A stretch of 58,080 bases of DNA, the filler included, from Catajapyx aquilonaris (taxonomy: Eukaryota), in the NCBI GenBank assembly GCA_000934665.2. It is 3 parts of 3 records of this genome, joined end to end, with 100 filler letters (N's around TTAATTAATTAA, not from the genome) between each part and the next. Parts side by side here need not be neighbours in the genome. Positions count along the whole stretch, not along the records: positions 19,377 to 38,711 come from JYFJ02006495.1; 2 more parts are not named here. One strand, written 5' to 3'. Positions 1-58,080 of the stretch are shown here, in pieces (position 1 is the first letter of the stretch; each line of letters starts with the position of its first letter). A model generated the notes under the pieces. The model ran no database searches. It saw only the letters and a list, made by a program, of their open reading frames with translations, and was not told the origin of the DNA. The position numbers and the translations under genes are program-made.

Positions 1-43
1 AGTACAAGGGCATGCCACACTTCTCCTGTGGCGCGGGGGAGCG

Positions 44-151
44 CCCGTCTGTGATTGGCCGGATAGAAGAGCCATGTTCCTCTGGCCAGACGTTTGTCCC
101 GTCTGTGATTGGCCGGATAGAAGAGCCATGTTCCTCTGGCCAGACGTTTGT
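44..151. repeat. Perfect 54-bp tandem duplication (2 copies)
   Basis: cccgtctgtgattggccgg...ccagacgtttgt at 44-97 and again at 98-151. Confidence 0.95.
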
Positions 152-1469
152 CCCCCTAGTAGCAGTCAAGGTTGTTGGTAAAAGCTAAAAGGTAGTACCG
201 TCCCACTACTTGTCGTTGATTGGTGCAGAGGTATACGTCACAAGTTTCATATATTCAAACTGGAATCTGCTTTACGTTTCTTTATATTCTTGATCACGGT
301 TATTGATGATCATTTTAAGTTTAACCCAATATGGGTGAGCCAGAAAGTTTCAAATGGGTACATTTGCAGCCCCATTCCTGTCAAATATGTCTGAAATCAC
401 AATTTGGATCTCGCGTATACGTGTGACGTGTTGTTTAAACGTACGTCACGTGACATTTGGCCTTCCTTTGGAATGGCTCTCCCTCTCCTCTCCTCCTTCC
501 CTGATAGAGCAGTCAGCAGTGTTTACCCCCAAAGGAAAGGTCGACGCAGATTGCAAGTCGCGTGATCGCTCTGCACGCCTCCCTCTGGGCGCAGGGCAAC
601 AGGTCTTTGACGCAGAATCTCCTGCGTCGATGTTAGCAGACGTTCGGCACGTGAGATTAGGCCTGCCCAATACTGTCACGTCAGGACTCAGAAGGAACAT
701 GGCAAATATTTGCAGCGAATCAAGCCAGTTGCTGTAGACGACTACCCTGCGGGTGTTTAGCCATCCATACTGGTTTACGAGTCATATCTGCTGCGTGGAG
801 AACTATTGCAGGCTGTCAGGTATGTATCTCTCGAGTTATCAGGAACTGTCAGTGTAGTATCCCAGAAGTAAAAGCTGGTACAGGCCATTGGAATTTGACA
901 GGACATTGTGTTGACCATTTGCAGAGTGGGCGGGTTATTGAGGGGGAGGGGGGTGTGACCCATTTTAAACATCCAGTTGGTAAGTCCCTGGCCAGGTAGG
1001 CCTTTGGTGCTTATGCGGCGGGCAAGATTGACAGATCTGTACCCCACCTGAAATCGTATTCTTCTAAATTGTTCAGTGACCTTATGATTTCCTCGTCAAC
1101 CTGGGTTATAACTGTTCGCTGCTGGTGAGGGGATACTGGATGGAGAATTCTGTTTCCTCAGTAGGATTCTGCATGACCACTTTTCTCTGTGTGTGCCTGT
1201 GTCTAGTCTTCCTCTGCCCTAAAAACCTCGATATATAACACTCCCTCATATACCACTCGATGGCTACACTTTCACTTCGGGAGACCCCACACTTTTCCCT
1301 ACTTTCATAGGCTTGCTTGTATCTGCTGAAAGATATTCGTGGATCCACTGAAGGTATACAAGCATGGTGTTTTTCCATAATGCCTGGGTACTGCAAGTGA
1401 GGGAGGGTTTGCTGGGAGGGAAGATGTGTAGGTGTGAGTGGGTGGTCAGTCTAGTCGAGAACTACCCAA

Positions 1470-1592
1470 GGCGAAGCGAGAGACAATGAAACTCCACACA
1501 AGGTGAGAAAGGGAAATCCCGGGCTTGGGATCAAACCTGGAACCTTTCTATCCATTGGCACAGGTGTTACCACTGCACCACTCCACCTCCCC
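1470..1592 (-). mobile_element. Degenerate tRNA-derived SINE head
   Basis: Minus strand reads gggaggtggagtggtgcagtggtaac...ggtttgatcccaagcccgg (A/B-box-like), similar to the head of the SINE at 16533; 3' limit approximate. Confidence 0.7.
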
Positions 1593-1955
1593 AGTAGGAA
1601 TTCGGAATATTAATGAAATATCTCTTTCTGCCATGTGATCTGGAAGACAAGGAAGCATTGTTTGTGATCTTTTGATGTAGTAACATACTACCTGTAATAA
1701 TCCCCATTACTTAATCATGCCTTATTATGATATATCCCATATTACACATCCTTGCTCATCCCGTTATGTGGCCTCAGGTGAACTGACACTTGCTAGAATG
1801 TGTGCAGTGAACATGTATAGTTGGCGTCAAAAAGATTCAGACACCCCCACATTGTCCCCTCGGTATCACATTCTAGAATATGTTACACAATCACTGTCTA
1901 TTTTGGCAGTCATACTAGTAGTCTCACCCACCGTTTCCCCCCAGTTCCTTCTGAA

Positions 1956-2452
1956 GGGGGCGCATTAGTAAAAAAATACGGTAACAATCGGTAACAATGC
2001 GAGCCCTTGGCGACCATGTAAACATGCATGGACAGCATATGGGGATTCGACATGTCTACGCTTCTGCAGCCGTTCGGCCGCAAAAATAAAGCAATGGACA
2101 CAAAAATTACACCAAAAAATAGGACATGATCTGGCGCAGGGCACCTTCGTCGTCATTTTACCATTTTCGGCCTAGAAGTGACCTTTTCATCGAGTTGAAG
2201 TGAAAGGAAAATGGCGTTCCCGAAAAGCCCATTTGAATAACATGGCGGCAGAAACGCGACAAAGTCAGGAACGCTTCTGAGCCCATATGTCCACAATTTT
2301 AATGCAATCATATTGGTTATGGTACCATAGTAAAGGCCAAACCTTTGCGCAGGGCACCTTCGTCGTGATTTTTCCGATTAACGGTCCGTTTCGCCACAAA
2401 ATATAAAATTCCCTCAAAAATGTGCCTACCGTATTTTTACTAATGCGCCCCC
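1956..2452. mobile_element. Non-autonomous TIR element, Kolobok-like MITE
   Basis: TIRs GGGGGCGCATTAGTAAAAA(AA)TACGGTA and its reverse complement; flanks TGAA/TTAA; internal repeat gcgcagggcaccttcgtcgt twice. Confidence 0.8.
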
Positions 2453-2762
2453 TTAAGCCCACAAAAAATCAGAGGTAGTGCTGTCAATAAGCTGCACTAA
2501 ACATTGGTGTAGGAAGAAAGCCTGCCACTAACAATATCGAGCGTCTGTGGGCAAGGCTGCAAAGTAGTGTATTCAAAGAGCTCAGGCCAAGAAACGGAGC
2601 TGCTCATCCAAAGTGTGTAAGAGGAATGGGGGGATTACCCAAGAAGAGACTACCATGCTCGCCAGGAGTTTTTCTCTGCATGTTCAGATGTGTCTTGAAA
2701 ATAATGCACATAAATGTCTACAAATGTGTCCAGATCAACTTTAAGATGTAAAATTGAATGTA

Positions 2763-3081
2763 CAGTGGAGCATCGATTATCCGAACAGAGTCTGCCCAGG
2801 GGGTGTTCGGATAACTGATTGTTCGGATAACCAATCATTTATGGAAAAAAATTGTACCAGTGTCATAGGAGCAATATGAAACTAAGAAACAGTGATATTA
2901 ACCACAAAACTGTATATTTTCTGTCACAGGCACGTCTTAAAAATACTGTACATATACCTTACTGTCCTTACATGACGTAGTCCTACAGTTTAGGGGGAAA
3001 GAGGCCAATTTTTCCGACCCGAATACGTTCGGTTAACCGATGGTTCGGTTGATCGATGTTCGTATAATCGATGCTCCACTG
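2763..3081. mobile_element. Tc1/mariner (pogo-like) MITE
   Basis: TIRs CAGTGGAGCATCGATTAT / ATAATCGATGCTCCACTG with TA on both sides. Confidence 0.88.
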
Positions 3082-3260
3082 TATTTTGTTTGATTTATTG
3101 TCAGTGTGTGTGTTCATTCACAAGAAGGGAAAGGGCGACACATTGTCTACACATTTCCCATCAAATGTTTCAAATGTTTATGCTATTTGGTTGGGGATTG
3201 AAAGTAGGCAGTTTCATAGTCCTCTTTATGACTGATGGTGGGGAACACATAGGTTAAATA

Positions 3261-3502
3261 TGAGGGGGTGAAAATAAAAAAAACCGACAGCTCCGTCATA
3301 AACGTAACAGAGAAAAACCTACAGTTTCGCCGTATAAGTCAATGTAGATACCTGAATGTAGCGGCTATTCCCATGTACATATGTAGGGTTTTTGATACCA
3401 TATTCAGGTATTATGTAGTCCATGGCATGAGGAATGCATTTCCGGCGCTAACTCATTTTTTAAATTTTCTGGAGCTGTCGGTTTTTGATTTTCACCCCCT
3501 CG
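3261..3502. mobile_element. mariner-type MITE
   Basis: ~35-bp TIRs (T/C)GAGGGGGTGAAAAT..AAAAACCGACAGCTCC with TA flanks. Confidence 0.88.
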
Positions 3503-4169
3503 TATGTGCCAGTACTGGTAATTAAGTTCCAGTAGAGTTCTTATGCATGGGCCATTTAAAAATGCATTTTAAAAATACATGGCCAAGTTGCTGATGACAG
3601 TGTGAAAGATCCATGGGCACTCTTCGATTGGACAGACTGCATGGAGGACCATTATAATCCTTGTTTTAATCACATTAAACTGTTTTATCAGAAATAATAA
3701 GCTTGTTATCATGTGGGCGTTTGCTGTAATTAAGGACTCTTCAGCAAAATGTTTTTTTTACAACACTTCCAGAGGTAAGGTAACATCTGATTCAGCAAAA
3801 TTTTTATTCCAACTGTCTAGCAGAAAAAAATGACCTGGAAGGGGACTGCGTTCCTATGCTTGAGGCTATTTGAGACTGAACATTATGAGACAGAACACTA
3901 GCAACATGGATCATTGCCAAGTAGAAATTTTGTTACAAAAGCATCTGATTACTAGTACCAAGAAGGCACTTTGTGGAGCTTGTAGTGGAAGTGTTGTGAG
4001 GAACTTGTAATATGATATTGACCAGTGTAATTCAAATGTGCGTCTTGTATGCGTGTGTTGTTAGGAGACGCCTCCAATGGTGAAGGTGAGGGAGGAGGTA
4101 GTCAGTGACTGTGTCAGAGTTACGGCGGCCAGACCATAAAGGCTCCATGCCAATGTAGTCAATGACCAT

Positions 4170-4179
4170 GGGAATTCCC
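4170..4179. promoter_or_regulatory. Candidate NF-kB/Rel site GGGAATTCCC upstream of the IkB-like gene
   Basis: Perfect palindromic match to GGGRNWYYCC about 2.1 kb before the ATG; function untested. Confidence 0.4.
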
Positions 4180-4683
4180 AGCAATCATTTGGAATATGTG
4201 CAACAATTATTGTGACCTTACTGTCAATTGACTTAATGTCAATTGAATCATTCTATGCATAAAAGTTATAGGTCATCAAAAATTCGAAATTGAGGTAACT
4301 TAGTTGTGATTTGAAAACTACACACACAGCCATGCCAGCTGACAATAAAGCTTTCAAATGTAGGGTTCTTTCCCTCAGACTGACAGTATTTTGTCACACT
4401 TTTTTTTTTTTTTTGCAGGGAATTATTCAGTAATACTCTCGTGCCAAGAAATTGGTTTGGCCTTGATAGTTTTTTTTTCTTTTCTGGATGATTCCACGAA
4501 AGTATTACTAGAATAATTAATGCTTCCTAGTACTCAGTAACCTTGGCACTTATTGATTGAAGGTCAAGAGCAGTTTGATAACTCCGCAGAGAATGTGATC
4601 AATTTTTGCATTGCCTTAAGTCTGGGTGATTGTGAACTACTGCAACGGAACCAACCATATGGCATTAATAATAGTGATGGTGA

Positions 4684-4684
<1 letters not shown>

Positions 4685-4735
<51 letters not shown>
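4685..4735. repeat. (ATT)n microsatellite
   Basis: About 17 ATT units; source of the spurious poly-I and poly-L ORFs. Confidence 0.95.
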
Positions 4736-4737
<2 letters not shown>

Positions 4738-6280
4738 TAGCAGGTTACCCGGATTGTTGCAACGGTTGCCATGTTAACCAATTGCCATGTAATCTCGTTT
4801 TAATTGTATGGATTCATTAAAATACAGTTCTACAAAGCGTACAAAATCCACACACATACTTTACTTGTCCATATGTGGGTGCATTTGCCTCTTGCGTTCC
4901 CCAGAGGGGACACCAGATTTCAACACTACTCTCAGACAAGGAAAGTAAGAAATATGCCTAGATATCCCCATCGACATCATCATTCATAAGTTTTCTAAGT
5001 ATTACAAACAATAAATAATTCATAACATTAATCAATATTCGAGAATTAATTACTAATCATATTCGGAATGTGAAGGTGTAGCCCTTATTTCCTGAGTTAA
5101 AATTCAAACACCTGTGTCTTAAAAAGCTGAAGCAATATTTGAGCTGGTTTGAACTTGCATCGTTAGCTGGGACTCTCCTGAAGCCCCCGTGACTACTGCC
5201 AGCTCTTCAGCAGCAGAAGAACCAGCGCAAAAAAATTAAAATATAACAACTGTGCAGGTGTCCCCTGTAGGGGACCCCTGTCTGGGGAACCCCTGTAGGG
5301 GACACTGCATATCTGGGTTAAAGGACTCACTGTCAAAGTCTTTCAAAGTCTGACAAAGTCTGTCAAAGTTTTTAATTATTTTTTCCAAATGTTATATTGG
5401 GGCTTAAATCTTGGTAGGAGGGGTTGGATATTGAAATTTTGACTTTCACAAAATATATTGAAATTTTGCATTTTGCACCCATCTAGAGTACAAATTTTGC
5501 ACCCAGTTTTCCTCTCCTTATATGAGTAGTCTTGCATAGAAAGGAATTTCTTTCTCAGGGGTGAGTTAGTGCTCTCCTACATTGATGGTACACATTACAT
5601 TGAATGACATTACCGTATGTAGTTTTATTTTGGTGAGTTAAGAAGGACAGAATAATTTTAAAACGTTACTACCATTTATTATGTTAAAGTGGCCGATTTG
5701 GCCGCCTTGATTGTTGATCCAAACCACACGGGGGAAGTGTGCATGTACGTAGCAACCATTCCATCTCGAATAAACTGTTGAAAGTGATAGATGGTAGAAC
5801 GGTGTGTTTTTCCCGAGACCCAGTTACTGCCTTGGTACATCCCTGTTCTGACAGGTGACAAATGGGACCACTACAGTGGGTAAATTGTCAAAAGTGTTAA
5901 TAGACAGCCCCTCCCCTTAGATATGAAGTGCTCACATGCAGATACTATTGAGGAAAAGCTAAACCTTCGGAAACGGAAAGCCTTATCACTGCCATGGAGT
6001 GAGAGAGTAGCTGATTGTGTGGATGTTCTGTGGCATTGTAGGAGTGAGTGTTGCAGGAAATGACCTAAGTTCTACACACCAGTACTATAGTTTTAAGAAA
6101 TGTTGGAGTCTGATATATTGCAGTATAACTGCATCAGGGTTTGATGTCTGCCTATACTGCACTTTGTCAATTTTTCTCATAACTTTTTTATTTCACTGTC
6201 CTTCAGTTCTGATGGCCTAGTGTATTTACCATGAGAATCTGAATAGAATTTCTGGCATCTGTAATTTCTTGCCTTTCAGA

Positions 6281-9200
6281 ATGAGAATTCAACAATTGAA
6301 TGACAATGCCATAGAGCAAAAATATGAGACTGAGGAAAAGAAAGAAGGCTCCACTGAATTCCTGCCGATTGTTGACGATTGCAAAAATGTCAACATTGGT
6401 CTGGATGATCTACCAGAAATGGTTCAAAATCTTCACCTAACTGATTTGAAGGTCGAGTTGATACCAAAAGAGGAACTGCCACCAGATGAATCCAACGAAG
6501 ATGAAGTACTTGAAAGGGGTCCAACTCTTGGTAACAGAAAAGCTGACCGCCATAAACCTTACCCATCGAATCAGACTCAACAGCGACTATTTGCAGAGGT
6601 GAGTTACATCATTACACAGGGTTTACACATCGTTACACAGGCTATTGGAGATTAACAACCATAGGGACACATTTTTCAGACTACAGCCACTGTAAATACC
6701 CGGCTGTATAATGGAGGAAGTTTTGTTCTGAAGCCTCCACTGCCTCCCAAGAATGAGATGCATATCAACATAATCGTTGCAACTGTAAGTAAACTGGCAT
6801 ATATTATTAGTCGTGATTTTTTTCTTCTTTTTACTAAGCTGGAATATTTCCAGAATAATCCGCGAGGTCTGAGTCAAGGTAGTCCAGATCACATCTCCTG
6901 TGAAGAACCACCTCTGGTGCCCTCAGGAGACACAGCATGCAAAGAAAACTTGCCTCCAACTTCCAGCCTCTTGCCATCATCCAATCAGGAGGCAGATGTC
7001 TTTCTACCACATTATACATCCCAGACAGGTCTCAATATTGCTTCAAGTCAGACAACATCAGACGAAGACAACATCATTCCCATATGTGGGGACTTACCTG
7101 CAGAACTTCAGGAAATGGCAGCTTGTGAACGAAACTTGTCAACAACTTCCCGAAGTCATTCCAGTGTGTCATTTTCTAGCCAGGGCAAGGCTGACCAATC
7201 CTCACCATTTACATCACAGGGAAGTCCTGACTTTTCTCTATGTCAGACCAGTCCCGAGTCTCAGTTTGATCATAACAGTCCAGGGTCTTCCTCCGATCCA
7301 GATTACTACTCAAATCAAAGTAGTGAAACTGACACTTTTCACTACCTGAGAGAGGCTAGTATAACAGAGAACTCCGACAACATTGAGAGGTGGGAATGTT
7401 TGTTTGAGGACATAAGGGGTATCGATCTAACAAACAGTGATGGTGATTCAGGGGCTGAAGTTGACAAGATTGAAAGAAACTTGATAGAAGAGTGTGAGGA
7501 CTTGTTAAGTAGTAGCTCAAATGCAAATTCGCCACAGGAGTACTCGCCAGAAGCTCAAAACTTGTCCTCAAGTTCATCACCAGAACCCCAAAACTTCTTT
7601 CCTCCAAATGAATCACCTCAAACCGCTTCCCCACCAAACACACTCTCCACAAGCTTGCCCCAAAATTGCTTCACTCCCATTGACTTTCCGCAAGACAATT
7701 CTGCCTCCGATTCAAATTGTCGTGTAATACAAAACACAATCCCAGTATGTGATGTCATCAAACCAGCCAACATGCAGCAGGCATCGCTCCTAAACATTAT
7801 CACCATACCAGCAGTACAAGTACCACAGCAAGCAACACAACTAAGGCCACTACTTCCAAAGGGCCACCTGCAAAACCCCACCAGCAACTATTCCCCTGCA
7901 GGTTCTACAAGGGCAAGAGAAATAATTCAAAGAAAGCTGAATGCAGAGATGAAGACCAAGTGTTTTGCTATGATTTGTAACTTACCAGAAAGCCAGTTGA
8001 CCAATCCGGATTCAGATGGTGATACGTACGTAGGAATCTTTCTCTAAATAATACAATGCAGGTGTTGTTTTGTTATAGATTTATGTGATGTTCTGTTGCT
8101 TTCCACAGGCAGCTCCACATTGCTCTTTCCAATCGAACCGAACCAGAATTGCTCTATGCATTGGTGGAAAGACTTCGAGACTTTCCAGCAGCCTTGACAT
8201 GCAAGAATAATGAACTAATGGTATGTATGAGACAGACTTCCATATAAAGGATAATCTGCTGCAACTGATTTTTGCAGAATGCACTTGATATAGCAATTAC
8301 TGAAAAGAAGGCACTTTATGCAAGATACTTGGCTGAGACTATGGTGGACGTTGGAAGAATTACTTCAGTCACTGAGGTGAGAGCATTTTGTCTTGCCTGT
8401 GAACAGAGTATTCATGTGGGATAAAATGAACAATGTGTGGTATTACATTGTAAAGGGGACCTTACTGAAACATTTCAACAGGCCATAGGGTGGGAGTTTC
8501 TTTTGGGCATGTCAATGCTTGATAATCATGAAGGAAATTAGAGTAAAAATATTGCACCATGTTATTGCACTATAACACGAAATAACACTCCCACTGGCAA
8601 GTTCGAAGTAAAATAATTGACTTCACTTTAAGAAATAAAATGCCTGGAAGGGCGGCATGGTGGTCTAGCGGCTACGCCGCTGGCCAGCCAAGCGGGAGGC
8701 CGGGGTTCAAATCCCGTCCCCGTCACCTCTGCTTGGCCGGGTCTTTTTCCGCTTTTCACCCGACATCCCGGGGCAGAATTGCACTCCCTATCTGCCCGGG
8801 GCCAGTAGAAAAGGCCTGGTGTTTTTCACAAGTCAGAAATGACTCAAAAATTACAGCGCCCTCCCTAGGGAACCTCCCCCTGCCCCCCTAAGAGAGCCAC
8901 TGGCTCTATCACGGGGTAAAAAAGTAATAATAATAATAATAATAAAATAATTTAAAAAAAATGCCTGGTAGTCTGATGGGTAGATGTTACTTAAATGTAT
9001 TGTGTACAATTTGTCAATTCAGAGCATTCTGTTCAGCAGGCATTATAACAGACATTTCCAAATAAAATGACCATTTTGCCTGCACTACAAGGCTCATGTA
9101 AATAGCATGAAAATGATTGTCTCAAATTTTAAATACAGGTGCAGGTACTCCTAGTTTTACGCCTTTTCACATTAACACCAGTTTCAAAATTACCTTTGAA

Positions 9201-12200
9201 AAAATTTTAATCTAAATTTTTTTGAACATTTGATAATGACAAACAATCTACACACAAACATATCAATGCAGCACTTCTGAGTCCAAACACACTACAGTAT
9301 AGGCACTTCTTTTACTTTTCATTGTGCATTGTGGCAAGGTCGATCGATATACAGGGTGAAGGGAAACTTGCACCCAATCGCCAGGTAGACTGATAGTACT
9401 CGCAAAACTAATATAGGGATGTGCAATTAGTTTTTGGCTCCTTTGCGTAGTTAATGCGTATAGCGCCCTTAAAGTGTAGAGGGCCGGATGGAGGAATATG
9501 AGGCAAAAACAATAAAGTGCATGTGTGTCGTGCCTGGATTCTTACTCTCACAGGATCTGTTCACCTATTGCACGTGGACGATGTGTTAGGGGACCAAGGC
9601 AAGGGATCGGAGGCCCTCGAACTGACTTTTGCTTCTCAGAAGCTGGCAGAACGGATGTGACGTCACGAAACTTTGACGGCGCCGTACGCATTCACTACAC
9701 AACGGAGCCAAAAACTAATTGCACATCCCTATGTCAGTTTTAAGAGTACTATAAGTCTACCTGGCGATTGGGCGCGAGTTTCCCTTCTCCCTGTATGCAG
9801 TACTGTATTGTTGGTCTCTGCACTCTCCGAAGCACTTTACCCGTTGTTACAATGCATTGCCGTAGAAGGGAAAGGAGCCCTCAGAACACAATGATCATCA
9901 AGCTGGAACCTCCCATTAATTGTGTGTAATAAATGTTTCAAATATTCAGCCTTAAAAACAGCAATGTTAGTATTGTCCATGGGAAAATTTTCACAATTTT
10001 GGAACCTATCTCATTTACTTTCATTATAATTTGGGTTTGTTTTACGCCTTTTCACTTTACTCCTCATGTTGCTGGAACCAATCAACCAGCTAAAACGAGG
10101 AGTACCTGTATACATCTCAAGAAATCAAAGCTATGGAACAGTTGCATTTTTAATATTCACTGCTAGTAGAAAATTAAGAAAATTAAGTTAATCTTTTCCA
10201 TTTTGTGTGTTTCATATGGAATTCAAGGGTCATCTGTTCATTAGTTAGTGGTAAATGAATGATACTGAATTCGTGAACAAATTTGTTACCTTGGACATCA
10301 GCCCTTGTGCTCTTTTGTGTCATTCAGGTGGTGTCTGTGTATTGCTGGTTACACAACGTGTGTTATGTTATATTGGAAATTGCAATTGGTAACTGGTAGT
10401 GTACAGTTATCATGCTCTCAAAAAAATGCAAATGGGGAAAAATACGCTACTGTAATCATTGGGTGCCCTTTGCCATCATAATTGAGTTGAAGATTTTAGA
10501 AGATTTCTAACTCATTTTGTGGCCTTTTGTAATGTTTTTTTTTTTATTTTAGTACTCCGTGATGACCCGTACTGGTTTTTAGGGGGATCGCACAGCCCCA
10601 ACAAACAAATACATATATTTAATAGGTGACCGGAAATTTCGTCCCCCAAAAATTCGTCCCTGACACATTACGCCCCCAACAAATTACATCCCCAGAAAAA
10701 TACGTCCCCATCGGGGATGTCCCCACAGAAAATATTTCTAAATTAGAGTGTAGTGATACATGATCATTAATCAAGAACAATGTTATCCAATCCCCCATAG
10801 GGAGTAGCAGCACTGGAGTATCCCACATTAGACATCACAGATCGTACATGTAGCGTTGGCATGGCTACGCTTTCATTTCAGGAGACCCCACACTTTTACC
10901 TACTTACCTAGGCTAGTATCTGCTGAAGGATAGCCTGTGCATCCGCTGAATAATAGGCTCATATCTGTCAGGAAGGAACGTTAGGTAATGGGGTAGGTTG
11001 GTACAGTACAGTGTCCCCCTACCTCTGCCACATTATCCCGATATGAAAGTCTTTCCATTGGCATTCATCTGAACTTTGAAGGAACTCATTTTCACAGAGA
11101 TCTCCTACTCAGCCTACTAGAAAGAGGTTATACTTTTATATGGTTATTAATTTTACATCACGTTACACTATAGATGACATGATTTTCCTCTCTTTCCCTT
11201 GGGACGGGGACGAATTGTCGGAGACGAAATTTCCTAGAAGCCATCTAATAACCAAGAACATAGTGAATTTACAAGTAATCTACACAGATTGCACAGGTCC
11301 AAAATTTTCACTAGACCCATCAAAAAAAGAAAACTACTGAAAGCTGAGTCTTTCATGAAGTGGGTAAACATCCAATGTATCCTATCAGGAGGAACATGAG
11401 GTAGGTTACTCAGTACTTTTTTTCTGAGCTGAATGGTTTAATTACACTCGAACAATATGTGCTGCATAGTAAAGGGTACATCCAAATTGCATTATTGACG
11501 TGATTCAGTTAAAGAGAATTCAATTTGTACACCTTTAAACCAGAGGTTAAAGGAGTTATTTCAGATAAACTATTGTTTATCCGCACCTTAACAACACGGT
11601 CGATGTTAGGCGGACGGGGGGCCTCCCGACGATTGGCAACGTTGCGTCGCAAACAATCGGGTGCCTATTGATACTGCTGCATGGTTACATGGAACTGTGC
11701 TTTATTCTTTTTTTCGGGCTTTCGAGGATTCAATTCGGGATTTTGAGGTGATTAAGTGGATGGAATAGCCCTTTGTCTTGGTGTTGCTGTATGGCTTTTT
11801 GTTACCGCAACTGTACTGTACAGTGTTGTGGTATCCGCAACATTTACTGTCCGTCTTGTGGCGCCGCAGGCCAACGAACGTTATTGTGGCTTTGCCACGC
11901 GCGAAGTACACCTTCACACAGTCCGTTAAACCAACAAACTACATGACGCCAAGTTCCGTCCGCCACCACCAGGCTCTCCCCTCCAATCATGCCCGCGACT
12001 CACTCTGCAGGCATACTACTGCACACGCTCATAAAACATGGCTTATGGTGTGACATCATGTCGTTCTTTGGGTTAACGGACTGCAGCAACCATCATGGCT
12101 TTCATATTTCCCACCTCCTTCATTAACACTGTGGTCCTAGCACTCGTCTGAACGGATCGCGTGGCAGGGGTAAGAAGACGCCCTTTGTTATGCTCGCCCA

Positions 12201-15200
12201 GCAACCGGTTGTTTGCGACGCGTAGCCAACATGTTTGGAGCACACGACGCCCTGCCAATCCCGTCGCGTAGCTAGGTGCGGATAAACGATAGACTTTTCG
12301 TTATTTCTTTAATTACATATAAGCCTGACAGCTGAAAGAGGAAGATTCCAATTTAACCCTTAACCCCACAATGTAGTTAATACCATCGCGATTAATAAAT
12401 TTTATATGAAATGAAAAATGGCAGGCCTATATTCCTCAGACATACTTTCTTCGATCCAAGGAAAAATTTTGACATCACTTGAAGTCAAAACTGTAGCTTC
12501 TCGAAACTTATTTTCCGACTGGCCTTCGTATTTTCATTATGGGCTTAATGTGGAATGACTCTCTCAAAATTGGTTTCATTAAATAGCATTGACAATTTTA
12601 AGTCCATGCATTGTTTTTATATAAGATGGAGTGCGAGGGAAGTGAGATTTTCAGACAGTGGAAGAAAATGGCAGAACCCTTAGAAAACCCATAGAAACCC
12701 AATAAGAACCTCTCAAAACGTGAGAAAATCCTCAGTCCAACACAGGGATTGAACTCATGACCTTGAAACTAGAAGGCCATAATATCGACCACTACCCAAC
12801 CATGCCACCCTATTTTTTTCCCGAGTTGACTGTCATGTGCTGAGGATTTCAGGGATTCTTATGGCAACATTTTGTTTCATTGGCTGCGGATAATGAAGAT
12901 GCCCAAAGGAAATTCCCATCATGTGTTTTCTTCTTTTGAAAACTTGTTATATAATATGTTATGAATAATATTGTCATTTATATAATTAACAGTATTTGTA
13001 AAAAAAAATGTCCATAATACAGACTGCACAATTACAATGCGAAATTGTGCAGTCTGTATTATGGACAGCACTGCAATAGAGAAGTATGTAGTATTGTAGT
13101 TCATTGAAGATGAAAATTATCAATGAGTAGTTTAATAGTGAATTATTCTCTCTTCTATTGGGGTTAAATATTAAGTTAACACGTCAATAATTTCTCTTCT
13201 TTTCTAGCGAAATGACCAGGGCAATACAATTGTACACAAATTATGCAAACAAGGAGATGAATATGCAGAAGTCCTCGGTCAGCTTCTGGAAGCAGTGGAT
13301 GCCCAGGGAAAGAAGATTTTTAATGTGAACCAGAAGAATAATGATGGTTAGTGCTAGAAGGTTATCCGTGATTGATGTAAAGTGCATTTACACTATGGTG
13401 CCATTCAAATTGTGATTAGCAATGCATGTTTTGAACAGCCTTTGAGGTGCATCTCATAGGATGGGTTGGAGCAAGGGAAACCCATGTTAAGAGTACCCAT
13501 ACTACTTAGGTGCAGGTGGTGCAGTCAGCTCTGATAAGTGTTCCACCTTTTCCTAGTTAGGTTTATTTACATTGGCAGACTTTAAAATACTACAGTATAT
13601 TTTGGTCTTTGGTTTACATGCTGTTTACTAAGTGACTTATTGAGTGCCAGAAATGAAACCTGGCTAGTGGATATGTCTGGGCCATCTCAAATGCACCATG
13701 GAGTGTGACACGCAATTGGGACTGCACCAAATGACATGTGGATAGGATGCTTCAAACAAATCCTAGCATAAACAGCCTGGCTCCACCACTTTCCAAATGT
13801 ATCACAGTCCACAGTGCCAGAGTAAAGATACTTACGATTTACAATAACACTTAATTATAATTCTGTATTACTGAATCCAGTATCTCTTTTAATTAATCTC
13901 TTTTAATTTATCTCTTTTAGGTTGGACTCCATTACACATGGTGTCGTCAGCAAGCAATGACCACATGGAGAATGTCAAGCTACTGGAAATATTGATGCAT
14001 AATGGGAGTGATCCTCTTGCAAAGGTAGTTTTCATATTTGTGTAATAATGATTCCTTGTACAATAATTTTTAGGTTAATAGGTTATAAGCTACATGTGTG
14101 CATTAATTTTGGGAAGGGTTCCAAGGTTATGTTGTTAGTTTAACCCTAATAAGACTGGCGTCTCATATGCTGAGACGCTGGCTTTAAAAAATTCTGCTGG
14201 CGAAACTATAGCGTTTTCCCGCTGTGTAACGTGGTTTCTGTGTGGCTTTTTAAATTTTCTCTCGAGTAAAAAATCGCGCGTTTTGGACTGCAAAATCGTG
14301 CATAAATAAACCGGATTAACCAGATTAACTTAAATGAAATCATCTTTTTGCGGCCGCTGAAAAAAAAACCTTCAAAAAAAAAAATCAGACCTTGACCGGC
14401 AAATTTTTGGCATTCATAGTTGCACCCAAACCTCCTCAAGAGATTCCACCCTGAAATTAGTGCAAAAGATAATTCAATAGTATTAAAATAAATAAATAAT
14501 GTTCGTAAATGCCAATTAGTGGCTGGGCGCCTTCTGCGCAACTCAAAGCCGGCCTCCGTCTAGATGTACGGGCGCATGCCCCGTGGCATTTTTGAACAGC
14601 TGTGGCTCAAGGATGTTTATACTCGTGAGGGGTTGTGTGTTTATCACTATTGCTCGCCTGGCAGGCCTGTGACGTAATTCATGATATGTGCTTATGTACT
14701 GCATTGTTCACTGGTGCCAAAGCTACCTACCTATAATTTTTTGTCAAGCAGGCAGAGTGAAAAAAAATTGGAGTAGGCACGAAACATACCCCTCTGCGGT
14801 CTGCGCCACCTTGTTGTGCATTTGAGAGCTTCCACTGTGTATGGCATGAGAGGAGGGTCACATAGATGGCCTCAGGATCAAACCTGGACACTATATGAAC
14901 TTATTCACTAGTATATTTATGTCTCGTCCCCCAAATGACAAAGCAAGCGAATTATTTGCAGATCTTTGCAAAAACGCGAAAAACCACCAGTCTTATTAGG
15001 GTTAAGTTAAGGTGCAGTTAAAATGTCTGAATATTCACTGCCTTCATGGGCTGAAAATGGAGCAAGGATGCAATGTTAATTCGCATTCACATGATGACAT
15101 TGGTCTTCAGGAAAATGGCAGAAACATTTTCCACTTCTCTTGTGAAATGGGAAGGCCATGTCAATTATGTGAACAATCTGGTGGTTGTTTTTACATAGAA

Positions 15201-18200
15201 ATGAAAGTTTTTAATAAGTTCAAAAGTCAAATGATGTAATATCCACAGGTAAGTAAAGATCTGTGCTACGTGCCGTACATACATACTCCAATGAGGTCAA
15301 GCACTACCGAGATTGTTGTTGGTTATCCTGTTATAGGCCTGTGGACTTTAAGGGAATCTTTTAATTAACTGAATTTAACCCTTAACTACGTAGGTGGAGC
15401 CTGAGAGGCTCCAAGCACTATTTAAACGCATGTAACTTTTTCATTGAATTTTATTTTTCCCTGTCCTTCCATGACTTTGTCAGAAAAACCTTCCTAAGCA
15501 TGAAAAGGAAAGAAAATTTTTTTTAGTCCCTATTCTTTGGTTTTAAAAAATTCATAACGAGTAACAGGTCCCTCCTGGAACCGCTCAGGCTCTACCGATG
15601 CAGGTGAAGCCTGAGCGGCTCAAACATGATGTAACCTTTTAATTAAGAATTTTTCCCAGTAGGAATATGCTGACTCAGCGTGTGATTTTTACGTTTTCGG
15701 AAGCCTAATGATCTGAACTGCACTTTCTGTATGTGAAAAGTCCAATATAACAATTTAGTTGATAAGCAGAAATTGAAATATACCGTTGGAGACTCTCAGG
15801 CTCCACCTACGTAGTTAAAGGTGTTTTGCCCACCTACGTAGTTAAGGGTTAACCATTGACTGCCCTGTCAATGGATTTGATTGTGGGAGGAAATAGGAGA
15901 ACACACACACACACACAGGCACGCATTCCTATCCTTGTGAGGTTTTTCCAAAATTTAAAATTTAAAACTAACCTAACCTACAAGGAAACACACGAAATTT
16001 TGGTGAAATATATTTTTACTGTCTGTATGAGGTATTTTTTCGATTTTTCCCTGTCCTTGTGAGGCGTGTGTTCACTATGAGGTACAAGAAAACTACCTCG
16101 TAATGACAAAATTCCTCACAAGGATAGCAATACGCACCCACACACACACCCACCCACACCCACACCAAAAAAAAAAGAAAAAAGAAAAAAAAGGAGAGAG
16201 AGAACCTATTTAAAGTCTTTCCACATGAGAAATTCCTTTGTCTGATCCAGAGATTGGGACTAAGAAGTGGAATTCTGTAGTGCTAACTACTGTGCCAGCC
16301 TTTAAAAAGGGGGCATTAAGCATTGCTGTAAGTTGTTTTGTGGCAAGTACACTACCTGACAATTCTCATGTACCCACTTGAACACTGTCAGTGTCATGCG
16401 CATTCAAAATGATGATGGGGGTGTCCAGATTCCCAGTCAGTCAAAATCAGCTTGAGAGGCCAAATACAATAATTCTGATTATTGATTTGAATGAGTGGCA
16501 TGGATGATGGTCTGCCGATAATATGGAAACTGGGGGAGGCGGAGTGGTGATGCGGTAACGCACGCGCCCACAGATGTTAAGGTCCCGGGTTCGATCCCAG
16601 CCCGGGGTTCCCCCCTTCATCTCGTGCAGAGTTGGGCCATCTCTGGCTTCGTCTCGGGTGGAAATTTCCGCTAGACTAATCCACCCGGGGGAGTTCGCAA
16701 AATGACCAATATACGACATTGCACTTGCACTTTGCACATCCCCTCCTACTTACCCTTGGAACAATTAAAACATACACATTATGTACAGTTCCAAACATGG
16801 TGGTATCCCACCCCCCTAACAAGGGCCCAGGGCCCGATAGTGGGGTACAGTAAAAAATAAATAAATAAATAAATAAATAAAGGAAACTGCCTGGTGATAA
16901 AAAGAGGATTTTGAGGTATTTTAAAAGCTGTGGAAATCTCATTATTTTTATACAGAGTGGACCAACTTCAAGTGTCTTTTTATAGCGGCGATTAATTGCA
17001 GTGATTTTGCGATGACGTAGCAGCGACGTGCAAAATGTCCCGCTTCGGCGCCATTGAAAATATTAACTGCCAATAGCAGCACACATGTAATCAACCCTGC
17101 TGCTGGGTTGACCTGGAAAAAAGGAGGTGCACACATGACCTGCGATGCGCCTGGGTGAAATGGGTGACGTCCAAGGCACCAGATGGGCCATGGACCTGTA
17201 ATGCAAGGGGGAAGCCTGCAAACGAAACACAGCTAATATTTTCGATGGCGCCGAAGTGGGCCATTTTACACGTTGCTGCTATGTCAGTCGTAAAGCGCTT
17301 CTATTAATAGCCGTTATAAAACAACACTTGAAGTTTGTCCACCCTGTATATCATGTCACTTTGTCAATGAGAAGTCACCTAATGACAACGAAGGAGTTTT
17401 CTGTGTGGCGTGCCTTTTTTTAAAACCCTGTTGAGAGAGAACGGTGTTCTTTTAAGGAGGTGGAATGCCACCGTTTTTCAATCAATTTTCTGTATATTTT
17501 CTTCGAACTCCGTGCAGGGAAGAAAGGACATGAGGTAGGGATGGGGAATTTTGGGGAGGAGACACGGGGGCTGCTTCAATGTCTGAAACTGGATCATGTA
17601 CAGTCTCCCTGGAGGTTAGGTTGCCAGATGCCTCCAAGGCCCTCCTGGCACAGGCGAAAGGGAGCTCCCGGACGGGGATCGAACCCGGGACCTTCCGCTC
17701 AGCAAGCTGAGTCGTTACCAACTCAGCCATATGGCCTGCCTATTTAAATTCAAAATCAATCCATGTTGAATAGCATCACTCCTTATTACTGTTGGTCGTG
17801 TGCAGCATATTTCGCACCAAGCATATCGTCATACTCCATTGCACTGACACCTTCCCATTTTTTGATTACTGTGACCCTGTGGAAGTCCATAGGGGCGAAA
17901 CCAGGGTTGTATGGAGGATGGGTGAGCCATTCCCAACCCAAATCTGCATGTTTGGCTTCTGTCAGCAAAAACGTGACATAGAGATGTGCAGCTAATTTTA
18001 CATCAACACTTCAGACCTGGCAAGCATATATTAAACCATCCTCGTATTTGAGGAGGGGATGATGATGATTGTCATCAATCATGACCAGTAGGTTCTCTCC
18101 AGAGTTGTTAGAGTTTAGTGGGCTTCTCATGTTTCCTCTCACTATCCAAAAAATCCCCTCTTCCCTGCTGACCCTTCCCTATGCCAGATAGCCTTAGGCC

Positions 18201-18817
18201 AGGTTGAACCATCTCAGGTTTTGCTCGGAACCCTAATGGCTCTCCCAATGAGGCAAACCAATCATGACCAGTAGAATAGTTTAGTGACGGTGATTGTTTC
18301 CATTTCCAGGAAGGCAAAAGTGGGAGGATTCCATTCATCTTGGCCATTGAATCACAGAGCTTACAATTTGTAAGACGAATGTTGGCACTTGCAAGAGATC
18401 CCAGTAAGCTGCTGACCACTACAGATTATCAAAAAAACACAGCATTGCATAGAGCTGCCAGCATTTCGGCATTTAGCAGGGAGAAATACATGAGTTTGAT
18501 TGAATTTTTGCTGCGAAATGGGGCACCACCCAATGAAAGAAATGCCATTGGCAGGGTGCCTAAAGCACTGGCACCTTCAGAATTGAAGGAAGTAAGTATT
18601 CAGAAGCAATAAGATAAGGCCTGATTTAACCCAATGGAACTATGAAACTAATAAGTCACATGAAGTGCCATAAGAAGTTCATTAGTTCCTTTCACTTATT
18701 TTAAACTTGATTGGAAACTGCATTCCATGGAAAATTATTGGATCCTGTTTTCAGTGTTGACCTTGACTTTCGTTTCAGGCATATGCCACAGCTTCAAAGC
18801 AGTCCAAAAGGGTGTGA
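6281..18817 (+). CDS. Nuclear (atypical) IkB-family ankyrin-repeat protein, IkB-zeta/IkB-NS/Bcl-3-like, ~789 aa
   Basis: Exons 6281-6598, 6680-6784, 6854-8025, 8109-8220, 8278-8376, 13208-13346, 13921-14024, 18310-18591, 18779-18817, all GT-AG with consistent phases. Spliced protein has NLPESQLTNPDSDGDTQLHIAL, NDQGNTIVHKLC, NNDGWTPLHMV, EGKSGRIPFILA and NTALHRAAS..LLRNGAPPNERN, which match the nuclear IkB ankyrin array, after a long acidic S/P/Q-rich N-terminus. An acceptor at 6279 implies an upstream exon. Confidence 0.9.
8648..8957 (+). mobile_element. Full-length tRNA-derived SINE
   Basis: A box TGGTCTAGCGG, B box GGTTCAAATCC, (TAA)n tail, TSD aaaatgcctgg at 8637-8647 and 8958-8968. Confidence 0.9.
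9142..10108. mobile_element. pogo/Tigger-like MITE hosting a nested MITE
   Basis: TIRs CAGGTACTCCT(A/C)GTTTTA; right end followed by TA. Confidence 0.7.
9352..9793. mobile_element. Tc1/mariner MITE with ~100-bp TIRs, nested
   Basis: cagggtgaagggaaacttgcacccaatcgccaggtagac...gtttttggctcc mirrored at the right end; TA flanks. Confidence 0.9.
10535..10600 (-). mobile_element. 5'-truncated SINE/LINE 3' tail
   Basis: Minus strand ccccctaa...catcacggagta plus A-rich tail, same layout as tails at 8883, 16811 and 54957. Confidence 0.55.
10625..11242. mobile_element. Non-autonomous DNA transposon with repetitive subterminal TIRs (possibly Mutator-like)
   Basis: ggaaatttcgtcccc repeats on the left, gggacgaattgtcggagacgaaatttcc on the right; internal 10860-10950 is homologous to 1260-1352. 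Confidence 0.6.
11570..12292. mobile_element. TIR-bounded non-autonomous element
   Basis: ctattgtttatccgcacct ... aggtgcggataaacgatag (18/19 inverted match); GC-richer interior; TSD unclear. Confidence 0.7.
12660..12810 (-). mobile_element. Degenerate tRNA-derived SINE
   Basis: Minus strand gggtggcatggttgggtagtggtc...gagttcaatccc (A/B boxes); 3' limit approximate. Confidence 0.6.
14144..15001. mobile_element. piggyBac-type MITE
   Basis: TTAA-CCCTAATAAGACTGG ... CCAGTCTTATTAGGG-TTAA. Confidence 0.88.
15379..15848. mobile_element. piggyBac-type MITE with duplicated right TIR
   Basis: TTAA-CCCTTAACTACGTAGGTGG ... CCACCTACGTAGTTAAGGG-TTAA; subterminal gagcctgag repeats. Confidence 0.88.
15900..16165. 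mobile_element. TIR element embedded in (CA)n
   Basis: gcattcctatccttgtgagg ... cctcacaaggatagcaatacgc, flanked on both sides by CA repeats. Confidence 0.65.
16533..16881 (+). mobile_element. Full-length tRNA-derived SINE (second family)
   Basis: A box TGGTGATGCGG, B box GGTTCGATCCC, (TAAA)n tail, TSD ggaaactg at 16525-16532 and 16882-16889. Confidence 0.9.
16953..17346. mobile_element. Tc1/mariner MITE with long imperfect TIRs
   Basis: ta-cagagtggaccaacttcaagtgt ... acacttgaagtttgtccaccctg-ta; inverted similarity extends ~110 bp. Confidence 0.85.
17475..17740 (-). mobile_element. tRNA-derived SINE (third family)
   Basis: Minus strand ggcaggccatatggctgagttggt...ggttcgatcccc; 3' limit approximate. 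Confidence 0.75.
17786..17968 (-). mobile_element. mariner transposase remnant
   Basis: LGWEWLTHPPYNPGFAPMDFH resembles the mariner motif LGWEVLPHPPYSPDLAPSDFH. Confidence 0.8.
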
Positions 18818-19276
18818 GAGAAGAACTTGATACCTGGAAGTTTTCTCAACTGTTGGATTTTTACTCACAACAGCTGCGTTTTATTTGAAATTGATGAATG
18901 GTACCTGACATGTTCATAAGCATTAACAAGACTTGTCACAACATACAAAAGATTTCACCATGTGTGTACAGTACCCTGCATTAATGGCCATGCACAGACA
19001 TCGCCATCTGTCCAAGAACGAGCGGAATAAGGCGCCTGTGGACTGCATCCAAAATACTTGGACAGCTCAAGATATCGCGGTTGATTCAAACGCTTGCTAC
19101 AAAGATGGATCACAGCGGATCACAGATATATCCAGCCCACGGACATTTATACTACGTTCTGGCGTTATCACCTGCCGAGGGATTACGCACCGGGTGGCCA
19201 CTTGAGATCGCTACGAGACATTTCCCAAGGCTATCATGTGGCGACCCTACCGGACTAAGGCTGAACTTTACAGGTA

Positions 19277-19376
19277 NNNNNNNNNNNNNNNNNNNNNNNN
19301 NNNNNNNNNNNNNNNNNNNNTTAATTAATTAANNNNNNNNNNNNNNNNNNNNNNNNNNNNNNNNNNNNNNNNNNNN
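19277..19376. other. Artificial contig spacer N44-TTAATTAATTAA-N44
   Basis: Exactly 100 nt with a six-frame stop linker at 19321-19332. Confidence 0.97.
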
Positions 19377-20099
19377 TGCCATAATTAGTAACAGCTTGGC
19401 ACGTTAGTGAAGGGATTCCAAAAATCTCCTGTGTAGCTTCAAAAAGGAAGAGAAAAACCGCACCGCACCGATAGTAAAATTACATAAAATTCGATGTCGA
19501 TTCCGGTTACACTTCGCTGTATGACGACCGGCCCTCGTGGATGAAACTAATTAGAAGGTATGAACGTGGGCTAGAGAGACACACAGAAACCAGAAGAGAA
19601 AAAAGAGAGGCAAGACTGGTGTCTTCCTTTGTCCGTCTCCGTACCCCCAAAAAGACCTTTCCGGCTTAGGGAATAAATAGCCCTTAATTGCGGACGGTTA
19701 CTTATTATGTAACTTTCCCCAACAATTCCTGCGAGTTTAGATAAGTTGTTCCTGACCATCGAGGCCTGATTGAGGTGTTCAACTAGACGGAAGAGCGTGA
19801 CACAAGCCAGTGACCCTGCAAAAAGACCACATCCGCGTTATGATGAGTATTTAAGAGTGTGAGATTGACCAATCTGCTTGCCATTGGCCCACTATATCTC
19901 GCCCTTCTTGTACCTCAGAGTGGTGAACAGGTTGACTCACCTTTCTACAACACCCCGTGGTCTCCTTCAGACTATTGAAACATTGAATTCGCTGTGATAC
20001 ATGAAATAAAGGATTATTAATTTCCATTTCTATGATGTTATTAGACGCATAAAGTCAAATATGTTGAGCCACTTCATCTAAAACTTTGTTATCACTCTT

Positions 20100-20330
20100 T
20101 AGAACGCCTTTGGAATCCACACGAATCAGAAGAAAAATCACGATCGTAGTTTTCGCACAAAACAACTACACGAAGGCGACCTACACAAACGACATTGTCC
20201 AACAGGCATCAGTGGTAAACTCAACAAGGTATGGGATGGTCCATACTGTATCATTAGCAGGAAAAGTCAGCATCAAACAACATTCCAGAAGGGATGACAG
20301 TGTCTGAAAGGAACCAGACGACAATCCAGT
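20100..20330 (+). mobile_element. LTR retrotransposon (Ty3/gypsy-like) integrase C-terminal remnant
   Basis: Frame from 20217 reads KLNKVWDGPYCII (GPY/F motif), preceded by LHEGDL; boundaries approximate. Confidence 0.6.
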
Positions 20331-21969
20331 CCACGGTGTGAAGAACAAGAGCAGTAGAATGCAAACTTTGTCTAACATCTTTACGCTCCTTCAGTCATGG
20401 TGAAACATCTTTTTAATCCTTCCTGGTCCTCATCATTTACTCTCATCATCCATGAACGTGGTTGAATTCCAGTGTTACAAAATGGTCTTGACAAGGCAGA
20501 GTATCATACAAGTCGCCTCACTAGGGTGGTACCACCAGTGGCTTTGAAAATCTGGTATATGCTAGTGCACCACTGACATTTTGGTGCAACATGCACACCT
20601 TTCACGAATTGCACATATCCATCAATACAATACTTGATGCAATATAGAGCCCGTTAACTCCATATCACCCACAATCAATCGGAGGGTGGAGTAAAACACA
20701 GTCCAACTCATGTGTCATGCCATGTAAGAAACTGACAGGGCAGAATATCAACGACGCGACGCCATTTTGCGTGACTGAACACTCAAAAGCGATGCTGTGC
20801 CCTGCCGAGATGTAGGTCCTACATTATACGGTTTACGAAATGTGGATCATAATCCTTCGTAAAATTCTGGTTGATCTTATTAGCAATATTGACATACGAA
20901 ATTCTACGAAGCCCCTCAGGCTGACCAAACGTAGATTTGACGAAGGCAGCTTGCGTATTGGTGACACTGGGAGGATGAATTCGTCACAGAAAAAGGATCA
21001 GAAAATCACTTGATTCGCTGCTTAGGGCATATATTATAACGTACAACATAAACAACGTGACTTCAGAGACAGAAATTGAAAGCAGTACTTCTCAGCACAT
21101 GGATTTTGGCTGGCCATCCGCAGCATGTCTTGTGTGCTAATCAACTAATTCACGAAGTAGATACTCATGGTGGATTACGCCGAGTTAACAATACCAGTTG
21201 TTATTATTATTATTATTAATGGATCATATTGGAACATGTGACAGGATTTTGCATTACACAGTATTACCATTAGCTCTTGGTATTACACATCACATACAAA
21301 GCCACCTACAAATGCAGGAATTAGACAATCTGATTGCATCATTTGAATATCTCATACACTACTGATATTTTAGTCTGGCCCCTTCCATACATTCTGGGAA
21401 TATGTCAATGGCGCCCAACTATCGACGGTCACCATGAAGACCTGCTACCACTATAACGAAGGAGGTGTGAGCTAGACATGTAGAGACTGCCAGGTGCAAA
21501 GGTCAAAAGGCCGAGGCATTCACCGGTCCGCGACATTAGAAATAAAATGAGACTATTCACGATATGAGAGTAAGGGCACAGCTGAAATATGGTCATGTGA
21601 TATTAGAAAGCCGAAAAGCATGCTTTGTAATAAAGCACACAATTACAAATTGAATGCACAACTTGAGTGGCATATTCGACTCTACACCCAAGATCTCCTG
21701 CAAAAGAAGCAAGCTGCCGGACGTGAAGAATCTGCGGAAACATCTGAGTGGTTAGGCCAGGGCATACATCATCATAATTATGCATCCAATATAGCATAAT
21801 ATCCCAAGTCCACCACCTACGACAATTTTTTTTCCAGAAGGACAATAATGCTAGGACCTTCGTAAGTAGTGCACTGGATTATAAGGCACACTGAATACAC
21901 TTTACAGTACAATGAAAGGACACAAAAAGGTGCATCAGACTGGGGAAATAGCTGCAATAGTATATTCCA

Positions 21970-22391
21970 ACCTTTTTCTAAAAACTGATCGAGATTGACG
22001 ACCTACCTTCATTGCTTGCAATTATCGAACAAAGACTGAAGGACGAGATACTAGACAGGTTACAAGCTACCAAGAGATACATCAAGCGCGAATTTGCCAT
22101 GGAGGACTTTTTTAGTATTGATCTACCACTGTCTCACATTAGACTAATCATAAATTTAAGAAACTCCTCGATCAGCTGACCATGAAAATACATCTAGAGG
22201 TACTATGCAACTGGTGCAACTGGAAAGTCAACCAATCAATGTTCCATATAATCTATGAATGTTTCCTTTTCAATACACCCAGACCTAGACATATCCAAGA
22301 CATACCCCACTATCCTCAGGACAATATGTTACAGTTATTTGTAAAGTTACACAAGAGCGATGTCTGCAAGCTTTATTCTTTTTTTTTCTAG
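21970..22391 (+). mobile_element. Degenerate non-LTR retrotransposon ORF2 C-terminus
   Basis: LCNWCNWKVNQSMFHIIYECFLFNTPR is a Cx2Cx8-9Hx4C zinc knuckle, preceded by frameshifted RLIINLRNSS. Confidence 0.6.
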
Positions 22392-23440
22392 AGGCAACAA
22401 AAATCCTGCAATTTTGTGACTATTGAGAGGAAAACCTGTTAACTCTTTATTTTTCTTGATATAAAATGATTTATAGTACACTTCCCTTCGCCACCATTTG
22501 AAATGGCCTCCCTCCCTCCCCCGCTGACCCACCTGGCCTTTGTTTGAGGTTACGCTTCGAGTCAGTGAGCTTCCCATGTCTATCTGATTACAACTGTATA
22601 GGTCTGGCCCGATCAAGGGGCATGAAAACAAAGAAATAAATTATAAGGCACACTAACAGTAAGTTTCATTCACACACCATACTAATTAGAGGCGCAAGAT
22701 ACACTTTTAATGCTCTCCTGAAAAATGGGAGGTGTGGCATCTTGTCTCTTCATTTGCATTGAACTATTCATACAGGGAATAATTCTACTTACACCTATTG
22801 CAGTCTAGAATATTCACTCGCACTGAAATTTGAACTTCACTTGATTTCTTTTCTTTTTTATTTGCTGCTTCATATGAAGATTATGCAATATCTTGTGATG
22901 AGCAATTAATTCTTGCAGAAATAAATTATCACACCTTATGTGTAATGATTCCATGTACACATCTTATCAATTGGTCAATACTTGTGAAAATGTGCTTTGT
23001 ATCATTATAGTGATATATTTTCTTTCAATTAACAGACAAGTGGCATTGATGTGATAATGTCACACGTTGCATACATTGAAGACCTTAATTCAATATTATT
23101 GACAACAGTTCTTTTAATTTTCATCCATATTTATTCCCACAGGGTTAATATGCTTAAAAATAATTCTCACACTGTACCATCCACGAGCTGCTCTACTTCT
23201 GAGCCCTAGTGTTCCTGACCATCCAAAGAGGGCCTTTAAAGCAAACAACTTGCATCAAACGCAGTACCTTAAAAATTATTCCTGTACCTCACCTGCCACT
23301 TACTTATGCCTGGACGAATAAATTAGCAGCCGCCAATACCTTCTTCGACTGCTTAATGTCATTTTCAACCTCTGGAGGTGTAGTGAAGATATCAGTAGTT
23401 ATACACAAATCAATTATTTTTGCATTGCATTAAAACCTAA

Positions 23441-23531
23441 GTACAGTTGGTTCAAGGTGTATCTTACCAGACCAGACCTAAAAATTATATCTAGTCCTGG
23501 TCTGGTAAGATACTTCTTTAACCGACTATAC
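23441..23531. repeat. ~90-bp imperfect inverted repeat (hairpin)
   Basis: Core gtatcttaccagaccag / ctggtctggtaagatac is perfect; arms ~40 bp. Confidence 0.85.
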
Positions 23532-23589
23532 ATTCCACTGGAGACTACATTTTTGACACATGCTTAATCATACATAGAATTAGCCTTAC

Positions 23590-23977
23590 TCTTCGCAGAC
23601 ACTACCACCAGCTCAATGGTATGGCGTCAACATCCCTGAGATGGCTTTGCAGCACCACATCTTTTAACTTGAATATAGCCACGCCATTGGAGAAATTGTA
23701 TTCCATCAGCTGTCCTGCCTGTAAATAAAGCAGAGGTCTCAGCATCTTGGTCCACAAACAACAGCTGCTTGGGACTCACCTTGAACTCACACTCTCTTCC
23801 AACCCTCTCCATCTGGATCATTTCAAGTATCTTGTTGTCAAACATGACCAGAATGCGGTCCACCATCTTCTGGGTGAGCTTACCCGCCTGTAATAAATAT
23901 TCAGCTGCATTTCAGCACATTGTACACAAATTTTCTGGCGCACCACAGTTGGCATTATCAATGCTAATGGTAAGGAC
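23590..23977 (-). pseudogene. Disrupted, divergent TFIIA gamma (small subunit)-like exon
   Basis: NAAEYLLQAGKLTQKMVDRILVMFDNKILEMIQMERVGRECEFK aligns by eye with the TFIIA-gamma helical region (L.Q...(I/L)T......(V/I)L..FD..I......RV....F(R/K)). In-frame TGA at 23914-23912 and 23629-23627; bounded by ag and gtaagg. Confidence 0.5.
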
Positions 23978-24219
23978 CTAGTAGTCCTAGTGGGTGTATA
24001 ATGCGCTGAACTTATTTCCAACGCTACGCCGACGTTTGCGACGTTGCCAAATCCCTAGAGCGAACCGCAAAGGTTACAGGTCCCTGGGGAGTAACTGGCA
24101 ACGTTGCCTCAACAAGAAAGCTGCGCGAATGTGGGTGCGCACTCGTTTGTTTAATTAGGAAGGTGTCAAATCAATGTCTCTCTGGCTATTTATCTGTTTC
24201 TGCCATGAAATGATTACAG

Positions 24220-24501
24220 ACCAGGTCCAGGCCACCCATTGCAAGTCGACAACCCCTCGTTACCTTCCGCATTTCCGTGAGGGTCTGGGTGAGTGCGACC
24301 CCCACGTGTGTGACCCTGTATATGGAGGTAGGTCTGGGGGTCTTCCTGGCCTATCCTCCCCAGGATGTCCTGCACACGTCCGTACGAAGCAGCCATGGCC
24401 ACACTCTAACGGAAGACATATGGACAAAGCCTGGGACAAAGGGACGGTTCACACGTTTCAGTCACGTAGAAGAAGCGCATGCGCCAGATGGACCGGAATA
24501 G
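24220..24501 (+). CDS. Possible GC-rich terminal exon of an unknown gene
   Basis: ttacag acceptor followed by 93 open codons (TRSRPPIAS...APDGPE*); GC higher than flanks; no recognised homology. Confidence 0.25.
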   Translation, partial: TRSRPPIASRQPLVTFRISVRVWVSATPTCVTLYMEVGLGVFLAYPPQDVLHTSVRSSHGHTLTEDIWTKPGTKGRFTRFSHVEEAHAPDGPE

Positions 24502-27105
24502 TACGGATTGGCTGATGCACCAAAATGCTGACATCTGATTGGCTGACGACTGCGCATCGGAGTGTAAAATGCAACCATGTTTTTTCTGTTAATTATGATA
24601 CAGTGTTAGATCAATTAGATTTGTAATAAAGCGGATTATATAGTAATTAATTATGTTTGTGCTAAATTGGTGCATGTTCCCCCCATATGGATCGGTCCGG
24701 CAGCCATCTTTAATTGAGTCAAATTTATGGGCGCGGCATTTGAAGCAATTTCGTGATATTCCTACAATCGGACACTTGAATAACGTTGCAGATATGTGGG
24801 CATCAGTTCAATAATTACGGTGATTACTGAATTTCAATGATTGCATTCTAAGGTGTCCCAAGTTGAAGGAACTTATGTCTGAAGCGGACGTAAGCGGTAA
24901 GGCGGACTGTTGGAACTGGTTGAATTATAGATTCAACCGACGAGAATCATTGTCTGGATCGATCAATCTTCCTGCTTTGTTCCTCTTAGATAATGAGAGC
25001 CTAAAATAATTAAAGGCCAAATATACAAATCAGCACCGGGTATATAATATAATGAATGAAAGCCAACATAAAATGAAACATTCTTACTACATCTATTGGC
25101 GCGTCCTATTGTCAGAACCACCACATGTTTAAGCAATCATAATTTCAGATCTGGACTTGTGATGTGAGACTTGCCCTGACAGAGAAGCCCTTGTTCGTAT
25201 GGTAGGCATATAGCGTCTAGAGCTATAGCATTACACAACTATGTGCGCAAGTAGACTTGCCTCGTTTGTTTGCGTGAATTGAAAAGATATTACTGTATAA
25301 CCAACACAGTTTTTTTTTAACTAGTAGCAATCAGATGCTGATAAGCACGTTTAATATTATGGCAAATCACTGTTCATCCACACCTCTCCCTGCAGTGGAA
25401 TATGTTAAAACACCACAATCACCATAATTATGGTGACAATCTTCAGGAAAACAACCAGATAGATTCCTGTCTACAACAACCAAACAAACCACCCAACAAC
25501 TTGAGGCTTATTAATAACATTGGAGACTATTGAATGTGCTAATTCAATGTGTAGCGTCTAGTTATCAGATCTCCCAACTAGATCCTAGGATCGACCTAAG
25601 TCTGACTGGAACTGTGCAGGGCCACAAAGATAGCTCGACACAAAAGTCCTGCGCCTGCTACTGTACCAGGAGGAAGACGTTGTCATATTGATAAAAAAAC
25701 AAAAAACAGATATCATCTGAAACACTTGTTTACATAAGAGTTGACAACAATTGCGGAAGTAAAATGTTTCAATTGGTATGTATATAGTAAATGCAATATT
25801 TTAAAAGACTGAAAATGCATCGCTAAATATTTGCATATCATACAATATGTAATAATGGTATAAAAATAAGCTTACGTTTCACATAATGTATCCCCTGCCA
25901 GTATGTAGAAGAGTATGCGACAATTACGTATGTGGCTATGAAGGGTTCACACACTCGTTTTGTAATACACACACTGACATAGTAATATTAATATATTAAA
26001 ATCAGTTGCTGTGAGTGCCATGGACTAAACCCTCCAGATGATGGAAGCACAGAGGGGGGACACACCAGATCAGCATCATTACAGTGCTCAGCCATCATCA
26101 TGAGTACAGAAAGTACGGCCATTTTTGTCTGGCAGAAGAGGAAAAGGTGGCACGCAGGGGATGGAACCTTATTTAATCAGTACAGTACATATTCACCGTA
26201 GGTTCCGACCCCAATGTCCTGGACTTTCCTTGACCTGTCCCTTGCCGTCTGGCTCATCCTCAGGTGGAGATGACTGCTCTGAGGCACCCAGATTCGCCCT
26301 GATTTCCCAGAACGTAACAGACAAACTTCAACGGAACGGCAGCCTACTTGTAAAGTACTAAAAATATCGACACCATGACACGTCAGAAATACCAATAACG
26401 CATTAAATATCGATATTTAGCTATATTCTTCTGGAGACTGACGAGGCAAGAGAAGACCATCTATATTCATTAAAATCCTTCGTTGCTTGAGCAAGGCCTA
26501 CACAGAAACTAGTAAACAGTGACCTTTCGTTGACACTGTTGAGGTCATTTCCATGGAAACTTGAGAAAATTGGGAGGTTCCAAAAGTGCATTCAAGGATG
26601 TCCTTTGACCATCCCACCGTAAACCGCAGGCCTAGAAAAAAAGTGAGCGAATCGATGGTTTTTCGATTATTTATTTATTATTTATAAACCTGGAGACAAC
26701 CACAAGTTACAGCCATGTAATAACAGGCCTTGTCAGAAGCAATGCTCACTTTTGGGATTGGAAGCAATGTTTATATGGTCATACATATGTATCTCACACG
26801 CTCATGCATATGATCCAGACTCACTCACACATACATGCAACACACACAACCAATCATAACATGCGCACAAAATTCATACATTAAGACACATCCACATACA
26901 ATGCAAGGTCACGAACAATCACACGTTCAAACATGAAACGTATGGATAACACATTATTATATTCGGCACGAACCCATGCAAACATCGCGAAGAAAAAATC
27001 AGTAGGTTTGCAGTCAACATGTCCTCGAATAACAATACAAGAAATTTTGATTGCTGCAAAAAGGCACAGGCTGGGAGAGGACCTCTAGTTCGTGGCAACG
27101 GTCAA

Positions 27106-28231
27106 TCATATCCGGTAACGAGGGTTCTTCATCGCCTCCTGCTGACCGCAATCGAATATGTCAGCGTGGCAAAAGTAGGAGATCTCGGCACGGCTTGGGA
27201 TGTCCCATATGTCCTTCAGCTGGATACTGAAATCGAAGAGGGAAAGCTGCTCTGATGACCCATCGAGAGACTAACACTGAATGACTACGAAATTAATTTT
27301 TTAAAAAGTCGAACAAAAAAAACTAACCCGATGGAACGTATGGCAACTTCCTGATCAGCATCTTCGGTCCAAACCTCGATCCTGTTGCCCCTAGCCCTGC
27401 AACCCGCGACGGCCCCAGTCACCTGGACGCCGTACCACTGGAAACCCGAACCGACGATGCACAACAGCTGCGACATAAAATATTTCCCCATGAATTTCCA
27501 ATCGAATTCTCCAAATAAGCTGACTTACAGTCTGCATCCACTTGTCCCTGATCATGTCCCGAGGAGCGTTCTTCCCCAGCGGGATCCGAAAGTGTCCTCC
27601 GTACTTGTTCTCATCCGACTCCCACATTGGCTTCACTCCGTGCCTGAAGCAAGCGTAGTCGTACCCGCAGGCGTTCAGTGGACCCGGGTTGTCTATATCC
27701 TCCCACACCCTATGGGTGCACCCATTGTTAACAATATTGTTAACCGGCTTTGTTTCATCTAGGTTCTTACCGTATGAAGGCAGGAAGAGACTGCAGGAGG
27801 ATCAAGGGAGCTAGGTTGTCTCCCCACCTGCTCCTCTTCTGGTGGGTACGGATGACCCACATGTTCCACCAGGCACCCAGGAGAGGCATGGCCCCCTGGA
27901 GCTCATCTGGAGGCAGATACGGGTTGACAGTAGGCAGCGGATCTCCGTACATGTAGTACATCGCTGGTTCGGTAGGTGTCTGAACATCCGGGTTGTATTC
28001 CCTCGGATAGAAGCAGGGTGCCAGGGCGGACAACTCCACTTTCGAACTAGTTGGTGCGTCACCTCCTCCGACGTCCATGTGTTCCTCTGGTGGTACCACA
28101 GTCTCCTTCTCTTCGATGGTCATGTCCCCACTGCCGTCTCCAAGCTCCATCCCAGTATGAGGGACGATGTCAGGCTCCGTGGGGTCAAGGGTCGAGGCAG
28201 CACCTTCCCCGTGGTCATTGTCGCCCTCCAT
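27106..28231 (-). CDS. eIF4E: Divergent eIF4E-family cap-binding protein with acidic N-terminal extension and PAM2-like motif, 300 aa
   Basis: Exons 28231-27771, 27709-27529, 27467-27328, 27226-27106, GT-AG, 903 nt open. Motifs PLLGAWWNMW..W, DYACFRHGVKPMWE..NKYGG, WMQTLLCIVG, GAVAGCRARGNRIEVWT, ISYFCHAD. An acceptor 7 nt before the ATG implies an upstream exon. Confidence 0.92.
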
Positions 28232-29179
28232 TCGATTCCTGAGAGTTTGAAAGTCCCGACCGTTACTAGGTTTTCAACAATGTGTAGACGACCAGTTGAT
28301 TACATGACAACATGGATCAAGCAAGTTCGAAACGTACATGTGACCAAGCATCGCATTGTCACACTTTTCCGCAAGTCATGCGAATATCAAACACTACCAC
28401 TCAGCATATAGAACACACCCCACGTCTTAACAAGATGACCTTTCGGACGAAATAACTGTGACAGAGCCACGGCACGAACATAGTTATTGAGAACATAATA
28501 CGCAGGAATAACTGACCTTTAGCAGCGGCTGCCCTATTGCACAATGGCCGACCTGCTCCTCCTCTCTCTGTTCAGGCAGAAATGGAATTAACAACGATCG
28601 AGTGTCAGCAACAATGTGTGTCAACAGCGCCATGTTTACCATGGATGTCGAGTAGTGGTTCCCCAGGTTACCGTCAAATATGAAATGTGCACAAGAGAAG
28701 AGGCCAATAGTAGCCTATAGGAACCAAAATGGGGGACATCAGAGTTTCAAATTGTCATGACCTGGACCCACCCAAGCAGTACCACTCATTGTCTACTCTT
28801 CTGAAACAGCGGACAGTGTATATTAACCTGTAGGAATAAATAAATGGCACTTAACTCCCAACTCTTTGTGTGTGAAGATCACATTGTTGAGGAAAGGCAC
28901 AACAGGTCGATATAAGTGACTTCGAGTTACATAAGCAGATCAACGGGACTCATGGAGACGAAGAATAACTCTTAATTTTTGTCCTACTACCTATCATGTA
29001 CCAATACCAATACGTAATACGACGAAGTACCATTGAAACTTAAGGATGGGTCCTTCTCGTAAAACTACATTCACGGTAGAAAAATTCCACAAAACAATGG
29101 GAAAATAACCAGAGCTGGAGACAAAATTAATCATGATTATAAGTACGTAATTCACAGCATCCACACACTAACCCGCACG

Positions 29180-29731
29180 AGCCTCAAGTGAAGTTTCCCC
29201 ATTACCTCTGAGATACCAGAACAATAAAGTCACCAACAGGAAGAGTGATACTCAACTAACCATCTTCACACAATCCGCACACCTCGAATATTTCCTTGCA
29301 AAATGCAGAAAACGACACCAATTATGTTGCTGCCATTAAAACTGTAATTAACTGATCAGTAAAGTACATATTTTCACAACCGTGATTCTTGGATGATCTG
29401 CTCAGGCTCGTATAGTCGAAAAAGTGACACATGAGGCTTAGAACCACACAAAAAGGACGGACGACGCGACGACCATTATTCACAAGGCTGCATAAGAAGC
29501 CATCCATTTTGTGACCTTCTTGAACGAGTGAGAAGGTCTATAAGTTACACAGAGAAGTAACCCCCAACGGGCATCAAGTGAAGTTTCCTCACTACTTGTG
29601 AGGTACAGTACCGGAACAATCAAGGCATCAACCGGAAGAGTGATGGGGACTGATATTCAACCAATCATCTTCACACAATCGGCTCACCTAAATTATTTCA
29701 GTGCAAAGTACAGAAGACGACACCAATGATG
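29180..29731. repeat. Degenerate direct repeat, two ~150-bp copies
   Basis: tcaagtgaagtttcc...ggaagagtgat...catcttcacacaatc...acgacaccaat at ~29180-29330 and ~29570-29731. Confidence 0.8.
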
Positions 29732-31421
29732 CAACCAAATGCACCAATGAATCACCAATCGAAATATAGCACTTTACAATATTCTCAATCTTTACAGTGA
29801 TGGTGTTAGTGATTACAAACATCGGCAAGAATAATTTATTACCTGGTCACTCCAAACGCATTACTTGAACCTGTCGATGGTCCTAAATATATCGGAACAT
29901 GGAAAAGGAATTATTATAATAATAACTATTTAGTGTTTTACCAAGATACAAATATTACTCCTGGCAAAAAAGGTGACCCCGAGAGAAGTTCATGGACACA
30001 CGCGAATGAATATAATATGGTGAGGGCAACTCATACGTAACAGAATATCGACGTGTTCTTATAAGAGGAGACAATAATTCGAAATAGAACCACACTCAAG
30101 CAATGGCTCCAGTTCAGGTACCAGATCAAAATCAACCATTTTTGTCTGTTCATAAACGAGTAAAAAATGGAATGTAAAGTATGCCGAAAATCCCCGGTCT
30201 CCTGGACAGAATCATCATGGACAGAATCATCCGATTGCATGCCATTAATAACTAACATTAACCAGTAATATTACTGTTTAGGCTCATCAATAAAGCAAAT
30301 GGGTGTGACAGCTCCCTGAGAGTGAATGTAGGATATTATTTCATCAATATCATGTGATAGCAGGACTTTGGCTAGCTTTACCATGTTAGCAAATACACCG
30401 TCTTGGCGATCAGCAGCAAAATATTCAGAAATTGATAATAATCTGCTCCTGTCCATAACGACAAGTTCAGTAAGCATCCAGACGGGTCCTTGATCTAGAA
30501 TAGGTGCAGGTTGCCTGCTTTGGCATGAAGAGCAAGGCGGCAGAAGTGATGCAGATGTAGCCAGTTCATACTATCACTGGTGTTCGGCATATTTCCGTTG
30601 ACTAGGAGTTGGTAAGCGAAACGATGACGTCAATGGCAAGTTAGGCTGGGCGGCTATAGTAACCTATGTATTACGACGTGAAATCATATGAGCATTGTCC
30701 ACTTTCACAAAATGAACAACACATTACTATAACACGAGAAAGTGAATCCCATAATTGATAAATTGAGCATTTATTTAAAAAGTAAAGAGATGTCACCAGT
30801 ACTGAAGAACAATCACCGGTTGACAATATCAGTTCGACCTCCCTACCCATATCAAGGAAGTCATGCTGCGACGCGTAACATTAATGTATTTTACACATCC
30901 GACAAGAACTCACCGCTTTATCGTGTACAACTGAACATTTGTCATTACTGCTCAAGGTAAGAGGTTAACTACATATCAGTATACAATGCTTTCATTGTAT
31001 ATGACGGGCGCACGCCACCAGGATATATTTAACACACATACAACAGGATCTCGCACAGGAGTAAGATAGAGTGGAATAGGGAGATGCTGAAAATTGGGCA
31101 AAAAGCTTCTTCATTTTACCTGCATAAATCTTCCTTCAGTGACAACAATTGCTGAAACAGTTCTTAAACTATATCAGGAAACACTATCCAGTACATCATG
31201 CAACGGGAAATTCCAACTCCACCAGAATCTGGCATTTGCACTAACATGTCAGTAAATTAAGCATTAAATAGTGGGATTCACCATTAGCATTGTCGCGGCG
31301 CAAGTATGAAAATGCCACTCTACTTGCAGATCTTCACAGGAAGTAACCACACTTAAATCACAGAGTTATACAATGACAGCACTTTAATTGTGAAACTTTT
31401 AAATAGTGAGGCGATAATAAC

Positions 31422-31720
31422 GTGGAAGCCGTCACGTACATTCACAGCAATATGCTTAAGCACAGGGATTTGAAACCAGCGAACATATTGCTGTGCAATG
31501 CTGATAGCCATGTGAAAGTCGCCGATTTCGGCATAGCAAAAGTAGCAGGTGTTCCAACGCACAGCATGTCATATGTTCAACACACAAGATACCGAGGTAC
31601 CCTTATCTACTCGAGCCCTGAACAGCACAGAGGAAGTGTACATAGTCGAAAGACTGACATTTTTTCTCTCATGGTAATTTTTTCGAAGTATGACACCTTT
31701 CCCACGTTTTCCACCTTTCA
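31422..31720 (+). pseudogene. eIF2-alpha kinase (PERK-like) C-lobe fragment
   Basis: EAVTYIHS..KHRDLKPANI..VKVADFG..HT..GTLIYSSPEQ..G...KTDIFSL covers subdomains VIa-IX; in-frame TGA at 31407; no N-lobe seen; frame decays after subdomain IX. Confidence 0.75.
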
Positions 31721-34700
31721 TCACAGCTTGCTACGGTACGCATCCAAAATCAGTTCTACATATTAATAAAACCCATCAGCTGACAATATTCATCCAGAAA
31801 CATCAACTCTTGTGTCAGAAGTCATTATTATTATCCTCTTCTTTCTCTCCGCAGCATTTGAAAACCAACATCGTAACAAGTAAGGGAGATCGGGGTCGGT
31901 TGTAACACTTTTTAGTTTGGATTTTTAAATTCAGTTGCATATGCATTTAGGCAAAGGTTTTTGACATGGTGGAAATAAGGCAACATTCCCTGAGATGCCC
32001 AAGGGCGAGAGGGAAAATAAACAGATTAATAAAGTAAATACACAGACACGGTGTAAGGGAAGACAGAATAATTGACATGTCTCCAGAAGGTTGCCCAAAC
32101 GTTGTTCACTCTTTCATTTACACAGATATCGTGTACCATCATGAGGGATTGGGATGGCGACATCGGACTTTTCTTTGGACAGTTAAATTTGTGGACCACG
32201 ACTATCCCGCCAAGAAAATATTTGCAACGTATGTGACGTACTCGTCGCTTTGCTAATTAAAATGAGAGGGGACATTAGTTGAAATGCACTGACAGTAATA
32301 ATACAGTATAAGGATGTAACCTGCAACCAGCTAACTCGAAGTGCATGTGGGCATAAATGAATATTTAGATAAACTGATGAAATATGGAAAAATGCAGCCC
32401 ATTACATAATGCTCATTCAGTAATAAGAACAATTTTCAAGTGGCATGTAATTTTCCGAAATTTCGTTATGTTGATTCACATTCTGCCCGAGTTTATTCCC
32501 ATAAATTATAATGACAACATAACATACGTATCAAAACGATAATGTTTGTTGTTGCTGGATAAAAAAAAGTAATGCACGTCTGCAGCCTTTCTGGCAAATT
32601 AACACAACAAAAGAAGTCTAACAATTTTTTTTTGCATCATAGCCATCGGGGGAAGTAGGTGCGACGAAAGGTCCATAAATTGGCAGAAACATCAACCTGC
32701 TCGAAAATAACCGTTTGGTTGTCAAAAAGTATTCTCAATCATTTGTCACAGGAAGAGCATGGAACATCAACCACAGAAAACAGGAGGGCGATGCAACGAA
32801 TAAGATGGGTGGGTGTTGTTCAGTTTGGTGCTCAAAGACTTAAATAATATGAACAAGTCCAAGTTGGTAATTTTTTTAAATAGTAAAATTGTCAGCAGAA
32901 CAAGTAGTGTCAGTTTGCCATCCAAGTAGGGAATATGTTGTTCTGTCAAAAGAGAAATAACTTATCCTGCTACGCATAACATGAAGTGAGTCATTATTTA
33001 CACATTCTTCACAGATACCCTGTCGTATTGACTTCTACCCGGACTTCCATTAACGAGAGTATCTCAGTAGCAGAATTTGTGATATAAGGAGCATAAATAT
33101 TTACATATTTCCGTCCAAGTCCTTCTTCATTATTATTTTAACCTGTACTGTAAACTACAAAAGATATAAATATGTCTACATTCATATGACAACAAAGGGT
33201 GGTGAACAAGGTTCTTCTCGAAATGGAAGCCGGCTGGAACCATGAGTAACGGTAACAACATGCCATGGCATAGAATCGCCCAAGACAACAGCAATGGCTG
33301 GAATGGAACACTACATACTACTGCAAGTTCTATAGACCGTTATGAATCATAGTTAACTTGTACGTGCTTTCAGATTAATATGTAACACAAATTGGCATGC
33401 TTCCCAACTATACTGGTCCGAGACTTATTCTCTCTACAATACACTTTGTTCGGAAGCATTGTGTCTAACAATTAAGACGAGAGTGAGCTGGTGCTAGATG
33501 TGACCATAAGTTAGAAGATAAAATATACCATTTAGGACTCACAATCATGTGGACGTGAACATCAATCAGACGCCAAATCAAAATAGCTACCACAAAAGGC
33601 GGGGCACAATCTCAATTGTATCACAACACTTCATAGCGTGTAATCCGAATCGTCCTTGTCGAAAAGCATGAAGGCACAAAAAGTTATCAAAATTGGACTC
33701 TAATAATGGTAGTAATCAGCTGCATATCCGTGATAATAAATACATACTTGCATCGTGATATGGGCATCAGAAGCTCCTCTTAAAAGAAAAAGCATGAAAC
33801 GCAAACAAAACCCAAAGGAGGCCATTGTCAGCGCTGGTATTCTCAATGGAGCGAAACCATCGCCGGTTATCGTTCCTGAGAATGTCAAAATCAACCAAAA
33901 AGTCTACCACTAGCGAATTCTGGTGTCAATAATTCTACTTCCTTGGGCCCGAGAGCATTTTTGAGAAGGTTGGACTTATGTCGTTTCTTATTTATATCTT
34001 GCTTATGACAAGCAGTAGGCATTGAATCAAAATGTAGAGGTTGCTATTCGAGTAAAATAGATCTTCCTGAGTTGTTTTCCTATGTATAGTTACCAACAGT
34101 ATTACATGTGAGTTTTTGTATATTTTTATTTCTCTCTAATAAAAACCTCACATACCATCCATCTATCCCACAGAGCTAGTCAAACTAGACCACTCTTGAC
34201 ATTGGTGCAGTAGTGATTTGGACCTTTATAAAAGGATCATTCTCATCAACCAGGATCCACCTCCTTGGGTATCATCACTAGTGACTGAGCTCTGCACTAT
34301 GGCTTTGCCCTGCTGCCTCCATAAACTCGCCTAAAATTTCACCTGGTGAGCATTCTGATAGGATCCTTTTGCACAATCATGAACCAGAAAGGGTAAAAAT
34401 TGCAAAGATGCAAAAGAAGAGCGTGACCTGGCAGGCCTGGCGCAGACCCTTGCAGCAAGACTTCATCCAGACAAGAAGCCTTTTCTCACCATATGATTTA
34501 GCTAAGTTATGCAACAATCTAGGCAATAAAGACAAAATATAACCCAGAATCTGAAATAAATCAAAATCCACCATCGCGACACATGCAACAGTAGAACAGG
34601 GAAGACGCTAAAAATTGGGCAGAAGCTTCTTCATGACCTCCATCAATCTCACTTCAGTGAAAACACCTGCTGAAACAGCTTTGATAAACAGCTTTTGATG

Positions 34701-37647
34701 TATGGACCTGCAGGACTCACTACATGCAACGGGACGCTCCAACTTCTCTAGAATGAGGCACCTGCACATGGTACATAAACATCAATAAATAAAATATTTT
34801 TTTAAAAAAATTAACTCATCCATGAGATTTTGGCGCAGGAAACATGAAAACACTACTCAACGTGCAGGCCTTCCCCAAGGAAGGACTTCTGCCCCATACC
34901 TACGTTACGTGGACGGCACATGGGGAAGAGGAAAAATGTCGTAGGTCGTACATAGACTGACATCACGGTAATTAACTTCATAGTATGAAGTACTAAAGAT
35001 TGACACATGTCATGGTTCACAAAATTTGCCATAATTAAAGTAACCATACCTTTACATCACAAAGGTAAAGACTCGGGTAAAGATGTTTACTGATACTAGA
35101 AGTGCATTGTTGTAAGCTCATCTTGAAGTATGCCTTATTCTAGGTCAGTCATAATGAGCATAGCTCGGGCTGCTGAGAGTAATAGCTGCTGCAATATGGC
35201 ATCACATCTAGGCTGGGCTATCTTATACAATTTCAGTAAGATGTTATGCCATTATAATTTCATATGCTTGACATTTACATTACAGAACATGGAAATATGC
35301 TGGTTATTTATTTGTTCGAACACACTCGGGACAAGGTAGGCTACCAAACCTGCAACATTGAAAAACAACAATGATTTGTGACTCTCTGAACCATGTTTTG
35401 TTTTAGTCACAGTGATGCCAGTAACACGGCGAGATCAACTATATCAAAATTACCCTACGGGATGCCCTTTTTACTGCAAAAGCGGCCGCACTCGCTGAAG
35501 GATTTCCTCGAAAGTTTGAATGCCAACATGAGAAGTGCGAAGAAGAGAGAGCAGAATGTGACTTGGCAGGGCTGGGGCAGGTACAAAATTACAAAATATG
35601 GCAACAATTTGTACACAATACTATTACTATTCACCGCGTGTTGACAGCAGCACAGTGAAGAATTCAGTTTGGACGTTGAGCCTACGCATTGCTGTTACCA
35701 TCATGGAAGCAGTTGCGGACCCTAATGGAAAATATTGTGCGACACGATTTCCTACAGGGGCACTTCTGGGAAGAGAGCAGAGATTCGAAAGATTCAGATG
35801 ATGAAATGCACCTGCCTGCTTACATATAATTTTATTAGCAAAAAATCAAGTACCGAAAAATATTTTCTATGTCATCTATACAAAAAGAGTGCATGAAAAC
35901 AGCGTGCAACATAAATAAACAGTTACCACTAACTAGCAAGACGAGTGGAATATATGAACCAAATTACATTTTACATGTTTAAGCTCCTTTATCACAAGAA
36001 GCAAGTCTGTGCCATGTAACACGCAGCTATTACTTTTCAAAATAAATAAATAAATAAATTACCATAGTTTGGTCGCCCATGACCTGACTGTACCAAATGT
36101 AAAGTACGCGAAGGCTTTCCTTCTTGGACGAAAGTGTAAGGTTAATTATAAAATAAGAGAGCATATAATCTCTTCATGTGTATGTCTCCCTTTCGTATGT
36201 ATCCTGTGAAAAGAAGTAGACCTTTCCATGTGCCTCGTCCCATACACACCATGAGGAATATGTCGACCAGAATCTCTGGAAAATTCATGTGTTTGACAGG
36301 CTGTATAATCTCATGCTGTATAATCTAATGCGATGTGCATCGTTATGAAGTGCTATTAGTACCACCATCCATTTACTTAAAAAGACACCTTTTGTATTTG
36401 ATAATAATTTATAGCCCAATGTAGGAAAGTACTTTTTTCATTCAGAAATGTTACACGTATGTGGCGGGACCAAAGCAATAATGGTCCCAGATTGACTCGG
36501 GTGTCCCATTGCACCCCACTACAAAGGCGACATTTCCAAGTAGAAAATCCACATGTGCGTGTACACAAAACAGCCGACATGCAGCAACTCATGAAACAAG
36601 AAATACACGAATGGTACGAAGCACACAGTACGAAGCTGTACGATGGAAATATTGGCACAATACTGCAAATTGTGATACACGCATTTCCAAAGTTGTTCTC
36701 TAGAGATTATGGCAAATATTTATTGTTAAGTTTATTACAAATGCAGCACTCTATGGTGAAATAGGCCTACACTATGAGATATGTCAATTATATTGTCTCA
36801 CGACTTTTTAGGTATAGACACGCAGCAAGTAGTACACTGCTATGAAAATAACTGGACCAGGTCTTTACACATTCTAACAAAACAGTGGAGCAAAAATTAT
36901 GTGAGCATGGCCTAGCTCATCTTTGTCATGCCCTCCTAATCACTGTGGAGTGATCCTAGGGTCAAATAAACTCGTCATATCGTTCCATGGAATGTACCCT
37001 GTACACCAGAGAGACAACTTAGCTTATCGATGAAGCGAATGAATGTGACAGATGACGGTGTATCCAGGCGAGTCTGAGATCAATTTCAGGATTTTCGCCA
37101 GCTTTACCATGTTAGAAAATACACTGTTCTTGTGGATCAGCATTGGTGGCATCATGAGCTGTAATATCAATAAAGGGCAGAAAGTCTATAGGGACATTCA
37201 AATCAGAAGACACCATGCAATGATCTGGTACAACGCGTTCATTTTCCGTGTCAAGATTACAGAGTATACGTACGTATACTTCTAGCAAATATCTTGCTCT
37301 GATCTGGAGACAATCATCCATAACTGCAAAACACGGCATCTGAGCACAAGGAATTCAGCATATCCAGGAACAAGTGCCGTACCCACATGACTCGTTACTT
37401 ACTACCACAGTTGGCAACGAGCTAATTACAAAATTCCTGCTAAAAGCTGCAGGGTGAGCTGAACAGAGCACTGGCGGCAGCATAAGACCCAGAGGAAAAA
37501 AACCCGGTGAAAGACAGGCCAGCGACAAACACTGTTCATAACTCTTGACGACCTGAATTGGACGAATTATAGACTTTACCATTATAATTGTCCACATGAT
37601 ACTTTTTTGGGTCATTTCCCCCTAAAACCCACATACAATTACCGGTA

Positions 37648-37760
37648 CTTATATTTAAATACACCTACGATGATCGGTAAATTGGTCACGGAAGTGTCAT
37701 GGCATGCCAGGTCCTCGGACCTTAATCCTTTGGATTATTTTCTATGGGGTCATCTAATGG
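37648..37760 (+). mobile_element. Tc1-like transposase remnant
   Basis: WHARSSDLNPLDYFLWGHL resembles WPARSPDLNPLDYFLWG. Confidence 0.8.
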
Positions 37761-38711
37761 ACTCGACCCACTGACATACAGGACCTTTGAAAGTGACATG
37801 CTGCAACGTGTCACGGGGTCGATTCTCTTTCGACCATCTGCTTGGTTATTGAAGTACTGTGATGAACTGACATTCTCAAGGCGAACAAAATCGTCCTACT
37901 GATTTGCCTGACGCGCAACAAAAATTCTACAGGACATCAGTGTAATGAAGAATGAGATGCTGATGCTTAATGCGCATCAGACACACACATACAAGGAGCT
38001 TCTTCATTTATATTTGAAGCTGTAGATTACAAATAAGACGCGCAACATGAAGAGGTATCACAAACAGTGCCAATAAAATTATGAAGTATAGCTTGCTGGA
38101 CGGATGTTGGGAGTAGAAGAACCAAATTGCCATATCTCTCAACCCATCAGTACATTTTAACTGTACATGACACTTCGATCCATCCAACATAACACTCGTC
38201 CAAAGTCACCCCTCCTAGCTCCTGCCCATTGGTGAAGTAGTGATTTTTTTTACATTTATAAAAGAATAGTTTTCAACAACCAGAAGCTACCTCATTGGGC
38301 ATCATCACTAGTGACTGAACTGTGTGTAAGAACTGTGTCTTTGCCCTCAGCTACCCACAGCGACTAGGAGTACAGCATATCACCTGGTGAAAATTCTGGC
38401 TGAGCACCTTTAGCACCATTGTGAAACAGAAGTTTGACCTCGCACAGGAGTAAGACAAAGTAGACCAGGGAGATGCGCTGAAAATTTGGCAAAAGCTTGA
38501 CTTCCCCAAATCTCACTTGAATGACAAGCTCTTGACCAATTTGCAGGACACAGTACATCTCCACAACATGTAGGGGCAGCTCCAACTTCTCCAGAATATG
38601 CCACCTGCACATGGTATACGAGGGAGGGTCAAAAAGTTATCTACCTAGGTATGAAGGACATGTGTTACAACTCTCACAATGTCATTTTTTCTCGATGTGA
38701 TCTCCCTTCAT

Positions 38712-38811
38712 NNNNNNNNNNNNNNNNNNNNNNNNNNNNNNNNNNNNNNNNNNNNTTAATTAATTAANNNNNNNNNNNNNNNNNNNNNNNNNNNNNNNNN
38801 NNNNNNNNNNN
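38712..38811. other. Artificial contig spacer N44-TTAATTAATTAA-N44
   Basis: Exactly 100 nt; linker at 38756-38767. Confidence 0.97.
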
Positions 38812-41800
38812 AACCTCCATGAGTGCCGGCAACCATGTAGGGGACCCTGAATATTTCCGACTATTTCTGCCCATACCCGGAAGAGGCGCTGCTCTTTTGC
38901 GCCAGATTAGAATGTCCGAACTTTGACGGCTCGTCCTGGCCTTACCGTTCGTCTCTCAGGAAAACTGCTTATACCCTCGAAATCAGTATTTTTTGCCCGA
39001 TTTTTAGAATCCAACTCGTATTTTGAGTGGAGTGTCCCTTTAATGGAGCCACATTGGATTACACTGCATGGTGTATGACGAAGCGTAGGAATTCGAATGA
39101 AAAGACTGAATCTACAACCCCATTGCGATTATACCGGCGGGCAGGGGGTGGCTGGGAGTGCTGAAATAAATGAGGTGTAGTTAATCAGCCGTCTCCAGAT
39201 CACGCCCAGTCCTGGTGCGTATACAATTGGCAGTGTCTCCAACACTCCCTCAGGTCGGGGGAGAGCTGGCGACAAAAAAAAAAGAACCAGTTGGCGAAAA
39301 AAAAGGGCCTCTGGTACCATGATCGGAACAGAGCTTCAGTTGGAAGCCTCTGTGGGTGGGTGGGTGTGGGAAGGGGCGGGCTGGAAACCCAACCCCGCCT
39401 GTAAATGGTCTCCTTCATCTCTGTCACTCCCAGCCCAGATTACTTGCCATCAGCAGAGTTACCGTGCCGGGGGACCACACAGAATCTACTCCATCCCCAC
39501 CTCCCCCCCCCCTAACAAACCTACCTTAAAGTCCTCGACTTGGCCCAAAGTATTCTTTATCTCCAATCGTCTCCGGTGGCCACATCCTGCTCCTATTGTG
39601 TACCCAACATACACAAGGGACGCTCTAGAAAGAGAGAGGTCTAATGCGTTATATTGTGCCGACGAGTTTTCTGCGAGTGACAAAAATCATTACAAACCAC
39701 CCTGTTCAAGCGTATCTTCCCAGAACCGAAGCTTATACAAATTTATTTTTTTACATTCAATTGAACAAGCATCGGATATGACGTGCAATAGGCATAAACT
39801 GGCCAGAAGCGTGCATATACGCTCATAACCCGAGGTGCTAACCATTGTACGCGATCTTGCATAACCGAGCCCTCAATATGGGTACAGTAATGATGTGCCA
39901 ACAATCGCGTTTGCCTTCAGCTATTTCGCTAACAAACGAGTGGTTTTTGAAGCAAATCTCACGTTTCCGCTGTACCTTGTTGCGAGACATTCTGTGGTCT
40001 CCTCCAACTCTGTCTCTCTAGAAGTCACTGTGCGCCTCTATATATACACACCTGATGTCGGCTTATTGGGACTTTCCCTCTCTACTCCCAACCTCCGTTT
40101 TCCATGAAGGCGCATAATTAACGGCTCCCGGCATGTTGACACATTTCCCCGCGACCCTGGCCGCTAATGTACATAAATGATGTTGTGATAATGCGGCCAA
40201 CAGATGTATTTTGGCGGGAAAATCAGCAGGTTGAGGGGAAACCCGGAATGGATGATGGGTGGAGAAAACGCAATCCTGATGTATGCAGAGCTCAGGTCCG
40301 GATGATTCCTGCGCATCAAACTCATGAATTAGTAATATGGACCAGGTTTCAACAGCAATCAAGATTTTGGAAATTAATCCCAAATCAAAATGACTGTTTC
40401 AAAATAAATTAATAATGGAGGACTGTCAAAAATTATCAAAATCAAATAAAAATTAATAGATTATAAATAAACTAATTTATGAATTGAAATTAAATTTATT
40501 TTATTCGTAAAATTAGGATTACGTAAGACATGGTGATTAACTTTCCCACGCTACTTTTTTAAAAAAATTTGGAACGTTCAGCAGGGCCAATATAATGCAG
40601 TTAGATTCAGAGGGGGAAAAAAGGAGAGCCATTAGTAGGAAAATTCCGGAATTCCCCGGGCAGGAAATTCTCATTCCGCAAAGTTGTTTTGTCATGCAAA
40701 GTCCAATTTGCAAGGGCAGGAAGTGGAAACTATTGGGCACGCCAGAGTCGATATCCGTCCTTCCACGGACCTAAAATGATGACTACCGCTTATTTCCTTA
40801 CTGGCTGATAAGTGCACGGAAGGTTGGGTATCAAGTAGTCCTCCCCCGCGCCACTAATTAATACCTAATTCGCCCTCTGTTGGCTCCCCACACACAAAAA
40901 AAAGTCTTCGGGAGAAAACCCTCTTGCTATATATGTACTCTGGAAATAAATTAGATTATACGGAGGTAGCCACAGCCCTGGCGTACGTGGTGCACCAATG
41001 CCCAGCAGTCCTTATGTACGGTAATTACTCTAAATGGAACTCGAGGTGGGGGGGCAGGCGACGTTGCCAAGTCGCGACTTAGTTCATGTGAGAATAATGG
41101 AACTTGTCGCTTATTGTTTAATGGCTAAAAGGAATAACGTCTCTCTCCATTAACGGCCGACAAAGAGGGCTGTTCGATCGGGGCATGTGTGCAGGGTGGT
41201 AAATAATTTCCCAGGTACAAGTTAAGGATCGTTTTAGCGAGGAAAAGAGTTTAAAGAGAAGCTCCAATCCGACAAGTGCAAGAGGGCCTAATTTCCACAA
41301 AAAGTAGCCAATTTAAACATGTTGTTGTGGGCAAGCAGTACGTACTCTGTACTTGGGCAGTGCACCATCCTGTATGTGCATCAGTTAATGAGGTCTCCCC
41401 CCTGAATTGTTTCTATGCGCATTGTTATGGTTCGCGAACTGTTTCCCAGCTCAGGCCGGAAGGCTTCGATTCACCGATGACATTTGCGAAGGTGACAACA
41501 ATTTAATTAATGGGACACGCAGCCATCTCCCTCTATGTATGGATGCATTCAAATGTGCGAGCAATATTGCAAATATCTCCGAGCTTCACAACATAGTCGG
41601 AGGGAAATGGAATGGTCGCAACAACAGCGACATTGTTGACACTAACATGTGTATTACATTCGGAGTAGTGTGAATCTGCAGCCAGCGAGGCAGAGGATTA
41701 CTGCGAACGGTTAAAGTCAGAAATTAATGGAAAATTATTTGCATCCCGGTTCAATCAACAGGCCGTAAAATGCCAATATACCCTATAGTTGCAGAGTAAG

Positions 41801-44800
41801 CCAGGTTAATGCAACCGGTTGCAAGAGTACTGTATTATTTTGTAACCCGTCTTGCAACTGGTACAGCTCGTCCTACTTCTGACACAATTTCAATTCAGGT
41901 CACGTATTGGTGTTTACTAAAAAAACCAAACAACAACGACCAGCTTTTCAAAATATGGAACAGCAGCTCACTACTTATTCATTAAATTCATGACCCACTT
42001 ACGTTCGTGTTTACAGTATAATTCAATCAAGTAACGGCCATGAATAACCACGAGTTGTGTCACTGTTGTCATCCCTTCTCCTCCAACCCCCTCCCTGACA
42101 TGTAATGAGATTTTCCAAGGGGGGGTTTGGGGGGCAGCGCAATCAAGAACCTGTTGAGGCAGAAATGAAAAAGACGACCCTCGGAATGCCTGGGCACAAG
42201 AGGCATCCTATTCCGACCGCCTAGTCATCAAACCCCCCTTTTGGAGAGAGAGTGAGAGAGAATTAGGACCATGGGCTCTGGCGCCTCTAATATCCTGGAC
42301 CCGCATTCATCTCCTTTAGGAAGGAAACGGCAGGTTTCCGTCGAAACCAACCAGAAACATCCGATTCTTCGATACTATGCTCAAGAAAACAAGACCCGCG
42401 ATAATCTCAGGACAGTCGAAGGAAATTACAAGTTTCCTCCCTTGAGCGGTGCAATGAGCCACAAAATGACTTTCTGCTCCTCCCCCTTTCTCCGGATGGG
42501 CCTCTCGATCAACGATAATACTTTCTTCCTTGGGCAAGCACAGCAGCGTCTGATGGATGATGAATCTGGGGCTCCTCCTCCTCTCTCCTTGGGATGAAAA
42601 GCAAAGGGGAGAGAGCTGAGGGGGAGATGAATAATTTATCTCGGGCACCACTGCCACTACTCTCTTTACCGCATTAGCAACTTTTGGGCTCCCTGTTACT
42701 GCAAATCGAGGTGGCAGAAGCGGTAATGGGGAACTTGTTACTCACACCATCCTCTCTCTCTATCTCTTAGGAGAGGGGCTGCCTGCTCTCTAACCACCAA
42801 CTTGGTAAGAGAGGAGGGGGGTGGATAAGTCCTCTTCAAACATGGAGAACTCTCCAAACTAAGCCGCGGTTGGTTCCAGTTTCAATGCAGATGGCATGAC
42901 GAGAGTCGGGTGATGATGTTGCTTATAATTACTAGAGAGGGTTAAGCTGCGTGCGATTATTAATAGTCGAATTGCCACCTCCCCATTGCCAGGAGTTGGC
43001 ACAAAATAAGTCCTGAAAAACAGTTTCATGCTGTCAAAAGTCTAAGAATGTGCTTGAACTGTTAGAGTGTAACCGGGCGTGTCCCTAACCGACCTCAAAA
43101 GCGTCCAATAACTTATTTATCAAAAGGACGAGAGGAAACTCTCTCGTGTGCCTGTACAGTGTGAAAAGAAAACACAGCCTGGTCCCCTTTTGTCCAGAAC
43201 ATGTCCTCTCTCTACAGTAAAGCTGCTTCTGGATGCTCCGAACGGGGGGGAAGGGAAACAAACTTCATATAAAATGAGTTTGGTTACACAACCCGACTTC
43301 CAAGCAGCAGAAGCAAGGCATGAGGAGGCTACAGTATTACCAACTGGGCTGTTTGCCTGAGCTTTATTATACCGCGGACCGAGGGTGGGGTCTGCCTCTG
43401 ATTACATGATGATCCACCGCTTGAGAGGACAGGGTAAACCAACCAGACACTTTGTCTCAGTCCTCGTCATTGCTCGTCGGCCCCCGAGTAATATTAACAA
43501 GAGGTCGGTGCGATAAGACACCACAGTATACTGTACAGATGTTTCGTCGGCGATAATAATAATTTAAGCCCAAAAGCTTATTCTTGGCTTTTGGCCTTGC
43601 CCCCCTCCTCCCATCCTTAACTGGCCCTCGTCCTCTCCTTTCGCGCGGGATAATGCAATTGGACAATCCGTGTAAGTAAATTGGATGGTTAATTAGTAAT
43701 TTCAGCCGCCACGTGAAGAGGCCTCTTGTCTTCCTCTGGCAATGAATGAAGAAGGCGAATAATTTGAGCTTCATCATTGTCCTTCAGCATATGTAAGAGG
43801 CTCCGGTATACAGAGTTTAATATTCATCGCCTTCATCCGGTACAGGGTGTGCTTGAAACACGGAAATAAATTGGCAGGAACTGTTGCTCTCCTCTTTTTT
43901 TAACCATTATAATAATCCCAGATTTTCCGAGTCATTACCTTCAAACCGTGAAAATCCAGGCAAGTGTTTCCGGGGCAATCTCTCGAAAGTTGTCGAGGCG
44001 TCTCTCTTCTCGCTTAATTTAATAATTTCATGCACGTCATGCTCGACACAAGCCTCGTACAAGACACTTCCCTAAAACTGTGTCGCATCATCCTTCATCA
44101 GAGTGATCTTCTCCAGCTAATAAATTTTCCACCGTCGCGTCTCTTCTCTCTCTCGTCCTTCAAAAAAAAAATCCGTACGTCTTGCAAAAACCACGGCGTG
44201 CAACCATGAAGCGGTATAAAGTTTCTGGAGTTCATAAATGCTTAATGTAGCCTAGGAGAAGTAATTTCTCCTGGGAGAGTAGGAGACAGTGTATATCCAT
44301 AAAAGGCGTCGCGGCGGTTCTACGCGTAAGCTCGTCAAGCGGAACTTGTTAAAATGAGAATCGCAATTAATTGGATGACGCCAGGTTATTGATCCTGCAA
44401 ATCCCGGCGGCAGCGTTTATTGCCTTTCATTGTGATAATCGTCACTGAGTAGCTGCGATTATATGACACGCCGCAAAATTCAGTCCGTTTTCTGGCCTAG
44501 ATGGGGGGAAAATTCGGAGCCCAATTTTGTTGCTCGTCGGACCGAAAATGAACGAGGCTTATTACGAGAACAGAAAAAAAGAGCAGAAAACATCCGCAGT
44601 CCTATTGTTGCGGTATGGCGAAATTGGTGGCATGTTGCGCACGTACACGTCAAAATTGGGCGTATCAGATGCAATGTTCTGAAATAAAATATTGGCAAAT
44701 TCAGCGGCACAAAAAATTCAATTCTACTTGGAAAACGATCTGTCACTAACCTTCTTCTCCCATGTCTTTTTCTTACGACCGTTTCAGGTGACGACCTGCA

Positions 44801-45362
44801 TCTGATCGTAATGCGACAAGTGCTGCTGCTTCTGCTTCGGGTGTGAAGATGCAGCTGTCAAGACGTTGGAAAAAAAAGCCCGTATAAAGACGTGGCAACA
44901 TAAACAAAAAAGGAACTTCACTGCCTGCTTTTTTCTCCCAGCCCTGTACAACATACCCTTTGTGAATTACCCCCCATGTTTTGTGGGAGTGTGTGTATGT
45001 GTGTGAGTGAGAGAGAGAAAGAGTGCTGTGTGTGTGTGTTGCCCCGGCGATGAGGCTTATGGGATTGGCAAAGGTCGCAAGATCCATGTCACTGCCTTCT
45101 TTCGACGTCGAAAAGGAATCCAATCCAGGTGAGATCGGATTCCAGGAATTCTTTTTGTCTTTTTTTTAGTAGGCTGCTTCAAAGCCTGCGGCATATACAC
45201 TTGGGGAGCATATAGAGTAACTTTATAACCATTACTGTATACTGCGTGTTCCATACTGTTCATTGTTGCGAAAATGTATATCTATTGTCAAAACCAGTGT
45301 CGCGTATCCAGCTTTTTTTGTTCCGACTAGTTAAGCAGCATCCTGTCCGCCAAAGATACGTA

Positions 45363-45396
45363 CCGGATTTTCAAGACACGTGTCTTGAAAATCCGG
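45363..45396. repeat. Perfect 34-bp palindrome
   Basis: ccggattttcaagacac|gtgtcttgaaaatccgg. Confidence 0.95.
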
Positions 45397-46699
45397 CATT
45401 CAAAATTGTAAAAAACTTTACCTGTATTCTTAAATCTGGAAACAAATTATTTTGACAAATGTTAGTTTGTCGCCAATTCCGTGCCTTTGGCTGCCAGGTT
45501 GCGCAAAAAAAAAGTGACCGCAACCGCCTAACACTAACCAAAAGCTTAAAGTTGGCTTATGTGCGTGTCTTTAACCCAAGTTTAAGCCCGTGAGAGTTAC
45601 GCGAGTCAGAAACAACTTCCCCTGAATTTTTTGAGAGCTGAATACGCCTATTAAGCCTTTTTCTCTGGTCAAATATTTATCCCCGTAATAACAGTGTCCG
45701 TTGTTTCTTTTTTTTGTAATAAAAAAATTCTATAGTTAGAGTAGGATTTGAAAAGGAGGGGGGCGCTGATTATAATGGTGGACTCTGTTGTGTTGGAGCA
45801 CGGGTGTGACGACTTGTTCCAGGCTGTTGATTGTGTAGTGTGCATTCCCGGTGAGCTTAGTTTGTGGTGTGTGCTCGGTGCCTGAGGGACTCTTCTTCGG
45901 CGGAAGCTGGGAAAATAATTTCATCAGTGGTTAGACAGCCAGGGTCCCATTTGGGCCAAAAGTGACGAGACTGGACTGACATCTGTGGTCGAGTGCCGGA
46001 GAAAGAAATTTTCTTTTTTTTCCGTGTGTGTGTTCATACCAACCCCCATTGTAACAAAAAAAAAAGAAAGAAAAGAGAGAAAGAGAAGTGCTTTCTGCAT
46101 CCTGTGACCCCAACCTTTAACCTTTTACTCTACTCCAGACAAAAAAGGGAAGTGATGTGCAAAAATATTGATACGACGTAAGTAAAAGGCTAATAATATG
46201 GTGTCGTTTTGAAATTTTACGATTCAAGCTGGTTGCTATTAAGTTCGTGTTTAAAAACAGTAGCAGACAATTAATACAGCAAATAGTGTTCCAAATTTTG
46301 CACATTAATTTGAATTATTTGTATTATTTGTATTCAAATTTTAAAACACCAACTGAACCACCCAATAGGCTGTTGCATTGAATATAAAAATTTGATCAGT
46401 GTGGGACACACTAACACTGGACCTAATTTTTTCGCAAAATGTAATTTTGGGTGAAAAAATTCCCATGCAAGCAAATTCTTCTCCAGACGCCTACCACCAT
46501 ATCTGATCAATATTTACCGTTCCAGCTGGCAAGATATGCCGCATCGCATTAAAGAAAACCGGGCACAATCCCCCATTAAACATGCATTGCATATACACGG
46601 CCAGGTAGCCTCCTCCTCCGGATATACATTCCGCCCATGAATTATACGGTTTTGCAATTTGGGCGGACTTGGAACCGAGCCAGAGTTCCCCGTCACCAA

Positions 46700-47070
46700 T
46701 CTTGAAAGCAAGGGAAGTCTCTCTGTGCTTGACCCAAACGCAAGTCACATTATTTTCACGCCCCGGTAGTGAGTCTAGTATAGTACTGCATAGAGAAGGG
46801 AAGAGGGGGGTTATCACCATCAACCCTAGAAACTGGAGACTGCGGCAGTCTGGGAGGGAAGTAAGAAACAACTTCCTCTCGATCTACATCATTGGGCGTG
46901 ACATAGGTAATAGTCCGCAGAGCATGCATCAAGTTATACAGGAAGGGACCACTTCCGGGCTGCACAAGCAAAGGCGACTCAGGAAGGACACTCGTCTTCT
47001 GGAGAAGCTCAGAGATACGGTTACGATGAAGAGATGCTCCAAGGACTTGCATAATATGATCCCCTTGCAA
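46700..47070 (+). mobile_element. Possible decayed LINE (RTE-like) 3' coding end
   Basis: Basic segment IIGRD...QVIQEGTTSGLHKQRRLRK loosely resembles the RTE C-terminal G.R.RGRP..RW region. Confidence 0.3.
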
Positions 47071-50000
47071 AGCAGCACATTACAAATTCATCGAATGTAC
47101 TATCTCCATGTAAATCTGCCCCAGTTTTGAGGACACATTGTGTGACACTGTGTGAGTGAGTGCAGGACAGATTAAGGACAAAACATCCCACATTCCGCCG
47201 CATTAAACGGACACCGCACACAGAAATAGCTCTACTCAGTGACATTTTAGCGTCAGAAGAGCCAGACCCTGGACCTACTTAGCTGCGAAATGTCTTTTTG
47301 CAAGGGTCGAAATATTTGGGACACAAAGGTGCATGTTGTACTCCAAAATTATTATTTTCACTCCAAAGTGTTTTTTAACAACACGATTAATTAAAAATTA
47401 ATCGCCCCAAGTAATCAATTTGCACCTGGAAAAACAATTAAGATTCGACCCCTTCTTTTTGGTACACGAAATGTTTTAATTTAGCCAGATTTCCAGTGCA
47501 ACAATGTTGTGTCCGAAACTCCACTAGCAGTAATATGAGGTAAAATGTTTGCAATCATTATGAAACACCCGGTGTGCGATGGGCGGACGGTCCTGACTCC
47601 GAAGAGGTAATTTTGTGCCCCGGCTGTAATTACCTGATGGGGTCGGGCTTGAGAAAAGACACGTCTGGGAAGGATAGGTCATAGCGTGGGAGGGGAATAA
47701 CAGAGGGGGAGGATGGAAAAGAAATTGGATTTGATAGGAGTGGTTTGGGGGGAGGGGGGACTGCTGGGAACCGGTCCCAAGTTNCTAGAAATCACGTCCC
47801 GTTGTCAGCCCAAGGTCCGGCACGTTGCGGCCAAAGAAGGCGGGGGGATGAAGACAAAAAAAATATTGGGAGCTAACTTTTAGGTATAGCCTAGGGTCCG
47901 ATTCCTTTGGCCACGAAACGGCTCTTCATTATCCATTTAGACAGCACATAAGGGTCAGCAGCTTCCCCGTAAACGATGACCAGAAAACTTTGGGCATTTG
48001 GCAAGTGCGTGAAAGCAAGGGTTCATTCACAGTGGCGCATGCTTTTATCTGCCGGAAGTGACGTGGTGCACTCGCATAACTTACAAACAAAAATATTCTT
48101 TGCAGTATTCATCGTATACGCAACACTCGCTGTTGAAAAGGGTAATCTTATTAAGCCATCCTGAGGCGTGGGAGGAGACCAAAATGGAAGTGCTGATTGG
48201 ATTTGCACCTCTGAATAAAAATGTTGTCCATTGAGAGATTTTCTTCATTAGCTCTACTCCCACGAAAATATAAATCCTGGCTGAGCGGTTCCGAGAAGAA
48301 GTATTTTACGGATCATCTTGCACCAGAGCTACACGGTAATTTAGCGAAAAGGGGGGGGGGGAAAGTAAAATTAATTATGGATGTTCGCAAAAGAGCTCTT
48401 TTGTGGTGCGCGTGGGAGGATTTGCTGTATAAAATTTCCTCTTTATTGCAAAAGCCTTGCTCCGTAAACAAGAATTTTGCATCACTCGGGCTTAAATATT
48501 CATCGTCTTCATGATCAAGACTGCTAAAAAGGTAAACATTATTTTACAAAAATCATAACGAGCAGTACAATTTTTCATTTCCCTAAGAGCCGACATTTAG
48601 TAATGACATGGAAGGACTAATGAGTGAGTGATGTTGCTCCATGATGCCCTTTCCTGGAAATGATGTTTCCAAATCAACGAATCGACGACTCGCAACTTTT
48701 AACATATTATTTGCATCCGCATCTTTAGTGACGTGATTCAAGCGTGGGATACACTAAGAGATATCAAAAAATGTTTTTTTTTTCCCTGATTCTAAAAAGT
48801 CTCGCAATTAGTTGAAGGCATTTCAGGTCTTGATTATACACATTACCCCGTAGCTAGACGTTCTCACTTTACTGGAGTGATGGTTGTTTGAAGATGCGCA
48901 GCGTGTAAAATCTCCCTGAATTCGCGTCCTTTTCCCCCAGTGCAGTATATTGGCCTGGGAATTCGCGTCTTTGTGCCTCGTTCCCCGTCACATATTTGCT
49001 TTTCACTCGTGGCTGGATCCGGTTCTTTCTTCCTTTCCCCCCGGATTGCAGGTACTTTCACTAACTCAACTAGGTGACACTCTCCCGTATGTCACCAGGT
49101 GATCATGTCACTGTGCAGCAAAATTACACCAAGGCTTTTCTGCAATACTCCCTGCATTTCCCTTTAATACCATGCAACATAAATTGCTTTCTCGACATCT
49201 GAAATATTGCCTTTGCTCGCATCTACGAATCCGATTGTCCCTATAGGGATGAGGCGAATACGAACAAAGCCAAAGCAGCATCTTGAAGACTCTTTTGTCT
49301 ATCAAGACTCCGCATCTCTCTATAAGGAATGATCCGGAACACAGCACCCGGAATCGAAACAGCATCATCGGATGCCGGCAGATGTTCCTTTCCTCCAAAA
49401 CTTCCAACCCCGTAGTAATAAAAGGCAAACCGTTTCGCAGGGAGTAACATGAGGAGGTAATTACCGGAGCATCTATAGCCTGCAATGAGGCCCTTGGGTT
49501 CCTAAACTGCATGTCATCCCGACTCAAAGAGCCTGCAGTTGAGAACCTGTCAGCGCCAGATACACGGCCTTCTTTGCCCCCGATAATGAGCAAAAGATTA
49601 GTACTGCAAGGAGGGAGGATCTACAGGTAATATCTTGCGCAACAATAGTCCGCAGCGTGATATTGGCTTGAAGAGTCGAAAAGTTTGGAAAGTTGCAATG
49701 TAGCGATGAGAGCAAAATAAATTAATATGGGTTTGTGTGACGAGTACGGCTCTCCGAGGGCTGTGTGTCAGCAATCACTGCAAAATGTCAGGCTCTGTCA
49801 CCATTACTGCGATACCATCTCGGTCCGGCTCGTAATGAAAATTGAAATGGTGTTGATTCCCATTTGGCCCTCCCTAATGTGACGTTTTTCACCGCCGGAG
49901 AACCTTAGTGGTATGGGGCCCAGCATTATGTTGGGATTATGTTTCACTGTGGCCCCATACAAAAAAATGCGCCGACCATGTTTCAGGTGCGTCCATTGTG

Positions 50001-52854
50001 TGGTCCCGAAAGCCTTGGCTGACGGCTCATTAGCAATATCCAAACCTTTTTTTTTTTTGGTAAAACGTGCACAGCGCCTCTCTTTCGGCTATTAATTAAA
50101 ACACTGAAAAGGCATTCATCCTCACACACGTGCTACCCACTTAACCGGACCACTTTTTTCATTAATTTCGGTTGCGTAATTACTGGCGATCGCTTGCAAA
50201 ATCACGTCCAGATTTTGCGCAATTAACAACCTACCCGATAAATCGATGGCCGTATGGAAATAAAAATGAAAGGCCAATCAGGTGAAAACACACACACACA
50301 CCCACTTTGGAACATGCCCAACAGTTAAGAAGAGCCTTGAGAACAGGCCTCTTCTGTTTCCTGCTCTTGAGTGAGCAATACAAAGGCCTATAGATTTTTC
50401 CTTCTCTTAATTGATTACCGAGAATAAAAAGGAGTTCGTTGAAAAATCAGCCTTCCTTTTCTTTTTAAAGGAAACTGGCAAGGGAAAAAGGAAAGGGTAG
50501 ACCTTCGATATTTCTTTTTGTCTGCATCGGAATCCTATACCGACATAAACCGTAACTTGCTACCGGTACAGGGTGCATTTAGAATATTGTTTGCTTGAAT
50601 AAGTCGAGAAATAATATCCCAGCACATCAGTGTGTATCAAGCTCATTGTCTCGCGGGCCTGGACTTGAGGTCTGCAGATTCTCCATCACACAAAGTGCCG
50701 CCCGAGGCCCAAATAGTCCGCCTTGCCTGTCACGCATAACAATATGCGATCCTCACTTTCGCAACAGTGCAGAAATTTTGCGAAAATGTTAGCAGTCTTC
50801 CGGCTGTGTCAGTGTCATCTTAATGGCAATATATTCGAGCCGAGCTTTTTCGATCCGGATTTTTTCCGTTTCAATGCCTGGCCTGACTTCCCCCGTCAAT
50901 GTCACCCGGAGTTTATTGAGGCAGCTGTGCATTATTCACTATACGGAAAAGACCTGTTGCCAACCCGGCCTTCTTTTCATGCCAATCCGCCAAGGGCTCA
51001 CGCTATGCCCTAATTCTGCAGAGAAGCCATTCAAGCCTGCACAAATGAGCGAAAAAAAATGTCTCGGACAAACCCACGCTGCGGCAACCACAGACACTCC
51101 GGCCGTGACCATGCAAAATGATCGCAATCTGATGGAAACAGAGCATAATTTTGTTCCGTTTTGCATGTAACAAAACGTGCAAATGAGACGTGGCAATTTG
51201 TACAAGTTGCGTTTTAAAAGCGGTTGTCATCGAGAGAAGCGGTGTTGGGGGGGATGGGAGGAACGGACAAACTAACATTATATCCCCCTGATGCTGGGTC
51301 GAGTGTTCCAGAGAGCGCAACTGAGCCAACACTCATCACAGTGTCACTCTGGGGGATTCACACAGGAGCCTATCCGATAACAGGACCTGGGCATAAAAAA
51401 CATTGCGGGGTAAATTGGGGTAAGCGCTGTGGAAAACTTTCCCATGCACTAAATCCCTCTAGGGATCAAATCGCTTCACCCCCGCATACTTTTAGGACAC
51501 ACAGCTTGGGATAGGGACACGAGTGCGATGGGCATCCTCTTTCAAGTTAGCACGACATTTGTCACAATTTGGAATATTGTGCGCCCTCAAAAATATTACT
51601 CACCATTATTATACTTATCGCCCAGAAACGTAAACGATTTCTTAATAATTTTTAATGCCTTTGATTGCAAAAAGGTATTTTTGTTGATGAAGACCTAATA
51701 GTCTGAGAAGACTATAATCCTTTCCCCCCATTTTCTGTGCTGAATCTCGACCTGGAGTGTCACCCCGGGTTGACAAAACTCCAGAAAAAACTTGGGAAGA
51801 CAAAAGGAACGTCTTTTTGTACCCGTCGCTTCTCGTGTCAAGTTAAGCCTTCCGGTGAGCTCCTGAAGAAGAGAAATCCGTCCCGTGAGACAGGTATTAC
51901 GTAACGCTTTCCTTCTCTCTCTCTCACTTTTGACTATCTGACTCCCCCCCTCCACAGAAGCCTTGTCCATTTTTGTATGTGCCCGAGAGGCGCAAATGAG
52001 CCTTGAAAAGTGAGTGCAAAAAAGTGAGAGAGAGTAGGGTGGGTGCTGCAAAATCATGCAAATTAATCACCTGCGCTGATGATGTGATGACGTGAATATG
52101 ATGGAAAGCGCGGACGGCCCCCCCATTGTGATAGCCCCAAGGCATAAACGGGGCGGGAGGGATATGTACCGTAGTTATTCATCGAATCCATCGGACTCGC
52201 GCAGCCTATAGGTAGTAGTAGCCTCGCGGGACAAATATTTATCGCCAAACTGAAATTATCCGCGGGCCTTTTTTTCTTTTTTTTTTGCCCCATGCATTGG
52301 CAACATCGGCAATGCTTTTGTGCGCGATAATTGATCGCTCCCCCTTTTTTACACGCACTAATTCTACCAGTTTTACAATACGCATTGTATTGCCAGTAGT
52401 TATTGCCAAATAGTTTTATGGTGACAATTGATTCTAATGGCGCTTTGTGGACCGTACTGTAAAAGCGGCTGAAAATTATAGTGCCGGTAGCTCCAATAGT
52501 TAAGGACTAACTGCAGGTTAAATCAGGTTGTTGACATGTCACCGTTAGCGATTAATTGTCCGTTAAAAAGTTGGGAAAACGGCTGACAGCTTTATTTATG
52601 CTTACATCTTCTCTGTAGTACATAAAGTAGAACGTATAGGGCTATTTTGTGATTTGCGCATAGTACAGTACAATATATTGCTTTGAAACATCAACCGTAA
52701 ACGCAGGTAATATCTACTGTAACCGATCCAAAGGTACAGAGATGAACGAAGCAGCCATCTCTCGTCGAGGGATCCAACTACTGATATCAACTCCGGGCCT
52801 TAAAATGGGCTTGAAATCACCGGAGAGTTCTGAAGAAGACAATCCAAAATGGGA

Positions 52855-53063
52855 TAGATGACACGTGGTAAATGAGGTTTTTTTTTAAATTTGGCAAGAG
52901 GATGTCTGGGACCGAATTGTCCGATAGCACACCGGACGTTTCACGGGCTCGGTTTCTACCCAGGGTATGTCCGGGCAAAAGCCATATACAAGATTTATGA
53001 TACACCAGAAGAGCTTTAGTACTGGTTCGATCCATTTTTAGAAGTCATTTCACGTGTCATATC
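52855..53063. mobile_element. MITE-like element with imperfect inverted ends
   Basis: atgacacgtggtaaatga ... tcatttcacgtgtcat. Confidence 0.45.
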
Positions 53064-54112
53064 AGAGAGTGCCCCCCACTCGTAATGACCCTGTGTGACA
53101 TTACTAGTTAGCACTTTGTGTGGGACACTTTCCTGTCGACAAAATACCGCGGAGGTAATGTGTAGCAAAGGTCACCGTGGATGTTCAAGGTAATGGTTTT
53201 GATTTTACCTTATACGGAAAGTCGACTCAGTCTCAGTTACATCTGATCATTTCACATTTTCATATAAATCATTCTAGACAAAATATACAGTAGGACTACA
53301 GGGTACAGTAAGTTTTTTGATAGCATTTGTGGCAGTGTATATCCTGTCGGCGTGGGTCGCAGGAGAAAAAAAAGTGCGCTCTCTGTTCATAAATTTAATT
53401 ATATATTAATTGATCTCCTCATTATTTTATCTCATTGCCAGTCGAGTTTAATAGACTGTATGGAAAGCTGTGCAAGTGTGGGGAATTTTCTCAGTGGGCA
53501 GCAGGGGCTTGTGCGAAGCTAGCTCCATCCTGCAGTAAAACGTGGGACTGCCAGACTGACTCTAATCAATTTTTTGGATAGAAACATGCGCAACATTTCG
53601 CGCCTGAAATCTACGAGTGAAGATTTTACATCAGTGTAGTAGTACTGTACCTGGGGTTGTGAGATTTTTTCGGTTTCTCTACTGTGCCTCGGTAGGACAA
53701 AAATATCAAAGTGAAATGGTCAATAGTAATAGAGATATTATCAGAATTTTTAATAAAGAGTGATTGTTGTTTGTTGTTAGCCCCGTAGGCTACTCTTTTA
53801 CCTCAGAAAGTGCCACATTTGTTGTACTATCTGGTGAGGCATCTGACTTGTCTGGAGAACACTGACCTACATACAGAAGCAGCAACAAACCATGAAAAAA
53901 ACATCAAAGCCTTTCCATTGTTGTCTAAAGAACAACCTATCTCATCCTAACAGCAATGGACCACATCATAAGCTGCCTCTCTTAGAGTTTTCTTTAGTAA
54001 ATGAAACATAATGAAAACCAAGCTCGTAAGTCATCTTTATATCCGTTTATATTCTACAACAGCGAGCTTATTACCCACTTCAACGTAGGGGCCATGGAAA
54101 ACATAACTGGAG

Positions 54113-54672
54113 CTAAGTACGCAAAGTGCTGGATGATTCACGGGAATTTTCTATTTCAGCCACAAGAATTTCAAGCTCTTTTTCATCCGGAACAGATTCG
54201 TCATCCGGAAAGAATTCGTCATCTGGCTCAGGGTGCTCCTCTTCCACGTGCTTCTTCATGGCGTTCCGAGACTCACACACCATAAAGCAGTATATGCATG
54301 TCCTGCGCATCCGGAAGTAGTTCAGGATCTTGAACACGATCATTTCCACGAAATTCCAGATCACATCTACCAGATTGATGTCCCTGTTATCGTCCATTCT
54401 TAGCAGGTCGTAAACTGGAAGAAAATATTGCCTTTGGTTTAGTTGACATTACTTGTAGGGCTACTAAAAATGCATTGGGTCACTTCAAAAACGGATATTT
54501 ACTCACTCGCTCTCTCTCTGTAGTCAGTGATCTTCTGCGTACTGAGTGTGTACCTCGGTACAACCTTGGTATTTCGTCCGCCAGCAGTAAAGCAGAAGAC
54601 TTTTTGGAACTCGACGACAAGCCCAACCGCTAAGACCTTTATGGTGACTGTCAACAAAGTAGTCCTGTCAAC
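54113..54672 (-). CDS. Spliced 3' part of an unknown protein with one C2H2 zinc finger and an acidic tail
   Basis: Exons ~54672-54507 (donor gtgagt) and 54414-54113 (acceptor ttttcttccag) join in frame (phase 1). CIYCFMVCESRNAMKKHVEEEH is Cx2Cx12Hx4H; PDDE-like repeats follow. Confidence 0.55.
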
Positions 54673-54922
54673 CTGCACTGCACGGTTACTCAGGAAACGA
54701 CAACAATACGAGGCGGAGGTTCAGTTTGGCGCCTCTTTTTCAGATCAATAATTCGGGCAGCATTATCTGTCGACTAGAAACTGAACCAGAAACTGCGGGA
54801 TGTCGGCACAAGATGGACTGCGAAGTTACATTTTACCAGAGTCGACGAAGGCTACAGTTTTCTATGTCGACTTGGCAATATTGTGTTACATTTTTTATTA
54901 ATATTATAAAGACTGTCCATTG

Positions 54923-55014
54923 TACCCTATTTTTCGTTGTTCTCCGAGCGTTTTGTCCCCTCAAGAGGGCACCGCCCTATCACGGGGTAGATAAATAAAT
55001 AAATAAGTAAGTAA
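54923..55014 (+). mobile_element. 5'-truncated retroposon 3' end
   Basis: 17-bp TSD ataaagactgtccattg at 54906-54922 and 55015-55031; stem-loop plus (TAAA)n tail. Confidence 0.85.
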
Positions 55015-58000
55015 ATAAAGACTGTCCATTGAAATTTGAGTTCAGTAGTAGCAGATATTTTAAGCAATTAACCCTCGAGTCAGCCTGGTTTTCACAATCA
55101 GCTGTAAAACTTTTCAGGTGACTGTACTGTATATAGGCCTACTCACATTTCGCATTATAAAAATTACAATAATTTTACAAACGAGCCGAGGTTGAATGTT
55201 CAGATTTTAGCGGTGATACTTCCGTGATAATTTAATAACCAGGAGTGACACTTGGATTGGTTTCATGAAGCACCACAAATTTTATTTGACCGCCATTGTG
55301 TGCACATGATGACAGCCGCGGCTTTGCTACTTCTCTATACATCAAAATCAATGCGGCTTTGAGCAATTTTTTTCCAAAATGCTTTTGATTAGCCAGCACA
55401 AATTAATCATTACCAATCCAATAACGTCAAAATCTGTAATTGTTGACCAGCAGGTACAATTCATGTTAAAACAATGTTGAGTAGAGCCATTGAAAAAAAA
55501 AAGTGAGAGAGAACAATGTACTCTGCGTGTGATGTATATAAATCACACGAGCAGATTGCAATCTCATGATCTGCTCGTATCGTTTTGAAATGGAGTGGAC
55601 TGTGTACAGTATGTGCACGTGAGCAAATCGATGGTTAAAACTTCTGACTAAGCTTTCATTAATGCCTGCATTCACTCGCGTCATGAATCGCAGTTGGAGC
55701 TGGTGTAATTGATTGGCTGTCGAGGATATGTCATATAATTGTCACTTGGATCCAGCGTTATGGCGCTGTGAATCATGCGTGCAGCTCCAGCGCTTGAAAT
55801 GTGTGTGATTTGATGCCAACCTGATGAGGTTTTACCTCCGATTTGGCAGGGAATACCGACGGTGAACCTCTGACCTCCCTGGGGTTATTGCGAAACTGCC
55901 GCCAAATCAATGAACCAGAAACAACGTCGTTAGGAATCGGGTGCGAGATATAAGCACGTGAAGTGCACCGATTCGCAAAAAAAAACTTGCCAAAATTGAT
56001 CAGCACTGTTGTACCCTAATTTCGGCACAATATGACCCAATTATTGCAGCTGCGATAATCACAAATCAATGCGTCATACACCTGTTGTCGGACCATTAAT
56101 ATTATGAGACATTTCCCATCTTGGAATTCGGGATATTTTCAGGGAAAGTGTTGTGGATAATCAGGGCCCCGCGTCTTGAACCTTGACAAATGGGGTCTAT
56201 CAGGCGCGTTTTCGCCAAGTTTAAGGGAATTAACAACGGGCTATTTACAAGCCAGTGAATAACCCTTCTCGAGTCCCTCCCTCCCACCATCCAAGTCTCA
56301 TTAGCACTGGGAGAGATGCAGAAAATGCATCTCCTGGTAAAACAAGTGCACTTCTCCAAGCCTCTCTTGTAAGTGTTATTTGTGTGTACCAGCCTTGGTT
56401 GTAAAGTAAGTACTGTACCTCCCTGCTAATGACCAAACCCAAGGCTCTTGAGCCTGTTCTGACTCGGGCCATTCAAGGCTGTCTCCATTGGACTGACTTG
56501 GAGTGACGGATGAGAGCAAAGAAGAAAGGATTCTCATGTCCTGGGCATGCGTCGGTGCTAACAGCCCCGGGGGCCAAACTGTTGACATATAAACTCCCCC
56601 CCCCCCTCATTTTTTTTTCTTCTTACAAGCCAAGGCTGTTCGTCACCATGCAAATACATCCCTGAAAGTGAAGTGATTCTTGCGCAAACTAATCATCAGC
56701 ACTAGCAGTCCCCGATAGCCATTTTCTATCCAAACGCAGAGAGATGGGTACAGTACACGGGGATTCTCTGCGGGCCTTCGCCTTGCAAATAAGAGCCCCC
56801 AACCCTCCTTACCCCCCATCCTATTCGTTGTCTGCCTTCAATCTGGGTTCATGAATACTAACGCGGAACTTGGCTTCAATGCATGGAGGGAAGGAAAGAA
56901 GGAGGAGGAGAAGAAGAAGGAAAAAAAGTGTCTCTCTAAACTAAACTCGCTGTTTAAGGGAATATGAAATTAGTCTGGACGCTTTGGCCTGGAGAGACGG
57001 ATAATATATTGTAAAATCGATGGGACATTGCTACTCGGCCAGTTTCTTTCGTAAATACCATTTGTCTTTTATTTACATGCAAAAAATGTGAATTATTGGG
57101 ACAGGGTAGTACTGCTCGTGTCTTACGGGACACTTTGCTTAGTCAATCCTGCGTTAAATCTAGTGTTCTGCGGATATTTAGGGTCTTTTCTGCATATATT
57201 GCAGATTTCATGGCCCAGTTGTACGTATGCAGGTTAAGGGCATATCTGCAAAATCAATATTTCCCCATATCTGTTAATACTCACATGAGTAATCATCGTA
57301 ATGTAATAGCAAATCATATATTAATATATTAGTAGTTGATCTTCACTTAACAGAGTGAAATCTCAGCGGAATTGTATTTACACTTTTACAAATTACATGA
57401 CTTCATAATGTTCCAGGTTACATAATTCAGAAATCTTAGCCTGCCTCTTATAATAACAAGTTTTCAATATTTTTCTCCCTTACTTGACGAGCGTCCCATG
57501 AGGATGGATTTCTTTGCAGCTCCAGCTGTGTAAATGCACGTTGTCGTCGTCATCATTTTTGCAAAACACTAAAAGAGCTCGGGGTTGCCAAACATTAGGC
57601 CCGCCTCTTTTCTTCTTCCGGTTATAAAAATATATAATGCATGGCACTTGAAAACTTTTACAGCCGCGTTTTCTTGAGAGTTTAATCAGAAAGTCCTCAA
57701 CGTCTGCTCCTTTAAAAAAATAACGCCGAGATATTCATGTCGTGAGTTTAACAAAGTCTAAAGGGCGGAAAAAACTTTAATAGGAGACGAAGCGAAAAGT
57801 GGATTCTTGCGGTGGGAAAAAGTGAAAAAAAAGTAAATCAATTCCAGGCTCTGCCTTATGGAAGTCATAAACAGTGTCCTGTAGGAGCATGTCTCCTTTT
57901 GGGGCGAAGTCAAACGGACGTCTAGAATAAAAGATCTCTTAATGTCATTTTATTTTAATAGAAGAGACTCATAAACTGCATCCGAAGCTTCATTCGACCT

Positions 58001-58080
58001 TGCAAAATGTACCCCGTTTGGCTCAAAGCAAAAATAATTAAAGTTGCCTTTCATCCATTTTTGACTATAATTGCGATGCT

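Follow-up and report, generated by a model that had tools for sequence, protein, structure and literature searches.

A divergent eIF4E paralogue with a candidate PAM2-like PABP-binding motif in its N-terminal extension

Introduction

We describe a divergent gene of the eIF4E family, the predicted N-terminal tail of which carries a PAM2-like motif resembling that of human PAIP1. Our best explanation, held with slightly less than even confidence, is that this is a real PABP-docking PAM2 motif on the disordered tail of a divergent eIF4E. In well-studied eukaryotes other than trypanosomatids, eIF4G stands between eIF4E and PABP in the closed loop (PMC6379680, cited passage), and a PAM2 motif in an eIF4E has so far been reported only for trypanosomatid eIF4E3 and eIF4E4, to go by the excerpt of PMC11754739. 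The same had been said in a preliminary description of this DNA, which knew PAM2-bearing eIF4Es from trypanosomatids and not from animals. Our own search of the literature, judged mostly from titles and abstracts, found no report of PAM2 in an animal eIF4E, insect paralogues included, among the papers listed.

Results

A four-exon gene of the eIF4E family

The window, that is, the whole stretch of 58,080 nucleotides that was analysed (filler included), contains an intact four-exon gene at 27106..28231 on the minus strand. Scripted splicing of this gene gave a 903-nt coding sequence of 300 codons plus a stop codon, which encodes a divergent eIF4E-family protein of 300 residues. The three introns of the splice model are 61, 61 and 101 nt long; all three have GT..AG borders, and the reading frame is unbroken across them. 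Exon 1 (27771..28231, minus strand) starts with Met1 and ends after the second base of codon 154, in a frame that is open from a stop codon at 28276..28274. It encodes an N-terminal extension (residues 1–115) and, by a core pattern recognized by eye only, the first part of the eIF4E core, which is very divergent. Exon 2 (27529..27709, minus strand) encodes the part of the core that includes Trp183 and Glu184, and exon 3 (27328..27467, minus strand) the part that includes Arg238, Arg240, Arg243 and Trp247. Exon 4 (27106..27226, minus strand), which was placed by the splice model and a tblastn piece, encodes the C-terminal 39 residues and ends in the stop codon TGA (27108..27106, minus strand).

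Membership of the gene in the eIF4E family is genuine. The Pfam IF4E model (PF01652) matched the translation of exon 2 with an E-value of 5e-09 (36.5 bits) and that of exon 3 with an E-value of 1e-06 (29.1 bits), each above the cut-off of 28.7 bits. Among PDB sequences, 29 distinct members of the eIF4E family matched exon 2 at E ≤ 0.01 and 21 matched exon 3; solved matches to the two exons came in the order vertebrate class I eIF4E, Drosophila eIF4E and 4EHP. Exon 4 alone matched no Pfam family. Exon 1 matched no eIF4E in either the Pfam or the PDB sequence searches, and residues 108–153 alone had no PDB match. The only PDB match by sequence to exon 1 was ATP synthase subunit f (E = 1.1). A derivation of residues 75–97 from this subunit was also considered and dropped, its E-values of 1.1 and 0.31 being at chance level. 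A tblastn search with the spliced product found one locus only, with no second copy within the window, and an Rfam search over the window gave no matches.

A PAIP1-type PAM2-like motif in exon 1

The candidate motif, VELSALAPCFYP, comprises residues 65–76 of the predicted protein (core LSALAPCFYP, residues 67–76). It is encoded at 28004..28039 on the minus strand, where positions 28039 to 28004 read GTG GAG TTG TCC GCC CTG GCA CCC TGC TTC TAT CCG. Splicing and translation confirmed the preliminary description in placing the motif at these residues of an eIF4E-like protein. The canonical PAM2 consensus is LNxxAxEFxP, in which Phe is the main determinant and Ala is sterically constrained (PMC7356810, in the part cited). 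The Leu, Ala, Phe and Pro of LSALAPCFYP all stand in the register of this consensus, which bears out the earlier statement that they are correctly spaced. At the Phe place, Trp also fits a PAM2 motif. Seven of the ten core residues, including Ser for Asn, are identical to those of the PAM2 motif of human PAIP1 (124-LMSKLSVNAPEFYPSGYS-141), a well-known ligand of the PABC of PABPC1 (PMC12102759, cited passage); the shared pattern is LSxxAPxFYP, with Pro-x-Phe-Tyr-Pro at its end. Unlike PAIP1 and other PAM2 ligands (ATXN2, PAIP2 and eRF3), the motif has Cys at the Glu place, and Leu where Asn is usual, two places before the conserved Ala. For Leishmania eIF4E4, the Glu before the Phe makes an electrostatic contact, and its loss weakened binding (PMC6379680, passage on the complex). 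On this comparison, LSALAPCFYP is plausibly a well-formed, PAIP1-type PAM2 motif.

The chief alternative is that a PAM2-like string has arisen by chance in a disordered tail that drifts fast. It would then not bind PABP, and the gene would be an ordinary divergent eIF4E paralogue of a kind that is common in arthropods. We give this reading a sizeable minority of our confidence. When all 71,166 stop-free 10-mers of the six-frame translated window were ranked by BLOSUM62 score against the PAIP1 core, LSALAPCFYP came first (score 32; next best 26), which speaks against a chance match. Against the cores of ATXN2 and of Leishmania eIF4E4, it ranked 213th and 316th, respectively. Also against chance, when the 115-residue extension was shuffled 200,000 times, the pattern L[NS]..A..F.P turned up only 7 times; the ELM-style PAM2 regular expression matched 123 times and L...A..F.P 95 times in the same shuffles. 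All of these rarity figures overstate significance, since the motif was chosen post hoc from a very large scan, a point in favour of the chance reading. A scan of the six-frame window (116,156 residues) gave four matches to the regular expression, the other three in non-gene frames, which again leaves room for chance; L...A..F.P occurred at this site only, and the 300-residue protein contains a single match to the regular expression. Translation factors are, on the other hand, the kind of protein in which PAM2 motifs occur.

Model-based scans of the motif gave a divided answer. The ELM-style regular expression (LIG_PAM2_1, the pattern text of which is absent from the cited passage of PMC11639669) matched the motif, but the Pfam PAM2 model (PF07145) was silent at E ≤ 10 on exon 1 (153 residues) and on motif fragments of 28 and 46 residues. 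The HMMER filters discard most weak matches (above about 0.1), and the Pfam scan was run without a positive control. Both this silence and the missing consensus Glu favour a chance look-alike. A search of the PDB with the 28-residue motif fragment returned three capsid proteins at E-values of about 0.9 and no chain of a PAM2 peptide, from a query too short to inform.

The N-terminal extension is predicted to be disordered and looks coding

The N-terminal extension (residues 1–115; 27887..28231, minus strand) is acidic, rich in Pro and Gly, and predicted to be coil. It contains 24 acidic residues (Asp or Glu) and 3 basic ones (Lys or Arg), together with 16 Pro and 12 Gly, in keeping with the acidic low-complexity extension of the preliminary description. 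In a single-sequence AlphaFold2 prediction, a weak test, residues 1–107 lacked secondary structure, with block means of pLDDT from 42 to 61. PAM2 motifs are generally found in disordered regions, according to the cited passage of PMC6379680, and the prediction agrees, weakly, with a disordered motif-bearing tail. In insects, the N-terminal part of class I eIF4Es is highly variable in length, as the excerpt of PMC3382400 describes for eIF4E-7, which shares with the present protein a long and variable N-terminal part; such variability also counts in favour of a chance look-alike.

A second alternative is that the motif is absent from the protein that is made: the gene may be silent or in decay, or transcription or translation may start downstream (Met91, Met115), which would make the extension a 5' leader. 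We regard this as improbable. In its favour, the public runs listed (five, of which four contain the stretch) include none of RNA, Met1 has a weak context, with a pyrimidine (c) at -3, and exon 1 matches no protein family. Moreover, an acceptor-like CTCTCAG lies just upstream of the ATG, 3 bases before its upstream flank, and a donor-like GTCAGT closes an upstream open reading frame near 28514. An upstream coding exon spliced to the CTCTCAG acceptor was considered and dropped, as the sole candidate open reading frame joins out of frame (by eye). Against this alternative, an open frame of 168 codons spans the extension. The GC content of the extension by codon position is 0.67/0.44/0.63, close to that of the core (0.55/0.44/0.73), compared with 0.36–0.39 for the introns and 0.42 for the window; the extension thus looks coding because its codon-position GC is coding-like and far above that of the introns. 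In-frame Met codons are found at positions 1, 28, 37, 52, 91, 94, 115 and 124, among them the Met91 and Met115 that had been named beforehand as possible downstream starts. Four of these (Met1, Met28, Met37 and Met52) precede the motif, the most favourable context being that of Met28 (g at -3, G at +4). The three GT..AG introns and the unbroken frame also argue against a decaying gene.

Further copies of the gene, and variation around the motif

Exon 1 has no detectable relatives in the collections searched: a word-based search of longer proteins gave none among 1,358 candidates at E ≤ 0.01, HMMER over 1.84 billion representatives gave none at E ≤ 0.001, and the ESM Atlas gave no usable match. 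This lack of relatives of the extension favours a chance look-alike. For exon 2, the search among longer proteins gave one candidate, and none was scored. A neighbouring kinase exon, searched in the Atlas for a hint of the taxon, fell in mixed clusters of eukaryotes and bacteria.

We surveyed further copies of the gene in DNA contigs of four runs, all from one sample of one study, matched at 80% likeness. Over a part of exon 2 (27534–27577), the depths of the contigs add up to 158–288, whereas individual pieces of the reference form mostly have about 23–39. Exons 2 and 3 are covered by contigs at about 84–91% identity, the joints of which skip stretches of intron size. One contig matches 27806–27904 and then diverges upstream, and a 425-nt contig over 27535–27956 has 37 differences and 7 gaps, including a 3-base insertion in the coding sequence. 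Among the differences listed for the distant copies, at least four synonymous codons and at least one replacement fall in exon 2, and at least four synonymous codons and no replacement in exon 3; none of these copies was seen to extend over the motif. These observations speak for a small family with a core under purifying selection, rather than for a lone decaying copy. The gene is best explained as a lineage-restricted, fast-evolving eIF4E paralogue, one of a small family with several copies in the genome.

Upon inspection of the contigs over the motif, we noted that three runs (X1–X3) have the window form, whereas in the fourth (X4) the sole contig over 27927–28120 departs from that form in 9 positions. 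In the X4 copy, the codons of Ser63, Tyr75 and Pro76 are changed synonymously, and codons 63–77 contain no replacement. By contrast, 4 of the 14 codons that follow the motif (residues 77–90; 27962..28003, minus strand) are replaced (P81Q, D82S, T87I and A90V), one of them (D82S) by two base changes, and the codon of Val83 is changed synonymously. Codons 38–62 have no differences. In codons 63–77, where 25% of sites are synonymous, all three changes are silent; of the six nucleotide changes that fall in the flank, one is (one-sided Fisher, 0.048). The 9 differences behind this comparison come from a single contig of one sample, and that contig may represent either an allele or a recent paralogue.

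We take this pattern as a first hint of constraint on the motif between the two copies. It counts against a chance look-alike and, together with the synonymous-rich exons 2 and 3, it argues that the gene is translated and constrained, contrary to the reading in which the motif is absent from the protein. The fast drift of the flank, even between close copies, counts in turn for a chance look-alike. The expectation voiced in the preliminary description, that the anchor residues are kept while their flanks drift, is borne out in a small way by this one second copy, but no orthologue was found in which to follow it.

A modelled complex with a PABP-type MLLE domain

To obtain an MLLE domain, a signature pattern was run over metagenome contigs; it gave 118 loci, mostly PABP-like transcripts, and 58 MLLE domains were aligned. 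The domain used (L051:238-477) belongs to an arthropod-like PABP and matched the Pfam MLLE model with an E-value of 7.2e-33. In ESMFold2 runs, this domain together with residues 50–95 of the eIF4E-like protein scored 0.32, 0.34 and 0.34, and three controls scored 0.00–0.02; the verdict of the tool was 'weak support'. The runs share at least 89% of their contacts, the pLDDT of the partner was at least 52, and the tool made no use of the alignment and reports no interface. Among solved complexes, 51 of 78 reach the pass mark of the method, and among mismatched pairs 2 of 108 do so; the score of 0.34 falls exactly at this mark. Passes with scores up to 0.60 include only 5 of the 78 solved complexes and all 4 passing mismatches. 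A pass at the mark is, per the tool, more often wrong than right unless binding was likely beforehand. Furthermore, PAM2-MLLE complexes have already been solved, so that a pass may reflect memory, and the MLLE domain is a heterologous one from a metagenome PABP.

The modelling therefore gives weak support for binding of the motif to the MLLE domain of PABP and shifted the odds only a little. The gap between the motif and its controls (0.34 against a best control of 0.02) speaks against a chance look-alike; the position of the score exactly at the pass mark speaks for one. Modelling of the peptide with the MLLE of the species' own PABP had been proposed earlier; with the heterologous domain it ended in a weak pass.

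The motif might also be a genuine ligand of a different MLLE protein. To our knowledge, the HECT ubiquitin ligase UBR5/Hyd is the sole other animal protein that bears an MLLE domain, and the UBR5 MLLE binds PAM2 peptides. With UBR5/Hyd as the partner, the motif would act in the turnover or regulation of this eIF4E and not in bridging cap and tail. The evidence for the motif supports this alternative just as it does PABP docking, and nothing here separates one MLLE domain from another, only a PABP-type domain having been modelled; even so, we consider it very unlikely, as PABP is by far the more abundant protein and the one with which PAM2 proteins usually pair in translation (PMC7356810, as excerpted).

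The cap pocket is probably kept, and the eIF4G docking site possibly lost

We next compared the core of the protein with human eIF4E. HMMER alignment of exon 2 (query 15–60 against residues 88–133 of the 1ipb chain) puts Trp183 and Glu184 at the places of human Trp102 and Glu103, and His193 and Phe194 at those of human Arg112 and Trp113. In exon 3, Arg238, Arg240, Arg243 and Trp247 correspond to human Arg157, Lys159, Lys162 and Trp166 in the HMMER alignment to solved eIF4E chains. For exon 1 we relied on an alignment by eye to the human sequence: Trp121 or Trp122, Trp125 and Trp136 presumably occupy the places of human Trp43, Trp46 and Trp56, and Phe152-Ile153 those of human Phe72-Trp73. Trp73, on the dorsal helix of eIF4E, is a docking residue for eIF4G and 4E-BP. 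The codon of Ile153, which we take to stand at this place, lies at 27773..27775 on the minus strand. The eIF4G-independent closed loop suggested in the preliminary description would depend on this placement of Ile153 by eye.

The protein is thus like metazoan class I eIF4E (eIF4E-1) in keeping the cap-stacking Trp residues, the Glu and the basic residues. It is unlike class I eIF4E in that the core encoded by exon 1 is too diverged for Pfam and PDB searches, in having Ile at the Trp73 place (by eye), and in His193 and Phe194. Retention of cap binding with loss of eIF4G docking is a reasonable but unproven reading of these residues.

Discussion

The mechanism that we propose is as follows; in it we infer that the tail binds MLLE, that the core binds the cap, that eIF4G is no longer bound, and in which direction translation is affected. 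The eIF4E core would bind the m7G cap with the two stacking Trp residues, the Glu and the basic positions that it retains. On the tail, Leu67 and Phe74 would fill two pockets of the MLLE domain, with Ala71 lying against its surface, so that one polypeptide would bridge the cap and the PABP-bound poly(A) tail. With Ile at the Trp73 place, eIF4G would probably not be recruited. A cap-tail bridge of this kind would more likely protect, store or repress the bound mRNAs than activate them as trypanosomatid eIF4E4 does, because the usual way of recruiting the 43S complex is closed to a clamp without eIF4G docking.

The closest precedent in architecture is found in trypanosomatids. Like eIF4E3 and eIF4E4 of these organisms (Leishmania eIF4E4 with PABP1, and T. 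cruzi eIF4E3), the present protein is an eIF4E with a predicted disordered N-terminal extension that bears a putative PAM2 motif, which would give the same direct eIF4E-PABP link. The Leishmania eIF4E4 motif MNPNATEFMP binds the PABC/MLLE domain of PABP1, as documented by a crystal structure, NMR and a KD of about 2–3 × 10^-8 M (PMC6379680, cited passage). Affinities of canonical PAM2 ligands range from 10^-8 to 10^-6 M. Trypanosomatid eIF4E3 and eIF4E4 have two to three PAM2 motifs, whereas the present protein has one candidate, of PAIP1 type and without the Glu. Furthermore, trypanosomatid eIF4E4 scaffolds eIF4G3 and PABP1 (PMC6379680, same excerpt), whereas the Trp73 place seems to be lost here. 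No homology of the extension to trypanosomatid eIF4E3 or eIF4E4 was detected in the search of exon 1 against 1.84 billion representatives. The likeness, functional at most and not one of descent, would be convergent, because the extensions share no sequence relation.

As with human PAIP1, the putative motif lies in a predicted disordered region of a translation factor. Unlike PAIP1, its carrier is a probable cap-binding protein and not an eIF4G-like adaptor. The nearest functional analogue in animals is LARP1, which binds m7Gppp and the 5'TOP cap region (PMC8034618, cited passage). LARP1 is a single animal polypeptide that links the cap to PABP via a PAM2 motif, and protection, storage or repression has been proposed for it (PMC11754739, as excerpted). 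LARP1 uses a DM15 domain for the cap, not an eIF4E fold; it is also conserved across eukaryotes, whereas the present gene belongs to an orphan family of paralogues. It is plausible but unproven that the motif docks PABP; a direct eIF4E-PABP link is itself known from trypanosomatids.

In its widest form, our proposal is that an arthropod-type lineage independently evolved eIF4E paralogues that clamp the cap to PABP through a PAIP1-like PAM2 motif and have given up eIF4G docking, probably for the storage, protection or silencing of mRNAs. We put this forward as a doubtful possibility. Should the match be due to chance, we are dealing with no more than another fast-evolving eIF4E paralogue. If the proposal is true, a genuine eIF4E would form a closed loop free of eIF4G in an animal; this would represent a second, independent origin, and direct bridging of cap and tail by eIF4E would be a recurrent solution. 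A version that does not bind eIF4G would then be a natural tool for the effect of the closed loop alone, in which protection and storage could be told apart from activation.

Surroundings of the PAM2-like motif and of exon 1

The stretch directly following the PAM2-like motif of the eIF4E-family gene (residues 75–97, YPREYNPDVQTPTEPAMYYMYGD; 27941–28009, minus strand) bears a weak likeness to the N-terminal end of subunit f of the mitochondrial ATP synthase. A relationship to subunit f was rejected, since the E-values (1.1 against PDB 9b0x_R, the ATP synthase subunit f entry, and 0.31 against Pfam WRW) are at chance level. The stretch also drifts between the two close copies of the gene.

On the strand opposite exon 1, a 198-codon open frame (27815–28411, plus strand) is probably a by-product of G+C-rich, stop-poor coding sequence. 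Upstream of exon 1, the interval 28232–28714 (minus strand) contains an acceptor-like CTCTCAG directly 5' of the region of the predicted initiating ATG, and a 76-codon open frame (28484..28714, minus strand) with a donor-like end, AAG|GTCAGT, near 28514. Together, these elements could represent either an intron in the 5'UTR or an upstream ORF; judged by eye, joining the 76-codon frame to the eIF4E gene would be out of frame.

On the strand opposite to the eIF4E gene and about 3 kb upstream of it, an exon-like frame codes for the catalytic-loop segment of a protein kinase (31410–31766, plus strand; Pfam Pkinase, E = 3.4e-20). Elsewhere in the window, an ankyrin-repeat frame occupies 18280–18612 (plus strand; Pfam Ank, E = 2e-06), and an open frame of 460 codons, rich in Ser and Pro (6665–8047, plus strand), had no Pfam matches. 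An N run was noted at ~19.3 kb, among 177 N in the whole window.

PABP MLLE domains and further copies of the eIF4E gene

Animal-type PABP transcripts and genes are numerous in the metagenome records (contig loci L014, L029, L054 and others). Some of the MLLE domains, the PABP domains bound by PAM2, are interrupted by an intron directly after ...SLKAKV, and others lie on intronless, cDNA-like contigs. The GKITGMLLEI core is invariant across 58 aligned metagenome domains.

Among the DNA contigs of the source sample, several extra copies of the eIF4E gene (~84–91% identity) were found over 27300–27960, a span that takes in exons 2–3 together with the 3' portion of exon 1. Contig depth reached 158–288 at 27534–27577, compared with ~23–39 elsewhere. 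The eIF4E gene is therefore one of a small family of copies, the rest of which are located beyond the window.

Follow-up and report, generated by a model that had tools for sequence, protein, structure and literature searches.

A multi-copy eIF4E-like gene in Catajapyx aquilonaris with a largely retained cap-contact part and a replaced Trp-73 position

Within the window analysed here, a stretch of 58,080 nucleotides of Catajapyx aquilonaris DNA with filler included, lies an eIF4E-like gene for which the first-pass annotation had proposed that the cap pocket is kept and the face on which eIF4G and 4E-BP dock is lost. The question hence arises whether this gene encodes an intact member of the family and, if so, what a cap-binding protein of this kind might do outside eIF4F. 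The gene is located on the minus strand (28231-27106, as are all features given below) and consists of four exons with GT..AG at all introns and a CDS of 903 nt, namely 300 codons and the stop. Exon 1 (27771..28231) is an open frame with its ATG at 28231 and a GT donor at 27770, and it encodes a 112-residue N-terminal extension followed by the first third of the eIF4E core. This core part (residues 113-154, 27771..27895), which by position would comprise beta1, beta2 and helix 1, was recognised by pattern and spacing, with W121, W122, W125 and W136 together with the stretch S-L-P-A-F-I. It is followed by intron 1 (27710..27770; 61 nt, GT..AG, phase 2 within codon 154), exon 2 (27529..27709; residues 154-214), intron 2 (27468..27528; 61 nt, GT..AG, phase 0), exon 3 (27328..27467; residues 215-261), intron 3 (27227..27327; 101 nt, GT..AG, phase 2) and exon 4 (27106..27226; residues 261-300 and the TGA stop), the frame of which closes the CDS at 903 nt. 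The interval 27328-27890, originally marked as eIF4E, takes in exons 3 and 2 together with the exon-1 part of the core, exon 4 lying outside. No further copy of the gene was detected in the window by tblastn, where only self-matches fall below E 1, nor was another exon found there that shows the N-terminal Trp pattern. At a distance of 3 kb and head-to-head with the gene lies a kinase exon whose best matches among solved structures are eIF2-alpha kinases and for which a word-based protein search returned generic kinases only; this neighbour might hint at a translation-control neighbourhood.

The gene is a member of the eIF4E family, as had been claimed, since exons 2 and 3 each pass the gathering cut-off (28.7 bits) of Pfam IF4E (PF01652), with E 5e-9 and 36.5 bits for exon 2 and E 1.1e-6 and 28.9 bits for exon 3; exon 1 or exon 4 alone gave no Pfam match. 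In phmmer comparisons with the PDB, residues 15-60 of exon 2 align with residues 88-133, and residues 1-43 of exon 3 with residues 134-176, of 1ipb_A, a human eIF4E chain of 217 residues that serves as our numbering reference. Identical residues occupy 19/46 aligned positions in exon 2 and 17/43 in exon 3, and for the C-terminal two thirds of the core the identity to human eIF4E is about 40%. For the exon-1 core (51 aa), no Pfam or PDB match was obtained even at E<=10, and whole exon 1 gave only ATP synthase subunit f at E 0.94, which we judge to be a chance match. By manual comparison, exon 4 resembles an eIF4E C-terminus and would contribute the C-terminal strands with S-Y-F-C-H-A-D. With regard to class, the PDB ranking favours class I, as vertebrate eIF4E1 scores best and fly eIF4E-1 next, with 4EHP chains weaker on exon 2 (28.8 vs 35.1 bits) and absent from the exon 3 PDB matches at E<=1. 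Class I is defined by Trp at positions 43 and 56, and class II (4EHP) by Tyr/Phe/Leu at position 43 and Tyr/Phe at position 56 (PMC3382400); W121/W122 and W136 fit the class I pair by pattern, in a manual alignment only. Given Trp at both of these manually placed candidate positions and the lower 4EHP scores, a class II identity was ruled out. A viral origin was likewise ruled out by the spliceosomal introns and by vertebrate eIF4E1 scoring far above mimivirus vIF4E on exon 2.

The alignment with 1ipb_A supports that the cap-contacting residues are kept or conservatively changed. D90, W102 and E103 (D171, W183 and E184 in exon 2) as well as R157 and W166 (R238 and W247 in exon 3) are indeed retained, K162 is exchanged for Arg (R243) and R112/W113 for H193/F194, all as the first-pass annotation had read them by eye; the same alignment equates W211 with W130 and R240 with K159. 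The retention of three N-terminal Trp residues had also been proposed. For W56 this is in keeping with the spacing, as W136 is found exactly 17 residues before I153, the same distance as from Trp-56 to Trp-73, in a stretch outside any tool alignment. W43 and W46, together with the exchange of H37 for Met, are read from manual alignment only, because the exon-1 part of the core is not recognised by any tool. Their placement follows the pattern W-x2-W-hydrophobic-hydrophobic (W122..W125-V-I) and needs one or two single-residue insertions, and, compared to the spacing between Trp-43 and Trp-56, the loop with the W56 equivalent has one residue too many. This extra residue and the exchange of R112 for His could weaken or even abolish cap binding. 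As such, one could imagine a protein that has kept the eIF4E fold, has lost useful m7G cap binding and serves as a PABP-binding or other protein-binding adaptor, a view with which the additional exchange of W113 for Phe, the varying length of the W56-equivalent loop between gene copies and the failure of profile searches to recognise the N-terminal third, W56 equivalent included, would be consistent. However, five cap-pocket residues (W102, E103, W166, R157 and D90) are identical, K159 and K162 are both replaced by Arg, the cap-contact part shows the strongest constraint among the gene copies, and 4EHP also has no Arg at position 112 and yet binds cap (PMC3382400), so that we regard such a cap-dead adaptor as very unlikely.

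The docking face differs from that of human eIF4E at its anchor position. Plant eIF4E chains (2wmc, 2idv) align the Trp at residue 2 of exon 2 (W156) with the Tyr of Y-N-N-I-H, which we take to be human Tyr76. An ungapped count back from W156 puts V155 at position 75, R154 at 74, I153 at 73 and F152 at 72. Anchored by these plant alignments and by spacing, the previously proposed replacement of W73 by Ile is therefore upheld, the residue being Ile153 with the codon ATA at 27773..27775; from I153 to W183 there are 30 residues vs 29 in the human protein, the one inserted residue being placed by HMMER in the following loop. The family consensus (S/T)VxxFW, in which Trp-73 is the anchor for eIF4G and 4E-BP (Joshi 2005, PMC1260017), reads S-L-P-A-F-I here and thus ends in Ile instead of the Trp of classes I-III. 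In the part drawn upon here, that survey, the largest one considered, has Trp-73 in all animal, plant and fungal eIF4Es of classes I-III except one fly paralogue, which has Phe, and its non-aromatic replacement is reported to disrupt eIF4G and 4E-BP binding (Joshi 2005, PMC1260017). Among the other six eIF4G/4E-BP contacts, as far as they are given in the same part of the survey (PMC1260017), H37M (manual), V69L, L131M (M212) and E132Q (Q213) are changed, and P38 and L135 (L216) are kept. E132Q and E140S (S221), both noted before, agree with the 1ipb_A alignment. By analogy with the published Trp-73 mutagenesis (Joshi 2005), we infer that eIF4G and 4E-BP binding would be lost and that the protein would escape 4E-BP. 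That the docking face as such is lost is, however, too strong a statement: Trp-73 and other contacts are replaced, but the patch stays hydrophobic (L149, I153, M212, L216). Since W156 moreover provides a Trp one helical turn beyond I153, a co-evolved or non-canonical partner is conceivable, and some helix docking on the rebuilt face may persist.

Sister copies of the gene, read from DNA contigs of the same sample (four DNA runs of one study), provide a further view of the locus. There are several of them; they show 80-91% identity and have introns of their own at each of the three intron positions. At the intron 1 site a sister copy has an AG acceptor (loose contig end at 27684, read by hand), at the intron 2 site one has a GT donor and a different intron (loose end at 27531), and at the intron 3 site one has GTGAGT (loose end at 27340). 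The summed contig depth at 27548-27601 amounts to 148 vs 23-30 in the flanks (run X1), and up to four non-reference contigs are present at one place. Retrocopies were ruled out as the source of the joints in the DNA, as the skipped spans of 114, 150 and 116 nt are off the introns and other introns occur at the same sites. One sister copy, covered over 27535-27956, has 37 substitutions and, in exon 1, a net change of +3. A copy with 90% identity carries an extra codon in the W56-equivalent loop, an insertion behind 27841; out-of-frame indels are found in its intron and, in another variant, in the 3'UTR. In one variant contig all listed differences are in the 3'UTR (27055-27103), with none listed in the coding positions 27106-27178.

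Do these copies represent a maintained family or the debris of a recent amplification? In the latter case, the family would be recently amplified, unexpressed or pseudogenising, and functionless. Such a view could draw on the lack of relatives of exon 1, for which there were 0 matches among 1.84 billion representative proteins, none at E<=0.001 among 1358 candidates in a word-based search for longer proteins and no usable match in the ESM Atlas; the corresponding word-based search with exon 2 gave one candidate, none being accepted. Joshi 2005 also, in the part of the survey considered, avoided genome-only predictions for fear of pseudogenes (PMC1260017). Across the listed coding differences, 14/25 changed codons are synonymous (pN/pS 0.22, binomial p 2e-4), an estimate from the 25 listed codons, with 32 further differences lying outside the listing, in fragmentary contigs of one sample that are not independent of each other. 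For exons 2 and 3, the listed differences comprise nine synonymous and three non-synonymous codons (pN/pS 0.09, p 1e-4); the dN/dS near 1 that had been named as the sign of decay is thus not seen in the cap-binding part, and from this excess of synonymous codons we conclude that the gene is not a decaying copy. In the exon-1 core, three listed differences are synonymous and seven non-synonymous (pN/pS 0.71, p 0.42), which cannot be distinguished from neutral change and would be in line with decay, and the contrast between the exon-1 core and exons 2-3 is only suggestive (Fisher p 0.08). Further against a dying duplicate, the 300-codon frame is open across four exons with canonical splice sites, the only coding indel seen in the 90% copy is a net +3, and six of the eight family Trp positions are kept at an overall identity of about 30-40%. 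When drift was simulated with substitutions only, down to <=40% identity, the frame stayed open in 2/2000 runs. A silent or dying duplicate hence appears highly improbable to us.

The copies thus suggest a constrained cap-binding part and a variable docking side, and the latter also bears on the co-evolved partner considered above. In this scenario, the rebuilt dorsal/lateral face would bind a paralogous eIF4G, a 4E-T/GIGYF/Mextli-type or a lineage-specific protein, an eIF4F-like or repressor complex would still be formed, and the copies would differ because each has its own partner. In line with this, the contact residues are still hydrophobic, at least one sister copy shares W156 (read by hand from the loose end at 27684), the variation among copies is concentrated on the docking side, and the alignment of three sister contigs stops in the helix-1/loop region and that of one in the helix-2 region. 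There is precedent as well: Leishmania eIF4E4 is described, in the part of the source used, as binding eIF4G3 via residues unlike those of the human protein (PMC6379680), fly eIF4E-3 with its Trp to Phe exchange shows weak eIF4G binding in two-hybrid assays (PMC3382400), and a table in a 2026 review, of which a portion was available, gives a mixed record for the same fly protein, with positive scores for certain partners and negative ones for others (PMC13733232). However, no candidate partner is known, the eIF4E-like protein itself contains no YxxxxL-phi motif, and the near-neutral change on the docking side fits relaxed constraint equally well. Altogether, we consider a partner-specific docking face unlikely.

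The N-terminal extension contains the peptide L-S-A-L-A-P-C-F-Y-P (residues 67-76, 28004..28033), which is the sole match to L[NS]xxAxxFxP in the 116,156 six-frame residues of the window. Compared to the published PAM2 consensus LNxxAxEFxP (PMC7356810), Leu, Ala, Phe and Pro are in place, and Asn is replaced by Ser and Glu by Cys. Judged from this motif, the peptide could bring the protein into direct contact with the MLLE domain of PABP, the poly(A)-binding protein.

From our point of view, it is slightly better than an even bet (a probability of roughly 0.55) that the gene is an intact and selectively maintained member, with cap binding kept and canonical docking lost, of a lineage-specific multi-copy eIF4E-like family. 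The presumed source of this family is a class-I-type eIF4E of an arthropod-like genome, duplicated at the DNA level. Most of the cap contacts belong to the C-terminal two thirds of the core, which would be under strong purifying selection among copies. Binding of the m7G cap has hence most likely been retained by the protein, perhaps in a weaker form given the His in place of R112. Helix 2 and the N-terminal third, as the putative dorsal/lateral docking surfaces, appear rebuilt (W73I, H37M, V69L, L131M, E132Q, E140S), with amino acids that seem to change about as fast as silent sites among copies. The affinity for the canonical YxxxxL-phi helix, as found in eIF4G and 4E-BP, would then be too low to be useful, and the protein would sit on caps independently of eIF4F and of 4E-BP/TOR control, with the PAM2-like peptide as a possible link to poly(A)-binding protein. 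Whether this would serve repression or storage, or rather an eIF4G-independent initiation route, is speculation. One could go further and envisage a constant cap pocket, a docking face that diversifies in each copy and a PAM2 peptide that binds PABP, so that the mRNA loop would be closed or locked without eIF4G and outside 4E-BP/TOR control, in a metazoan arrangement that has converged on the trypanosomatid eIF4E4-PABP1 system; we deem this full scheme quite unlikely. In this scheme, conflict, with viruses or in the germline for instance, might be behind the diversification of the copies.

What is new here are the sister copies with their own introns, the constrained cap-binding part and the variable docking side. 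An aliphatic residue at the Trp-73 position of an animal eIF4E would represent a natural experiment, as it would show what a cap-binding protein does in the absence of eIF4F and whether animals, too, evolved the direct bridging of eIF4E and PABP that has so far been known from trypanosomatids. Should the protein be silent or cap-dead, it would be just another lineage-specific eIF4E duplicate.

Drosophila eIF4E-3, eIF4E-6 and 4E-HP are likewise arthropod eIF4E paralogues with altered eIF4G/4E-BP docking, and the Drosophila paralogues are lineage-specific duplicates that are partly testis-expressed. In the portion of the survey used, eIF4E-3 (eIF4E-1d of Joshi 2005) is the only class I-III member without Trp-73 (PMC1260017); it also carries Trp103>Phe and Leu160>His (PMC3382400). 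According to the available part of a review, fly eIF4E-6 and 4E-HP bind cap and do not bind eIF4G or 4E-BP, eIF4E-6 being a proposed repressor (PMC13733232). The Catajapyx protein differs from these paralogues in the non-aromatic Ile, the unrecognisable N-terminal third of the core and the PAM2-like peptide, and whereas a retrocopy origin is assumed for fly eIF4E-6 and eIF4E-7 (PMC3382400), the Catajapyx copies keep introns. A literature search on non-insect arthropods yielded nothing on eIF4E. A non-aromatic residue, Leu, is also reported, in the part of the survey considered, at the Trp-73 position of the class-I-like eIF4E of Encephalitozoon cuniculi and the Guillardia theta nucleomorph (PMC1260017). 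In those two, whose genomes are extremely reduced, the protein is the only or the main eIF4E, whereas the present gene is an extra, amplified animal paralogue.

Vertebrate eIF4E1b is presumably a close relative of eIF4E1a that keeps Trp-73, and to our knowledge it has no PAM2 motif. As a germline non-canonical paralogue that, in the part of the source drawn upon, is described as protecting dormant maternal mRNAs (PMC10883267), it provides a precedent for a storage role. The giant-virus vIF4E (PDB 9e5b) is also divergent and has an altered aromatic sandwich; it is described, in the accessible part of the report, as working in its own IF4F complex (10.1101/2025.09.30.678621), position 73 not being mentioned in that text. 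It matches exon 2 with E 0.0025 and 21.6 bits, compared to E 1.4e-7 for vertebrate eIF4E1, and differs from the Catajapyx gene, which has spliceosomal introns. Lastly, trypanosomatid eIF4E4 and eIF4E3 (Leishmania, Trypanosoma) are also N-terminally extended and carry a PAM2 motif. As stated in the parts of the sources used, this motif makes direct contact with the C-terminal domain of PABP1, by which eIF4E itself becomes the bridge between cap and poly(A) (PMC6379680, PMC11754739). They differ in that they are intronless protist proteins whose dorsal face, according to the part of the source considered, still binds its own eIF4G (PMC6379680), and the motif found here departs from the consensus at Asn and Glu. 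As the extension in Catajapyx has no detectable sequence relative (0 matches for exon 1), its likeness to the trypanosomatid proteins would be convergent.

The minus-strand eIF4E-like gene (28231-27106) reads as four exons, at 28231-27771, 27709-27529, 27467-27328 and 27226-27106, which are separated by introns of 61, 61 and 101 nt with GT..AG borders in all three, and its CDS comprises 903 nt, namely 300 codons plus a TGA stop. The span 27328-27890, to which the first-pass annotation referred, takes in exons 2 and 3 together with the end of exon 1 that encodes the core, with exon 4 and an N-terminal extension of 112 residues lying outside. An acceptor-like C-T-C-T-C-A-G, read by eye, precedes the start codon by 7 nt (28232-28245, minus strand), suggesting that the 5'UTR holds an intron and that an untranslated first exon lies before it. 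No second copy of the gene was found within the window. About 3.2 kb from its 5' end, on the opposite strand and head-to-head, lies a single kinase exon (31410-31763, plus strand; Pkinase, E 3.4e-20) that carries H-R-D-L-K-P-A-N, D-F-G and G-T-L-I-Y-S-S-P-E-Q. Among solved structures, its top five matches belong to the eIF2-alpha kinases PERK, GCN2 and HRI, a protein search returned generic kinases only, and the 99 ORFs of 35 aa or more on the plus strand from 28.3 to 41 kb of the window include no second kinase exon. An ankyrin-repeat exon is located at 18280-18609 (plus strand; Ank, E 2e-6), and the longest ORF of the window, a 460-residue open frame at 6665-8044 (plus strand), has no match in Pfam at E<=0.001.

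The gene belongs to the eIF4E family. Against Pfam IF4E (cut-off 28.7 bits), exon 2 (60 aa) scores 36.5 and exon 3 (46 aa) 28.9 bits, and among the PDB chains matched at E<=1, all 34 distinct chains for exon 2 and 28 of 29 for exon 3 are eIF4E-family proteins. The exon 2 ranking is headed by vertebrate eIF4E1 (1.4e-7), followed by fly eIF4E-1, 4EHP and nematode and plant eIF4E, with mimivirus vIF4E at 0.0025; 4EHP is absent from the 29 chains of exon 3. Counted from these alignments, 19 of 46 (exon 2) and 17 of 43 (exon 3) aligned positions are identical to human eIF4E. The exon-1 portion of the core (residues 113-154) gave no Pfam or PDB match as a 51-residue query, even at E<=10, nor did exon 1 as a whole yield one, and exon 1 matched none of 1.84 billion representative proteins and no relative in the ESM Atlas; two word-based protein searches with exons 1 and 2 likewise found no relative.

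Human numbering could be read directly from alignments to 1ipb_A, the 217-residue human chain. On the cap side, D90 (residue D171 here), W102 (W183), E103 (E184), R157 (R238) and W166 (W247) are kept, the distance of 64 from W183 to W247 being exactly that from Trp-102 to Trp-166; W130 is retained too, and K159 and K162 are replaced by Arg and R112/W113 by His/Phe. In helix 2 of the dorsal face, L135 is retained, while L131 is changed to Met, E132 to Gln and E140 to Ser. All residues in this region that the first-pass annotation had called retained or replaced are thus borne out. An adaptor that has lost cap binding, to which the cap-side changes might be referred, is improbable in our estimation.

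Position 73 falls next to the first intron. When the first 34 residues of exon 2 are aligned by HMMER to eIF4E from pea (2wmc) and wheat (2idv), W156, the second residue of the exon, stands opposite the Tyr of the plant Y-N-N-I-H stretch, which we take to be human Tyr76, and one residue is inserted in the following loop. Counting back across the junction over V155 and R154 assigns I153 to position 73 and F152 to position 72. Separately from this anchor, I153 and W183 are 30 residues apart versus 29 for Trp-73 and Trp-102, consistent with the one insertion in the loop. In place of the family consensus (S/T)VxxFW given by Joshi (2005; PMC1260017), the sequence here has S-L-P-A-F-I. Taken together, the anchor, the spacing and this reading confirm the earlier proposed change of Trp-73 to Ile and show that the hallmark of classes I-III is absent.

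Further upstream, W136 precedes I153 by 17 residues, exactly the spacing of Trp-56 and Trp-73, and can therefore be taken with fair confidence as the stacking Trp-56 equivalent. W43 and W46 were assigned by the pattern W-x-x-W-V-I (W122 and W125) and the change of H37 to Met by M-P-L for H-P-L, in a manual alignment to the human sequence that needs one or two single-residue insertions. Counted by hand from this alignment, identity to human over residues 37-87 is roughly one-fifth, half that of the rest. The class I signature, Trp both at 43 and at 56, is plausible.

In the six-frame translation of the window (116,156 residues), the pattern L[NS]xxAxxFxP occurs once, as L-S-A-L-A-P-C-F-Y-P in the extension (residues 67-76; 28004-28033, minus strand). 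Compared with the published PAM2 consensus LNxxAxEFxP (PMC7356810), Leu, Ala, Phe and Pro are kept, Asn is replaced by Ser and Glu by Cys. A YxxxxL-phi motif occurs nowhere in the protein. Mutagenesis cited by Joshi (2005; PMC1260017) shows that a non-aromatic residue at position 73 disrupts binding of eIF4G and 4E-BP. From our point of view, the protein would bind caps, would fail to dock the eIF4G/4E-BP helix of canonical type, and might contact PABP by way of its PAM2-like peptide (probability about 0.55), with storage or repression versus an eIF4G-independent route as candidate net effects. From the first-pass interpretation of a cap binder outside eIF4F, the family, the cap residues, the non-aromatic position 73 and the changed dorsal residues stand, and the loss of eIF4G/4E-BP binding is what we infer. 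The main rival, tentative but to be taken seriously, is that a partner, either co-evolved or non-canonical, docks on the rebuilt face: L149, I153, M212 and L216 at the contact site are still hydrophobic, and W156, one turn past I153, is kept in one sister copy.

Such copies emerged when Logan contigs from three DNA runs of one sample (X1-X3) were placed on 26900-28500 at 80% likeness. The gene is tiled by identical contigs, besides which several divergent contigs (80-91% alike) occur; summed contig depth in X1 reaches 148 over 27548-27601 (exon 2) compared with 23-30 in flanking bins, and four non-reference contigs differ from the window in the same way at 27613. As alleles would split depth rather than add to it, the divergent contigs represent further loci, although pooled individuals remain conceivable. 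One contig (27535-27956), about 90% identical, differs by 37 substitutions and 7 gap letters, with +2 and -2 in the intron and a net +3 in exon 1 between codons 130 and 131, which gives the loop of the W56 equivalent one further residue. At codon 153 it shows no difference among those listed; the other contigs leave this codon uncovered. Loose contig ends, read by hand, reveal a GT donor straight after a Ser codon replacing Thr214, GTGAGT after I-F-H-I-G (I-R-S-I-G, then GTTAGT, in the window) and an AG acceptor before x-L-W-E-E-L-C-D-A-G (R-V-W-E-D-I-D-N-P-G in the window). The sister copies consequently have their own, different introns at the same positions, so the family grew through DNA-level duplication and retroposition is ruled out as their source. 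Three contig joints skip 114, 150 and 116 nt, none coinciding with introns, and are read as alignment breaks where copies differ too much (helix 1 and loop, helix 2, start of exon 4).

All coding differences listed from this placement were sorted as synonymous or non-synonymous; 32 further differences lie outside the listing, and the contigs are short, come from a single sample and are in part shared between positions. The 25 changed codons (14 synonymous, 11 non-synonymous) correspond to an overall pN/pS near 0.22 (p 2e-4 by binomial test; 22% synonymous sites in the CDS). Exons 2 and 3 are under purifying selection (9 synonymous, 3 non-synonymous; pN/pS 0.09, p 1e-4), versus 3 synonymous and 7 non-synonymous codons in the exon-1 core (pN/pS 0.71, p 0.42), five of the latter seven stemming from one contig at residues 120-129; the contrast (Fisher p 0.08) is suggestive only. 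A silent or dying duplicate, for which a dN/dS near 1 had earlier been named as the mark, has this exon-1 ratio on its side, but the low value of exons 2 and 3 is not near 1 in the cap-binding part; we consider it a poor candidate, and, like the cap-dead adaptor, less likely than both canonical-helix loss and a substitute partner. Within the variant contig 27019-27178, the only one there in X2 and X3, the differences (4 substitutions, 12 gap letters) are confined to the 3'UTR (27055-27103), with none listed for the 73 bases of adjoining coding sequence. When drift by substitutions alone was simulated down to <=40% identity, the frame stayed open in 2 of 2000 runs. Both agree with constraint on the frame.

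Although known from one genome, this animal eIF4E is unusual and lends itself well to experiment. Fly eIF4E-6 and 4E-HP bind the cap and neither eIF4G nor 4E-BP (PMC13733232; PMC3382400), so a cap binder outside eIF4F is already a known kind in arthropods and not new as such. Of the class I-III members surveyed, fly eIF4E-1d (eIF4E-3) alone lacks Trp-73, and microsporidian and nucleomorph eIF4E carry Leu (Joshi, 2005; PMC1260017); fly eIF4E-3 has Phe at this position (PMC3382400), whereas the residue here is the aliphatic Ile. In Leishmania eIF4E4, a PAM2 that likewise resides in an N-terminal extension docks PABP directly, yet eIF4G binding is kept there (PMC6379680). What is new, and adds to the known kind, is that four features come together: position 73 is aliphatic, the N-terminal third is unrecognisable, a PAM2-like peptide is present, and the gene has been amplified with a docking side that varies.
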